This document shows, piece by piece, positions 1-64,000 of a DNA stretch of 64,000 nucleotides. Both the position numbers and the translations under genes were made by a program. The notes below the pieces were generated by a model, which saw only the letters and a list, made by a program, of their open reading frames with translations, ran no database searches and had not been told where the DNA came from. Within the stretch, counting starts at the first letter, position 1. Each line of letters opens with the position of its first letter. This stretch comes from Paramecium tetraurelia. Lineage: Eukaryota. Location of the stretch: positions 124,001 to 188,000 of the forward strand of contig CT868040.1 in assembly GCA_000165425.1 (NCBI GenBank), read 5' to 3'.

Positions 1-82
1 TAGTAGCATCATTACTATCGTGATGATGTGTGCCATGCCAGAACATTGGTCTTCTTATTACTGCAGACAATCTCTATAACAT
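1..82 (-). CDS. 5' end of a gene running off the window; probable mitochondrial protein (partial)
   Basis: ATG at 82 gives MLQRLSAVIRRPMFWHGTHHHDSNDAT with TAG=Gln; the Arg-rich, acid-free N-terminus resembles a mitochondrial presequence. Confidence 0.55.
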
Positions 83-131
83 AATTAAATTTATATATCA
101 ATTTCAATCCTCAAAATAAGTACTTAAGAAT

Positions 132-655
132 TCAATTTTCCTTCTTTTCTTCGCTCTTCTCCTCCACCTTTGCCTCATCCTTCTTCCCTTCATCTTCTCC
201 CTTCTGACTCTCTCCTTCCTTCTTAATCTTGTCCATGATTTCCTTCTCATTCACATCTCCGAAGTCCTTCATCAACTCGCATTTTGCATTGTGTAGCATC
301 GATTGAAGATAAAATGACCCTCCCTTCACTGGATCATTTTTATGGAACTACCTCCAATAAACCTACAAATTATAATCCTTCCTAATACTCTGATAATTTC
401 TTCAGGGCTTGCCTTCTCCGGAACTAATTGCAATATTTTAAAGGCTTCATCCCTTGTCATAGGTTTATGTGTCAGATTTGCCGCCTGCATCGTTTGATTG
501 AGGAACTCTGTAAATGGATTTCCTGCCTTTCCTCCTTATTCTAATCTAATTGCTAACTTCATACATTTTGCACTCTATTAATAGGCTTTCATAAATGACT
601 TCGCTACAGTGGAACTGACCTCTATTATCAACTTAATTATCAGACGTTTGACCAT
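132..655 (-). CDS. PAM16: Mitochondrial import motor subunit Pam16/Tim16-like J-like protein
   Basis: MVKRLIIKLIIEVSSTVAKSFMKAYQQS...MTRDEAFKILQL...HKNDPVKGGSFYLQSMLHNAK matches the Pam16 signature (MT.EA..IL; N....GGSFYLQS); two tiny introns; TGA at 132-134. Confidence 0.85.
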
Positions 656-1273
656 GAATAAATTATTTGACTTAAAAAGAATTTATGTACTTAATTATAT
701 TCTTAAATCATTTTTCACTTTCTCAAATATACTACTTTGCAATCATCTATTTGGAGTTTCCAATAGGAACTACCTCACCATATTCCCCCCTAAAAGATAC
801 TCAATTATTTCCTCATTTTCATTGCTATTAGAGTTCAATATCGGGTGAGTAAGAATCAATAATTAGATACTTATCAGGTAAAGATTCGTGAGTTGGATTA
901 TTGGAGGAATAAGACATAAAGTAGATAAAGAAATTGAACGTGGTTTTATCAACGGTATTGTTATTCTAAATCAACTGATTGTTTTCACTATTATTTTGAT
1001 AGTTCATGATCCAAATGTCTTATTGTTTCTTATTTTCTACTATTCTTAATGGGAATCTTATCAATAAAATTGAAAAGATTTAAGAATTACATATTTAACT
1101 TTATAGAATTTCTTTAAAATGAAATATTAACTTTTTTTATCTTCCTGTTTAGGAACCCTTAGATTAGTAAAAGGTGGAACAATGACAATATAATATCTAT
1201 CTTTTAAATATTTTTTGGTATTCTGTGTATAACTAATTAAGAAATATCTAGAGAAATATTAATTAATAAAATC

Positions 1274-2292
1274 ATGAATACATCTTTAGAAATGAAACCA
1301 AGATCAATATCTGACTACACCAATAAAAACCCAAAAATAAAAATAATTGAAATGCCAAATAATCAAAATCAAACATATGCTTTTGATGGAAAAAGGGGTG
1401 CAGATAGAAATTATTATGACCCAAAAAAATCAAACTAATCAATAATTTAAAATAATACTAAAGCTCAAATTAAAGTATAGGACTTTGGAACATCAATGAG
1501 TCCTTTTATACAATGTAAGTATCTAGATTAATATTTATAATAGAAAATTTTAGAAACCAAATCCAATCATTTGGCAATTAGTAAATTCCTTGTGTACAGA
1601 AAAACCCATTTAAACCAAATGATATATATGAGAAATAGTATAAAGCATATCCCAAATAAAACATAACTTCGACTATTAGAGAAGAAAAAAGTTAATTCGG
1701 AAACAGTGTTAGAAGTGTTTCAGAATATAAAGCACCAACCCAGAATTAATAGAACAATCAACTTCAATAATATGAAAATAGTAAATTATTTCATTAGAAT
1801 CCTAATGTTAATAAGTTTAATATTTTCTAATCAAATTATATGAAAAAATAAGACTCATAAATAAATAAAGACTCATAAATGAATCAAGAATAATTAGAAG
1901 AAACTAATATTTTTGAGTCTAAAGTTTTTACAAGATAAGTTCAATGCTATACTTGTTTATAAAATATTGATGGAACTTAATATTAATTAAATTGCTAACA
2001 TATTTATCACATAAGTTGTTTGCAGGAATTAATTAGTACACAAATAAAAGGATTTAAATAAAATCCATAGCTTTCATGCATATGTAAATAAAAAATTCAT
2101 AGAATTCCAAAAATTGATGCTGAATTTAATGAAATACATCAAAAAGAATTACTATAAAAATAAATAGAATTCATCTTTTATAAAAATTAATAGATTTTCT
2201 AAACTTGCAATCGCTGTAATTTCTTTTGGATTAACAAATAATCTTAGAAAAATTATAATGCCAAATAGTGTTGTATGTGTGATGAAAAGTGA
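1274..2292 (+). CDS. RING-type zinc finger protein with a C-terminal Cys cluster
   Basis: Low-complexity N-terminus, then CYTC...LNCQHIYHISC...CICK and KQIEFIFYKNQQIFQTCNRCNFFWI...CCMC; TGA at 2290-2292; intron near 1515. Confidence 0.7.
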
Positions 2293-2877
2293 GAAATTTA
2301 ATTTGTTATTGTTAAGCTATTTTACTTATAAATAAACAGTATTTAATATTAATTTATGATGAATATTTTCATCATAAATAAAAGGAAAATAGGTTATAAT
2401 ATAAACTACTATAAAAATATTTATTAATATGGTATTTCAAAATATACTTACTATCTAGTCTACTCAAAATTTATATCGTAATTTATTTGATAAAATATTT
2501 CTAATCTTGCAACTAGTTGAAATCAATCTAGTTTGAAAACCTTAAAGAAATTATTAAAATTTCCTTTAATTTAAATTCAATCTGATTTAAATTAAAATAT
2601 CCTTAATTTTACAATTAATATTTGTTTAAATTTACAATTATCATATCTATTTATTTGGTAAATGAAGATATAAAATTCTAGCTAGTCAAGATCATTATTG
2701 CTAAGGGATTGAAATCAAAATTTTATTCATTTACATATCTTAACAATTACATTTCTTATGTTTGATAAATAAAAAATTATGTTTATTTCATATTTCTATA
2801 AAGATAATTTGAAAATCAAAAAGGTAATAAAATTTGAGATTTAACAGTATATTTAAAATTTTAATAAAACTTATAAT

Positions 2878-3798
2878 TCAGGGGTAATAAATTGATCCAC
2901 ATTTGAAACAACTATCATTAGTTTTTTTATAGATATCAAAAATCCAAAATGTTTAGCACTATTTACATTATTAAAACATCTTCTAATATTTTTGAAATAT
3001 AATTTTTATTTATTTTTGGAATAATTTTTCTCCATTTAATTCTAAATGTTTTATATAGAAGTTTGAATATAATTCTTTTTTGCAGATGCAATAAAATTTT
3101 TATTGATGATCATAATTCAGGAATTATTAATTAAATTATGTATTTAAGCATTTTTTATCAAAGAAATGATTGCACGGAGTTTCAATTATATCAAACCCTC
3201 TGTCTTTACATACATCGCATTGCCTATATTGAAATTAATTTATTTTTAAATTCTTATCTTGTTATATATTTTATTATTTTAATTAGCTCCCTAATGATAA
3301 TGATGAGGTGTATTTTACAGGCTGATATATAGATTAAATTTGCTTAGGTTCTATTACAATTTTATTTTTATCAGCATCTATATATTAACTATTCTCAGCC
3401 TTCTAAAAATTTAAAGATTACTCTAATAAATTCTGTTTCTAATCATAAATAATTTCAGTAATTTTAGGTGCTCTAGTACTAACTGTCTTTGCAGATTGTG
3501 ATTTCATAATTTTGATACTTGATTGTTTAGGAAAATCCATAGTAGATTTAAAAGGCGGATTTTTTAATTCATTAATCAAGGATTCCATAGCATCCATTTT
3601 TTTATTTATATTAGTGAAATTATTTGTCAGACTTTGAGACACATTACATTAATTATCTTTCAGTTCCTCTATTTGTTTATAAAGATTTTTCAGGCTTTGT
3701 AAAACTTGCCCATTCTATCCTACATTATTTTAATTTTATAACTGATACTCTTAATTGGCACTACTTGGTATCCCGAGATATTTTATATTAGATTTCAT
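2878..3798 (-). CDS. RING-type zinc finger protein, paralog of 1274-2292
   Basis: Contains CDVC...TPCNHFFDKKC...CICK and KQIKIIFQKYQKMFQQCKQCQTFWI...CFKC; includes track ORF 3439-3642; the exon junction between the two halves was not resolved. Confidence 0.7.
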
Positions 3799-4067
3799 TA
3801 TCTAATATCAAAATAATTTTTATTATTTAGTAAGCATTCTAATTCTATCATATAAATTTCTTGATAATTGATTAGATTCAATAGGAATAATAGTAAAAAT
3901 GATTTAAAACTGAAAAATAAACTAGAGAATATCCTATTGATTCACTCATAGAATTGGAGAGGATTAATATTTCGATTCAATAAGGAGATATAATGCCATT
4001 TATATAACTAATTACAAATTATTCGAGCAAATGTTATATATTAAATTATTTAAACTAATAAGATTAT

Positions 4068-5550
4068 TCAGAGAAGCTCCATCATCAGTTTAATGAAATC
4101 TTGCTTATTTAACTAAGAATAGATCGAATAATTACTTTTTTTTAATTAAATTTGCTTGCAATTTCATTTTCAATTTTATCTTCATCACAACTTATATATT
4201 TAGAAAATTAAGAGGTAACAACAAATCCTTTCCTTTACAATTCGTAAAATGCAATATTCAAATTGAATTCATTTAACAAAGCTGCTCTATCACAAGAAGT
4301 AAAAATGAATTCATTCATATCTATTTTTCCATTTCCATCAATGTCAATTTAATCAAATATTTCATCTATGTCTTCTTCATATCCTAAGGCATTTTTCAAT
4401 TCCTCCTTTTGTAAGGTTCCATTATGATTGGTATCATTCTTCAAAAATACCCTTTAGATTTGATTTTATCTCTCCTAAAAAAACATCTTATTCATGACTA
4501 ATATTATTTATTATTAAAGATACGAGGCCTTTTTGACCTATATCTTTGAAAATATCGATTCAGCATATTGAGATTAATATTTCTTTATAATTTTTTAGTA
4601 ATTTGAATTTTACTGCAAATTATCATAAATTGAGAGATTTTTTAATTCCAGAAATTAAATTACTAAAAGAAACCAAAAGGAATTTCTATATGATAAATCT
4701 TTTGGTTTCTTTAAAATCATTTCAGTTGTTTATTTAGTTATTTGTTTATTCGTAAGCAATTGAAATAAAATAAGTCCAACTGCCTTCATGTCGTTTAGTT
4801 GATTCCTCTAAACATCCTATTTATCCTTTACTTAAAATACAGGATATATATCAATCAATTTGACATAATGATTATTTGATTAATCTTAGAGAGCAAAGCT
4901 TTGAATGCTTAAATTTCCATGATAATTATTTAAATTATGAATCTCTTTGAGAGTATCTAAAATTTAAGATATAATGTAAATGGCATTGTCCTCTTCAATT
5001 TTACCGCATAAATTGTTAAGCTTACCGCCACTACAGTATTATTGAATCACATAGTAGCATTTAAAATCTTGAAACAGCTCGATTGCGTTATTAAAATGTG
5101 GGGAAGACTTTTGTAATATAAATAGAATTACTAAGTTATTTTCTCGAATATTATTAATGTATTAATCCATGTCATTAATTGATTCGTCTTCTTTTAGAAT
5201 GGTCTTAGCAGTTCTAACCTATCCGGTGACATTATGTTGTATTAAACCTATATTGTCATTATCTGAATAAATTAAATGAGCTTACTTGGATAACCAAAGT
5301 CCTAATTGAGAACGGAATAAGTTTTGGCTAAAGCTTCCTTAAACATCCTTTTGCTAGTTCCGATTGCAATTGGAGTTTTTATGGTCGAGAAATGGTCTTT
5401 TACAATTGTGTTCAAAGTAGGCTATGTTTTAGGTCTTATTGGGGTTTCTTTTCCTTTTGATTTACTTTGAATATTTGTGTCGCTTTAAGTGTGTAACTTC
5501 TTGGCAGCAAAAGATTTCCTTGAATTCCTATTTGACTAGCACAAACCCAT
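4068..5550 (-). CDS. CDPK-like protein: degenerate kinase domain plus EF-hands (probable pseudokinase)
   Basis: MGLC N-terminal acylation motif; kinase-like ELFQDFKCYYVIQQYCSGGKL; catalytic loop YHGNLS; VKLIDIY; EF-hands NDTNHNGTLQKEE and IDIDGNGKIDMNEF. Confidence 0.75.
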
Positions 5551-6400
5551 AATATTATTAATTCAATATATTAAATTTAAGTTGTATTAAATACTGGTAA
5601 CCTTGCGTATCTTAATTTTACAAATAATACTCCTCTCACATGCATTGCATAAATAAAGTGTTAAAAATAAGTCGAACTATAATTTATGAAAAGTGATATT
5701 TGATAAATATAGAAATTCAAATTTGGTAAAAACATAGATGAAATTCTAAAAAATATCAAAAGAAAAATTATGTAGATTTCTCAATTGACATATAGAAATG
5801 GTGTAATTCTACTAATCTATCTAGTACCAAAGTTAATCTGAACCTATAAATGAATTAAAACCTTTAGAACAAGGGATTATAATTATAATTCATTAAAATT
5901 AAGTAAAAAATTCATAATTTAATTATGCTTGTCTATAATAATGAAACTATTTGAGTATATATTTAATTAAAGAGATTTTATTTCAAACAAGATAAAATTT
6001 CCTAAACATTCTTATTTCATCAACCTATAGAGAGGATATCATAAGGCAATTTGTTACTTTCCATCATTATATTAAATAATATAAAAACTTGATATACAAT
6101 TATTTCAAATTTAAACAAAAGCAAATTGTATAATTATCATTCCTCTTTCATATTATGTGCAATATTTAACATATTAGAAAAGAAGAGAGTAGACCATTTA
6201 ATTTTATAATTTACTCCCTATAAATAGATGAACTGATTATAACTTTTAACCTTTATAGTATTTCAGAGTGTTGAGGTGATCAACGGGATGATCTAAATGT
6301 AGAAGAGCTGTTTCTAATGTTACTTAAGTTATAGAGGAAAACGAAAGAAAGTAGCAATTATCTCTTGTTATTGCTAATTAAATATATTAAAATATAATTT

Positions 6401-7297
6401 ATGGGTAGAGACTTCAGAGGAGGAAGAGGCGACACAAGAGGAGGCGGTCGAGGAGGAGACCGAGGCAGAGGAGCCCCAAGAGGTAGGGGTGGTGACAGAG
6501 GAGGCCGAGGAGGTCGAGGAGGCCGAATGGGAGGAGCTCCTAAGGCTTTTGTGGTTCCACATCCAAGATTAGCAGGAGTTTTCGTTGCTAAAGGATAACA
6601 AGAAGCTTTGGTGACAAAGAACATGGTGCCAGGAGAATCAGTGTACAATGAAAAGAGAATTTCAGTGGAAGACAAACAAACTGGAGAGAAAGTCGAATAT
6701 AGAGTTTGGAACCCATTCAGATCAAAGATTGCTGCTGGTATAATTGGTGGTGTTAGTGACATCTTCATAAAGCCAGGTGCCAAAGTATTATATTTGGGAG
6801 CTGCATCAGGAACAACAGTATCCCATGTTTCAGATGTGATAGGAGCAGAAGGTAAGAATTTATGATGATGTCTTTTTAGGCGTGGTTTATGCAGTGGAAT
6901 TCTCTCACAGATCTGGAAGAGATCTAGTAAATATGGCAAAGAAAAGAACAAACATAGTGCCTATCATAGCTGATGCAAGAAAGCCATTGGAGTACAGAAT
7001 GCTCGTAGGAATGGTGGATGTTGTGTTTGCAGATGTTGCACAACCTGATTAGGCCAGAATTGTGGGATTAAATTCACAATATTTCCTTAAAAAGGGAGGT
7101 CATTTCATGATCTCCATCAAAGCCAACTGTATTGATTCTACCAATCGTGCTGAAGTTGTATTTCAACATGAAGTGTAACGTCTTAAGGTATAGATTAATG
7201 TATATTCTAGGATGAAGGACTTACACCTTAAGAATAACTCACTCTAGAACCATATGAAAGAGATCATGCTATTGTAATTGGAGTATATAACGCTTGA
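6401..7297 (+). CDS. NOP1: Fibrillarin, box C/D snoRNP rRNA 2'-O-methyltransferase
   Basis: RGG-rich N-terminus; [56 protein letters not shown]; introns 6852-6879 (28 nt) and 7188-7210 (23 nt); internal TAA read as Gln. Confidence 0.97.
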
Positions 7298-7326
7298 ATA
7301 TTAAAATATAAAGTATATTAAATTTA

Positions 7327-8135
7327 ATGAGTCATTATCAAAATCCAACCTACAATCACGCATAAATGAAAAATCAAGTTGGTGTTTCCAATCTAAAAAT
7401 GCTCGACGGTGAGGACTTAAGTATTAAGTTATGCATATATTCTCTTAGCTGCTGGAGACAGGAGAAAATTGCAGTAACTGTAAATGAAGGACTGGGTATA
7501 ATAATAAACACAAGAGAATCAACAGAAAAAACAATTGAATAAACAGATATAATAATAATACGATCAGCAGACATTATAGATTAATTAGAGTTTAAAGGAG
7601 TTGGAGGAAGAGAAATAGAGGAGGAGAGTCGAAATGGAAATTGCCAATTAACAAATCAATAATCAATTGGCAAAGGAGAAATAGGATAGGGAGGAATATA
7701 TGGCTAGATAGGCTCAACTAGAAAAGAAATAACACGCGGAAGAGATTTTGAACAACGATGTTTGGACTGAGAAGTATTTCTAAAGTCTTATACTAGTACT
7801 GCTACTTGTCAAAGTGCTTTAGCTCCTCATCGAGTGATACCTTATCATTATAAAGGGATGTCAGATTAATAGAGATAAGAAATAAGGAACGACTAGGCTA
7901 AACAGAGAGAATAAAATGAATAAAAAAGATAACAAGAAAAAGAGGATGAAAAGATGTGGGCTCAATATAATGAAGTAACAGTCTGTATTCATATTTAAAG
8001 CATAACCGAAAATAATTAATTATTCAGGAAAGGGAGAAGGCTAGAAAATTGCAAACACTTAGAAATAACCAAAAAGAATTCAACTTATTGTCATAGACCG
8101 AATAGAAACTCAAATTAAAAAATGAATATGCATGA
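7327..8135 (+). CDS. RIB43A: RIB43A-family ciliary microtubule inner protein
   Basis: GVSNLKMLDGEDL...QMKDWVQQQ and WTE..TATCQSALAPHRVIPYHYKGMS motifs match RIB43A/RIBC; Gln-rich coiled coil; three tiny introns. Confidence 0.8.
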
Positions 8136-8289
8136 CAATCCATTATAATAAAAATCTTATTAAGTACTTTAAGCATTCTTTTATATTATTAACCTTCTTT
8201 CATCATACTTCTGCATACTAAGAAGTATTGATAAGTTAAAAATAATGGAATTTAATATGATTTTATTCTAAATGATATTTTGGGATTTA

Positions 8290-8890
8290 TCATTTAACAA
8301 TTCTATCTCTTCTGTATTTGAATGGATATGATGAAATATCCTACAATGGGGAGGCTCTTTCCTCACTTGGATATAGTATGTTTGTGAAAAATCCATGTCT
8401 ATTGTTATAGGCTTCTCTGATTTATCTGTGAATCTCTTATGATGTCCAAGTACGAGGTACTTGCTCATTGAGTGCCTTCATATTCAAACCTACTCTTTTC
8501 TCAATCAAATTCAGCAAACTCAACTTTTCACTAAGAGAGTAATGAGGAATTGTGTTACTTTTGTAAAGAAGTGTAAAATGGATTGAAATGGACCCAACCA
8601 AGCCAAAGTAAACCAGATATTGCTGCAGGAATCAATCTTTAGGCACCTACTGAGTATTTTGTTGCGATATATGGTTATAATGCTCCAGAGTAGTGAAAGA
8701 GTGCATAACATGCAACAGGGAATCCCCAATAGGACCAAGTATTTAATCTATCCCTGAGAAGGAAAGATTTGATATCTTCTGAGAACAATACTCTTTGTTT
8801 GTATGCATTAAGTAGTGTAATGGATTTCTCTTCCTCAGTGTAGAAATGCCAAATTCTCAATTCAAAAGGAGATCTCTAAACTTGAGCCAT
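8290..8890 (-). CDS. Small two-TM membrane protein, possibly mitochondrial inner membrane
   Basis: MAQVQRSPFELRIWHFYTEEEK...WSYWGFPVACYALFHYSG...LIPAAISGLLWLGWVHF...YPFKYRRDRIVK*; one likely intron near 8530-8555. Confidence 0.65.
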
Positions 8891-8945
8891 TTATTTTTAA
8901 TAAAATTAATATTTATATCCACATCGAAAATATTATAATAAGAGT

Positions 8946-9407
8946 TCAAAGCTAATCAATGAAAGTGGATTAGCAAGTCTCTAATGTTCTAATATGATTT
9001 TGAATTAAAATGCAGTTTTTTCTTTTTCTAGTTCTAATGATATTGACAGGCTCAGACGATTGAGGAATTCTTTCTCTAATCATCATGCCTCTCTTAGGCT
9101 CTATGATTAGAATCTTATCACTAAAACTAACCTATTTCCTACCATGTCTTAATCTCTCCTAATTAAGCAAATCCGCCTGGTTATTAAAAGCGAACAAATT
9201 GTTATACCTTAATGAAGATCTCTTTTAATTATTGTTGGTGTAGGATTGTCTTTGCAAGTCCTAGATTGGAATTAGTTTAAGTTTTTGAAATTGTGATGGT
9301 ATGATAATGTTTCTTTAAGAATGATAAAATTCTCTAAAGGTTCTGCAATTCTAAAGGGAGTCATCATTGATTTGAAGTTTTTTGGCTAAATTAAAGGATT
9401 AGAACAT
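8946..9407 (-). CDS. Hypothetical protein with an RVxF-like motif
   Basis: Intronless open frame in the ciliate code, MFQSFNLAKKLQ...RKQVSFSDKILII...STFIDQL*. Confidence 0.55.
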
Positions 9408-9707
9408 AATTAATAAATGATACTAAGAATAAAATAAGTCCTTAAATTTATCAAAGTAATACTATAATACTTTTAAATAATAAATTATGAGAGAAATTTG
9501 TGAAATAATTATTAAATGCCATATTGTATTTACTGAATAACCAATTCATGATAATAATGATAATTAATTAGATTTTGTGCAAATAATATTTAAACATAGA
9601 ATTCTAATATAGTTTAAACTCTCCTATTATATCCTTTCGAATCTTATTATAAGAAGGATCTTAGAGAAAATTATTAAACATTTAAACATATAACATAGTA
9701 TTATCTC

Positions 9708-11361
9708 TCATTATTGCTCAATAGCCCATAGTTCCATATGCATTATTCCAAATTTCTCTTCATTAGTAAATCTTGGGTTCTCAAAAGTGGAACAAGGGTT
9801 AGAATAACCAAATGAAAGACTTTAATCTATAAAGAGACCAAATTTATCTCCACATCCTATTCCTATACCAGATTCATCGCAGAAAATAAAATCTTTATTT
9901 TTTTCAGTCCAAACAAATGTCCTAATTTCATTCTACTTAAATCATATAATTTTAATTATACTTTTGAATCGACATTGAATAAAAAGGTTTCACCATTACC
10001 CTTAAAGCCTTGGAAGTATTTATTAATTTCGCTTGAAATGTATACACCAAAAATATTAAGATCAAAATCTTTGATTATTAATAACATGGGAAATATTTAT
10101 CTAATTTACTGAAGCATGTTATGATAACTGGATCCATCAATATCAATATCGTAAAGCTTATTCCAATTAGCTAATCTATATATAGCCGGTATAGATTAAA
10201 TGACTTATTTGAACGTTGTATTGGTAAAGCAATTGGAGTTTCCTGTCAAAATTGGAACATATTCCAAACTAGCCCATAAATCTATTATTTTTAATAAAAT
10301 TTACTGCCCATACGCTGCCCAATAACATCTGAGATTTCATCTACATCCACATTTAAATTCTATTTTTAAGCAAGATCATAAATGAAATCTACAAATGGTA
10401 AAAGAGTTAATTCTACAGCTGCTGTATAAGTTGAACAGGCTTCAGTGATGAACCTGGCCATTGTAATGCAATTTTCCTTTTTGATTTCTTCAGCATACAA
10501 TTTCCCTTCATAGTCTCTTTCAGCATGCTAATTATATAATATTTAAGTCCCTTACTCTAAAAAACACTGTAGCAATGCTTTATTTTTACTCTTTAAGTTT
10601 GTCTAATTGTTTTCTGTGTTTCTTCTCAAATTTTGGCTTTCCTATCCCTGATAGCATTATTTGCACAATATAGTCTAAATGACCATATTTATTAGGTAAG
10701 ACATAATAAACTGCTTCATTTATATCACTCATTGAGATGCAAGCTTGGAATCTTAATTTCTAATGGTTATCAACTAGATGATCTTATTGAACTGGATTGA
10801 ATAGGATTAAATCAGATGCCAGAGTCAACTATCCTTAGACATTTTATATATTGTTACAATATACTACATCAACTAGTAATAATTATGATCTACATTACAT
10901 CTTAATGAATTAGCCTCAGGGTTCCATAAATATTCTAATTTCTCCCTTTCTTCTTGAATGTGAACAACTGGAAATGTCTTCTCATTTTTCTTGGGTATTC
11001 TTATGAATTAACCTTAGAATATTAAGTCACTTGACAAATTATTGATTCTCATTAGGTAGTCTTCACAAACGTTAAATTTGATTGCCATTCCATATAATGA
11101 ATCATCAGGTTTCACTTCATAATCAATAAGATCTTCTTAAAATTATTACTCTTCTTAGTGTACTGATTGAACCTGCTATTTATTATCATACTCTTCTTCA
11201 ATAATTTTCATTGCTTCTTCATCAATAATTTAAAAATCAATGGGTACTTTATTATCTACTTAAGGTTCTTCCAATTAGAATTGATCAAACTGTTCAAATT
11301 GAATAGTTTGTGAATCTTGTCTCAGCTTCTTTGAGAAGGCATTTTTAAATATATTTAACAT
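9708..11361 (-). CDS. LysM + TLDc domain protein (OXR1/NCOA7-like)
   Basis: LysM: YEVKPDDSLYGMAIKFNVCEDYLMRINNLSSDLIFQGQFIRIP; TLDc: WNKLYDIDIDGSS...FKGNGETF...IGIGCGDKFGLFID...CSTFENP...ELWAI. Confidence 0.88.
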
Positions 11362-11866
11362 TTCAAATAATATCTTAGATGGAGTGGAAATTAATAAACA
11401 TAGTTTTATTCAAATTATTAATTTTATTTCATATTCTTGATTATAAATAAATTATAATAGATGAAATAAGATATAGCAATTAATTATAAGTATCTTGCTT
11501 AATCAAAATTGATATAACAGATATAATATGATCATTCATCAATAATATAATGGACTAATAATAATCAAGTATTTTATTGATCTAAATTTAATCAATTAGA
11601 GTCTTGTTATAACCAAATATAACAAAAATAGTACTCACATTAAAATACTAATGTTCATTGATATAAATTAAAAACCTATAATCAAATTAAGAATATTGGC
11701 AATCAAAAGAAAGCTTCATCTTAGATATATCTTTCTAATTTTTTTTAGAAAAATAGTTGAATATTTATTTTTATACCCATTTAATTGAATCTTTAATGGG
11801 ATAGAGTAAAATATAGAAAATAATTTAATTTAAAAATTAGCTGTTGATTTTAATTATTTTATTTAT

Positions 11867-11876
11867 AAACCCATAA
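11867..11876 (+). promoter_or_regulatory. snRNA-type upstream element (PSE/USE) AAACCCATAA, copy 1
   Basis: Matches the ACCCATA core known upstream of ciliate snRNA genes; begins 59 nt before the structured body, the same spacing as in copy 2. Confidence 0.65.
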
Positions 11877-11925
11877 TTTAGAAATTAATTATTTATTATT
11901 TATAGAGCAAAATATTGGTTACAAA

Positions 11926-12032
11926 ACTTAATCCATCACTGGGTTCAATCAAATTGAAACAAAACCTATCCAAGTTTAAACCTATTTAATAGGTTGCGGG
12001 CGAGGCTCCTATTCCGGAAGCTAAGCTCGTTC
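11926..12032 (+). ncRNA. Candidate structured small ncRNA, copy 1 (snRNA-type promoter; possibly Arisong-like)
   Basis: GC-richer island with hairpins AATCCA/TGGGTT, TTCAAT/ATTGAA, AACCTAT/ATAGGTT and GCGGGC/GCTCGT; ends in GTTC; AAACGAAA at 12044-12051; duplicated at 13061-13165. Confidence 0.6.
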
Positions 12033-12407
12033 TTAAATTAAACAAACGAAATTTATATATATATTCTCTCTTCTGTGATAACTTCAAATAGATCAAATCA
12101 TTTTCTCCACTTAAAGAAACAATAGAACACATGTAATTTTTAGAATATCAAATATTTATTAGAGCAATATTAACAAATTATTTAAAAAATATAATTTCTC
12201 TTTGAAACGAGACTAACTACTCAGTGTTAACGCATGGCATAGCACTCAGTATACACGATATAATTTGTGTATTTGGATAATTGTACATTTATTCTATTAG
12301 TGATTGTTTAAATGATTACTGAATTCTGAGGCCTATTTAAAATTTTATTCTACTCTTCTAAATTTTTGTATTTAAATTAACAGCAACTGCAATTGGTTTT
12401 TAAATAT

Positions 12408-12597
12408 ATTAGAGTTTAAATTTATCTTAAATAAAACTAAACTCAAAATTTGGAATTTTATGATACCGATTCTATGAAGTAATTGCTAATTAATCAAGTT
12501 TATTGGAATAAATTTACAAGTGAATTCTTTACAATTTCAGAAAAACCAAGAAGACACCCGCAAATTCTAGCAGGAAAGTAGTCTTGTTTTTGAATAT
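12408..12597 (+). pseudogene. Degenerate coding-like fragment, duplicated at ~13471-13655
   Basis: ATTAGAGTTTAAATT...TACCGATTCTATGAA...AAAAACCAA..GACAC..GCAAATTCTA..AGGAAAGTAG is shared by both copies, with indels that break the frame. Confidence 0.5.
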
Positions 12598-12647
12598 TAA
12601 AAATGGTTATAAATTATAGCAGATTTTTTTTCTGTTCATTAAACTGT

Positions 12648-12972
12648 AATAGGTTGCAACTCTATTAACAAATAGGGCAATTAGATATCAACCATGTTGG
12701 ATATTCCTAATGTAATTTGTTTTTAATGAGTTTGCTAAACATTAAAAATGAAACTAATGTTTGCAACTTGATACGTTTAACAGATTCAAATTCTCAGCAT
12801 TTAATAGATTATATAATTCCATTAGCATAGTATCATAACTATTTTACTTTGCAAATGTTGATATTAAAATTTGAATATATCTATTAAATTTCCTTAAGGT
12901 TAATTTACAAGACTAACACTATTCGTTTTCATCTTATTTTTCTTATGGTAATCCTAATCCAACATTGATATT
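12648..12972 (-). pseudogene. Duplicated, frameshifted fragment of the RING-H2 region of the neighbouring UBR ligase gene
   Basis: Closely matches 14831-15155; a 1-nt deletion near 12720 (TGTAATTTGTTTTTAATGAG vs TGTAATTTGGTTTTAAATGAG) shifts the frame. Confidence 0.85.
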
Positions 12973-13001
12973 TAAATATTAATTTTAATGAATTTATTTA
13001 T

Positions 13002-13011
13002 AAACCCATAA
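13002..13011 (+). promoter_or_regulatory. snRNA-type upstream element AAACCCATAA, copy 2
   Basis: Identical motif, 59 nt before ACTTAATCC at 13061. Confidence 0.65.
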
Positions 13012-13060
13012 TTTAGAAATTAATTATTTACTATTTATCGAGAAAAATATTGCTTATAAA

Positions 13061-13165
13061 ACTTAATCCATCACTGGGTTCAATTTAATGAGCAAAACCT
13101 ATCCAAGTTTAAACCTATTTAATAGGTTGCGGGCAAGGCTCCTATTCCGGAAGCTAAGCTCGTTC
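13061..13165 (+). ncRNA. Candidate structured small ncRNA, copy 2
   Basis: Same hairpin array as copy 1; differences fall in the second hairpin (TTCA-ATTTAA-TGAG, still pairable) and at one unpaired G>A; ends in GTTC, followed by AAACGAAA. Confidence 0.6.
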
Positions 13166-13797
13166 TTAAATTAAACAAACGAAATTTATATATATATTCT
13201 CTCTTCTGTGATAACTTCAAATAGATCAAATCATTTTCTCCACTAAAAAATAATATAAATCAATATTTTTTTAGGCCTGCTTAGAATGTTATTCTATTTT
13301 TCTTAATTTTCATAATTCAAATGGTTTCTAAATATATTAAATTAAATACCAAAAAGTATGTTTAATAATGAGAGTCACTTCGATGATCAACATGATAACT
13401 TGATTAATTTAAGGAATCCTTATTATGCAGGAAAAGACATCATTGATTCATCCTTAAAATTCATTAACTGATTAGAGTTTAAATTAATCCTAAATAATTC
13501 TAAATTAAGAGTTTGCGTTTAATTTTACCGATTCTATGAAACAATGGCTAGCTAATAAGGTTGTTTGCATATATTTACAAATGAACCCTTTAAAACTACA
13601 TAAAAACCAAAAAGACACGTGCAAATTCTAAGAGGAAAGTAGAGTTGTTGAATAAAAAAGGTTTCCCAAATTATAACATTATTGTATTCTATTCATTAAA
13701 AAAATAATTTTACTCAATAATTTTAAATAAACTATTGTAGACTTTTAATATAAATTTATAAGATTTAATTAAATAATGATAATATTATTTATAGTAT

Positions 13798-16700
13798 TCA
13801 TAAATTCCTTCTAACATTCTGTCTGTTTCTGTTTTGATCATTTAATGCATTTCTTATAATTTGTTAATATTAATTATATAAGATAATCTTAGAAATTTAT
13901 TCTACTTTTTCCATATCTAAATTGTATTTATCCCAATCTAGATTAGTATATGTAAGTTAATTTATTTCTTAACCTAAGTTGTTATAAAATAAGCTAAAAC
14001 AATTAACATATGACATAGGATAAGATGTTATCACAACATTCCCTGAGCTCAAGCAAACATAGACTGAATGGCAGTTGTGCTCCTCTTCAGCATGAATACT
14101 TAAGTTGCCAATTTTATAATTTTTACATGAACCTAAACATAATGTTTTTAAACAAAGTAAACATACAGCAATATCTTAACCTTATTTCTACTTAGTGGCA
14201 AAGAAGCCACATTTTTTGCATAAGTTCTTAATATATCTATGTCTAAAAGTTTCAAAATTTTTTCCTAATAGTATGGCTATTTAATTGGATATTTCTTTTT
14301 AGGTTTAATAGAAATCTGTTATACACATTGATGATATTTCATTTTATTCACCATAAAATAGTTCATCATTAAATTTTATTTCGAAACAAGTAAATAAAAT
14401 TTTAACTAAGTCATCATTTTGCTTTGGCAACGATAATAATATTTTTGAGATTTCTTATTCGAAATCATTTTTATTAATTACTGACATTACTTAATTCTCG
14501 ATTAACATCATAATGTCCAATATAAATATTTATCCTTTCTTAAATTTCAGTATATTCTACTTATAATTGATGTTTTTATAATGATGCTTTAAAATCCTGA
14601 TAAATTGCTAGAAAATCTAAACTTTACCAGATCTCTAAAAGTCTACCTTTTATTATATCATTTAGATTAAAATATTAATAAGTAACTGATAGAAAATATC
14701 AAATAAAATTAATTCTTCTCTACCTTCATATTTTAATGATAATTATAAATCTAAATTTAATTCAATTAAAATTGCCTCTAATTCTTAAATGAATAAATTA
14801 AAATGAACTTCAAGTTAAGAATTAGGATATAATAAGTTGCAACTCTATTAACAAATAGGGCAATTAGATATCAACCATGATGGATATTCTTAATGTAATT
14901 TGGTTTTAAATGAGTTTGCTAAACATTTAAAATGAAACTAATGCTTGCAACTTGACACATTGAATAGATTCAAAGTCTCAGCATTTAATAGGTTTTATAA
15001 TTCCATTGGCATAGTATCATATCTATTCTACTTTGCAAATGTTGATATTAAAATTGGAATATATCTATCATCTTACTTTAATGTTAATTTACAAGACTAA
15101 CACTATTCATTTTCATCGTATTTTTCTTATGGTAATCCTAATCCAACATTGATATCTAATTATTCGTTAAATTTAGATTATTTCTAAAGATATTTCTTTT
15201 TCATTTTGGATTTATCTGAAATCAATATTTAACTATTTATTTATTGTAAAGAGTTTGACCCTATTTCAAATAATGAGTTTAAATTTTCAATGATCTGATC
15301 AAGATATTCTGCACATTTTTAATTATTCTATTTATATTATTAGGTAAGTTTTTAAATCAAATCAAGTAGTTCTTGATCAACCTTATTTTATTATTTAGAT
15401 AAAATGATAATCAAATAATTTAGTAATTAAGATGTTTACAATTTTTATAATTAATTCTATTCTATTTCCCTGTATCAATTATTTAATAAAAGGTTCATTA
15501 ATAAGTAGGTGAAAAATGTCAAAAAATATTGAATCCTTATTTGATGAAAGATGTTTGATGATTTCATCTGCCTTATATTGGGTGTAATTTCCAAAGTTCA
15601 TAAATCTTTACGATTTTTTTTGATCAATCAATCTTTCTACAATATTTCCTTTAACTGCATTGCTTTTTGTAAATACGATAGGATCAAGATATAATTAAAT
15701 ACCTTTTTTTAAAGTAAATGTTTTTGATATTAAATCTAATTAACATACTTCTTATACAAGATTTTCTATTGGTGAATTAGTTTTTACTTTTAATTATTCT
15801 ATGTGTTTCTATATTTCATCAAAGCTCAAACTAGCTGATTGATTGAACAAATTTATTATAATATGATGAATCGTAGAGTTGAGCTATTTAGGATATAGAT
15901 CCAATGATTCTTCGACCATTTATAACACATTCCAAAATTCTATTTCTGATGAAATTATGCTTAACAACATGGAACTAAAATAGATTAAGATAATTACTTA
16001 TAAATTTCAGAGGCGATCTTTTTATCAGGAATTCTAAATTTTTAAAATGCAACCTCTAAAAACAATAAACCATCTAGTTCAAATAAGAATAGATAGAATT
16101 TTATGTAAGCAAGATCAACAGATTCCAACTCACTTGAATTGAAATCAATTCTTTACTATTCTTCTTATAATCTCTTTTTCTAGTCAAAATTAAGAGCAAT
16201 CAAATTCTAAAGAGAATCAATTAATAAATTATTAAACAAAGGTTTTAAATCTTTTAAGTTTTCCATTCTGAGAACTTCCATCAAATGCTTTAGATATTAT
16301 TCTTTATCAATAAATTAGCCTTCAAAGTATTCGAGAATTAGCAATTCTATAAATATTAGGTTCGTAAAAATTGGTCTCTTTAAGAGTTTTAGGCTTAATA
16401 AATTATACGCTTCGCATACTTCTTGTTGTCCTTTGATAGTTGTTTCAGAATCTACATAATCTATATAAAAATTATCAATTTATTCAAAATAATTTCCAAT
16501 ATTTTATACATCTTAGTTTAATTTCAGATAACATTAATACAAATATATTCTTGATAGATTTCTTTTTCCAATCAGTTTGGGCATTAAACTTCTTAAACCA
16601 TTGAACATTTTATTAAATACATAGAATTAGTTTAATTAAAAATTGATAATGAGAGCAGCATTATATAAATTATCATTTTACACAACGAGACTATCTAATT

Positions 16701-18131
16701 TGTATTTCCTGTTTTACCTTTTAACGTTATAGAAGGAATGGAGCAATTAAGTTAAGAAAAACTATCTTTATTAAAAATCCTCATAATCATCTTATGAAAT
16801 TATCTTCTCTTAAAAGGAATCAAATTTATCGTCAAATAATTTTTTAAAGCAATTCATAAGGACTTACTTAAAATAAATAAATTCAGCCCTAAATGATAAT
16901 ATATTTAAATGCAAATGGGAATAATCTTAAACAAAATTAAGGTCCTAATAATATAATTTTTGATTCTCAGTTAAGTTTGAGAAATAAGGAGAACAAATGT
17001 TAGGTTGCAATATGGCTTCTATCATCTCTTAAGAGGTAAATTATGAGTGGTGAACTATAAATTCGGTAAACTATAAAAAAGTAAAATATTTCTCTGACTA
17101 ATCAAATTAGACTTATATAATTTCTTCAGATGATTTATCTTCCATTAATTAAAGACCCATGTAATTTTATGCTTAAACATAGTCGTTTAATTTCTCATAA
17201 ATTCTTTTTAGAACAATAAAGGCCTTATAATTTAGGCTTGAAAAAGATCGAAAATTATGAAAATTCTTCAAAAATGTAATTTGTACTAGCCTTTTGAATT
17301 CACCATCAGCATGAAAAGCATAAAAAATTGCTTCTAATTTTTCCCCTTTATAAGGTCCTAAAGATTCAAGAGTTAATTATCTTTCAAAAATATTGTATAA
17401 TATTAATTAATTGGAATTAGGATCTGTTTATGATAAGATATGAGTTATTAAAAAGAGATTCTAATGATTCACTTAAATAAACCAAGATATGAATTTAATC
17501 AATAGATTGTGAAAATAAAGTGCTTTGTGGAAAATTTGATAATAGTCTTCTAGCGAGATCGCTTCCGTTATATTTTTTAATTTCCACTTAGCCGCAATAT
17601 GATAAACCTTAACAAAATAAGGATTGATCGTAGAATTAGGTTTAAGTTCAACGTATAGTTAATTTAAGATATTATTAAGACATTATATAAAAGTTTCAGT
17701 GTTTTCTTTGATTATTGCAGGTATTTATTCAAGAATTTCCTATTTATTAATAATAGAATGACCCTGGTGGTCATTGCAAATTCCTAATTTAATAATATTT
17801 TCATCTCCGCAGTCACAACATCCAGCGCCATCCTTAAGCAAAAACTTATGATCTAAAAGATATCATACATAATACTTATATGTTTTTTAATATCAAAGCA
17901 TTTGATACAAATCATATGATTGAAATCGTTAGAACAATCAAAACATTTAAAACTCAACTCGTCATGATGAATTTAAGCTCCGCACACAGAATTTACTTTC
18001 TATTTCTGCTCTTTTAAGCCTTATGACTTATCTGAAATAAAGAGATTGTATAATTCCTCCATACCAATATCTTTTTGACCATTATTGTAAAGATTTTACA
18101 AAGCCTCATTAATTGTTTTTTATGACTTCAT
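13798..18131 (-). CDS. UBR-box / RING-H2 E3 ubiquitin ligase (UBR1/N-recognin-like)
   Basis: UBR box CGAQIHHDELSFKCFDC...MICIKCF..KKH..H...GAGCCDCGD...ICNDH; RING-H2 CQSC...SSCKHQFHFKC...CPICQQSCNLLYP; C-terminal CLLCLKTLC...IHAEEEH domain. Confidence 0.88.
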
Positions 18132-18816
18132 TACCAATTATATAAATTTAATAAATAATTTTATTTTCTCTAATGTCTATGAAAGACTTCATTATAATAT
18201 AAACTGGAGAAAAGTAATAGAATTTTTATTAATAAAAATTAAATGTGTTTAGTACATATTGTTTCTCTTTCAATTCTTTATGCAATACAAGTATATTTAT
18301 GTGTAATTTGAATGATGTAATTCACTAATCTAAAATAATTTAACAGACTGAAATTAAATGAACATGAAATAAACCAACTTAAACCTTTCTTTAGTAGGGC
18401 ATTGTTATTTTGGCATTATTTCAACTGAATTATGGGGATTAAGAATAATCTTATCATATTAATCAAAAAGATAGTTGAATTTATTTGCTTATCAAATTAC
18501 CATAATGGTTTTAGAAATATAATCAATAGTTTAGTAAATATTGTACACATAATTCCTAATTCTTATGAAATTGATCTCTTAATTGCCATAATTTCAATAT
18601 TTAATGCAATTTTATTAAGGTTCAGCATATTTGTTAATAAGAATAAAGCTTTGAATTGAGGAATTCTAAGTTTTTAAAGGGGGAAACAAATGTATGCTAC
18701 AATTATATCAATTTCTGCTGAACAGGTAATTAGTTAATCTTAAAAAAGTTAAGTTGATATCATGATTAGATTTAATGTAAAGGCGTGATATATTTTATTT
18801 ATAAGAAATAGGCTGA

Positions 18817-20207
18817 ATGACAAAAAATCTGAGATTCTAAAAAGTGAATGATGCTTTGCCAATCATTTAGCCATCTAAATCTACTAAGTTACAGTAGGAT
18901 TATCAAGAAAGTTGTAGTACAGAGAGAGTCAGAAGATTGGTGAATAAAGTAAAGGCACAGTTAAAATTGACGAATAATACACATGATGTCAGGTAAAGTA
19001 TTCAAGCTAAAGTAGATTTAATCGTTAATTGTAATAATTCAAGATACTTGAGACTTTTATTGACACAAAAACCAAATTAAAGAGGTTGAATATTATCAAC
19101 AATAGAGATTTATTAGAATCAGTAAAGAATTATCTAATAAGAAGGAAAGTAGCAAGACAATTGGATTAACAGGAAGCAGATTTAGAAAAGATGTATGAAT
19201 AATACGAAGTAGAGTTCGTAACAGAATTTGATAAAGCTTTCTTGGATAGTGATTGTTTTTTAGATTTAGGTTTGGTTAAAGCACCAAACAAGAAGACTAA
19301 GGAGTTATCTAAGGAGAGATTACAAGACCTCGGAAGGAGAGCAGTTAGTTAATTTTAAGGTTGTTGTAATTAAAGGTCAAACAGAGATTATGTGACAAAA
19401 TCTCAGTATGATTAAAATCTATTTTATTATCATGTTGAAGATCAAATCGAATAAATAAAGAAAGAGAGAGAGGAGACTGAAAACTTTCTTTAGAAACTTG
19501 GAAAATCCACAAAATGCAAAACTCAATCAGGAGAGCCATAGAGTGGGGTACAGATAGAGTAATAGAAGCCAACTTAAATAGATTATGATAAGGAGCTCTA
19601 CAAGATAGTTTTGTAGTATGGAATTGACCTAAATTCTACGGAATAATTGGAGGAAGACATTTACAAGGCATTCAAATAGCACGCTAATGAATTTATTAAG
19701 TCTAAAATAAATGAAGTGAAGATTAAGCACAGTCAGAGTATAGAAGAGGATCAATTAAAAAATAAATCTCAAAATAAGCCATAAAAAATAAAAATAAGTT
19801 CTATGTTTGAGTAATAATTGTTGAATTTCTCGAAATGCAATCCACCTCCCAAAACAAGACACAGACCAGAGAACATTATACATACCTTGCCATCGGAAAA
19901 TAGGAAGTCGTAATTGATATAGGAGTTGATGGAAAAGAAGAAGGAAAAGACAATTTTACTAAGTTAATTTAACCAGAAATCAAAGAGAATTATTAATATG
20001 TGTAATATGGATGAATAAAAATTGTAGTATAATGAGTTTATAAAGGATATACAGTTGATGAATTTGTATTTGGATGAGGCTATAACGAGAACTAATTTCA
20101 ACAGAAAACTTTCGTAGTTGGGTTTTACAAAAGAGGATTAGTTTTAGATAAAGAAATAGATTGTACTCCCAGGTGGGTAAGTAAGAAATCTACGCAATAA
20201 TCAGTGA
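18817..20207 (+). CDS. Hypothetical protein
   Basis: Long frames open in the ciliate code (DLLESVKNYLIRRKVARQLD..., EWGTDRVIEANLNR) with tiny introns; start uncertain. Confidence 0.55.
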
Positions 20208-20259
20208 GATAAAATATTTTGTTTATGTTTTTATTTATGCATTTTTAAAATAAAATTAT

Positions 20260-21963
20260 ATGAATAAGCATCCGATTGAGTAAATTCATAGTTCAGTTTA
20301 CGATAAGGTTGTGAAGTCTTTAACTCTGTTCTTTATGATCATCTCTTTATTGATCAGCATAGGACTTGATATAGTGCATGGAGTAGTCGATTTTTATTCA
20401 AATGCATATCAATTCGAAGCTCAAAATGCTACAATTGGATATATTTCAGATAATCTCATCTACAAACCAATCAAGCAGTAACAAATCACTAATAATTAGA
20501 GTATACTTCAGAGACTTGGATTGCGATTCATCTGAGGAAATTTAATAATTATTTCCATACGCCGAATTCAATATCACAAGATGGTTCTCTCAATAGATTT
20601 GTGTTACTAGATTTGTAGACATAAGATTGTCAACTGAATGTTCAGAGACTGAATATAATTGTGGACCCTATTGCATACAAACAAGCGAAGGCTCTTAGTG
20701 TCCCATTTCAAAATTGACTATAATATAAAATGAGGTTGTCGATGAAGATGCAGATCAAAACTTGGAAAAGAAGAGGGACCTATATATTCAAAGAGAAAAT
20801 TCATCCTATGGCATATTTAAAATTCAGGTTGTAATTAGGGGATACCCATGTTTGAATCCTTTAATTTATATAACAGCAGGATTAACCAATAATAGTGAAT
20901 ACATTGATCCTGAAAATTGTGAAGGCACCGATTTTGATACCGATAATAGTGTGAAAATAGAACAAACAACATTGGGGGAATTTGCTAAGTAAGGCCTAGA
21001 AGCATTGTCTTTTAATGGTGTACCCTCCTCTGTAACTAGTTCAGCAATTACTTATTTGACTGCAAGAGTACATATAATATTTAAAAAAAGAATAAAATTG
21101 CTTCAAAAGCTGATGATACTTGCACATAGATTGATAATAACATGATTAATGAAACTGAAAATTGTGAATAATCAATTTAAGAAATTGGTTTAATTTACGT
21201 TGTTATTAAATAGATATTCACTGGATTTATAGGAATTATTTTAATAATAGAAATTTATATTCTCAAATTCAGGATAGTGAATGATATACGAATAATCACA
21301 GTCATTTTTAAAATTCTGCTGGTCTGCCAAATGTCATTCATACTAATTGAAGGAGGCCTAATATTATATCAAGAAAAACTTAGATATGATTCAGAACTCT
21401 ATTTTAAATCATTAGCTAATTGTTACTCCTCAGATTAAATTTACAATGTATTCGCAAATTTTCCCAATCTCTTCCCAGCAGATGTCAATACTTATGTATC
21501 ACTCATTACAATTTCGATAATAATCATAGCCATCAGTGAATTCATCTTAATTATGATGTTTATAGTATAGATGTTCCATTGGTGCTTTAAATAGAAGAAG
21601 GAGAAGTTGTACCTACCTGATCCAGACACTTAGAGACAACCAATTCCTTCTAAAGATGATATTCATCACTCAGAAACTAGTCCTTACTAAAAACCTTTAT
21701 CACCGTATTAATCCAAATTCCCTCCTGTCTATTCAAACACATAAAATAACATAATACAAAATTAAAGCCATCCAATTAACTAAGACTCAAAATATGTTAA
21801 TGAATATGTACCTCCAAATCAATTTGGAGATCCTACCTATAATCCTCCTAATCAATTTGGAGATCCTACACAACCGAAATTTTCTGAAAGTTACATACCT
21901 CCTCAAATTAACAATGTCTAATCATCTATGGTGGTAGCAGGGAAAAAGAATTCTAAATATTGA
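20260..21963 (+). CDS. Membrane protein: N-terminal TM, large Cys-containing luminal domain, second TM, Pro/Gln-rich tail
   Basis: SLTLFFMIISLLISIGL TM; track ORF 20762-20992 lies in frame; VSLITISIIIIAISEFILIMMFIV TM; tail with PPNQFGDPT twice. Confidence 0.7.
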
Positions 21964-22805
21964 TAAATTCATGCTGTTTTATATATAATTAATCAAACCA
22001 TACTATAATATTCAAAATCTTATTTTAGTTTTTATCGAATGTTGGTAGTAATTAATTTAAAAGAGTTACTTTTTTATCTACTTAATTGATGTATGGAATA
22101 TATTAAATCTTATGTTATCTCAGTGATTGTCCACAAATTTCACTGCTTTAATTATTCATTTATATCTATAATACTCATTTTTATTTATTAAGATTAATTT
22201 ATTTTTATATAATAATTTCTAAATTACTTAAATCTTTCGACACAATCTAAGTAAAAATTAGTTTATAAGTTATCAGATTTGGTATTTTAATTCATTTTCA
22301 ATCTTAGCACATATTATTAAAAGATTTTATTTAATTTAGCTTATATCTTTAATTATAATTCATCATTTCATAATCTAAAATAATTAAAATTAATTCTCCT
22401 TTCTTTGCGTACAAAATTTAATCACTCAATGATTTATTATCTAAGATCCAACTAATTTAAAGAAAAGAGTTATGTAATACAATGACTTAAGATTATTTTC
22501 AAATTTTTCTTTGTTGATGTTTAAAAAAATGACGTCTAAAATAATATACAAATTCACCTCTCAAATAAAGCCAAATTACTACAGTAATAGAATAACTTTT
22601 TTCAATAAATCTTTTTGATTGATTTCAAAATAATGTTTGCTCTCCTCATTTATGTATTGATCGAAAGTCTTAAATGTCAAATGGATGCTGTGTTCAGAGG
22701 CAACAATAATAAAATATTGATTAGATTAGTATAAATAGATTGGGAGTACTCTAAATTTATTTAATAATTCGGTTGTAGAGATTTATTAATATTTTTTTTA
22801 TAGAT

Positions 22806-23904
22806 ATGCTTAATCGTGCAATTAATATTGGTTTCCGTAAAGCATTGCCTCAATATACATTCTCATCGAGAAGTAAAGCGATTGTTGATATGCCATAGAT
22901 GGGCCATACAATCCAAACCGATATAGACATTATTTGAACCCAAACTTTTTCTAATCCAACAAGGAAATTGCTGATATAGCTAAATCACAATAAGTGCCCC
23001 TTCCAGGTATAGCAATGTTGATTATGCAAAGTGCGTAATGTCAGACATGTCAATCCAGTCAGACAATCAGGCCCACTACCTCCCTATGATGGTCCATACA
23101 CGTATTTTTATCCTCACCCTAATTTTAAATAGTATGGAAGATGTAAGAGCTGTTTGGCAAAATACTTCCCTTGGTAGACAAGGTACATGGAGTTGTTAGA
23201 TGGATCCAGATGAAATCATGAGAAGAGTACCAGGTATTTTTGATCATTAAATTGGTTAGGAATCACAAGAAGGGAAGTTGAGAAGATCTTGAATATGGGA
23301 TTAACACCATAAGAATAAGTGGATTTCGCATATCTAGTTTATAATTGTGGTTTCGATGTGGATTATGTTCCAAACAGTGTTTATGTTGCAAGATAAGTTG
23401 TGACCAATTCAAAAGGTGAGAAGGTTGAAATCCTTTGGAATGTTCAAGTTTTGGAGGATTTGGCTAAGTTGCCTGTTGGATTTGCACCAGTTAGGGAATT
23501 GATAGATTACCATTGGGAAATTTTCCTGTGGTCAGATCCTATGATCAAACCTACAGGTGACTTGGATTTGGGTGTGCCTAATACTTGGTTTGAATATGAA
23601 TGCGAATGTAAATGAAGCCTTTGATTCATCTAGGGGGAGGTGAAATGGTTGGAATTGAAGATCAATTCAATATTCCCGAGAGTGATAGAGTCTTTCCTTC
23701 ACCCAGAAATCCAAATTGCAGAAGAGAGTTATGGAAATCTTAGGATGATATCTAAGAACAATTGGAAATGGAAGGTAGATTTATTGTTGTAACTGTTATA
23801 TAGATGAAAATTGGTATCCCAAGGGAACATCCTACAACATTTATTAATAAGCTGACTACAAGAAAGTAACTAAATCAGACAGCACATTCTAAGAAAAAAT
23901 ATGA
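22806..23904 (+). CDS. Mitochondrial-targeted protein, possibly a ciliate-specific OXPHOS subunit
   Basis: Presequence MLNRAINIGFRKALPQYTFSSRSK; HVNPVRQSGPLPPYDGPY; includes track ORF 23400-23615; several tiny introns; TGA at 23902-23904. Confidence 0.65.
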
Positions 23905-24417
23905 TATTTTAAGCATATTGAATCAAAATTAAATAATATTATTCTATTTTTCAAATAAATAATAAAGACATTTAAATGAAGAATTCTTACTATTTTATTA
24001 TGCTTATTAATATTAAGCTATATATTTTAGATTTCAAAATTGACAATATTATTTATTAATATTATTTTTCATGTTTCCATTGTTTTTTGTATTATGATAT
24101 TACGTTTATGATTATTATCTCAAATATTTTGATTTTTTGTTAAATATTATAAAATTATTGACAAACAATGATTTTTATTGCAGAACTGGTATTTGCTTTA
24201 TTTGATTATTTTAGTACTATTTCTAAGATAATCTAAATATTTTGAATACTTCAATCAAAAATAAAAGGCAGTATATTATGATTATATTGAAAAGTATAAT
24301 GAAATTGGGTGATGAAAATAAGTTATGAGTTTCTAGAAAAGAGAAAAAGAGAGTCAGAACACTTGATATTAATATTTTATTATTCACATAACACTATACA
24401 TGAAATAATGATAAAAT

Positions 24418-25467
24418 TCATTATTATATGTAATTGACACTTTGAAACTAATTGTTGAGTTTTGCTTAATCTAATTATATATTAATGTATAAATACTGGA
24501 TATTGAAATGTTGGTGATCCTTAGGAAATTAGTATAATGGATCTATTGAATTTAGGAAAGAGAGGAGTACAAGTTCTTGTATTCGTTCTAATCCACTTAC
24601 TGATTGGTTATCCATTTTTTTAGCATAGAGATCGTCTTTATTTTTTATTACATCTTATCAATGTCGGATTTCAGCTTGGACATTAGATTTTTTTTGATCT
24701 CATTCGAAATGTTTAGAGCTGATGAAGAATTCTCTAAAATTTCAGAAGCCTATTTGTAATCCACAAGAGGTTTGGGTTTAATTAATTGGCTGAAATATTT
24801 ATTCTCTTGTAGAGTATTGCCCAGATCAGGTTGGGACTTGACGGAAAAGGATTGCAAAGCAAAGGCATTCCAATTCCAAAAGTTTTATATAGGAAAATCG
24901 CCAAAATGTATTTATTCCTAACTTATGAACTTGTGCTCCAATTTCTCACAAAATTCTTTAGTATTGGATTTACATTTTCTATATTTAGATAGCTAAGTTC
25001 CATAGGTAGTATGGGGCAGTTTGAGTTTGTTTCCGCTGCTTGTGAGGTTGTCGATTAAATCAATATTGTCAGATATTAGATCGCTTAAACCATCGTCTTC
25101 GGATACAAAAATGTGTCTCTTTCTACAGATATTGACCAATTAATCGTACTTGCAATGTTCCAAAGGACATCTCCCGAGGAAATTATAATGGGCACATATG
25201 TGGGCATGTTTGTTTGTGAAGTTCTAAAGATCCGAACTACTCTTGCTGATCTTCTTAAATGAACTCTGACTAAGATTGATGTTCCTATGACTACTCTATT
25301 GGCTCTAATCAAGTTAAGTCTGATTTATTTACAGAACATAAATGTTGGGATGAAAAGCTCGAATCGCTTTGTTCTTGTGTACCCGAACCCTAAATAACCA
25401 GATCCTATCCATTGTGAACGTTAGGTTTTGCTGTTAATAGTTCGCTGTCCTACAGATGCTAGGCCAT
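24418..25467 (-). CDS. CCCH-type zinc finger protein
   Basis: MAQHLQDSELL...; ICAHYNFLGRCPLEHCK..H finger split by a tiny intron; coiled-coil C-terminus. Confidence 0.6.
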
Positions 25468-26037
25468 ATCTATAATTAAAAATGTTTTTTTCTTTTTAAA
25501 TTTTCCCCTCATAAAGTGGGATTTATACTACCATCTCCCTCAAGATACAACCAAAACAGAACAATATTTCCTTAAAAACAAATAATATAATATCAAATCC
25601 ATCCTTGTGACTCCATCAAAACCACTACTTTCATATAGAACATCAACATTTAACCAATTATATTAATTGAGAGTACATTCAAGTTTATTCTAACACCTGA
25701 TTCGATGCTATTCCCTTCTTTTGAATACATGGATCATAATTGACAATATATACATGTTCAGGTATCAAAACAAAGGAGCCAACTAATGATTCAAAATATT
25801 AATAATGATTGCCCTCAATAATTTGATTATAATATTTAATCATCATATAATTTTTATTAATACTAAATCCCCCCTAAAAGACAGGCAACCCTTGATGTTC
25901 CATGTGTATATTATAATAATAATTATAATAACATGGAAAACAGTTAATTAAGTAAACTGTTAAACTTAATATTATAAACACTTTTAATAAAAATACAAAA
26001 TAAATGACTGATAATTATGTTAATATATATAAATAAG

Positions 26038-27140
26038 TCACAGTTTTTCAAATTTTTATCTATCTATTATTCCTGACTCGTTCATGTCACAATTACTCAA
26101 TTAAGTACTTAAACTATGAGACAGAGAACAATCTTGAAGTATTTACTTCTTCTTTCTCAATTAGATGGCACTAAAATGAAAACTATTGATTACCGATTGT
26201 CAACAGACTTGATTTCGATCTTTTGATTTCTGAATTTATTCTTTAACTTCTCATGTTCGTATCTATTGAATATATTGTGTTGTTTCATTTAGAATTTAAT
26301 CCACTTGCTGAAATACAGCTATTATATATTGGGTCTATAACTAGGATCCTTGGTAAGTAATGCTTGAATGAGAATTTATAGATTCTCATCCAATGAAGTA
26401 TCAATATCAATTTCTTTCTCAGAAATTTATTTAATTAATTCGCGATCTGTCTTGGCAATAAAAGGTTTCCTGCAGTGGGTAAGAATCTAGAATAATTGAC
26501 ATTCGTACATAGAGTACAATTCCTAAAGACCAGGAGTCTACCTTATGGTCATGACTTTAGTTATTGACAACTTCTGGGGGCATATACTCGGTAGTACCAC
26601 ATAGTATAGGTTTAATTTAAGAAAGTTGGGTAGCCCATCCGAAGTCTGAAATTTTGTAAGTTCCATCCTCGTGAACAAGGATATTGTCTAACTGGAATTG
26701 GGGAGATGTTACTTACTTTGATATCCCTATGCACAAGACTCATTTGATGAATAGAATCAAGGGCGCTGAGCATCTGGTTGAGGAATTGGATGAGTTGCTT
26801 ATTTGTATAAGGTTGTGAGGGGAGTTGTAATTGACCTTACTTACAATATTCTAAAATGATGTAGATGTTTTTAGTATCTTCAAATGAATTAAACACTTTT
26901 ACTACGTTTCTGTGGTTGATGCTCGATTGAATTTGAATCTCCTACCTCACCATCCCCTCAGCCTGATATTTGCCCAGCATAGATTTAGACACCTAAAATA
27001 AAGTCTATGTGCAATACAATTTTGCAGGCAAATTCCTGGTTGCTCTTGACATCACATACTAAATATACACAACCAAATGAGCCATTCCCTAATTTCCTTT
27101 TGACTTGGTAGGCATTCTCATTTTGCATAATTAAGTTCAT
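26038..27140 (-). CDS. Ser/Thr protein kinase, Aurora-like
   Basis: LGNGSFGCVY, FACK, EIQIQSSINHRNVV, HRDIKLDNIL, KISDFGWA, LCGTTEYMPPE, HDHKVDSWSLG. Confidence 0.88.
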
Positions 27141-27218
27141 AATAATATAATAATTTTTAACGATGAGTTGATTTATATATGAATAAAAAAATAAAATTTA
27201 ATTATTAATATCTTTTCC

Positions 27219-28562
27219 ATGGCCAACTTACCTCCCCAACAATACTCCCCCCCTTCTAATCTGCCAACCAACAACAGAGAACCACAAACATTTCAATAAC
27301 CAACCATAGGATAACCCCAGGTTGCTCGATCTAATCTGCCCATCCAATCCTTGCCTGATACTGCCTTGCAATATTTGCCACAACAGATTGCCCAACAACC
27401 CTATTCTAGTTAACCATTGCAACAACCACTCTATAATTAACTTTAACCTACCAAGCTTGGCCCTCAATAACCCATCTTTGGTCAATCCCAAATCTAATAA
27501 ATTGCCTAACCACCACAAGAAGGAAACGTCGTAAAAGGCCAGTCCAGAATAGAATACATTCCATACGAACGAACCATCACAGAATACGAAGAAGTAAGAA
27601 GATAAGTCCAAGTTCCAATTACTAAATAAGTCACCGATTACTACGCTGTCTAATATGACATTGAATACATCCCGCAAGTGATTCAAGAAAAACAAATTGA
27701 GTATGTGCCAGTTGAGAGAGTTGCAGAAAGGACTGAATATTATACTGTCGAAAAGCAAAATGTCATTTAACAAGTAAATTCAATGTATATTTTCATAGCC
27801 AATCGGATATTAATCCCAAATCCAAACTAATTATATACCTGAACAATTTTAATACAATCAAATAATTGAACGTCAATCTGCACTTGCTTATTAGCCATAC
27901 TAACAGTAAACCCAAATCTAAACAAGAGAAGTCACCCAATATCCAGTTGCCCAATAATAACAATACATCTAATAACTTCCAGTCCAATAATCAGTCCCAT
28001 TACCAGCTCCTTAAGCATAATATCTGCCAACTCAATACTAACAATATGCTAGTCCCATTGGAATTCAATAACCCTAATATTAGATATAATAAGTAGAACT
28101 ATTAACCAATTTTATTATAGACTGTCCCATTGAATTATGGGTAATAATTTTAGGCAAGTTAAATTTAACCAGCTCCTAAGTAACCAATCGCTACAGCTAC
28201 TGTGCCATAAGGATATTAAATTCCCACTTAAACTGTTCCCTAACAATACATAAATTAATAAGTTGAATAAGATCCAACAATCCATAGTAAGCGTCCATAA
28301 CAGCAATTGGCCTAAACTGCCTAATACAACCCATAATTACAATAGACTGTAGGTCCTAATCAAGTAAATATTAAACTTATACATGTAGTTTGCATAGTCT
28401 GTTCCTTAATAATAATCACTTCAATAGGATCTTGGTAGAACTAGGCCATATTAATAATAATAATAGCCATAACCATAGCAATAGCAATTACCATAATAAT
28501 AATAAGGAGTTCCATAAAAGCCTAACAAAGAAAAATCATTTTTAGAAAAATTATTCGATTGA
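27219..28562 (+). CDS. Epiplasmin (cortical membrane-skeleton protein)
   Basis: Central KGQSRIEYIPYERTITEYEE...VTDYYAVQYDIEYIPQ...ERVAERTEY domain flanked by P/Q-rich arms; C-terminus KEKSFLEKLFD*. Confidence 0.88.
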
Positions 28563-28604
28563 TTATATATTTCCAATTATTAAACACAATATTTCAATAA
28601 TTAT

Positions 28605-29053
28605 TCATTAAAGTGTAAATTTATTTTAGATATTTCCTCCAATCGATATTTCTACATGAATAGGATAGACAACATTATTTTGAATTGGTACAAATTCCAC
28701 TTTTGTAGCAGTTTTCTTTTTTTTGTTTTTAGATTTTTTAGGTTTGGATTGAGCTCGGTAGGTAAAGACTATTGTTTTAGCTGTGGCATATTTTAAATTC
28801 AATTATTGAGCTGCCTTTATGATATAATCATTTGAATTACTTGATTTATCTTAACTCCCTATTAAATTACTAATTTAAGAAGTTATGATTTGAGATGCTC
28901 TGGAACTTTTTAATAATTTCTTACTTTTTTAATACTACTCTTAACTTATTTTTCACTTTCCTATTATTTCGATGATAAGTCTAAATCATCTGCTTAAAGT
29001 TCTTCATTATTCTCCTAATCCTAATCGTCCTCTTGTTGAGATTATGATGACAT
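28605..29053 (-). CDS. Hypothetical protein
   Basis: Acidic N-terminus MSSQSQQEDDQDQENNEE; basic C-terminus KTKKRKLLQKWNLYQFKIMLSILFMQKYR; needs one unresolved intron. Confidence 0.45.
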
Positions 29054-29694
29054 TTATATATAAATTATTTAATTATTTTATTCAAACATCTGTTTTGCTT
29101 TCATATTTTGGTTTTGTATGGTTAATAAAATTATAACATGTCCTTAACTATCTCATTATTCTATATTTCTCAAAATGAATCTCCAGCTTTACTTTATTAA
29201 ACAAATCTAAAGATATTATTAGGTTTTACTAAGTCAGATATCAAAACCACTCTATTATATTTTAATTATATTTTATTTATTAACATTCTTTAATAATATT
29301 ATTTCTCTTTATAGTGATCCATAATTTAGAAATCATTTATAGTATAATACTGATCCTTTGACTGAAGAAATATGCTTCATCCCATTTTAATATATATATA
29401 TAAATTTAGTCTTGTTCTTATATAATCAAATAGAGATTCAAGTCAATTTTAAACAAGTGATAAGCAATTTCTATCTAATTTGTCTTCATAATATTAATAC
29501 ATAAACAAAATTGTAAATTTATAATAAATAGTATTTTGTAAATGATTTCTAAATTAAACAATCAAGTTATTTAAGAATCATTTGTCAATATCTATTGAAT
29601 AAATATATTTAAAAAGTCATGGTGAATCAAAACAAATTTAAAATTTACAAATTTTTCATATACTCCCATCACTTTGAATTAATTTATATAAATA

Positions 29695-30055
29695 ATGAAA
29701 AAATTCTTAATTTTTTTGATACTAATTGTTTTGTGTTTATCAAAGGCAGGGGATTGTACAAATGCCTATTGTGGATCTCAACTAAAAGCTTGTAAAGGCG
29801 GAGGAAATTGTGATTAAACTGCTGCAAAATGTGCTAATCAATTTAAATAATATGTTCATCGAGCATAAAAATCTGGGTAATATAAGGGAACAGAAGCTGG
29901 CTATCAAGATGTACGATATTTGTTAATTTTAGTTTACCTATTGTATGAGTACAAATTCAGCAGCTAAAAGTTTAAATAGTTGCAGTAAGTAATATTGCAG
30001 CAAAGTACTTTATGAGGAGAGTATTAGAATAGATGAGATTATTTAGTCATTTTGA
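29695..30055 (+). CDS. Small secreted cysteine-rich protein
   Basis: Signal peptide MKKFLIFLILIVLCLSKA, then 8 Cys (DCTNAYCGSQLKACKGGGNCDQTAAKC...YC...SCSKQYC); one 22-nt intron. Confidence 0.78.
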
Positions 30056-30954
30056 TTATTATTTCGTTTTTATTATGAAAAATATCATCATTATAGTATT
30101 GTTGAATGTCTTTGAGGGAATTTCAAAAACGGGATTTACAATTGAAATAGAAATAAATATAGTATTATTATTTAAATCATTATTCTATTGCAGATTGTTC
30201 TTGTCACAGATCATACTTATAAATTATTTATGATTACACTAGTGAGTAAAATAATAAGTTCCTTTAATAGCTTTAAACTATGAGCATGTATTTAGTTAAG
30301 AAAACAAGAAGGGATACGAAAAATAATATCAAAGTGCAAATGAGAGAATATATTTCTTTAATTTCTCTAAGTATGAAAACCTTTTTGAATGCTTCATTAA
30401 AATCAAAAAAATCCAAAACATTAAGAGAATGAAAAGTCAAATATCTTAACTTAGGAGTTATTACATTCTAAATGATATAAATTAACATATATATCCAAAA
30501 TAATCAAATTATGTATAAATCTTACGGAGGCTATCAATTTTTATTTCAAATGATAACTGAACAAGACATACTACTAATATAAATCAAATCATTATGATTT
30601 AAGCATTTTTTATAAAATAATTAGAAATAATAACTTTAATTATAAATTTAGACTTTTGCCACTTTTATTATCATTATGATTGAGAGATAAAAGGAAGAAG
30701 TCAATCTTTATTTTCCTTAAAACTATTGACTAAAAGACATTCCATATTATCAAAGTGATAAGATAAAGATAATATTAGGAAAATGAAAATATATCAATAA
30801 TAAGCATTAAGGGCTCTTGAGAATATGTTTTATTAAAACTATAAGTAATTCAAAATAGTTGTATAATTTTTAAAAAGTGCGTTATATAAATAAATAATAT
30901 AATAGGATTAAAGAGCACTGGATTAGTTAAATAATTACATTATAATATTAATTA

Positions 30955-31390
30955 ATGGATAAATAAGAGGAGAAATTGCAACAAGAAGAGAAGGAGGAAG
31001 TAGTTGAAGAATAGGATGAAAAATAAGGCGATTAACTAAGTAAGAACTAAAAGAGGAATCAGAAAAAAAAGGAGAAGAAGAAAAAGTTAAAAGAGTAGAA
31101 TTAGGAGATCATTTAGTAAGTTGAGGAGGAGATAAAAGCAAAGTTGAATTTGACTGAGGCTGAATAGACAGATCTTGAAATAGCATGGTGTGTTAAGCAA
31201 GTAAAATTGGGATTGACCTAAAAATTGACCCCTGAAGAGAGTAATAAAATATGAGATTTTTTCAATAGTAAAAATATCAATGTCGATGATTGAATTACTG
31301 GAAAGCGATTAAGTTCCACTAGTAAAGAAGAGGATGGCAATGAAGTCGAGTTTCGGAGACTATAGAAAACTAATGAAATAATATAAATGA
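30955..31390 (+). CDS. UPF0488/C8orf33-like protein
   Basis: EIAWCVKQVKLGL...PLVKKRMAMKSSFGDYRKLM matches the family pattern as recalled. Confidence 0.72.
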
Positions 31391-31418
31391 ATTAATAATT
31401 ATTAATTTTGGTTATAAA

Positions 31419-31776
31419 ATGTTCAGGTATGGTTTAGTAGGAAACATAGCTACTTATGGTGGTATAGCTGCAATTTTTGCATATGTAGGTATTAATATTT
31501 CGATAAATGCAGGTTATGAATTAAATAATATTATTGAAATCTCTCCGAAAATAGACGACGAAGTACTCCAATAGTTTATAATAGTTAGCTTCTTAAGTTC
31601 TTAATTCAAGCAAGTCTCCAAATATTTCGATTGATGCCAAGACAGATATGAGAAAAGCTGCAGCCAAATAAATGTTACAGGACTACCAACGTAAGAAGAA
31701 GGAGCCTCTTGAAGTATTTGAATAAATTGAGTAAAAATAATCCAGAAAGCCTCAATCTAAAGAACCAGATATTTGA
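31419..31776 (+). CDS. Small single-pass membrane protein
   Basis: MFRYGLVGNIATYGGIAAIFAYVGYEL...; two tiny introns; TGA at 31774-31776. Confidence 0.6.
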
Positions 31777-31790
31777 TTAATTTATTTAAT

Positions 31791-32285
31791 ATGAGTTATC
31801 TGTATTTTGGTACACTCCCTTCTTCAGTGCCACCTGTCTTTGGTATGATATCTAGCCTATTTAGACACAACCCCATGCTTAAAACAAATGCATGATTATG
31901 AAGACTGTGCTTTCGAGTAAACATTTCAATTATTCCTAATAGATCAAATACTAAATAAATGGAAATCATTCATCCAAGCTGGCCTTCAATGTGGCCTAGA
32001 ATGCTTACTGATGGCAAGTCTATCGTAATTATTTCCGCTTATACTCTAGGATTTTGGACATACTCCCATGCATCAAGATAGCTCAACACATTACACCTAG
32101 TATTTACATATTCTTATACTGTTAGTATGCGACCATTAACAAAAAAAATCAAGCATTATTTATGGGAATGTGAGGAGGAAAGATTTGTTTATAAGGCTTG
32201 TTTAAGAAAATTAATTAGCCTCAAAAGAACAGATAGACACACAAGTTGGGACACAGCATCAGTTAGCAATTTAAGTCTGGTCTGA
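31791..32285 (+). CDS. Twin CX9C (CHCH-like) mitochondrial intermembrane-space protein
   Basis: CLKQMHDYEDC and CEEERFVYKAC motifs after splicing four tiny introns. Confidence 0.68.
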
Positions 32286-32329
32286 TTTATTCAATAAAAA
32301 ACAAATAACAAAAACAAAATATAAGATAG

Positions 32330-33001
32330 TCATATATAAATATACATACTAAATAAATCTTTTTAGATTCTAACCACACCTTCATCGATCCTTAATAAGT
32401 TATTCCAATTTGTTTTAAAATGATTCCACCTTTTTTATTAGCAATTAAGGGAGAGTTGTGCAAGGACCATTGTTGTTCGCTTAATAATTCTTATAAAAGT
32501 AGGTGTTGAACTCAAAAAAATTCTTTCGAGGATTTTAGTTTATAACTATCTATTGTTTATAAAACTAAAGCAGTTCTTGATCCTTTATGACTCCATAGTT
32601 ATTGTTTATTTCAGGCAAAGCATTTTTTAATACATCGTATGCCTTTGATATTTCTCGAAGATCCTTCTCGCCGTCCTTTGCCGCTTCCTTTCGAGGCAAT
32701 CTTTGTTATCTGATTTTGATCATCTCTTCCACTTTCTATCATATAAATTGTAGATCAGTACTTAAGGGTCTTTTAGGTTTAATCCAATCCTTCTTGATGA
32801 ATAAAGTTCTTATTATTCAAATGACTGTCTATTCATTAGAGAGCTTTTCCTTGAAGTCTGACTTCTTGGAGATAACGGTGTATTTGCCACGAATGATCCC
32901 CTTTAAGTATCCTTTTTTGGAGGTTGTATTTAGTTACATAAAATTATACTAAATGAGATGAAAAATTTGTATAGTATAACTTCTATTGAAATAAATTACA
33001 T
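32330..33001 (-). CDS. Hypothetical protein
   Basis: Open frames KVEEMIKIRQQRLPRKEAAKDGEKDLRE...WNHFKTNWNNLLRIDEG; both ends uncertain. Confidence 0.45.
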
Positions 33002-33142
33002 AATTATTAATTCTTACTTGATCAAATCAAAATAACATTTTGGAAAGGGTTCTCTTGAAGACACCTTATATCAGCAAAAAGCTCAAAGTAAATAATTAGT
33101 AAATTCTAATATATATTAGAAAATAAAATTAATTATTTAACA

Positions 33143-36100
33143 TCATTTTTTTTCAATTACACTTTTGACATAATCTAAAAAGATGCATTTATTATTTTTT
33201 CTGTAAACAAACTCTAAAAATTCTTTTCCTTCCTATAAATTATTATTCAACAAACTGTCAGTGATTTATTTCAATTATCTAAAGTATAACTCAAGTTCCT
33301 TAATTGAGGGTAGCCCTTCCTAAATTATAATTTATTGATTGTTACAATTAAGTTTTCAGGAGGATGGCATTTAAAGAATTTAAGTATTTCAATTAAAATC
33401 CCAAATACATGCAATTTTTCACTGTTTTATATCAATCTCTCGATGCATTTCAAATTTAACCTTAACATCATTTTTTCATCTAAAAACTAATCTAAAAATT
33501 GTAATACTTTTTGAAATTTCATTTGTGAAGTCCATAGGCAAATGATCATTAAACACATGTATTAAGCAAATCAGTACTTGTTCAGTATCCTTAGAGTGCA
33601 ATAGAACGTCTAAGATTTGCTATAAGGACTTTGTCAGTTGATTATCATCATATCCTAACGAACTGTTATAGATTTCAGATTAAGTTGCAGGCTATTAAAT
33701 AGATATTAAAATAAATTACAGTTGTACACAATCTCAAGACGATGGCTAGGATGACTGAGAAGTTTTGCTGATTAATATTAGTTAGCAAAGTTTAATTGAC
33801 CAATGATAATTTAAGATCATTGATGAAGGCCAATTTATCTTCAGCCATATCTAAATTTTCATACTAAAGAAGCAGAGTTGATGCTACATCAAAATATAAT
33901 GAAGTTGATGTCAATAAAATTTCTTACATTTGCTTTATGCATTCATTTCTTTTTAAGTTTCTGGCCTAATCAAAGAGTGATGTAGTTTCAATGGGGGCTA
34001 GCACATCACCAAGTAGACTTTTTTCATTGAAATTTCCATTAACAGATTCATTTTGAACTTCTTCGTAGATTTTCTCAATCTTCTATTTCATTGGGTCCTT
34101 TAATGGTGGTTATGGATATGACTCTTAGACCTATTTATGACTATCCCTTTTATGTTATCGATAGGTTTCATTTTACAGTTTGATCATGTCTAACTCCTTT
34201 AGTCTATGAGTATCATTTGAGTAGAGGTTTTTTGCTAAATCCTGAATAACAGTGTCATGCATTTAATTGCTGATTTGACTTATTTATTAGAGAGGACTAA
34301 TGAATTATTGGATATTTAAAATATCGTGCTATTGTTATTGTCCTTCCTCAGTAAATCTTAATGTTTATTGAGAATTAAAGTTTTTAGTGGTGCTTTCCAA
34401 TAATTCAAAGTCCTCTTTGTTGATGTGGATAAAATTGTCTTGTTAACTATTATTTACATGTTCTCTCACTGTTTCTTCTCTTTTGGATGCGCATTCATCA
34501 ATTTCCTAAAGATCAACTATCAAGATGTCATTCTGTTGTTACTTGTATAGTTTTTACACATCAATCAAAGGCTTTTCATGTGTTTAGTATTATAATTACT
34601 ACCAATTTAAGTAGGTGTCATACAACTTCTTATAATTAATTAATTCAGTTTCCACAATTTAATTAAAGTTATTGGTTTGTTGTTAAAACTTACTTAGAAA
34701 ATCATTTGCTATTTAACAAAACATATTCTAAGTTAACATGTAGGTTAAAGTGGTGATGAAATATTGAATACATGTAAGCAAATCATTTTCAAATATTTTT
34801 TGAAATAGAAAGTTGAATCCAGTGTGTATCAAATTAATCAATACTTTTTCATTCTCTGATTTTTGATATAAGATATTAAAAGCCTACCTATATTAGTATG
34901 CCATAACGCTTTTGTCAAGTTACAGGAAGGTACTCAGGAACACTTCAAAACTTTCTGAATATTCTGTCTTTGGGCAAATGTAGGCAAAGATAAGATAGAT
35001 CAGACACTATTGACTGCTTGGAAAGATATGTTTGAGCAAATAAAACATCTAGAAGACTTAATTCTGAATTTAAATGCTGAAATTCTAACAAACTATTTCT
35101 AAAATCTTTGTGAAATCTTCGAATTTAGAACTTTCATATTACTATCTATTTGGAGAACTTATAATCATGTTTTCTCTGCCGATTCCTCTTCTCCAGTGTT
35201 TACCAGGTGAACTAGAATTTGGACTTAAAAATACTGTGTGTTATGATTAGTTACAAAGTTGATAGGCTCTATGACGATTCAAATAATGGATAAATTTCTC
35301 CAATCCTTATAATGTGAAATGAGTGGAAACCTATTGTTCTATTTACTGTAAAGATTCCTAATTTTCTTTTTCCTCGGAATCAGAAAACTCCAATTTACTT
35401 TGAGTTTTGTTTGGTGTTTCATAAGGAGAAAATCTAGATTAGGATCCAAAAGACTTTGACTTAGACTTTCTTTATGATTAATTTAGCAAATCTTAATATT
35501 AATCCAATTATTCCACCTATTGATTTACTATGCGGCCTTTTAATGCATTTAATAACAATCTAACATCTAATTATGTTTATGGGAACATTTTAAAAGTAGT
35601 TTCAAAAGTCTTATAAGAAGTTCTTATAAATCCAGAATCTAATTGCTGTTAAGTGGCAGCATTAATTTTTGATGTAATCCAGTTAATGAATGCTTGGAAG
35701 ATTTTAATATTACTATTTGTTTATTTTTAGAGATACTTATTAGTTATCCTGTATCCAATCTTGATCATACTTTCCAATGAATTGCAAATGTATAAGCTCT
35801 CTAAGAGTGCCATCAGTTTTTGAATGTCCAATTGATTTAACTGAATTAAACATATCTTATATTCTTAATAGAGCATTTCTTGATCTAATGTCACTTAGAT
35901 TTTATTCATTTTAATCAACAATGATATTATGAAGTCATACAATTTATCAGCAATTATTTTCTTTTACACTTAGACCTTCTTACAGAAATGTAACAATTCC
36001 ACTATAACATTGTTGGTCATTTGTTATAAGAAATCATTGCTGGTAATGTTTTTATCTGAATAATGAGTCTTGAATGAAAGTTAGATTTCTTCTATTTTAT

Positions 36101-38031
36101 TTTATATTTATTGATCTTAATTGTTTTATGACAGCTTTCTTAATTGTATGAGATCACTACTAAACTTATTCATGAACTCTATTTATTCTCTATTCAATTA
36201 AGAAGTAGGTAATTCTATACTTTACCTGTTTTTATTACCCTAATTAAAATTCTACATTTCTTCTCCAATCTAAGCAAATTCACACAAATCTTCATCAGTT
36301 TAATACCTACTCTTTACAGAATTAATCTATTGTTTTCTAGGTTATTTCTCAGTGATTCTGGATTCTTAAAAATCAAATTAAGGATTGACAATAGCAATCT
36401 ATGATTCAATAACAGTGACCTAGAGACTTTATTCATCACATTGCATTGAGTTGATTAAATCTAATAGCACTTTCTTATAATTTAAATTGTTCTCTTTTTT
36501 CAAAATAGATTATACCTTCTTATAAAGAACAAGAAGAGATTTCGATATTTTCTCACTATTTGACTAAGCAAATTTCTTGAGTACTTCAGAATCTGAGGAT
36601 TCATAAGAACCTGTTTAAACAGCCAATGCTAAGGCTAGCCAACCATCTTTAAACCATCTTGCACATGCAATCTTTAATCCAATGTTTTTTGATGATTCTA
36701 ATTAATTTATCATAAGTTCCATGAATTGGTCACATGAGATATTTTCATATATCAATATATCTTCCAAGAGATTAAACACAGCCGATTATAAAGGCTTAGA
36801 CAAAGAGCCTTTTAACTTATCCAAGATCAAAATAAAGAAGTGTTTAGCAACTGGTTAAGGAATTCCTCTTCTCAATAATCTTACCAATCCCTTAACGCAT
36901 CTCATACCCTGACTGTATATTAAATAATTGCTCTCTTCAAGCAAGGTTATGATAATTGCATAAATACTCCCATAATCTTTAGAATTATCAATGTCTCCAT
37001 CATACTTCTCCAAATTCTTAGCAAATTGTTCAGTTATGTTCTTCTTTTCATTGTGTTTGTAATAGGGCATTTCAAAGAATTTATCTGGTAACAATGTGTG
37101 TAAATCAATTATCTGAATGACTGGTTAGATAGACTGAATTTCAATTTTCTAAGTTCTTTTTGTGATTTTGTTGCATAATTATTCTAGTTCCTTAATTTGA
37201 ATCTGTCTCAATCGTTTGTCTAAATAAGTCTTCTTGACTTGTTCAAAACTCTCTGAAATCATTTAAAAGAGTTTGCAGAATATATTAATTGACTTCTATC
37301 TGATTACTTTATTTGTATGTTAAACTAAAGACACACATAATTCGATGAAGTCCCTAATTTAATCTCTAAAATTCAATATTTACAAATACATACTTGATAA
37401 AATGATTGGGGGACAGTTCTAGGATCTTTTCAATGAAAGTCAAACACAGAGTCATAATCTTGGGATGTTTAGCCTCTATTTTTCTTTAAATTTCTGATAG
37501 GATAAATCCAGTGTCTTGAGTTGTTTTACAACATTGCAATAATATTTCAATTACTAGGTCTTGGATTTGAGACTTTACAAATGAACCTCTTTCAATTAGG
37601 TCACCAATAAAGTATGGTAAAATGTGATAGTTCATTTGTTAACTTTTGACAAACACTTAAATAAATTTAAGGCCCTCTGTCATAGCAAATTAATTGCTAT
37701 CATTTATTATATTTTTAAGCCATGCAGATTAAAATTCATAAACAGTTTAGTTTTTCTAATATTCCTCTGTTAAATTCATTAAGACCAATCTTCTTATCTA
37801 CCATTTATGATGAGTAATCTTTTCAAACAAAGTTAGATTGCTATCTAAAACCGACTCGTCAATTTTTGATGTCTCTGCAACATCATTCAATATTTCAATT
37901 CCCTCTCTTTAGAGTGTCTATTGACTCTAATTGACTTCACTCATTATATTTTCCTTATCCGAATAAGGCGATCTCTGATACCTAATTTTATCTTGGTAAT
38001 AAGACTGATTTCTTATAGGGGAGTTGTTCAT
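33143..38031 (-). CDS. Large HEAT/TOG-repeat protein, XMAP215/ch-TOG-like
   Basis: N-terminal LFEKITHHKWQIRRL resembles the TOG1 HEAT-A motif; further HEAT-like repeats (track ORF 36855-37094; ESSKNIGLKIACARW); ~4.9 kb mostly open in the ciliate code. Confidence 0.65.
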
Positions 38032-38676
38032 ATATATAAATTTGAATTCAAATTAATATAGTATAAACAATTAACTCAATATTAATATTTAAAGAAATTG
38101 AGTAATTCAAATAATATTTAACTCGTTTCTTCTTGATAAACTTGATTTCTAGCCTTGATTTATAAATACCATCAACTTAATATCACTCAACCTAGGTTCA
38201 TCATTAATTTACACTTCAATTAATTTTCAGGTTGGCTTCATCAAAAAATTATGAATTTACAAGAATGCCTGCTTATTCATATCTGAACCTAATTAAATTT
38301 GTTATTTAAAATGAAGTTTTAGCTAATGGTTATTTTTTAATCTGCAAAATTTTTCACATTAAAAAATCTAGTTGAAAATATATAAATACAACAATGAATT
38401 AGTTTATAGTGGAACATTCTATTAAGAAGAGGAAAAATTTGGAATAAGAAAATTATAAAAATTTCAATTATTGTTTATTTTGTAAGAAATAGGCGAATCC
38501 CGATGTTGGTAAAAAAGCGAAGTTTTTCTTCAAATTTCATCGAATTTTGATAATAATTAATACGTCTTTGAATCATATTCCGTAGCAAATATTATCTATT
38601 AATTTTATGGTTGATTGTGATTATATATTTTTATTCTTAGACGTCATTATCTAATATATGGATATTATAAATAATT

Positions 38677-40105
38677 ATGAATTCTAATAATAAGGTGGAT
38701 TGTGAATATCCTGAGCATTACATGCTTGATATCGAGGAGGTATTTATTTATATTATGTTCAGAAGAAACCAGCACAGTAATAGAATTTTATGCCATTTCT
38801 ACCTTATGGAGTCATATCCAATCTTGAGAACCAAGTGAATCGAGTCAGAAGTTAAGTTGAAATAAAACAAGAGGATAGATAGATGATTAAGAATGATTCA
38901 TAGGCATCTTTAAAAGATGATGTTTTGTGTTTACAAAATATAAAAGGAAATGTGAAGAATGCATATATTAAGAAGATTAGTTCTCTACTTAATGTAAGTA
39001 TGGAGGAGGATAAAGAAAAATTGCTCCCTTCAAAAAGAATAAAGGATAATGTTTCTTCGAACTCTTCGAAATAATTTGAAAATGAGGATTTAAAGATGCA
39101 AAAGAATCGGGAAAGTGCCAGAAATTCTAGATAAAGGAAGAAGTTATATATTGGATTATTGGAGAAAAAGGTTGAAGATTTGAATGGGCAAATAGAGGGG
39201 CTTAGATAATAAACAGAGATAACATTCAAGCATATTCACAATATAATTGAACACAATACATGTTTCAAAGGAATGATCATAGAACAAGCTCAAATATTTG
39301 ATTAATTACAAAGCAAAGACCCAGAGACAACTGAAGGATAGGAGATGCAAGCATTGCTCACGGACTCTTATAAATTAAAATTTAGTGCCACAGGTTCAAA
39401 AAGAAAGCAATATATTAGATATTGCTTTTAGAATGTAGCCCGAATTCTGATGGATGGTAATTATGGGACTCTGCTATTTGGAAGTAATTGTCTGCCAAAG
39501 AATTGTATATTTTATAAAAGATTAATTCAGTTCAAATTCTGGAAGATGAAGAGTTGCATGAATATGTCAAGCAATTCAAAGAAATCACTGGATGTAGCGA
39601 AGACAAAATGCAGCATTCAATAACCCATATTGTGAGAAGGATACTTGAGCACAAGCACTCTTTTTCTTAGTAATATGGAAAATATATCTTTAGTTTAATT
39701 AAATAGATGAAATGCAAATCCAAAGATCTGAGGATATGTTAACAGTAACTCGATGATTAGATAGATGAAATGACAACTTAAATGACTCCCCAATAATTTA
39801 CATCCCTCCTAATCAATCTCAATAAAGTATTAAATTTGAATCAATCATAGGATGAAGTAAAAGTCAAAGAAAATTATTAAACCACAAAATCAGACATTTA
39901 AGCCTAATAGTTACAATAACAACAACAATAATAACAGTAATAATAATAACAATAACTTCTGAACCAATACAAGTTTTTACCTTAAATTTCTCTTGAGTTA
40001 TTACTTAATAATAAGAATACGCCATTCTTACTACCAAGTAATTTAATGATAGACCCACTGTAATTCAATGATTTAATTTAAAAGAAGCTTTGTAAATAAC
40101 CATGA
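38677..40105 (+). CDS. bZIP transcription factor
   Basis: KMQKNRESARNSRQRKKLYIGLLEKKVEDLNGQIEGLRQQ basic region and leucine zipper; poly-Gln C-terminus. Confidence 0.9.
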
Positions 40106-40388
40106 TTTATTATTATTTTAAACATAATTCAATTTCAGTTGTATTTTCAATGCTTAGGAATATACTTCCTATCAATTAATAAAATAATAGATTAAATTAT
40201 TGGGAATTCAAATAGTTAATTATTAGGAAATGATTGAATTTAAAGGAATTGTAACAATTTTTTATATAAAATTATATTAAATTTAATATTAAAGTTCTCT
40301 CATACCTAATATTACACCAATTGTATTAAATACAACTCTCAATTTATAAATAATGAAATTATTCTTAATCGGCTCCTCATTATTTATT

Positions 40389-41351
40389 ATGCAACAATAG
40401 ATGAGAAACAAATAAATAGGTATAGTCACCAAAGTTGCTACAACTGTGCACACAATCTTATTATTTTTATTAGTCGTGTCGGCTTGCTTGAAATTGAATC
40501 AAGATTTCTTAATTTCTATTTTATTAGCTCAAGCAGTCTGGCAATAGCTGGTAATAGAGACACTTCATCTTAGATTAAATAGATTTAATTATTTAGAAGA
40601 ATAAGAATAAATTAGAAAGAGATTTGGGCTTTCAACCTAAAAAAGCAAAGATTCTTCTTTATGGTAGTATTTTTAACATTCTTTAGGTATTATAGAAAAC
40701 AACTTATATTACCAGCAATTGTTTTAGCGCTTTTTTTATTTACAGAATAGTCATATGAGGATTTAGAATATTGTTTTATTTCTGTCCATGGACTTCTATA
40801 AATTTACCAAGGTTCTATTATTCTTGTAGTTGGAATCAGAATGCATATTGAATAGAATGATGACTATAATACTGATTTAGAAAGTGAAGGATTAATAATG
40901 AAAAGCAATATGATGTTGAGGAGATCAGAAGTCAGAACACAAAGGTGGAAGACTTTTGTAAATCTAATAAAGAAGTTTTATGTCAAGGCCTTAGCAATAT
41001 ATTTCTGTTTAAGCGTGATTTATGAATTCTATGCCATCTTTCTTAATATGCCACCTTTCGATTTACTCTCATTTATTTGTAATTATTATCAAACCCAAGT
41101 TTCAATCTATGCCTTAATTATTTGTTAACTGCAAATTCTTTTAGTGCTACTATATATAGGAAATGCCATCATTCAAAAGAGAGTGAATAGAGTTAAAAGG
41201 CTCTATGAGCATGTGACAAAGGAATAGGAAAAGCTTTTTGTTGAAGGAGGTAAATACTTAAGCGAAGTAATCTATTTATCGCTTACTATTATTATATTTT
41301 TATATTATAATAGTATGTCAGGAAAAATTGTAACTAAATTAATCGATATGA
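40389..41351 (+). CDS. Multi-pass membrane protein
   Basis: Several hydrophobic segments (TVHTILLFLLVVSACL; LILPAIVLALFLF; ALAIYFCLSVIYEFYAIF); 3' end uncertain. Confidence 0.6.
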
Positions 41352-41419
41352 AAGTCAATTAGTTTGGTTTGATTGCAATCTTACTAAACACAATTAGAAT
41401 TATTGAAAAAATTCATAAA

Positions 41420-43143
41420 TCATATTAATATTGAATTTACTATCATGTAATCTAATAATAATGTTGGACAATATCTTTTCAATGTGTCATATTCCACATA
41501 ATATTGATCCCCATCCTCATAAAGACATCTAAAAAGAAGTTTTCCTATTAAAAAATGATGAGATTCAATGGTCTCTACAATTATTTATTTTAATTTGACC
41601 TCATTTAACTCCATATCATAGAGAATCAATTCAGTATTCATAAAGTTATTTTTAATATATTAGACTCCAACCTCTTTTAGCTTAGGTATTATTAGAATGC
41701 TGCATCTGTTAGTCCTGTTTAATTTAATTTTCTCCAATTATAGTTTCTATATCTCCTGTTAAATTTATTAGCTAGTTTTCACACTAGTTTGAATTTTTGG
41801 TTCTCTATAGAATAATTGCATGAAAGGAAATTTTTCCTTTTATTAACCCTCTCCTTTTTGTTCTACCTCCATTATTTGAGAAATGAAATTTTTTTCAGTC
41901 TTTTTATTGACATTAGAATCCTCTTAGGTAGTATTTTTAATTATTTTTGGATTGAAAACTGATTTCACAACTCTAAACTTTGAACACTAATTTTTAAGAG
42001 AACTTGTTGAAACTGAAACAAAATTTTAAATATGGACATCTTTTAATTTTTCTAACTCATTTAATTATTATGGTTTCTGCTACTATTCACAATCTTCTGT
42101 TAACTGCAAATCTATTTCAAAAGATTCTTCTTAAGGTTAGCTTATTTTTTCTTGAACATCGAAGCTTGATAAATTATGTGTCTTAGGGAATTCTAAAGCT
42201 GTCTTGTTTTTTTCTAATTATTAACTGTTCCACTAAGATAATTTTATGGGTTTTTCTTGATTTTTATTTTGTTAAATTAATTTTGATAGTTCTGTATTTT
42301 CAGGTTCATTGAGAATAATTTAACATTCACAAACACTTTATTATTATTATTATTATTATTATTATTCTTTTAACTTAAAATCTATTTCTGCCTTTAAGTT
42401 TGTGATTCTTTTTTTTTCAATTTTTTTTCTTATAATTCATTTTAAATGAGCAATTTAATATCTTTTTCTAACTCATAATCAATAGATTCCTTCTTATTTT
42501 ACTTACTTTTTTTCTTGTTTTGTTTTGGCACTTCATATCTAATTGGGGATAGGCTTGTTATAGAGATTACTTCATTATTTTCTTATTAATTTAGAATTTT
42601 TCTAAAATTGTTTTTTTATTTGCATACTTTTTTTTAGATTTTTTAATGTATCTTACTATTATTTGAGGTTAAAAAATTTTGTTTCATATATGTAATAATC
42701 TTCTATGCCTTATCAAATGGAGATGAGGTATCCTAAGAGCATGATACAATCTATTTTTCGCACCCAATTGACTTTTTTTTGAGATTGGTATTAACTTATT
42801 AGATTTAGCAAAACTTCCCTTTTATATGGACTCGTATACCATTTGTATTTTGAGCAACCTTTTTGTAGTATAAAGAATAGCAAAGTCTTGTTTCTAAGCG
42901 TCTTACAAAGTTAAATAAACTATGGATACCTTACTAGATAACTTGATATACTCGTGAAATTGGAAACAGGTTCCCATGACATTTGCTATATTGTCCATCC
43001 CAGCCATTTAACAGCATAATAGGTTCTTTTTTTGAACATTTTCTTACCATAAACAAATTCTACATCGTAAATGTCTAAGGAATGAATTAAAATATTATAC
43101 TATTGTCATCACTGTCAAACTCCCTCTCTTTACATTTGCTCAT
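41420..43143 (-). CDS. HP1-like protein with N-terminal chromodomain and C-terminal chromoshadow-like domain
   Basis: IYDVEFVYGKK...YYAVKWLGWTIQQMSWEPVSNF chromodomain; long low-complexity hinge; LLFRCLYEDGDQYYVEYDTLKRYCPTLLLDYM at the C-terminus. Confidence 0.8.
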
Positions 43144-43982
43144 AATATTTAAAATAGTTTGTCAAAATAAATGCAGGAATATTATAAAACTACATTTTGA
43201 TCATAAATTTGAACTGAAATCGCCAAAAGTGATTATCAATTTACTTTTTCTATTTTAGACATTCTAATTATGTAGTTAATCGAATTAGCTGGTACTATGT
43301 TTATAATTGAATCAATTAATTAGTCTAAGCTTTTTCTAATAAATATTATAATTTAAAAGTTAAAACCAAAATTATCTCTTCTTTTAGTTTTCGGATTCTC
43401 TGTATTTAAGTAATGATAGATAAAGGTTCTAAATTAAAATCTATTTAATATGAAAGATATCTGCAATGCTCGTTTAAGAAATAATAACAAAAATGAAAGG
43501 ATAATTAACAGATTATTGAAGATATCAAGTTAACTTAAAGGAAAAGACAAAAAAGAATAACTGAATTACCGCAGTTTCTATATTAGTTAGATACCATGCA
43601 AGAATACTAACAAATGATATATTAAATGTTCAAGATTAAAAAATTAAGCATAAACTCTAAAAGTAAAATGCCAATTTGAGCTTAAAATGAATTATAATGG
43701 TTAATGCATAATTTGAAAGGTTGCATTCAACAAATTGCAATTGCTAAAAGATCCTTTCTAATATTCATTGTTTATTTAAGTTGCTATTCTTCCTTCAGAG
43801 ACATATTAAAATCAATTTCAAGTTGTTGATTTCTTAGATACTCTGCTTTGGTATCTTCTTAATAAGTGTAGTGTTAGATAAAATTATTGTTATTGAAATT
43901 TTAATTAGTTAAAAATATAATTTTAGAATGTCAATTAATAATGTTTGCTTAAAGGGGATTGTGAATATAAATATATTTAATT

Positions 43983-45202
43983 ATGGAATACACTTATTAC
44001 CTCTTTTATAATTCAGGCAGTGGTGGAAACAGAGGCTAACAATTCTTGTAACTTGATGTAAATTCAAGTATATGATAGTAAAAAGAACTAAGTTTCAACA
44101 TCAAGGATAGTCATTGTCGGGTGAAGTTCTACAATATTTGTGATAGTAAATCAAGAGAAGTAGGATTGTAGCAGATAATGAAATAAAAATAAGAAAACAT
44201 CCATGTTGTGATGGCTGGAGGAGATGGATCTATAATGTGGATAGTGGAATTATTATTGCAGCATTAAGTGAGTATTCATAGCTGCATTATAATTCCATTT
44301 CCTTTTGGAACTGGAAATGATTTCGCAAATACATTGGGATGGGGCACGACAGTACCAAACGATGTGATTGGTATGGACAGCATAGTGTTGAAAGGGTTTG
44401 TTGAGGAGTGGATGGAGGGAGTAGAGTCATATTTCGATGTTTGGGATGTGGATATTAGACTATAATAAGTATGTAGACATGATTGTATGATAAGGGTGGA
44501 TATATAAGTGAGATCAAAAGAAATGAAAATGGTGTAGGTGAAATGAAATTGCAATTAAAAGATTAGAGATATTACAAATAGATGATTAACTATTTTAGCA
44601 TTGGAGTTGATGCACGCATTGGATTTGGATTTGATAAGAATAGGACATCCAATTAGTGTTGCAACAAATGTGTTTATTGTTGGGAAGGATTTAAGAAGAT
44701 GTTTTTGAAAACTCCAAAAGTTAATCAATCTATTGAGAACATCCATAATTTGAATGATGATGATCTTTTAGAAAGTGGGTTGATATAGAAATCAAAAGAT
44801 GAGATTGTTGTTCCTGGAAATCCAGTCAATTTATTGTGTTTGAATATCAACTCTTATGCTGGGGGATTGAAAAACATATGGCTCAACGCTTAATAAAATT
44901 AAGTTAAATCATATTCCAATATTCCTTCTGTTTCTGATGGATTGTTGGAAATTCTCTCATTCAACTCCATATTAGGATTGGGCTCAGAACGATTGATTCC
45001 TGGTTAAGCTACAAGGTTGAGTTAAAGTAAAGGCCCACTCAAATTGAATTTCAAATAGAATGAACTACTGCGAACCTATTTCTAAATAGATGGTTAATAT
45101 TTTTCAATTACCAATCCAAGTTCAGTTCTCATTAGATCTTGCTAATCATTGCCATAGGGTAAAATACGTGTTTTAATCAATAAAAAGGGTCTACTGAAGT
45201 GA
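43983..45202 (+). CDS. Diacylglycerol kinase
   Basis: YNSGSGG, VVMAGGDGSIMW, PFGTGNDFANTLGWG, MINYFSIGVDA, LNINSYAGG, SDGLLE, YFQIDG. Confidence 0.92.
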
Positions 45203-45494
45203 TTATATTATATTTTTAATATGATTATTTTATAATAATAAAAATGCTAATTTTTATCAATATAGAAGTATTATAATTAATTACTTTTAGTTTATCTTAC
45301 ATGTTATGTTTCATCCAATTAGATTTCTTTTAATATTAAGATTAATTAAGTAGAGTTATAATTTTCAAAGATTTATCAAAATTCTCATTTCCAAAATTAT
45401 ATGCTGCATAATACTATAATTAATAATTGATATAACATTAGATTTTATTTTTGAATCAATATATAAATTTAAACTAATAAATATAATACAAATA

Positions 45495-47375
45495 TCATTG
45501 TTGTTTCTATCTCAATAAGTATAAAAACATCATAGCCATCATTCTGAAAAACAGAATTATAGCCACTAAAATAACTAAACATTTCCAGAGACCTAGAGTT
45601 AAGTCATATGTATCAATAGGGCTACTGTTCTAAATTGTTGTACCAAGAAACTCATCACTTCTTGAATCAAATTCATTCCAAACTAAGGCTTCAAATGCAT
45701 ATTTCATTGGACTTATGTACTAAACCCAACCAATCCAATCCATATATAAGGATTGATTAGCATAAAATCCAGAGAAAATGACCAAAGGCATTAAAACAAC
45801 AGGCAGAAAACCTGAGGCAGCTTTCACATCGGTAAACATGCATCCTGCCATTAATCCTAGAAATAATAATATTTAAGAATTACCAAAACTATTTCCACTC
45901 AAACCAAGGAGAATGCAGATAACAATGTTAATTATTACAATATCACCTGATTTATCATTCAAGTCTACCATCCAATAACAGATTAATTATTGGATTATTG
46001 GAAATAATATTAGAAAAGGAATTTCAACGGAACTTTTGCCAGTAAAATAAGCAGCAGTAGTATAGAGTTTAGAATTCTCTTCTCTTAAGAAAACTTCTCT
46101 CTCATCTGGAAATTAAATAATAACTGGGTTCAATGCTCCCATAAAACTGCTCATAACCAAAAAGAACAAAACTCCTATAGTACTCTATATTCCTTTATAT
46201 CCAGGCTCACTGCCAGCAGTCCAAAATATTCCTCCAATTAATAATCCAATAAAGATGGTCATCACTACTCTACCTCTAACTAACACTTTGTCTCTTTTCA
46301 TATTAATCATTCCTCTTCTAAAGATTTCCTTAACTTGAAATGCAAAAGTAGTTTAGATTGTTTATCTTTGTATTGCTTCTTTCTTAACTGCCTAGATCTG
46401 ACTTAAAATCTAATTTTCAAATTAATTATTGTAGTGAGTGAACAATGTTTGATAATGAGGATGATTAGAATCTTCATGATGCATCACACTCATCAAATAA
46501 TCTAGAGGATTAGAATGAGCGGGACACTCAAATCCAATGCCTTTAAAATAATCAACCATTTAATCTCTCCTTCCCTGATAAATAAATTTGCCTTGCACCA
46601 GAAGCATAACTTAATCGAACAAAGTATAAATGTCTGCACTTGGTTAATGAATTGTAAAAATGATTGTTCTACCTGAGCTTTGGGCTAGTTTTTTGAGCAG
46701 ATTACTATTCTCATATTATAAAATATCTACATTATAACAAAGGCTGTAAACGAATCCAATCCAGAAGTTGGTTCGTCTAACATGATACAGTACGGATCAC
46801 TGACCAATTCTACTCCGATTGATGTTCTTTTCCTCTCTCCTCCAGATATACCTTTTATAAGAGCATTACCAATCTTTAAATATTATTTAAATTTGTACTA
46901 ATGTATTTTAACAACGCTCTAATTTTAATGTCTTAATTGCATATTCCACTTTATCTACTTTCTACTGCGGATCTGCATACTTCAAATTGGCTACAAACTC
47001 AAACGTTTCCCTAACAGTTAATGTTCCGAATAGAACATCATTTTGCATCACATAGGATGAAAACTAAGCAAATTAATCACTGTTGTAAGGTTATCCATTA
47101 GCCGATATTTCACCCAGCAATTAAACATTCCTTGACAAAGAGATTCTTTTTGCCAAGATATTCAATAGCGAGGTCTTCCCTGCTCCAGATGCACCCAAAA
47201 TGGCTGTTACTTCACCTGGATGGCAAATTCCCGATATCTTGTTTAGGATTGTTCTTTATTCTGACACTCCCTTAGGATTCTTTATAGACACTTAATAAGT
47301 TAGGTTTTGAAAACTGACTGTTACTCGATTAGTTTGACTGATTTCTGTTGTAGGTACAACTGTTGCTGCTTTCAT
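45495..47375 (-). CDS. ABCG (White-family) half transporter
   Basis: Walker [43 protein letters not shown], followed by a TM domain ([23 protein letters not shown]). Confidence 0.95.
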
Positions 47376-47782
47376 AAATCTAATTTGTTTATTAATAATT
47401 GGAATTCCAAAATTCCAAGTTATTTTCCTCAATTAAATTTACAATTTCGATAATTCCAATCAAATCTGATAAGACTGGATAAGTAAATTCTTTAATAAAC
47501 ATTCTAAAATCCTAAATTTCAATTATATAATATTCATTTAAATATGATGAATCCAACTCATAATTTTAGAAAATTTATCATGTTTGAAATTATAAAATAA
47601 AATACTAATTATAATAAAAACCTGTATTCTTAATAATCCCTCTATATACTTATTTTGTGTTGGATGATTGATTAGAATTTTCGATGATTTAATATTTAAT
47701 CTAAAATTATATTAATAAATAATTATTAATTATCTGCTCAATAATTTGTCAATAAAAATTTATCGAGCAATTAAATAAAATA

Positions 47783-48181
47783 ATGAAAAGTAATTAAGAA
47801 TTCGAAGAAGAGGTAGAAAATTTAATCAGAGAAGCAGTTTCAAAAAATAATACAATTATGAGGGATGATCTAGAAACTACAGGAAAGTCACCAAAAAAAT
47901 AGTTCTTTTAAAATAGAAATAAGATTGATATAAATGAGGCTTGGAGGGAGATTGAAAAATTATTTGAAAATTTCTCTATTCAGGAAAAGAAATCAATCGA
48001 AAATCCAATTTTGAGAGAAGAATAAAAAGTCATAGAGTAAATTGAAATTTTAGAAACACCATAACCAAAGATGCATTCACTTTAGATAGAAACTACAAGA
48101 ACTAAGGAACCGAATGAAGAAATGGAGAAGGAAAGAATTAACTGCATCGTAACAAGAAGGTTTAAGTTTAATTTGGACTGA
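47783..48181 (+). CDS. Hypothetical protein
   Basis: Intronless frame MKSNQEFEEEVENLIREAV...CIVTRRFKFNLD*. Confidence 0.55.
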
Positions 48182-48784
48182 TTTTGTTGATGACTAAATT
48201 TTAAGTTAATTTTATAAATTTATAAAATTTTAAGTATTTAAATTATTACTAAATTTAGAAATAAAGTATTTGAAATCGATTATTTGCTTTCTTCATAAAT
48301 CAAATCAATTATTAAGAATAAAGAGATATGTTAAAATAATTATTTGAATTTAAAATAAATTATTGAAGTCCAAATTGAATGGCCAGAGAAATACTTTGAC
48401 TAGTAAAAGAGATTAAAAGAAGAAGAGTAAATGATTAATTACAAATTCAAGTAAGTTGGAATCTGTTGATCTTGCTTACATAAAATTGTATTTATTGAAC
48501 TGGATAGTAGTTTCTTAGATAAATCTATTATAAATAATTTGTTAATATTTGTTATAAAAAATATATGATATTGTAAATAATTTAGATATATATAATATTA
48601 TTTAATTAAGCGGGAAAATGATTTGTTGATTTCAAGGTAATCATAGAAGTAGAATAATAATTATATATAAATTTGGTTTGTTAAGTTTTATAAACAATAT
48701 TTTTCTCTCTAAATACTAAATAATTAATTTCTAAATAATGGGTTCTTAATAATAGAATTAAAATTAATAGCTAGTTTTGAGATT

Positions 48785-49290
48785 AAATTAATTTCAAATG
48801 GTTTCTCCAAGATACAAGTTTCTCAAACTTATCAATTTGGACAATTTTATTAGCTCACACTGCAAGAACCTCAATAAGATAATCATTTATCAATTGATTT
48901 TAAATTCTTTATGAATAATCAATAATTATTATTGATGAACAGTAAGAAAGATATAGCAGGTTCAATCAGTACACTAAGAAGAGTAATTATTTTAAGAAGA
49001 TCTTATTGATTATGAAGCGAAAGGTGATGACTAATTATATGTTATGGCAATCAAATTTAATGTTTGTGAAGACTACCTCATAAGAATCAATAATTTATCA
49101 AGTGATTTAATATTCCAAGGCTATCTCATAAAAATACCAATGAAGAATTAGAAGACATTTCCAGTTATTCATATTCAAGAATAAAAGGAAAATTAGAATG
49201 TTTATTGAACCCTAAAGCTAATTCATTAAGATGTAATGTGGATCATAATTGTTATTAGTTTATCTAATATATTGTATGTTTGAATCTGAC
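48785..49290 (+). pseudogene. Truncated, frameshifted copy of the 5' (LysM) part of the LysM-TLDc gene at 9708-11361
   Basis: EDLIDYEAKGDDQLYVMAIKFNVCEDYLIRINNLSSDLIFQG aligns with the intact gene; frameshifts near 48945 and 49185; no TLDc domain follows. Confidence 0.85.
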
Positions 49291-49469
49291 GAAAGTGATT
49301 TGAATTTTTGATATTATATATGATAAATCTTTAATTATATTTGAGTATAATTATTATTATAATAATTATAATTATATTATTATATTTTCTTGAAATTTGA
49401 ATATATAATTAAAGCAAATATTATTATTTATTAACGATTATTACATATTATAAGATATATTATAATTAG

Positions 49470-50190
49470 TCAATCAACGTCAATGATTTTTGATTTACAC
49501 AAAGTTCTGGCGTGGTTTGAATAACACTTTATTGTAAACAACATCTAAACCAAACAGAGTGGCAAATAAAATTGCGTACATGGAGACAAGTTCGAACTTG
49601 GAAAGTAAAGCTTGAAAGCCATAGACATGTTATTCATATATCAAATAATGAAGGCCTATTTTGAAATATTATATATATATACCATAAATTCCAAAGTAGA
49701 GTACAACGTAGACAAAGTAGATTAAGTCCTTTGATTCTCATCTTTAAATGAGGCTATTTTTCGAATTGGTTGAGTTACCTAAAAATAGTCAGATGACTTA
49801 CATTAAAATCCAGTTTCCTCCGTGAACATAACACATAAGGACCATATCAATTTAACTAACATCTCTATTGGCGAAGATCAACTTGGGGTCAATCAGAAAC
49901 ATTGTCCAAAACATAGTCATAACTATAAATATAATTGGATTCATGCACTAGTATGCATAGTGAGTGAAAGTGTGATGTCTTGGGATGTTGATAAGCCATC
50001 CTCTTCTACGGATGAATTTGAAGTCTTCCACGACCTGTGGGATGAGGAAGGAGTACATGCACAAATTGCTGATATTTGTCAAGTACTTTATTTAGTTCCA
50101 GAATTCTTCGATTGATTTTGAGTCAAAATTGACATACATAAAGTATGTGTGCACAATCAATTGCACTAAATGTATAATTGTTGGAATCAT
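49470..50190 (-). CDS. FAR-17a/AIG1/ADTRP-family membrane hydrolase-like protein
   Basis: KYLTN (catalytic Thr position), FWTMFLIDPKLIF, YVHGG (His), G.YPY motif; multiple TM helices. Confidence 0.75.
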
Positions 50191-50538
50191 TTGAGTTTAA
50201 TATTATTAATGAGAATTATCATTATTTAATTTTCATTTTAAAGTGTTTACTCTTCTAGAAAATCTTAAGATTTCTTTAATCAAAAGATTTAATCAACACT
50301 TTATGGTTTTATGCTATAGATTTAATAAATTAGTCTAAATCTAAGCAAAATATAACACTAGATTTATAGTTGTTGATTTTGAGAATTTAGTTAATTTAAA
50401 TAGAAATAACAAGATGTAAACTAAATTTAAATGTATGATAATATTCTAACCAAATGGATATCAAAATGATTGTTCAAATTTTGAAACAATTAAATAAATA
50501 AATATTTAAATGATGATTTAAGTAAATTTTGTATAAAA

Positions 50539-52896
50539 TCAAGGAGATTGATCCGAATAATCTTATTAATCAAGTAATTAAACTTATAATGGAGTTTCCA
50601 TGATTTCATCTTACTCATTGATTTGTTCATCTTCCTCAATAATCTTTTATAGTTCAATGTAATCTTCCTCATCGTCATTCATTTTCAATTTTACTTTTTC
50701 TAGATTCCCCTCTTCTTCATCAGAACTAGATGCTATATTAAATAGATCAATTCAAATTACCTTCAACAGAATTTTCATTTTCGTTTTCATTTTCAATTTC
50801 CTCTTCATCACTGTTTACATCATTTCTAAACCTTACGGAATCACCATCTGATTAATCTCTTCTTTCACTGAATGGAAAGTTAGAAGGAGTCATGAGTGAC
50901 CTTCCCTATTAAACAACAGATTGTTCACTTGATTATAATGATTTATTACTTATCATCAGGTTCACTGGAAGACTCTTCTCTTGAATCAGACTTCTTAATG
51001 AACTTTTATACATTCATTTTAAATAAGCAATAACTACCATCATTATTTTGAATTAATTTGATTCTGTCATGACTTTGATAACTTTTATTGTAATTAGAAA
51101 TCATTTTCTTGATAAATACCAGATTGGATGGTTTGGTCTTTTTACTTAGGAAGATTCTCTTATGTTTAGTCAGATGATACAAAATGCCTTTATAATCAGT
51201 TCTATGAGGTTTTTATTCTGTTTACTCTTACTCCTCCTTCTCAAATTCAGGTTCTTAAAATGCCACTTTCAGATTCTTTTTGTTATTCTACTCTTTTATG
51301 GGTTCTTGAATTTGTTATTCACTCTCAATTTAAGTGATCAATGTTTTCAATGACTTTGTTTTTTTAAAAGTTGGATTGGCATTATCATCTTGATTTCTTC
51401 TCCTTCTCTCTTCATTTTGATCCTCCTGATCACTTATATGATTGAGATTATCCTTTTTCTCATCTTGATCATCCACTATATAATTAACTTCAGTTGTATT
51501 GGTTAGATTATTTTGATTATCTCTATTTTCATTTTTGAGACTGATTTCATTGAATTTCTGCACTGATTATTAAATCAAGACTTTGGAATTGACTTTTTCT
51601 GATTCTTAAATGACAGTTGTATTATTGTCTGCTTATTGTTCATTCATTTTTTGTAAGAATTGTTCATATATCTCAGTTTTATTCACTTAACTATGGATAT
51701 AATCCTTTACTTCCTTAGAACTCCATGCATCACTTATTACCTTGTTAAATTCTTCATAAATGGGGAATGCGTTTTTAAGTTCAGTAACAGATTGATCATC
51801 TGATAGATGCTTCATATATTAGATTATAGTTCTATGTATGGTATCTATACTTTTATCAATATTGACATTGTCTACTTTAAGAATTAGGAATTCATCTGCC
51901 TTTTCTAAAAACCATTTTTGAATCAATCTAATATTTTGAAAGTTCTCAACATATTTATTATGTCTGGAATCCAGAGTCATATATTTTGATCTCACTGCAA
52001 ATCTCTCTTTATGTTTAGATTCTTTCTTAATGCATATTGCAAATGGTAACACTCTCTTGTATTTTTTCATAATCTTCATCATAAAAATAGGTGTCAGATG
52101 TACTCCTTCAATGATGATAGAATCCATTTTTTCATCAAAAGTATTAATTACATGTTCTAATCTCTGTTAAACTAATTCACATTAAGCCTTATATCCTTTG
52201 ATTATCCTCCTTTGATCACTGATATTCAGATCAGGCAATGTCTTACCTGCCTCATAAGTACTTGCAAACAAAACAGGATTTTCTTCTTTTGATAAGAAAT
52301 TTCTCATTATATGTCTTATAGAATCGGTGCTAGAAATCTATGATAAAACTACCTTAAAACTGTAGAAATTCCAAATCTTGAGGCTAAAATGCTGCTGGCT
52401 GTGCTTTTACCAGTACCTGAAGTACCACCAAAAAGGATTATGAGTGGCTACTTTTTTTCTGTCAAACTCCATGCAATTTAAAAATCTTCTTTATAAAGGT
52501 CTTCTTTCTCTCGAATGTACTTTTTCTCGAATACAGAGTTGAATACTATTTCTTTGAAGTGTTTTTCAGTTATTGTGGCTGAGTTTACTTGTTTATTAGA
52601 TTATCCATTTAATGGTTGATGGTTCTTTTGTTTATCAAAATTTTCTAAAAGTATTGAGTGTTTTTGTACCCAACAATTTACTGAATATCATTTCAAAGAT
52701 TTTCTCACAAAGAGAATATGAATGAGCTGCTTTGCATCCGCTAATTTGCAAGATTATTTTTAACTTTTCCTTGTTGATTTTGCGGACTATAATTGGTAAA
52801 TTGAATACTTTATTGTTTCTATTTATCATTTGATGAACTATCTTTCAGCACAAATATTACGTTTTAGTCAACATGATAAACATTAGAAGCACTCAT
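50539..52896 (-). CDS. 2-phosphoglycerate kinase-related P-loop NTPase (LPA1-like)
   Basis: IILFGGTSGTGKSTASSILASRFGI..STDSIRH; SIIIEGVHL; KHKERFAVRSKYMTLD...KYVENFQNIRLIQ; acidic tail. Confidence 0.88.
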
Positions 52897-53372
52897 TATT
52901 AATTATTTCTTAGTATTAATAATTCTATATTTGATAAAAATATAAGATTTATAATATTCAATTATTTCAAATGGACTCCATATGTTTAAACTAAAATACC
53001 AACCCTAACAATAAAGTCATGTAGATATTTCATATCAAGTCTTACATTTGATATCAACCAAAATATTTTATTTAATTTTTAAATATTATGATAACATATG
53101 AGTCATAAAATATCAATGTAATCTATATGTTTTCCAAAATGGCTTATTTTTGTATCAAAATAATTGATTATATCAAATCGGTTGACTTATATTCACTTGA
53201 ATTTAGAGAAAGGTTTTTCTTATTTTTAAGGTAGAGGGTGTAAGAAATGATAAATGGATGATTAAATAGTGTAACATTACTATCAATTTTTAACATTTAA
53301 TAGACAATATTATTATTTGCTTATTACTTAGTAATAAAATAACATTATCAGAGTTAAATTTTATTTTAAATA

Positions 53373-54382
53373 ATGCGCAATATCTCGAAATATCGATTTA
53401 GTTCCATATTTGATTTAAGCAATCGCATTTCAAATGATGAGATACATGCACAACTTAAGAATTATGGGTATCTATTGGTGAAGGACAAAAGAATTGATTG
53501 GAAAGCAAATGAGGAATATTTTGATCTGATGGAGGAGTATTTTTAAAAAAGAGCTATGCAATTGGAATAGACGGGAAAAGTTGATGATTGTTTTCCTCAA
53601 TATAAATATTAAATTGGAATGGGATATGAAAATATTGGAAAGCCGAATTATGATAAGGAGTCTTTGAAATCTATGATAGATCAGCCAATCCTAATTGATA
53701 GAGATCCTAAGTGGAAATACTTTTGGCCTTATAGGTATGATGGATAATACAATCCTCCTTAATGGGTTCCTAAAGATTTCCCTAATTTTGAAAGAATTAT
53801 GAACTTATGGTAAATCTAATTATTAAGAACAACAGAATCTGTATTAGAAATATTGTCATTGGCATTCAAGGAAGAGAAGGACTTTTTTTACAATAACATG
53901 AACAAGGCCACTCACTTATTGTCACCAATAGGTTGTGATTTGCAGAAACACTCAATTAACACAAGATTTTCAGGATATCATTATGGTATTACATTATAGA
54001 TGATTAAGATTTGAACTTTATCACTGTTCATACTAAATCACGATTCCCAGGCTTGTTCGTATGGTTGCCAAACGGGAAAAGAGTGGAATTGAGAATACCA
54101 GAATAAACTGTTTTGTTATAGCCAGGAAAGCTGTTTGAATTAATGACAGGAGGAGTCTACAAGGCAGGATATCACGAGGCTTTTTTGACAGAAGAGGCTA
54201 AGCGAGAGTCAATTAAATTAAATAAGAGGTGGAGAGTGACTTCCACTTTGTTTTCAATGCTTAATGATGATACAATATTATAGCCATTGGAGTACTTTAA
54301 GGAGTTCAGTAATTCCAAGTAAGTACCTATTAGTGTAAGGGATTAATTTTAAAAGGAACTTAATAAATTGAGTTATGTGTGA
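53373..54382 (+). CDS. 2OG-Fe(II) oxygenase (isopenicillin N synthase-like superfamily)
   Basis: DPKWKYFW, GYHYDLNFITVH (HxD), SRFPGLFVW, AGYHE (distal His), WRVTSTLF; presequence-like N-terminus. Confidence 0.85.
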
Positions 54383-54409
54383 TATATAATGTGAAATAAT
54401 TTAAACGTG

Positions 54410-56022
54410 TCATTTCTTAACTGACGAAGTGGTGACTTAAGTCAGAGGTTTTTAGTAATAGCTGGTTGATGGCCTTTGTTAAGGTTGTTATTGTTAAGTT
54501 TGGACAGCAGATTTGTTGACCTTATTTGGTTGGGAAGCCATCTATTATTAAATAAAAGGATAATAATATCCTTGTTTGGTTTGCATAGATTGAATCATGG
54601 AACTACTCTTATGATGAGTCTGTTGTTAAGGAGCAACAGCTTATTGCTAGGCCTAAGACTGTTTGGGCATTTCCACTGAGGATTATCGTCCTCCCATCTA
54701 ACCAGATTGTGGTCTCTAAGCTTTTCGTTATTATTGCAACAACAACTATTGCTAATAGATTTATTATTGGATGAGATCTGGTTGAGAAAGCTTTTGCTCT
54801 TAAAGAGTCTCTTCCTTCTCTGGAGCCTACTGAACTTGATTTTGTTTGTCATCCAGAGAAACTCCCAACTAGGCTAAATACTTAGCTTGCCATTTCTTTC
54901 GTTGTTCCTTCTTTCGTTAACTAATATCTGCATACAATGCTTCTCGATACTCTTTGATAGTGAACTTCTTATTATCATTCATCGTAATCCTGATGGGATG
55001 CTAACACACAATCTCTTCGTCGGGAGAAGAGAAGTCTCTGACATACTTATGTTTCAAAGCTTGTTCTGCTGTCAACCTTTAATTGGGATTGTAACACAAC
55101 AGTCTTCTAATCAAGTCTAAAGCTTCTTCTGAAGCTCCTTGGAAAAAGGACTAGAATGCTTTTTTCTTTGATGTATTTATGGAGGCCAAAATGTTAGCAG
55201 CCAAAGGACTTTCAAGAGAATCTATCTCATCGCCTCTTGGTTTTCCCAAGAGTTCTATAATCCTCTCAATTTGATTGAGTGTTGATGTTCCTGGGAAAAT
55301 GGCTTTGCCAACAATCAATTCACCTATGATGCATCCAACTGACCACATATCAACAGCCTTGGAGTATTTAGTAGACCCTAACAGAATCTCAGGTGCTCTA
55401 TACCATCTTGTTGCTACGTATTCAGTTAACACTATTTAACCTACAAATATATTAAATCTGATCTAGTACTATCATCTTCTGTTTGAGCTAAGCTTCTGGC
55501 TAATCCAAAATCGGCCACCTTTATCAAACATTCAGAATCCAACAAAATATTGGATGGTTTCAAATCTCTGTGGATTAATTCTCCAGAATGAATGAATTTT
55601 AATGCCTTCAGAGTTTAGTAAACTATATATTTCTTGTGAATCTCTTCCAATATATTTGCTCGCTTGTAATTATTATTATTATATCATTACAATCACTGCA
55701 TGAAGATCAGTTTCCATGTAATCAAATACCAGGTAAAGATCCTTATTATTCTCTGCTTTTATGATGTTAAGCAATCTCACTATATTTTCGTGACCATTCA
55801 ATTCCTACAAAAACATCACTTCTCTAAATGTTCTTTAAGCATCAGTCGCATTATGAAAAGCGTCGAAAACTTTTTTTAGTGCAACGACCTACAATAACTA
55901 AACAACTATACCTATTTCAACTTTTTATCCACTGCTTTCCACACTATGCCATATGCTCCTTTCCCTAATTTCGAGATAATCTCGAATTTCCTTGCTATAT
56001 GAGGTTCTATCTCTTCACTCAT
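54410..56022 (-). CDS. MAP kinase, ERK7/8 (MAPK15) subfamily
   Basis: [58 protein letters not shown]; Gln-rich tail. Confidence 0.93.
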
Positions 56023-56591
56023 TTCGTTATAAAAATTATATTATCAATACAAACAATATAAATTATTTAAAAAATCTTGACCCAAACTTACACCTATATT
56101 ATCCAATTTTAAATCAAAAATTACTCCAGGCTGTTGCATCCTTCCTTCAATCTTAATTTAAGAAACTTACAATAATAAACAACAATCAATTTGTTTCTCA
56201 ATTAATATTATTATATTAACTTCCATATTACGCTTTATAATATCAAAATTAAGTGACTTTAGAATTATCTTCTCTATTTATACTATATTAACGCCACCTT
56301 TAAGATATTGATTCAATTACTCTCATCCAATCAATTTCTTAAAGTAGAGCTAAAAAAACTTTATAATAGATGCTACATATATCTAGGGTGTTAGATGTTT
56401 TTGAATAATTAAACAATAAATAATTTAGCTAAAATTAATTAAGTATAATTTAATAAAATTGCTATTGATTTATTTTTATTAATAAAATCCAGTTTTAATT
56501 GGATAATAAATTATATGTATAAAATTAATCTTGTTGGATCCAGTATGATATTATATGTAAGGATTATCATATTTAATAATTACTCTATAAA

Positions 56592-57239
56592 TCAATTTTA
56601 TTAGGTTGGGTTTTCCTCTTATTTTTACTATTTCTCAGCTAACTCCTATTGATGTTATTGTTAATGGTTGATCTGTTGTAAACCATTTTGAAGTAGTCCT
56701 GCTAATTCGTTAATCTCTTTCTTTATTTCCTATTGTTGAGTATTTGATAATTGTAGCCCATCTACTTTGATTACTAATTTTCCACTATTCTAATCATTGG
56801 TTCCCTGTTGTGCCTTTGGTCGTTATTTAAGCAAAGCGTCTGTATTGATTTGTATTACCAAATAGTAATACTCTCCCAACCAAATGCAAAGTTGGAAGAT
56901 AAAGGCGAGAGTATTTACTAATTTCACTTTACTTATAGCAAACCCTGCAATACAAATTGGTAAAGCGCAGCACAGATTGAAGAGGCAACCAATTCTTCCG
57001 TTGTAGCAATGCTGTACCATGAAAAAGGCACTCGCGAGTATGGAACAAACCTTGGAAGCTGTATTTTCGTAGCCAAAAACCTCAACACATAACACAATAT
57101 GAATTGCTATTGCAAACATCGAGTAGAAGGATACAACACCTCTATTTGCCATTCTAGCATTTTCTTCTGCTTTAGTAAATTCCTCTTCTGAAAGTTATAT
57201 TAATTCATTAATATTCCCTATTGTTAAAGTCTTCATCAT
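56592..57239 (-). CDS. Four-TM membrane protein with a Gln-rich tail
   Basis: Extends track ORF 56823-57152 both ways in the ciliate code; TGA at 56592-56594. Confidence 0.65.
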
Positions 57240-57739
57240 GATTGTAAAAATATTAATTTGAGTTATTTGCTAAAATCTGAATTATGAATTAAAATATCTA
57301 AAGGATCTTTTATTTTTATAATCTCAATTTTCAATACTACATTTTCGAATAACCCAAAGAGGGACTTGATGAAAACTGAAATTTAGTCCTTTTTGGCAGA
57401 AGTATCTATTGCAATATCATGTTTTCAGAATTATAAATAATCAAAATTAAGGTTAATTATTACAACAACGAAAATAAAGTGGGAGTAATTAAGTATCTAT
57501 TAAATGTCAAATTTAAGCAACAAACTAATATTTACAGTTATAATTATTCATTAATATATTTAAGAATAAAAAATAAATTTAATAAATAATAATAAATTAT
57601 TAAGACAAATTCTGGTAAATGAGGATTATTATAAAGTTTACATAGATGTAAAATTCCATAATATAAACAATTCAGGATGTCATAGACATTATTTAGATAT
57701 AATATTATTGATATAATTATATTTATTTAATTACATAAA

Positions 57740-59886
57740 ATGGGTTAATAAATTATTGGAAAATGCAAATAATGTGGCCCACAAAATGAGGATATCTTAC
57801 CGCAGATGGAATTCTCAAAGGAGATTAAGAGTGAAGTCGTCAAAAATCTAAAATAAAAGTTACATGAATTTGATTCTTATGCCATATAAAAGGTAACTAC
57901 ATATAGTCTGAAATATGATGGTTTGTTTAGAAAGGAAGACATCAAAAAAGAGAAGGTATACAATTTAGTAATAAGGTAATAGATTCGCTGGGTTTAGTTT
58001 TGCCTATGGATCTTGAGAAAATAAAGGTAATTAATGAAGAGGCAGGATTCAAATTCCACTGTGGTGTTAGTTTAGGAAATCCTATCAATATTGGATTTAA
58101 GACTGTCAGAGGATCCACGATTGAATTGAATGAATATGGATACACTCTAGTGAAATTATGGGGTCTTGGGGAAATGATGATCAACTTTGAATCTTGCATA
58201 TAAATTAAGGGCATTAAATTGGTTGGATTAGTGAGAGGAAACATTGACAATTATAAAAAGGTAATCATGAATAATGGATGGGAAGAATATGATCACATTA
58301 TTCTTGAAGATGACAACATTCTAGATCTATAATATGATGAATAGACTCATGAAATAAGGCACAACTCTATGCTAAGTGGATTATTGCTTTATGATGGATT
58401 TGTAATTTACAAGCATTATGTTGATAAATTGCAATTTCAGTGTGATTATCAGATTGTCAAAAAAGATGTTTTAGAATTGATTGAAAATGAAGTTAAGTAA
58501 GCTAACATAATTAATATGATTACCAACATCTCCTACATTAAATAATAAGAATATGTCAAACTGAAATAGTTTATCATGACTTAAAAAAAGCAATCCTTCA
58601 GTAGAGATGTCGAAGTTACTATCAAAAAGAAAACTATCTATTACAAAGAAGACAAGTAAGTTTATTATGATCAACCAATTATTTACATTAATAGTTCCCC
58701 AAAATCCTTCTCAATGGCTGATAAATTTGCCAATCAATTAGGCAAAAAGAATCTTAAATGGGATTCCAAATTGTTGAAAGCTAAACTCAATGAGAAAATT
58801 AAAGAATTCTCTCTTAATGTTCAAATCGCCTTGCAAAAAGACATTATCATATCAATTACAAAAGAGTCTTGTCAAATATAGGTTCACCATTGGGAAAATG
58901 GAATCTTAGTGCCTTATTATAAAACCTTGGATTACATCTCCTAAATCAAATTATGGATTGCAGCAAGTGAAGCCATCAAATATGAACCCAATGAAGATCC
59001 AGTGTAAGATCGAATAAGTGATTTGGTAGCTAAATTATTTGAAAATATACCCAAAGTTGATAAAGTTCTTGGCACTAATTATGCTAATATACCTTTTGTA
59101 GAGAAATGGAGACCACCATATGAAGAATTCGATCCTCATCCCAAAAATCTAGAAATCAATCGTAAAACTGATAAAATTCTATTGGTTTGGCTTTTTGATT
59201 ATGAAATTGAGGAGAATATGGAAAAATTAAAAGAATTAATCAAAATCAAAAAAAATAATCCCTAACTTGGAATACAAATAGCAATTTTGAGTTATCTAAG
59301 GTTTTCAACATGGACTACCAAATTTTAAGCTTTTTTGGATAAATATGAATTAACTAGGTCAGTATTGGATAATACAATAGAAACATGGTTTCCTCAGGAA
59401 GAACAATTAGGAAGATTTAAATTTAATGTAATCCTTTAAAGAATATATGGATTAATGTTAGATAAATAAGACATGATGATTGTGGATTCAAAAGGAATTG
59501 TGAGATTAATCGATAATAGTGCGACAATTATTAATAATTTGACTTAAGAAATTGATAAATTAAAAGAGAAAGTGAAAGTGGTTGTAAAGAATTACAACTA
59601 TTGGAGGTAATATTAGAATTTAAAGAAATGCATTAGAGACAATCCTTAATTAGCTGAAATAGTCAAAAAGATTTAAGAGAAGGGAATTGTAGAGGAGAGC
59701 AAGGTACTCATAGAATAAATGAAGGATAAAGTTTGGACATTTGAAAATGGGTAAGTTAAAGAAGAAAAATGGCATGAATAACCAACGAGAATTTTGAGAA
59801 ATATAACAGATTATACTGATATTAATGAGATGGCTAGAATTATTGCGAAATACATTGATAATAATGATATTTGTGCATTGAAATGA
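57740..59886 (+). CDS. Hypothetical protein, possibly N-myristoylated, with a thioredoxin-like region
   Basis: MGQQIIGKCKQC start; track ORFs 58000-58203 and 59023-59265 lie in frame; ILLVWLF...MMIVDSKGIVR resembles a redoxin fold without CxxC. Confidence 0.6.
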
Positions 59887-59899
59887 ATAATATATTGAA

Positions 59900-61095
59900 T
59901 CATTGTTAAGATTTTATTTTCTATTCTATTAATTATCTTTTCTCCTACTCTTATTATTATATCGTTAATATAGATTAGTTTTGTTTTTATAATTTTTTTA
60001 TTGTTAATTTATTAGGTTCACTCAACTATTGAATCTGTGCATCCTTACTAGCTAAGACTTGCTACAATTGGCTAATCTAATCTTTGTAATATTATTGTAA
60101 GGTGTCTAATTTAATATTTGAAATACTTAATTAATTTTTTAGAGTAGAATTTTCCTTGATGTATAAATCTGATTTATATTTAGAATCCTCGATTTATGAT
60201 TGGAATTGTCCTATGATTTACTTTAATTTTTTGTTTTCGTCAACGCTTTCCCTTAGTAATTATTAAAATTTCTTCATTTGTTCTGAACAGATTTCATATT
60301 TATTCTTTAAATCCAACTTCACTATATAATATTGAATACATATTCATACTATTGTTGGATTGGGATATCTCTTATTGATATTATAGAATTTTCTATGAGA
60401 TATCCACGAATTATTTCTTAAAATGATCTCGTTATTAGGTCAGCTTTTAGAGTTTTTCTTCTAGCCCATCTACTTACATACTAAGGGATTCTATTTTATT
60501 TAGATTGTTAATATTTTCACCCATTAATTTTTCATTAAACTATTAAACACATTTTCTAGTTTCAGCTTTTGTTTTAATGTCCATTTGCAGTTCACTCAGA
60601 CTTGATTATAGTTTGCAATTAAACAATTCAGTAGCTATTAACTTATTCTATATGATATTATTCTCTTCCTCCTAGTTCTCCAATTTCTTCACATAATCAT
60701 TAATCTGTTCACTCTATTTTTCCAAAATTCGTTCGAACTCTTACTTCTGTTACTCCATAAGACTTTCTAGATGTTTCCTGAGTTTCTCCTCATTCTTTTA
60801 TGACTCAAAGGTTAGTTCCTCAATAGTTCTCTAATAAGTCTAATTTTATTTTTAAAGATTATTTTCTAGCTATAAGTTCTATTCTTCTAATTCCTTTACT
60901 CTTATTTTAAGTGAATTCTTTTCGGATAATAACTCTTATATTTATTATTAGTAAAATGAGCTATTTGTGATCACAATCTTAAATAATTAAATCCTCTACT
61001 TGAAGTTCCTTCTCTAAATTTTCAATTGTGTTCTATTAAAGTTAAAGCCCTTATTCAAAATCCAGTATCTCAACATCGCTATCCGAGTCACACAT
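59900..61095 (-). CDS. Coiled-coil protein
   Basis: MCDSDSDVEILDFEQGLQLQQNTIENLEKELQ...; E/Q/K-rich heptads; TGA at 59900-59902. Confidence 0.65.
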
Positions 61096-61608
61096 CCTAT
61101 AAACTTTAATAATAATATTACATAAAAATGTCGACAATTTATAATATTCATATTGATTAACTTGAATAATACATCTAAGTCTAAATAGAATGCTTTATTA
61201 ACGATTGACCGATAAACGACTCAAAAATGATAGAGGTGTAACATGAAAATGCATCAGAAGTCTGTACCTTTTAAACTTGAATGATGCACACCATTGACTC
61301 AAATCCTTTTTATTAGATATCATTATTTACTGGTAATAATAACTTAATTATATCTAATTAATTCTCTAATTCATTTTCTTTCATTCAAATTTGATAGAAT
61401 AGTTAACATTATGCGCAGAAACAAAAATTCATTCAAAATTATAATAATTATCACCTATTAAAGTAAAGAAGGAATTCTATTTTAAATTAAATGAACATTA
61501 ATTTTTAATCCTATTAAAACTTTGCAGCAGAATGATAGTATTTCAGGAATATGTTGAATAAATTGATCATTTAATGTTAATTTGGAGTTATTATTAATGA
61601 TTATTTAT

Positions 61609-62745
61609 ATGATTCAAATATAATTTCCACAACTTAATAATCATATTTATGAAGATGAAAATCCAGACTATGCAAAACCCATGCAATTCTATATATCTGA
61701 AGCCTTGAATCGTTTATAGAAATCAATTCCAATAGAAACCAGATTCATTTTAAAGATCAATGATTAAGAAAAGGATATCACCGATGACTTATCAATTTTA
61801 CTAATAAGTACAGCTTCAAAGATTAAAATACTTCTCAATTTTTAGATTAAAATTGTTATCATATTTGAAACCCAAGAAGAGCAAATTACTCTTGATTATA
61901 ATTGCTTTGATAATTTATTTTGGTTAGAAAAGCAACTCAAAAAAACTCATAATATATCACCCTATCAGTTAAATTTCTTTCATAAATAAAATAAACTGCA
62001 TAAAGATAAACCCCTTATTGATTTACCCATTGAAAATGACAATGTAATTAATTGTTAAATAATTGGGACTTATTTAATCAAATATGAGGTTGAAACATCT
62101 ATAGAGATCAATATATATGCAACAATAGATTAAGTATATCAATAAGTGTAATAATGTTTCAATCTGTAACAGGAATTTCAACTCTATTTTTAGGAAACAT
62201 TATTAAAAAAAAAAACATTGGATAGAGACTTATTATTTTATGAAACTTAAATAAAACCTTATTCTGAAATTAAATTGAAAATAACTTCAAAAGTTGCTAT
62301 GTACATTTACATAGATACCATAAAGAAGTTCGAGTGTTATCTGGTTTCTCAAGACTTGAAGTTAAAGGATTTGAAAAATTATTTAATAGAATTATGTTAA
62401 ATTGATAAGCTTTGTTAGTATTAATTTGTTGTTGAAAATTAGATATTATTTGATGATTAATTTATTTCTCATTTATCAAAACAGTAATTGAACAATGTCA
62501 TTACCTTAAAAGCAGTAGATGAAAGTATAAAATTCTATATTTGCGAAAAAGATTTAGATTGTTTTAAAATAATTGTAGAAATGAATTAAAATACGCAAAT
62601 ATAGGATTTATAAAATTTAAAATAGTTGACGGGATAATAATGTCAATTTTATTTTAAGAATTAGCTTCTAAAAAAGGAGGAGACATTCTAATAAATTAAT
62701 TTAAAAAATAAAGATATTATTTATTATGAAATTCAATCAACTTGA
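61609..62745 (+). CDS. Hypothetical protein with possible ubiquitin-like repeats
   Basis: Open frame MIQIQFPQLNNHIYEDEN...; segments such as TIDQVYQQVQQCFNLQQEFQLYF and LKLKDLKNYLIELCQID resemble Ubl folds. Confidence 0.55.
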
Positions 62746-63022
62746 AAATTGATATTATTAATTACTTCAGATATAATGGCTTTTAATTTTATACTTCTTT
62801 AGTTAATAAATAACCAGAATCAATTTAATTTTAGATATTGCTAAATAATAATGTAACTTCTGATTCCTATATGTAAGTTCTAAACATAGTTATTATATAA
62901 ATCAATATCTCTAAACTATCTGAATTTCTTTTCTCTTGTCGTTCTATTGTTTGGCAGATTGATATAAATTTGATTCAAATTAAAGAAGTAGAAAAATTGT
63001 TATCATATTTATATTATAAAAT

Positions 63023-64000
63023 TCACATAAATGGTTTAGAATAACTTCCAGTTCCTAGATTGAGTAATGTTCTTAATCTATCAATTTCATCTTTCAATCT
63101 CCTATTTTCTTGAACAACATTGTAGTTTGAATTGGCTATAATTAATAGATTTGATTACATAGTTCAATTTTATTTGATGATTATGGCCTCTAAAGTATTT
63201 AAGATTGTTGTTATTATTGTAATTATTAGAATTATTTCTAAAGTTATTCAATTTGAATTTTGAGATGTTGATTCTCCTACTCTAAATCTCCAGCACTTTA
63301 TAGTACATATTCTAGTTCATCAAAGCCTTTCCTATAAATTAATAATGTATTTTACATACTTTAAAGTATCTAATTCTTATTTCAATCTCTAATTTTCTTT
63401 TTACAGTGCTTCACACTACTTCTTGTTGTCCTCAAAAGAATACTTTGATAATTTCATTTAATCTAATTCGATTCTCAATGATCTATTTTCTTATTCTAAT
63501 TGATTTCTATCTGCAATGAATCTGGCTGTGAGTTCTCGTATTTCCCTGTCTACTTATATCCTTCTTTGAAGTTCATTTTGATATCTCTGATCCTCACTTT
63601 CCTTATCTCTATTTTAATATTTAACTCTCCATTATTCACATTCCATTTATAACAAGGCGAGTTTCTTTTCGTATTCCCCTATTTTGACTCTTTGAGATAT
63701 CACTTCATTTTCAACTAAATCGACTCCCTTGTATCTCATCTCGCTAGTATTAAGTAGTTGCTAAACGTGAGTATTTTCTTCTCTCAATCGATCATTTTCA
63801 ACAGTAAGCAGAAATACAACCATGTAGATGTCCTCTCCTAACCAGGGTTTATTTGGAGGTTGTCCACCTTGCATGTCTTAGAAATTGGGTCTTTCTTCAA
63901 TGATCTTGGCCTGAATCTGCTGTAATTGGAACTTCATTCTTTATTCCTATTGAATTTGCGAAATGGATTGAGGGATTTCCCTATTGGGTTGCATAGGTGG
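63023..64000 (-). CDS. 3' part of a coiled-coil protein (5' end beyond the window)
   Basis: DIYMVVFLLTVENDRLREEN...ENRRLKDEIDRLRTLLNLGTGSYSKPFM*. Confidence 0.7.

Follow-up and report, generated by a model that had tools for sequence, protein, structure and literature searches.

The 64,000-nt stretch of DNA analyzed here (the window) contains two short blocks, at about 11845-12112 and 12980-13245, that are far more alike than the DNA around them. What do these blocks encode, and is the product a new kind of RNA or one already described? An initial annotation called them two near-identical cassettes, and comparison of the copies confirms this, with high identity in the cassettes only and noise between them. 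At an offset of 1133-1135 bp, every 50-column segment of the cassettes is at least 86% identical, and identity of at least 43/50 is confined to 11845-12119. The remainder of the 1.1-kb unit mostly shows 19-30 identities per 50 columns, the noise level for AT-rich DNA; the sole other recognizable homology in the unit is between 12398-12643 and 13471-13700, which are about 75% identical. Since identity in the cassette is far above that in the rest of the unit, the gene block has been kept by selection or by gene conversion. Thus, we observe a duplication with selective conservation of the cassette, and for any count of chance matches the two copies represent one independent event. The flanking genes are a LysM-TLDc gene and a RING-like gene.

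The proposed RNA bodies, both on the plus strand, are at 11926-12032 (107 nt) in copy 1 and at 13061-13165 (105 nt) in copy 2, in agreement with the bodies of about 105 nt ending in GTTC that had been described. For copy 1, the 5' end may be anywhere in 11926-11932 and the 3' end is assumed to coincide with the GUUC tail; for copy 2, the body is likewise a prediction. The bodies are 97% identical and differ by five substitutions and one 2-nt deletion. When these two sequences are compared, six of the seven changed columns fall within 11950-11959, in the second hairpin, and the remaining one is an unpaired G>A at 12002. From 12003 to 12111 (109 nt) the copies show no difference at all, and 79 nt of this identity, 12033-12111 on the plus strand, follow GUUC and are thus outside the proposed RNA. 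Sequencing runs reveal two other loci, which part from the window sequence at 13185 and 13197. Because they diverge there, the identity of the 79-nt flank probably reflects gene conversion in the tandem pair and is not a feature of the family.

Each body is preceded by an exact match to the ciliate upstream element (PSE or USE) AAACCCATAA on the plus strand, at 11867-11876 in copy 1 and 13002-13011 in copy 2. The annotated distance of 59 nt between AAACCCATAA and ACTTAATCC holds in both copies when counted start to start, ACTTAATCC beginning at 11926 and at 13061, and the ACCCAT core begins 57 nt upstream of the proposed start. The window has four occurrences of the exact 10-mer where 0.40 would be expected, and none of 100 shuffles reaches four. 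With one mismatch allowed, there are 14 occurrences for an expectation of 9.6, a number attained in 9 of 100 shuffles, that is, the relaxed motif is not enriched. The sequence AAACCCATAA has itself been reported as the USE ahead of Tetrahymena snRNA and snoRNA genes and of Paramecium ncRNA genes (PMC3273799), and it contains ACCCAT, the core of the Oxytricha PSE (Jung et al.; PMC3177221).

Downstream of each body lies a candidate 3' box, AAACGAAA, at 12044-12051 in copy 1 and 13177-13184 in copy 2, both on the plus strand; in copy 1 its extended form AAACAAACGAAA occupies 12040-12051. The box had been placed about 12 nt after GTTC, and its position is borne out, the spacer being actually 11 nt in both copies. 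Within the window the 12-mer AAACAAACGAAA is found in the two cassettes only, and the candidate box region is also kept in the two other loci from sequencing runs. AAACGAAA fits AAAnGAAA, the first half of the Oxytricha snRNA 3' box, and the second half is absent. This absence is to be expected because the Paramecium and Oxytricha consensus sequences are said to differ, and the same source gives the distance of the Oxytricha box as 8-12 nt downstream of snRNA genes and 5-10 nt downstream of Arisong loci (PMC3177221). The 11-nt spacer is thus just outside the range of Oxytricha Arisong loci and inside that of Oxytricha snRNA genes.

The predicted fold signal of the body is specific to the plus strand. 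Compared with shuffles, copy 1 (dG -27.1) has a z-score of -2.43 on the plus strand versus -0.20 on the minus strand, and copy 2 (dG -27.4) has -2.88 versus -0.25. All four helices named in the initial annotation are able to form in copy 1. Helix 1 (AAUCCA/UGGGUU with loop UCAC; 11930-11945, plus strand) is identical in both copies and hence uninformative for covariation. Hairpin 2 (11945-11959, plus strand) is the variable module of copy 1, remodelled in copy 2; T11945 is shared by helices 1 and 2 and cannot pair in both at once. Helix 3 (AACCUAU/AUAGGUU with loop UUA; 11979-11995, plus strand) is the predicted first half of a dumbbell, although in the minimum-energy fold its AUAGGUU pairs alternatively with a second AACCUAU at 11963-11969. 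Helix 4 (11996-12030, plus strand), the predicted second half, abuts helix 3 with no linker; its 2x2 internal loop reads GA/AA in copy 1 and AA/AA in copy 2. The GUUC tail, at 12029-12032 in copy 1 and 13162-13165 in copy 2 (plus strand), closes and follows this helix.

The 58-nt segment 11975-12032 is predicted to fold as the dumbbell of helices 3 and 4, the minimum-energy structure coinciding with the centroid (dG -22.3, z -3.93), and of 200 shuffles 1 attains a fold this stable. A covariance model built on the dumbbell (R1) assigns 97.5 bits to its counterpart in copy 2, at 13112-13163 on the plus strand (helix 3, 13112-13128; helix 4, 13129-13163), which differs from copy 1 solely by the unpaired G>A. 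The earlier statement that differences between the copies spare pairing therefore stands for this substitution; it fails for the 2-nt deletion, which costs hairpin 2 two of its four pairs. In the minimum-energy fold of copy 2, the replacement hairpin takes bases of helix 1, leaving it with 3 bp. None of the 29 pairs shows a compensatory change and 27 are invariant, as the copies are near-identical; the pair thus yields no covariation evidence, and support for the fold is purely thermodynamic.

The cassettes are transcribed. In RNA-seq run X20, a contig matching 11930-12017 (88 nt) with 0 mismatches has a depth of 2227.9, versus 2.6 over the spacer at 12559-12747; the run carries an organism label (C) unlike that of most DNA runs with the sequence (A). 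In the raw oligo-dT run X23, for which 12 reads were placed, the first mate is on the minus strand only over both bodies, as fits an RNA from the plus strand. The body of copy 2 has a raw-read depth of 2.5-4.3, and one X23 read pair is at 12954-13010, upstream of copy 2 and outside the predicted body. At least one further locus in the sequencing runs has the same 3' hairpin, tail and 3' box, the flank not being held in common. The depth contrast in X20 and the strand-consistent X23 reads support the original suggestion of an independently transcribed small non-coding RNA.

The abundant X20 contig is a closed cycle in which 12017 (or 12019) is joined to 11930 (or 11932), and this hides the true RNA ends. 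The joint connects the 3' side of the loop of the last hairpin to a point near the 5' end. It is doubtful, though conceivable, that part of the RNA exists in a circular or circularly permuted form of 88 nt. Spliceosomal back-splicing was rejected as the origin of the cycle, since GU and AG are missing from the borders of the joint in both registers, and a truncated RNA of 11930-12019 was rejected as a folded functional unit (z -0.30). For the Arisong RNAs, Jung et al. could not map the 5' ends consistently by RACE, considered that there might be an unusual cap or a lariat, and saw two bands on the Onc91 northern blot (PMC3177221). If the circular form were real, cleavage and end-joining would be a processing route of Arisong RNAs, and the end-joined form could account for both the RACE failure and the double Onc91 band.

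One could argue that there is no RNA gene here, only a duplicated DNA segment with a regulatory or structural role whose copies gene conversion has kept similar, motifs and fold arising by chance. The 109 identical nucleotides, 79 of them past the RNA end, indeed look more like recent gene conversion than like selection on an RNA, and the one-mismatch form of AAACCCATAA is not enriched. The RNA-seq depth of the body (2228 versus 2.6 nearby) and the strand-consistent raw reads over both bodies contradict this explanation, as do the strand-specific fold signal and the exact PSE at the published distance; moreover, what the other loci have in common is the RNA 3' end and the 3' box, not the flank. 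We regard it as extremely improbable. The cassettes might instead encode a strongly diverged standard RNA missed by Rfam, for instance a spliceosomal snRNA such as U5, U7, U11 or U12, or else a snoRNA or an RNA of the spliced-leader type. Such an RNA would share the promoter and 3' box found here, which are the same as in snRNA genes, and ciliate RNAs are often divergent; the proposed start ACUUA also seems to resemble the beginning of the end of U1 that reads the splice site. Nevertheless, a search of the whole window against Rfam yields no family at the gathering score, and for the locus itself (161 nt) there is no match at E<=10, the best being an unrelated C/D snoRNA model with 13.7 bits against a threshold of 65 bits. 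By direct reading, 11926-12032 contains neither UGAUGA nor CUGA, nor an ACA placed 3 nt before its end, and the body has no A-U(4-6)-G run that could serve as an Sm site. ARAGORN finds no genes for tRNA or tRNA-Sec in the window, and telomerase RNA was rejected, the body being without a CCCCAA-type template. The claim that standard snRNA, snoRNA and tRNA signatures are absent thus agrees with the blank Rfam and ARAGORN searches. Jung et al. also judged Arisong to be unlike U11, U12 and SL RNAs (PMC3177221). On all these counts, a diverged standard RNA is very unlikely. A type-2 polymerase III promoter was considered as well and rejected: GGTTCAATC at 11942-11950 resembles a B box, with no A box at a workable distance and no tRNA fold, and this motif is altered in copy 2.

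Both loci do resemble the Arisong RNAs. [quoted passage not shown] All five features are found at both loci, the dumbbell as a thermodynamic prediction. We therefore consider it likely that the two cassettes are paralogues in tandem and belong to Arisong (PM01), a family of ciliate small RNAs, in the P. aurelia complex, the best protein match being to P. primaurelia at 92%. They are probably new members of an already known, functionally unexplained family; membership is something that we infer from the published description rather than from a score against an Arisong family model. To our knowledge, Rfam holds no such model. This outcome favors the suggestion in the initial annotation that the RNA may belong to Arisong and not be wholly new. 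Eight Arisong loci have already been reported in P. tetraurelia, six of them predicted earlier as PM01_1-6 from the PSE and conservation (Chen et al., RNA 2009, as cited in PMC3177221).

The main competitor of Arisong membership is that the small RNAs are of snRNA type but form a family of their own, so far undescribed, whose two-hairpin 3' end resembles Arisong by coincidence and not by homology. The likeness to Arisong is one of description and not of compared sequences, the PSE and 3' box being common to many ciliate ncRNA genes and hence not family-defining; the body here has two extra 5' hairpins, and it was thought in the initial annotation to be longer than Arisong. Coincidence would however have to reproduce linkerless abutting hairpins, a GUUC tail, a variable 5' part and several copies in Paramecium, exactly the combination in the published description, and P. 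tetraurelia is reported to have eight such loci found by the same signature. We therefore find a separate family unlikely, though less so than the two explanations above.

In the window, R1 finds both copies only; the next match, with 14.6 bits, comes from helix 3, a palindrome, on the opposite strand. In a metagenome scan, the pattern GGTTGCGGGCN{15,45}GCTCGTTC returned at least 120 stretches, all G+C-rich, the pattern being too loose, and in viral contigs the same pattern returned 38 equally G+C-rich stretches. Among the 158 metagenome and viral loci listed, the lowest G+C content is 0.47, and ACCCATAA occurs in one only, at a locus with a G+C content of 0.52. A tighter pattern gave none in viral contigs and four in bacterial metagenome-assembled genomes. 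R1 was applied to 20 of 162 loci, namely these four together with the 16 of lowest G+C content, and scored 18.5 bits at most, owed to pattern-forced bases only. These are chance matches, and no homologue was retrieved from the metagenome, viral and bacterial collections.

If the cassettes are Arisong genes, the following scheme of their expression can be proposed. Each gene would be its own transcription unit, with AAACCCATAA recruiting snRNA-type transcription machinery and the start falling about 50-60 bp downstream. The transcribing enzyme is probably RNA polymerase II, since the gene is not followed by a stretch of at least four T; it may yet be polymerase III, given an AT-rich, TATA-like sequence at about -25. 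The AAACGAAA box, 11 nt past the gene, would cause the 3' end to be formed immediately behind the GUUC tail, and an RNA of roughly 105 nt would build up to high levels. Its constant 3' half, that is, the end-to-end hairpins and the short GUUC overhang, may act as a protein-binding, stabilizing scaffold. The 5' half, chiefly the patch 11950-11959, may be a variable module setting the specificity of each paralogue, perhaps by base pairing, in analogy to the 5' end of U7 or U1.

Among independently transcribed small RNAs, Arisong was the sole new family from the Oxytricha nanochromosome screen. Its name appears in one paper only of the open literature searched, and the function of the family is apparently still unexplained fifteen years on. 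The two loci add little in kind; they offer a tandem pair in the genetically tractable Paramecium, and most differences of this pair fall within 10 nt of the 5' half. Their very high expression, together with the possible end-joined form, gives handles on what the variable part recognizes and on what binds the dumbbell.

Several known systems can be compared with the proposed genes. Ciliate genes for spliceosomal snRNAs and U3 have the same upstream element (AAACCCATAA or its core, ACCCAT) and a 3' box of the AAAnGAAA type, both spaced much as here, and their products are small, abundant and structured, like the RNA described here. They differ in that this RNA matches no Rfam model and has neither an Sm site nor the conserved functional sequences of U1, U2, U4, U5 or U6. 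Animal U7 provides a functional analogy only: it combines a 5' part that sets specificity by base pairing with a constant 3' hairpin, as in the proposed model. With its length of about 60 nt, its one hairpin and its special Sm site, U7 differs from the RNA described here, and the Rfam search, made with every family of the library, matched no snRNA. The closest counterparts are the Arisong RNAs themselves (Oxytricha Onc91, Onc92, Onc94, Onc95, Onc96, Onc155 and Onc156, and the Stylonychia, Nyctotherus and P. tetraurelia loci), which, according to their description, have several paralogous loci per genome and no convincing Sm site, as here. Compared by description only, the genes of the window stand apart in their tandem arrangement, 1.13 kb from each other, and in one or two further 5' hairpins. 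PM01_1-6 of P. tetraurelia, as cited in PMC3177221, have the same signature of PSE, conserved sequence and 3' box, and both loci are presumably orthologous to members of this set.

A cassette of approximately 270 bp occurs twice in direct orientation at 11860-13244, bearing out the two near-identical copies described in the initial annotation. The repeat search aligned 11960-12129 with 13093-13262 (95% identity over 170 nt) and 11830-11954 with 12965-13089 (87% over 125 nt), the copies being spaced by 1133-1135 bp. When the two 1.2-kb units are aligned, identity reaches 43 or more of 50 columns solely within 11845-12119, and most of the remaining unit stays at the noise level (19-30 of 50). 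Thus, conservation of the cassette far exceeds that of the remainder of an old tandem duplication. The segments 12003-12111 and 13136-13244 are identical over 109 nt, 79 nt of them past the GUUC tail. Upstream of them, the copies do differ, both in the promoter region and in the RNA's 5' half. This identity looks like the product of gene conversion inside the tandem pair, not like an element common to the whole family. The unit has a second block of weaker similarity (12398-12643 and 13471-13700; 33-39 of 50 columns identical, about 75%), which yields no Pfam match for the frames tried; it could be left over from the duplication or represent a further conserved element. Contigs of low depth (2.6-3.4) cover 12559-12747.

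The gap occupied by the RNA genes measures about 2.4 kb (11362-13797), which is unusually long; Paramecium intergenic regions typically span a few hundred bp. Both neighbours are on the minus strand: a LysM-TLDc gene, whose end lies near 11361, and a RING-like frame covering 13798-15204. Farther along the window, a 370-residue reading frame in the ciliate code (45495-46607) is an ABC-transporter fragment, with best matches in P. primaurelia (92%), P. octaurelia (81%), and P. tetraurelia (71%). Its differences from the P. primaurelia protein are distributed along the whole length. Judged by these matches, the window belongs to a member of the P. aurelia complex distinct from P. tetraurelia.

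Both cassettes contain all the proposed signals on the plus strand: the upstream promoter element AAACCCATAA (PSE/USE) at 11867 and 13002, the proposed RNA start ACTTAATCC 59 nt later at 11926 and 13061, the GTTC tail at 12029-12032 and 13162-13165, and, after a spacer of 11 nt, the candidate 3' box AAACGAAA at 12044-12051 and 13177-13184. The exact 10-mer AAACCCATAA occurs four times in the window vs. 0.40 expected, a count of at least four being reached in none of 100 shuffles; with one mismatch allowed there is no enrichment (14 vs. 9.6 expected, 14 reached by 9 of 100 shuffles). Since the cassettes were born by duplication, they count as a single independent observation, not two. Within the window, the extended 3' box form AAACAAACGAAA (12040-12051 in copy 1) is restricted to the two cassettes. 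Two further exact copies of AAACCCATAA are located at 5543-5552 (plus strand) and 42244-42253 (minus strand). An Rfam search of 5500-5900 (E<=10) gave nothing above noise around the former, and the latter, which falls within a long reading frame in the ciliate code (minus strand, 41965-43143), is probably due to chance.

The predicted plus-strand folds have energies of -27.1 and -27.4 kcal/mol (z -2.43 and -2.88 for copies 1 and 2, respectively), and the minus-strand folds do not outperform shuffles (z -0.20 and -0.25). The 58 nt at 11975-12032 are predicted to form a dumbbell, in which two hairpins, 11979-11995 and 11996-12030, abut without a linker and are followed by a UC overhang (dG -22.3, z -3.93, minimum-energy fold equal to the centroid, matched by 1 of 200 shuffles). 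The RNA bodies differ by five substitutions and one 2-nt deletion. Six of the seven differing columns fall in 11950-11959, in hairpin 2, and the remaining one is a G>A change at 12002. The latter is unpaired, in agreement with the earlier suggestion that the differences spare pairing; the deletion departs from it, costing hairpin 2 two pairs. Because none of the 29 pairs changes on both sides between the two copies compared, the copies reveal where variation is tolerated without lending covariation support to any helix. The motif AAACCTAT is present twice, at 11962-11969 and 11978-11985, and either can pair with AUAGGUU (11989-11995), forming a short hairpin whose loop has 3 nt or, in the minimum-energy fold, a longer-range helix around 11970-11988. 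In these models, the doubled motif could be a structural switch.

The stretch is present in 20 sequencing runs from 10 studies, four of which were examined here. In X20, an RNA-Seq cDNA run whose organism label, C, is unlike that of most runs containing the stretch, a 118-nt contig with a mean depth of 2227.9 is identical to 11930-12017. The spacer at 12559-12747 has a depth of 2.6 in the same run, with four mismatches and one gap. Enrichment of about 850-fold over the spacer indicates that the contig derives from RNA, not from carried-over DNA. In one third of X23, an oligo-dT run taken as raw paired reads, 12 reads were found, and for every read over the two bodies the first mate lies on the minus strand, an orientation that in most stranded libraries denotes plus-strand RNA. 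One X23 read pair falls at 12954-13010, 5' of copy 2 and not within its predicted body. The depth in X20 and the strand consistency in X23 support the transcribed ncRNA proposed initially. Two other contigs match only in part before continuing into unrelated sequence, one from X19 over 13126-13185 and one from X20 over 13168-13197. They point to further loci with the same last hairpin, tail, and 3' box but other flanks: there is evidence that organism A carries one or more additional loci of the family, and organism C shows a locus with different flanks. These loci depart from the window sequence at 13185 and 13197, respectively, unlike the tandem pair with its 109-nt identity.

The highly covered contig of X20 closes on itself, forming an 88-nt cycle plus a 30-nt overlap, in which 12017 (or 12019) is joined to 11930 (or 11932), two letters being ambiguous; a cycle of this sort requires reads across the junction. 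Its possible sources are an RNA that is circular or permuted, a chimera made by template switching, and an artefact of the assembly graph. In assembly graphs, short dead-end branches are clipped at any depth. With an RNA this abundant, a small number of chimeric cDNAs, arising for example by reverse-transcriptase template switching at the 2-nt AA overlap, could then close the cycle and mask the true ends. The joint does not coincide with the GUUC tail but lies on the 3' side of the loop in the last hairpin, its borders are not splice-like, and the truncated RNA that it bounds gives no fold signal (z -0.30). We consider a real circular or permuted form improbable. It nevertheless deserves attention because Jung et al. 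(2011; PMC3177221) describe diffuse 5' RACE ends, raise a lariat or an unusual cap, and report two bands for Onc91.

No standard identity emerged for the RNA, as anticipated. Rfam 15 gave nothing at the gathering score in the entire window and nothing relevant in 11000-14500 at E<=10; the sole match in 11900-12060 was a Caenorhabditis C/D snoRNA model (13.7 bits vs. a 65-bit threshold). ARAGORN found no tRNA in the window, and direct reading of the body found no C/D boxes, ACA box, Sm-type A-U(4-6)-G run, or telomere template. The absence of a four-T run 3' of the gene makes polymerase II with a 3' box likelier than polymerase III.

For this probably independently transcribed ncRNA, the PSE would direct an snRNA-type start about 50-60 bp downstream, and the 3' box would set the RNA end just beyond GUUC. 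The dumbbell with its overhang would be the constant part, probably a scaffold for protein binding and stabilisation, and the 5' half, where the paralogues differ, may confer specificity. We infer this division from the anatomy and the published "variable 5' end". The loci are of modest interest, which stems from the unexplained function of the family and from the new leads: a tandem pair whose variation is concentrated in one patch, strong expression, and the unusual joint.

The closest known system is Arisong, a ciliate small-RNA family that in the literature searched is named only by Jung et al. (2011). That paper lists 32 loci across four ciliates, including 8 in P. tetraurelia, and places the PSE 50-60 nt upstream of the RNA and the 3' box 5-10 nt downstream. 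A conserved junction sequence also characterises the family. The paper gives TgACCCATnAAnnnTTA as the Oxytricha PSE and AAAnGAAAnnGTTTGATTAg, 8-12 nt downstream, as the Oxytricha snRNA 3' box, from which the Paramecium consensus is said to differ. In a second paper (PMC3273799), the Tetrahymena USE is AAACCCATAA, and Paramecium ncRNA genes are said to have the identical element. Compared by description, the loci show all five descriptive features published for Arisong, which supports the cautious initial reading of a possible Arisong RNA. Most likely, the loci are unlisted orthologues or paralogues of the published family. This kind of RNA is already known, Paramecium included, and the two loci are probably new members of it.
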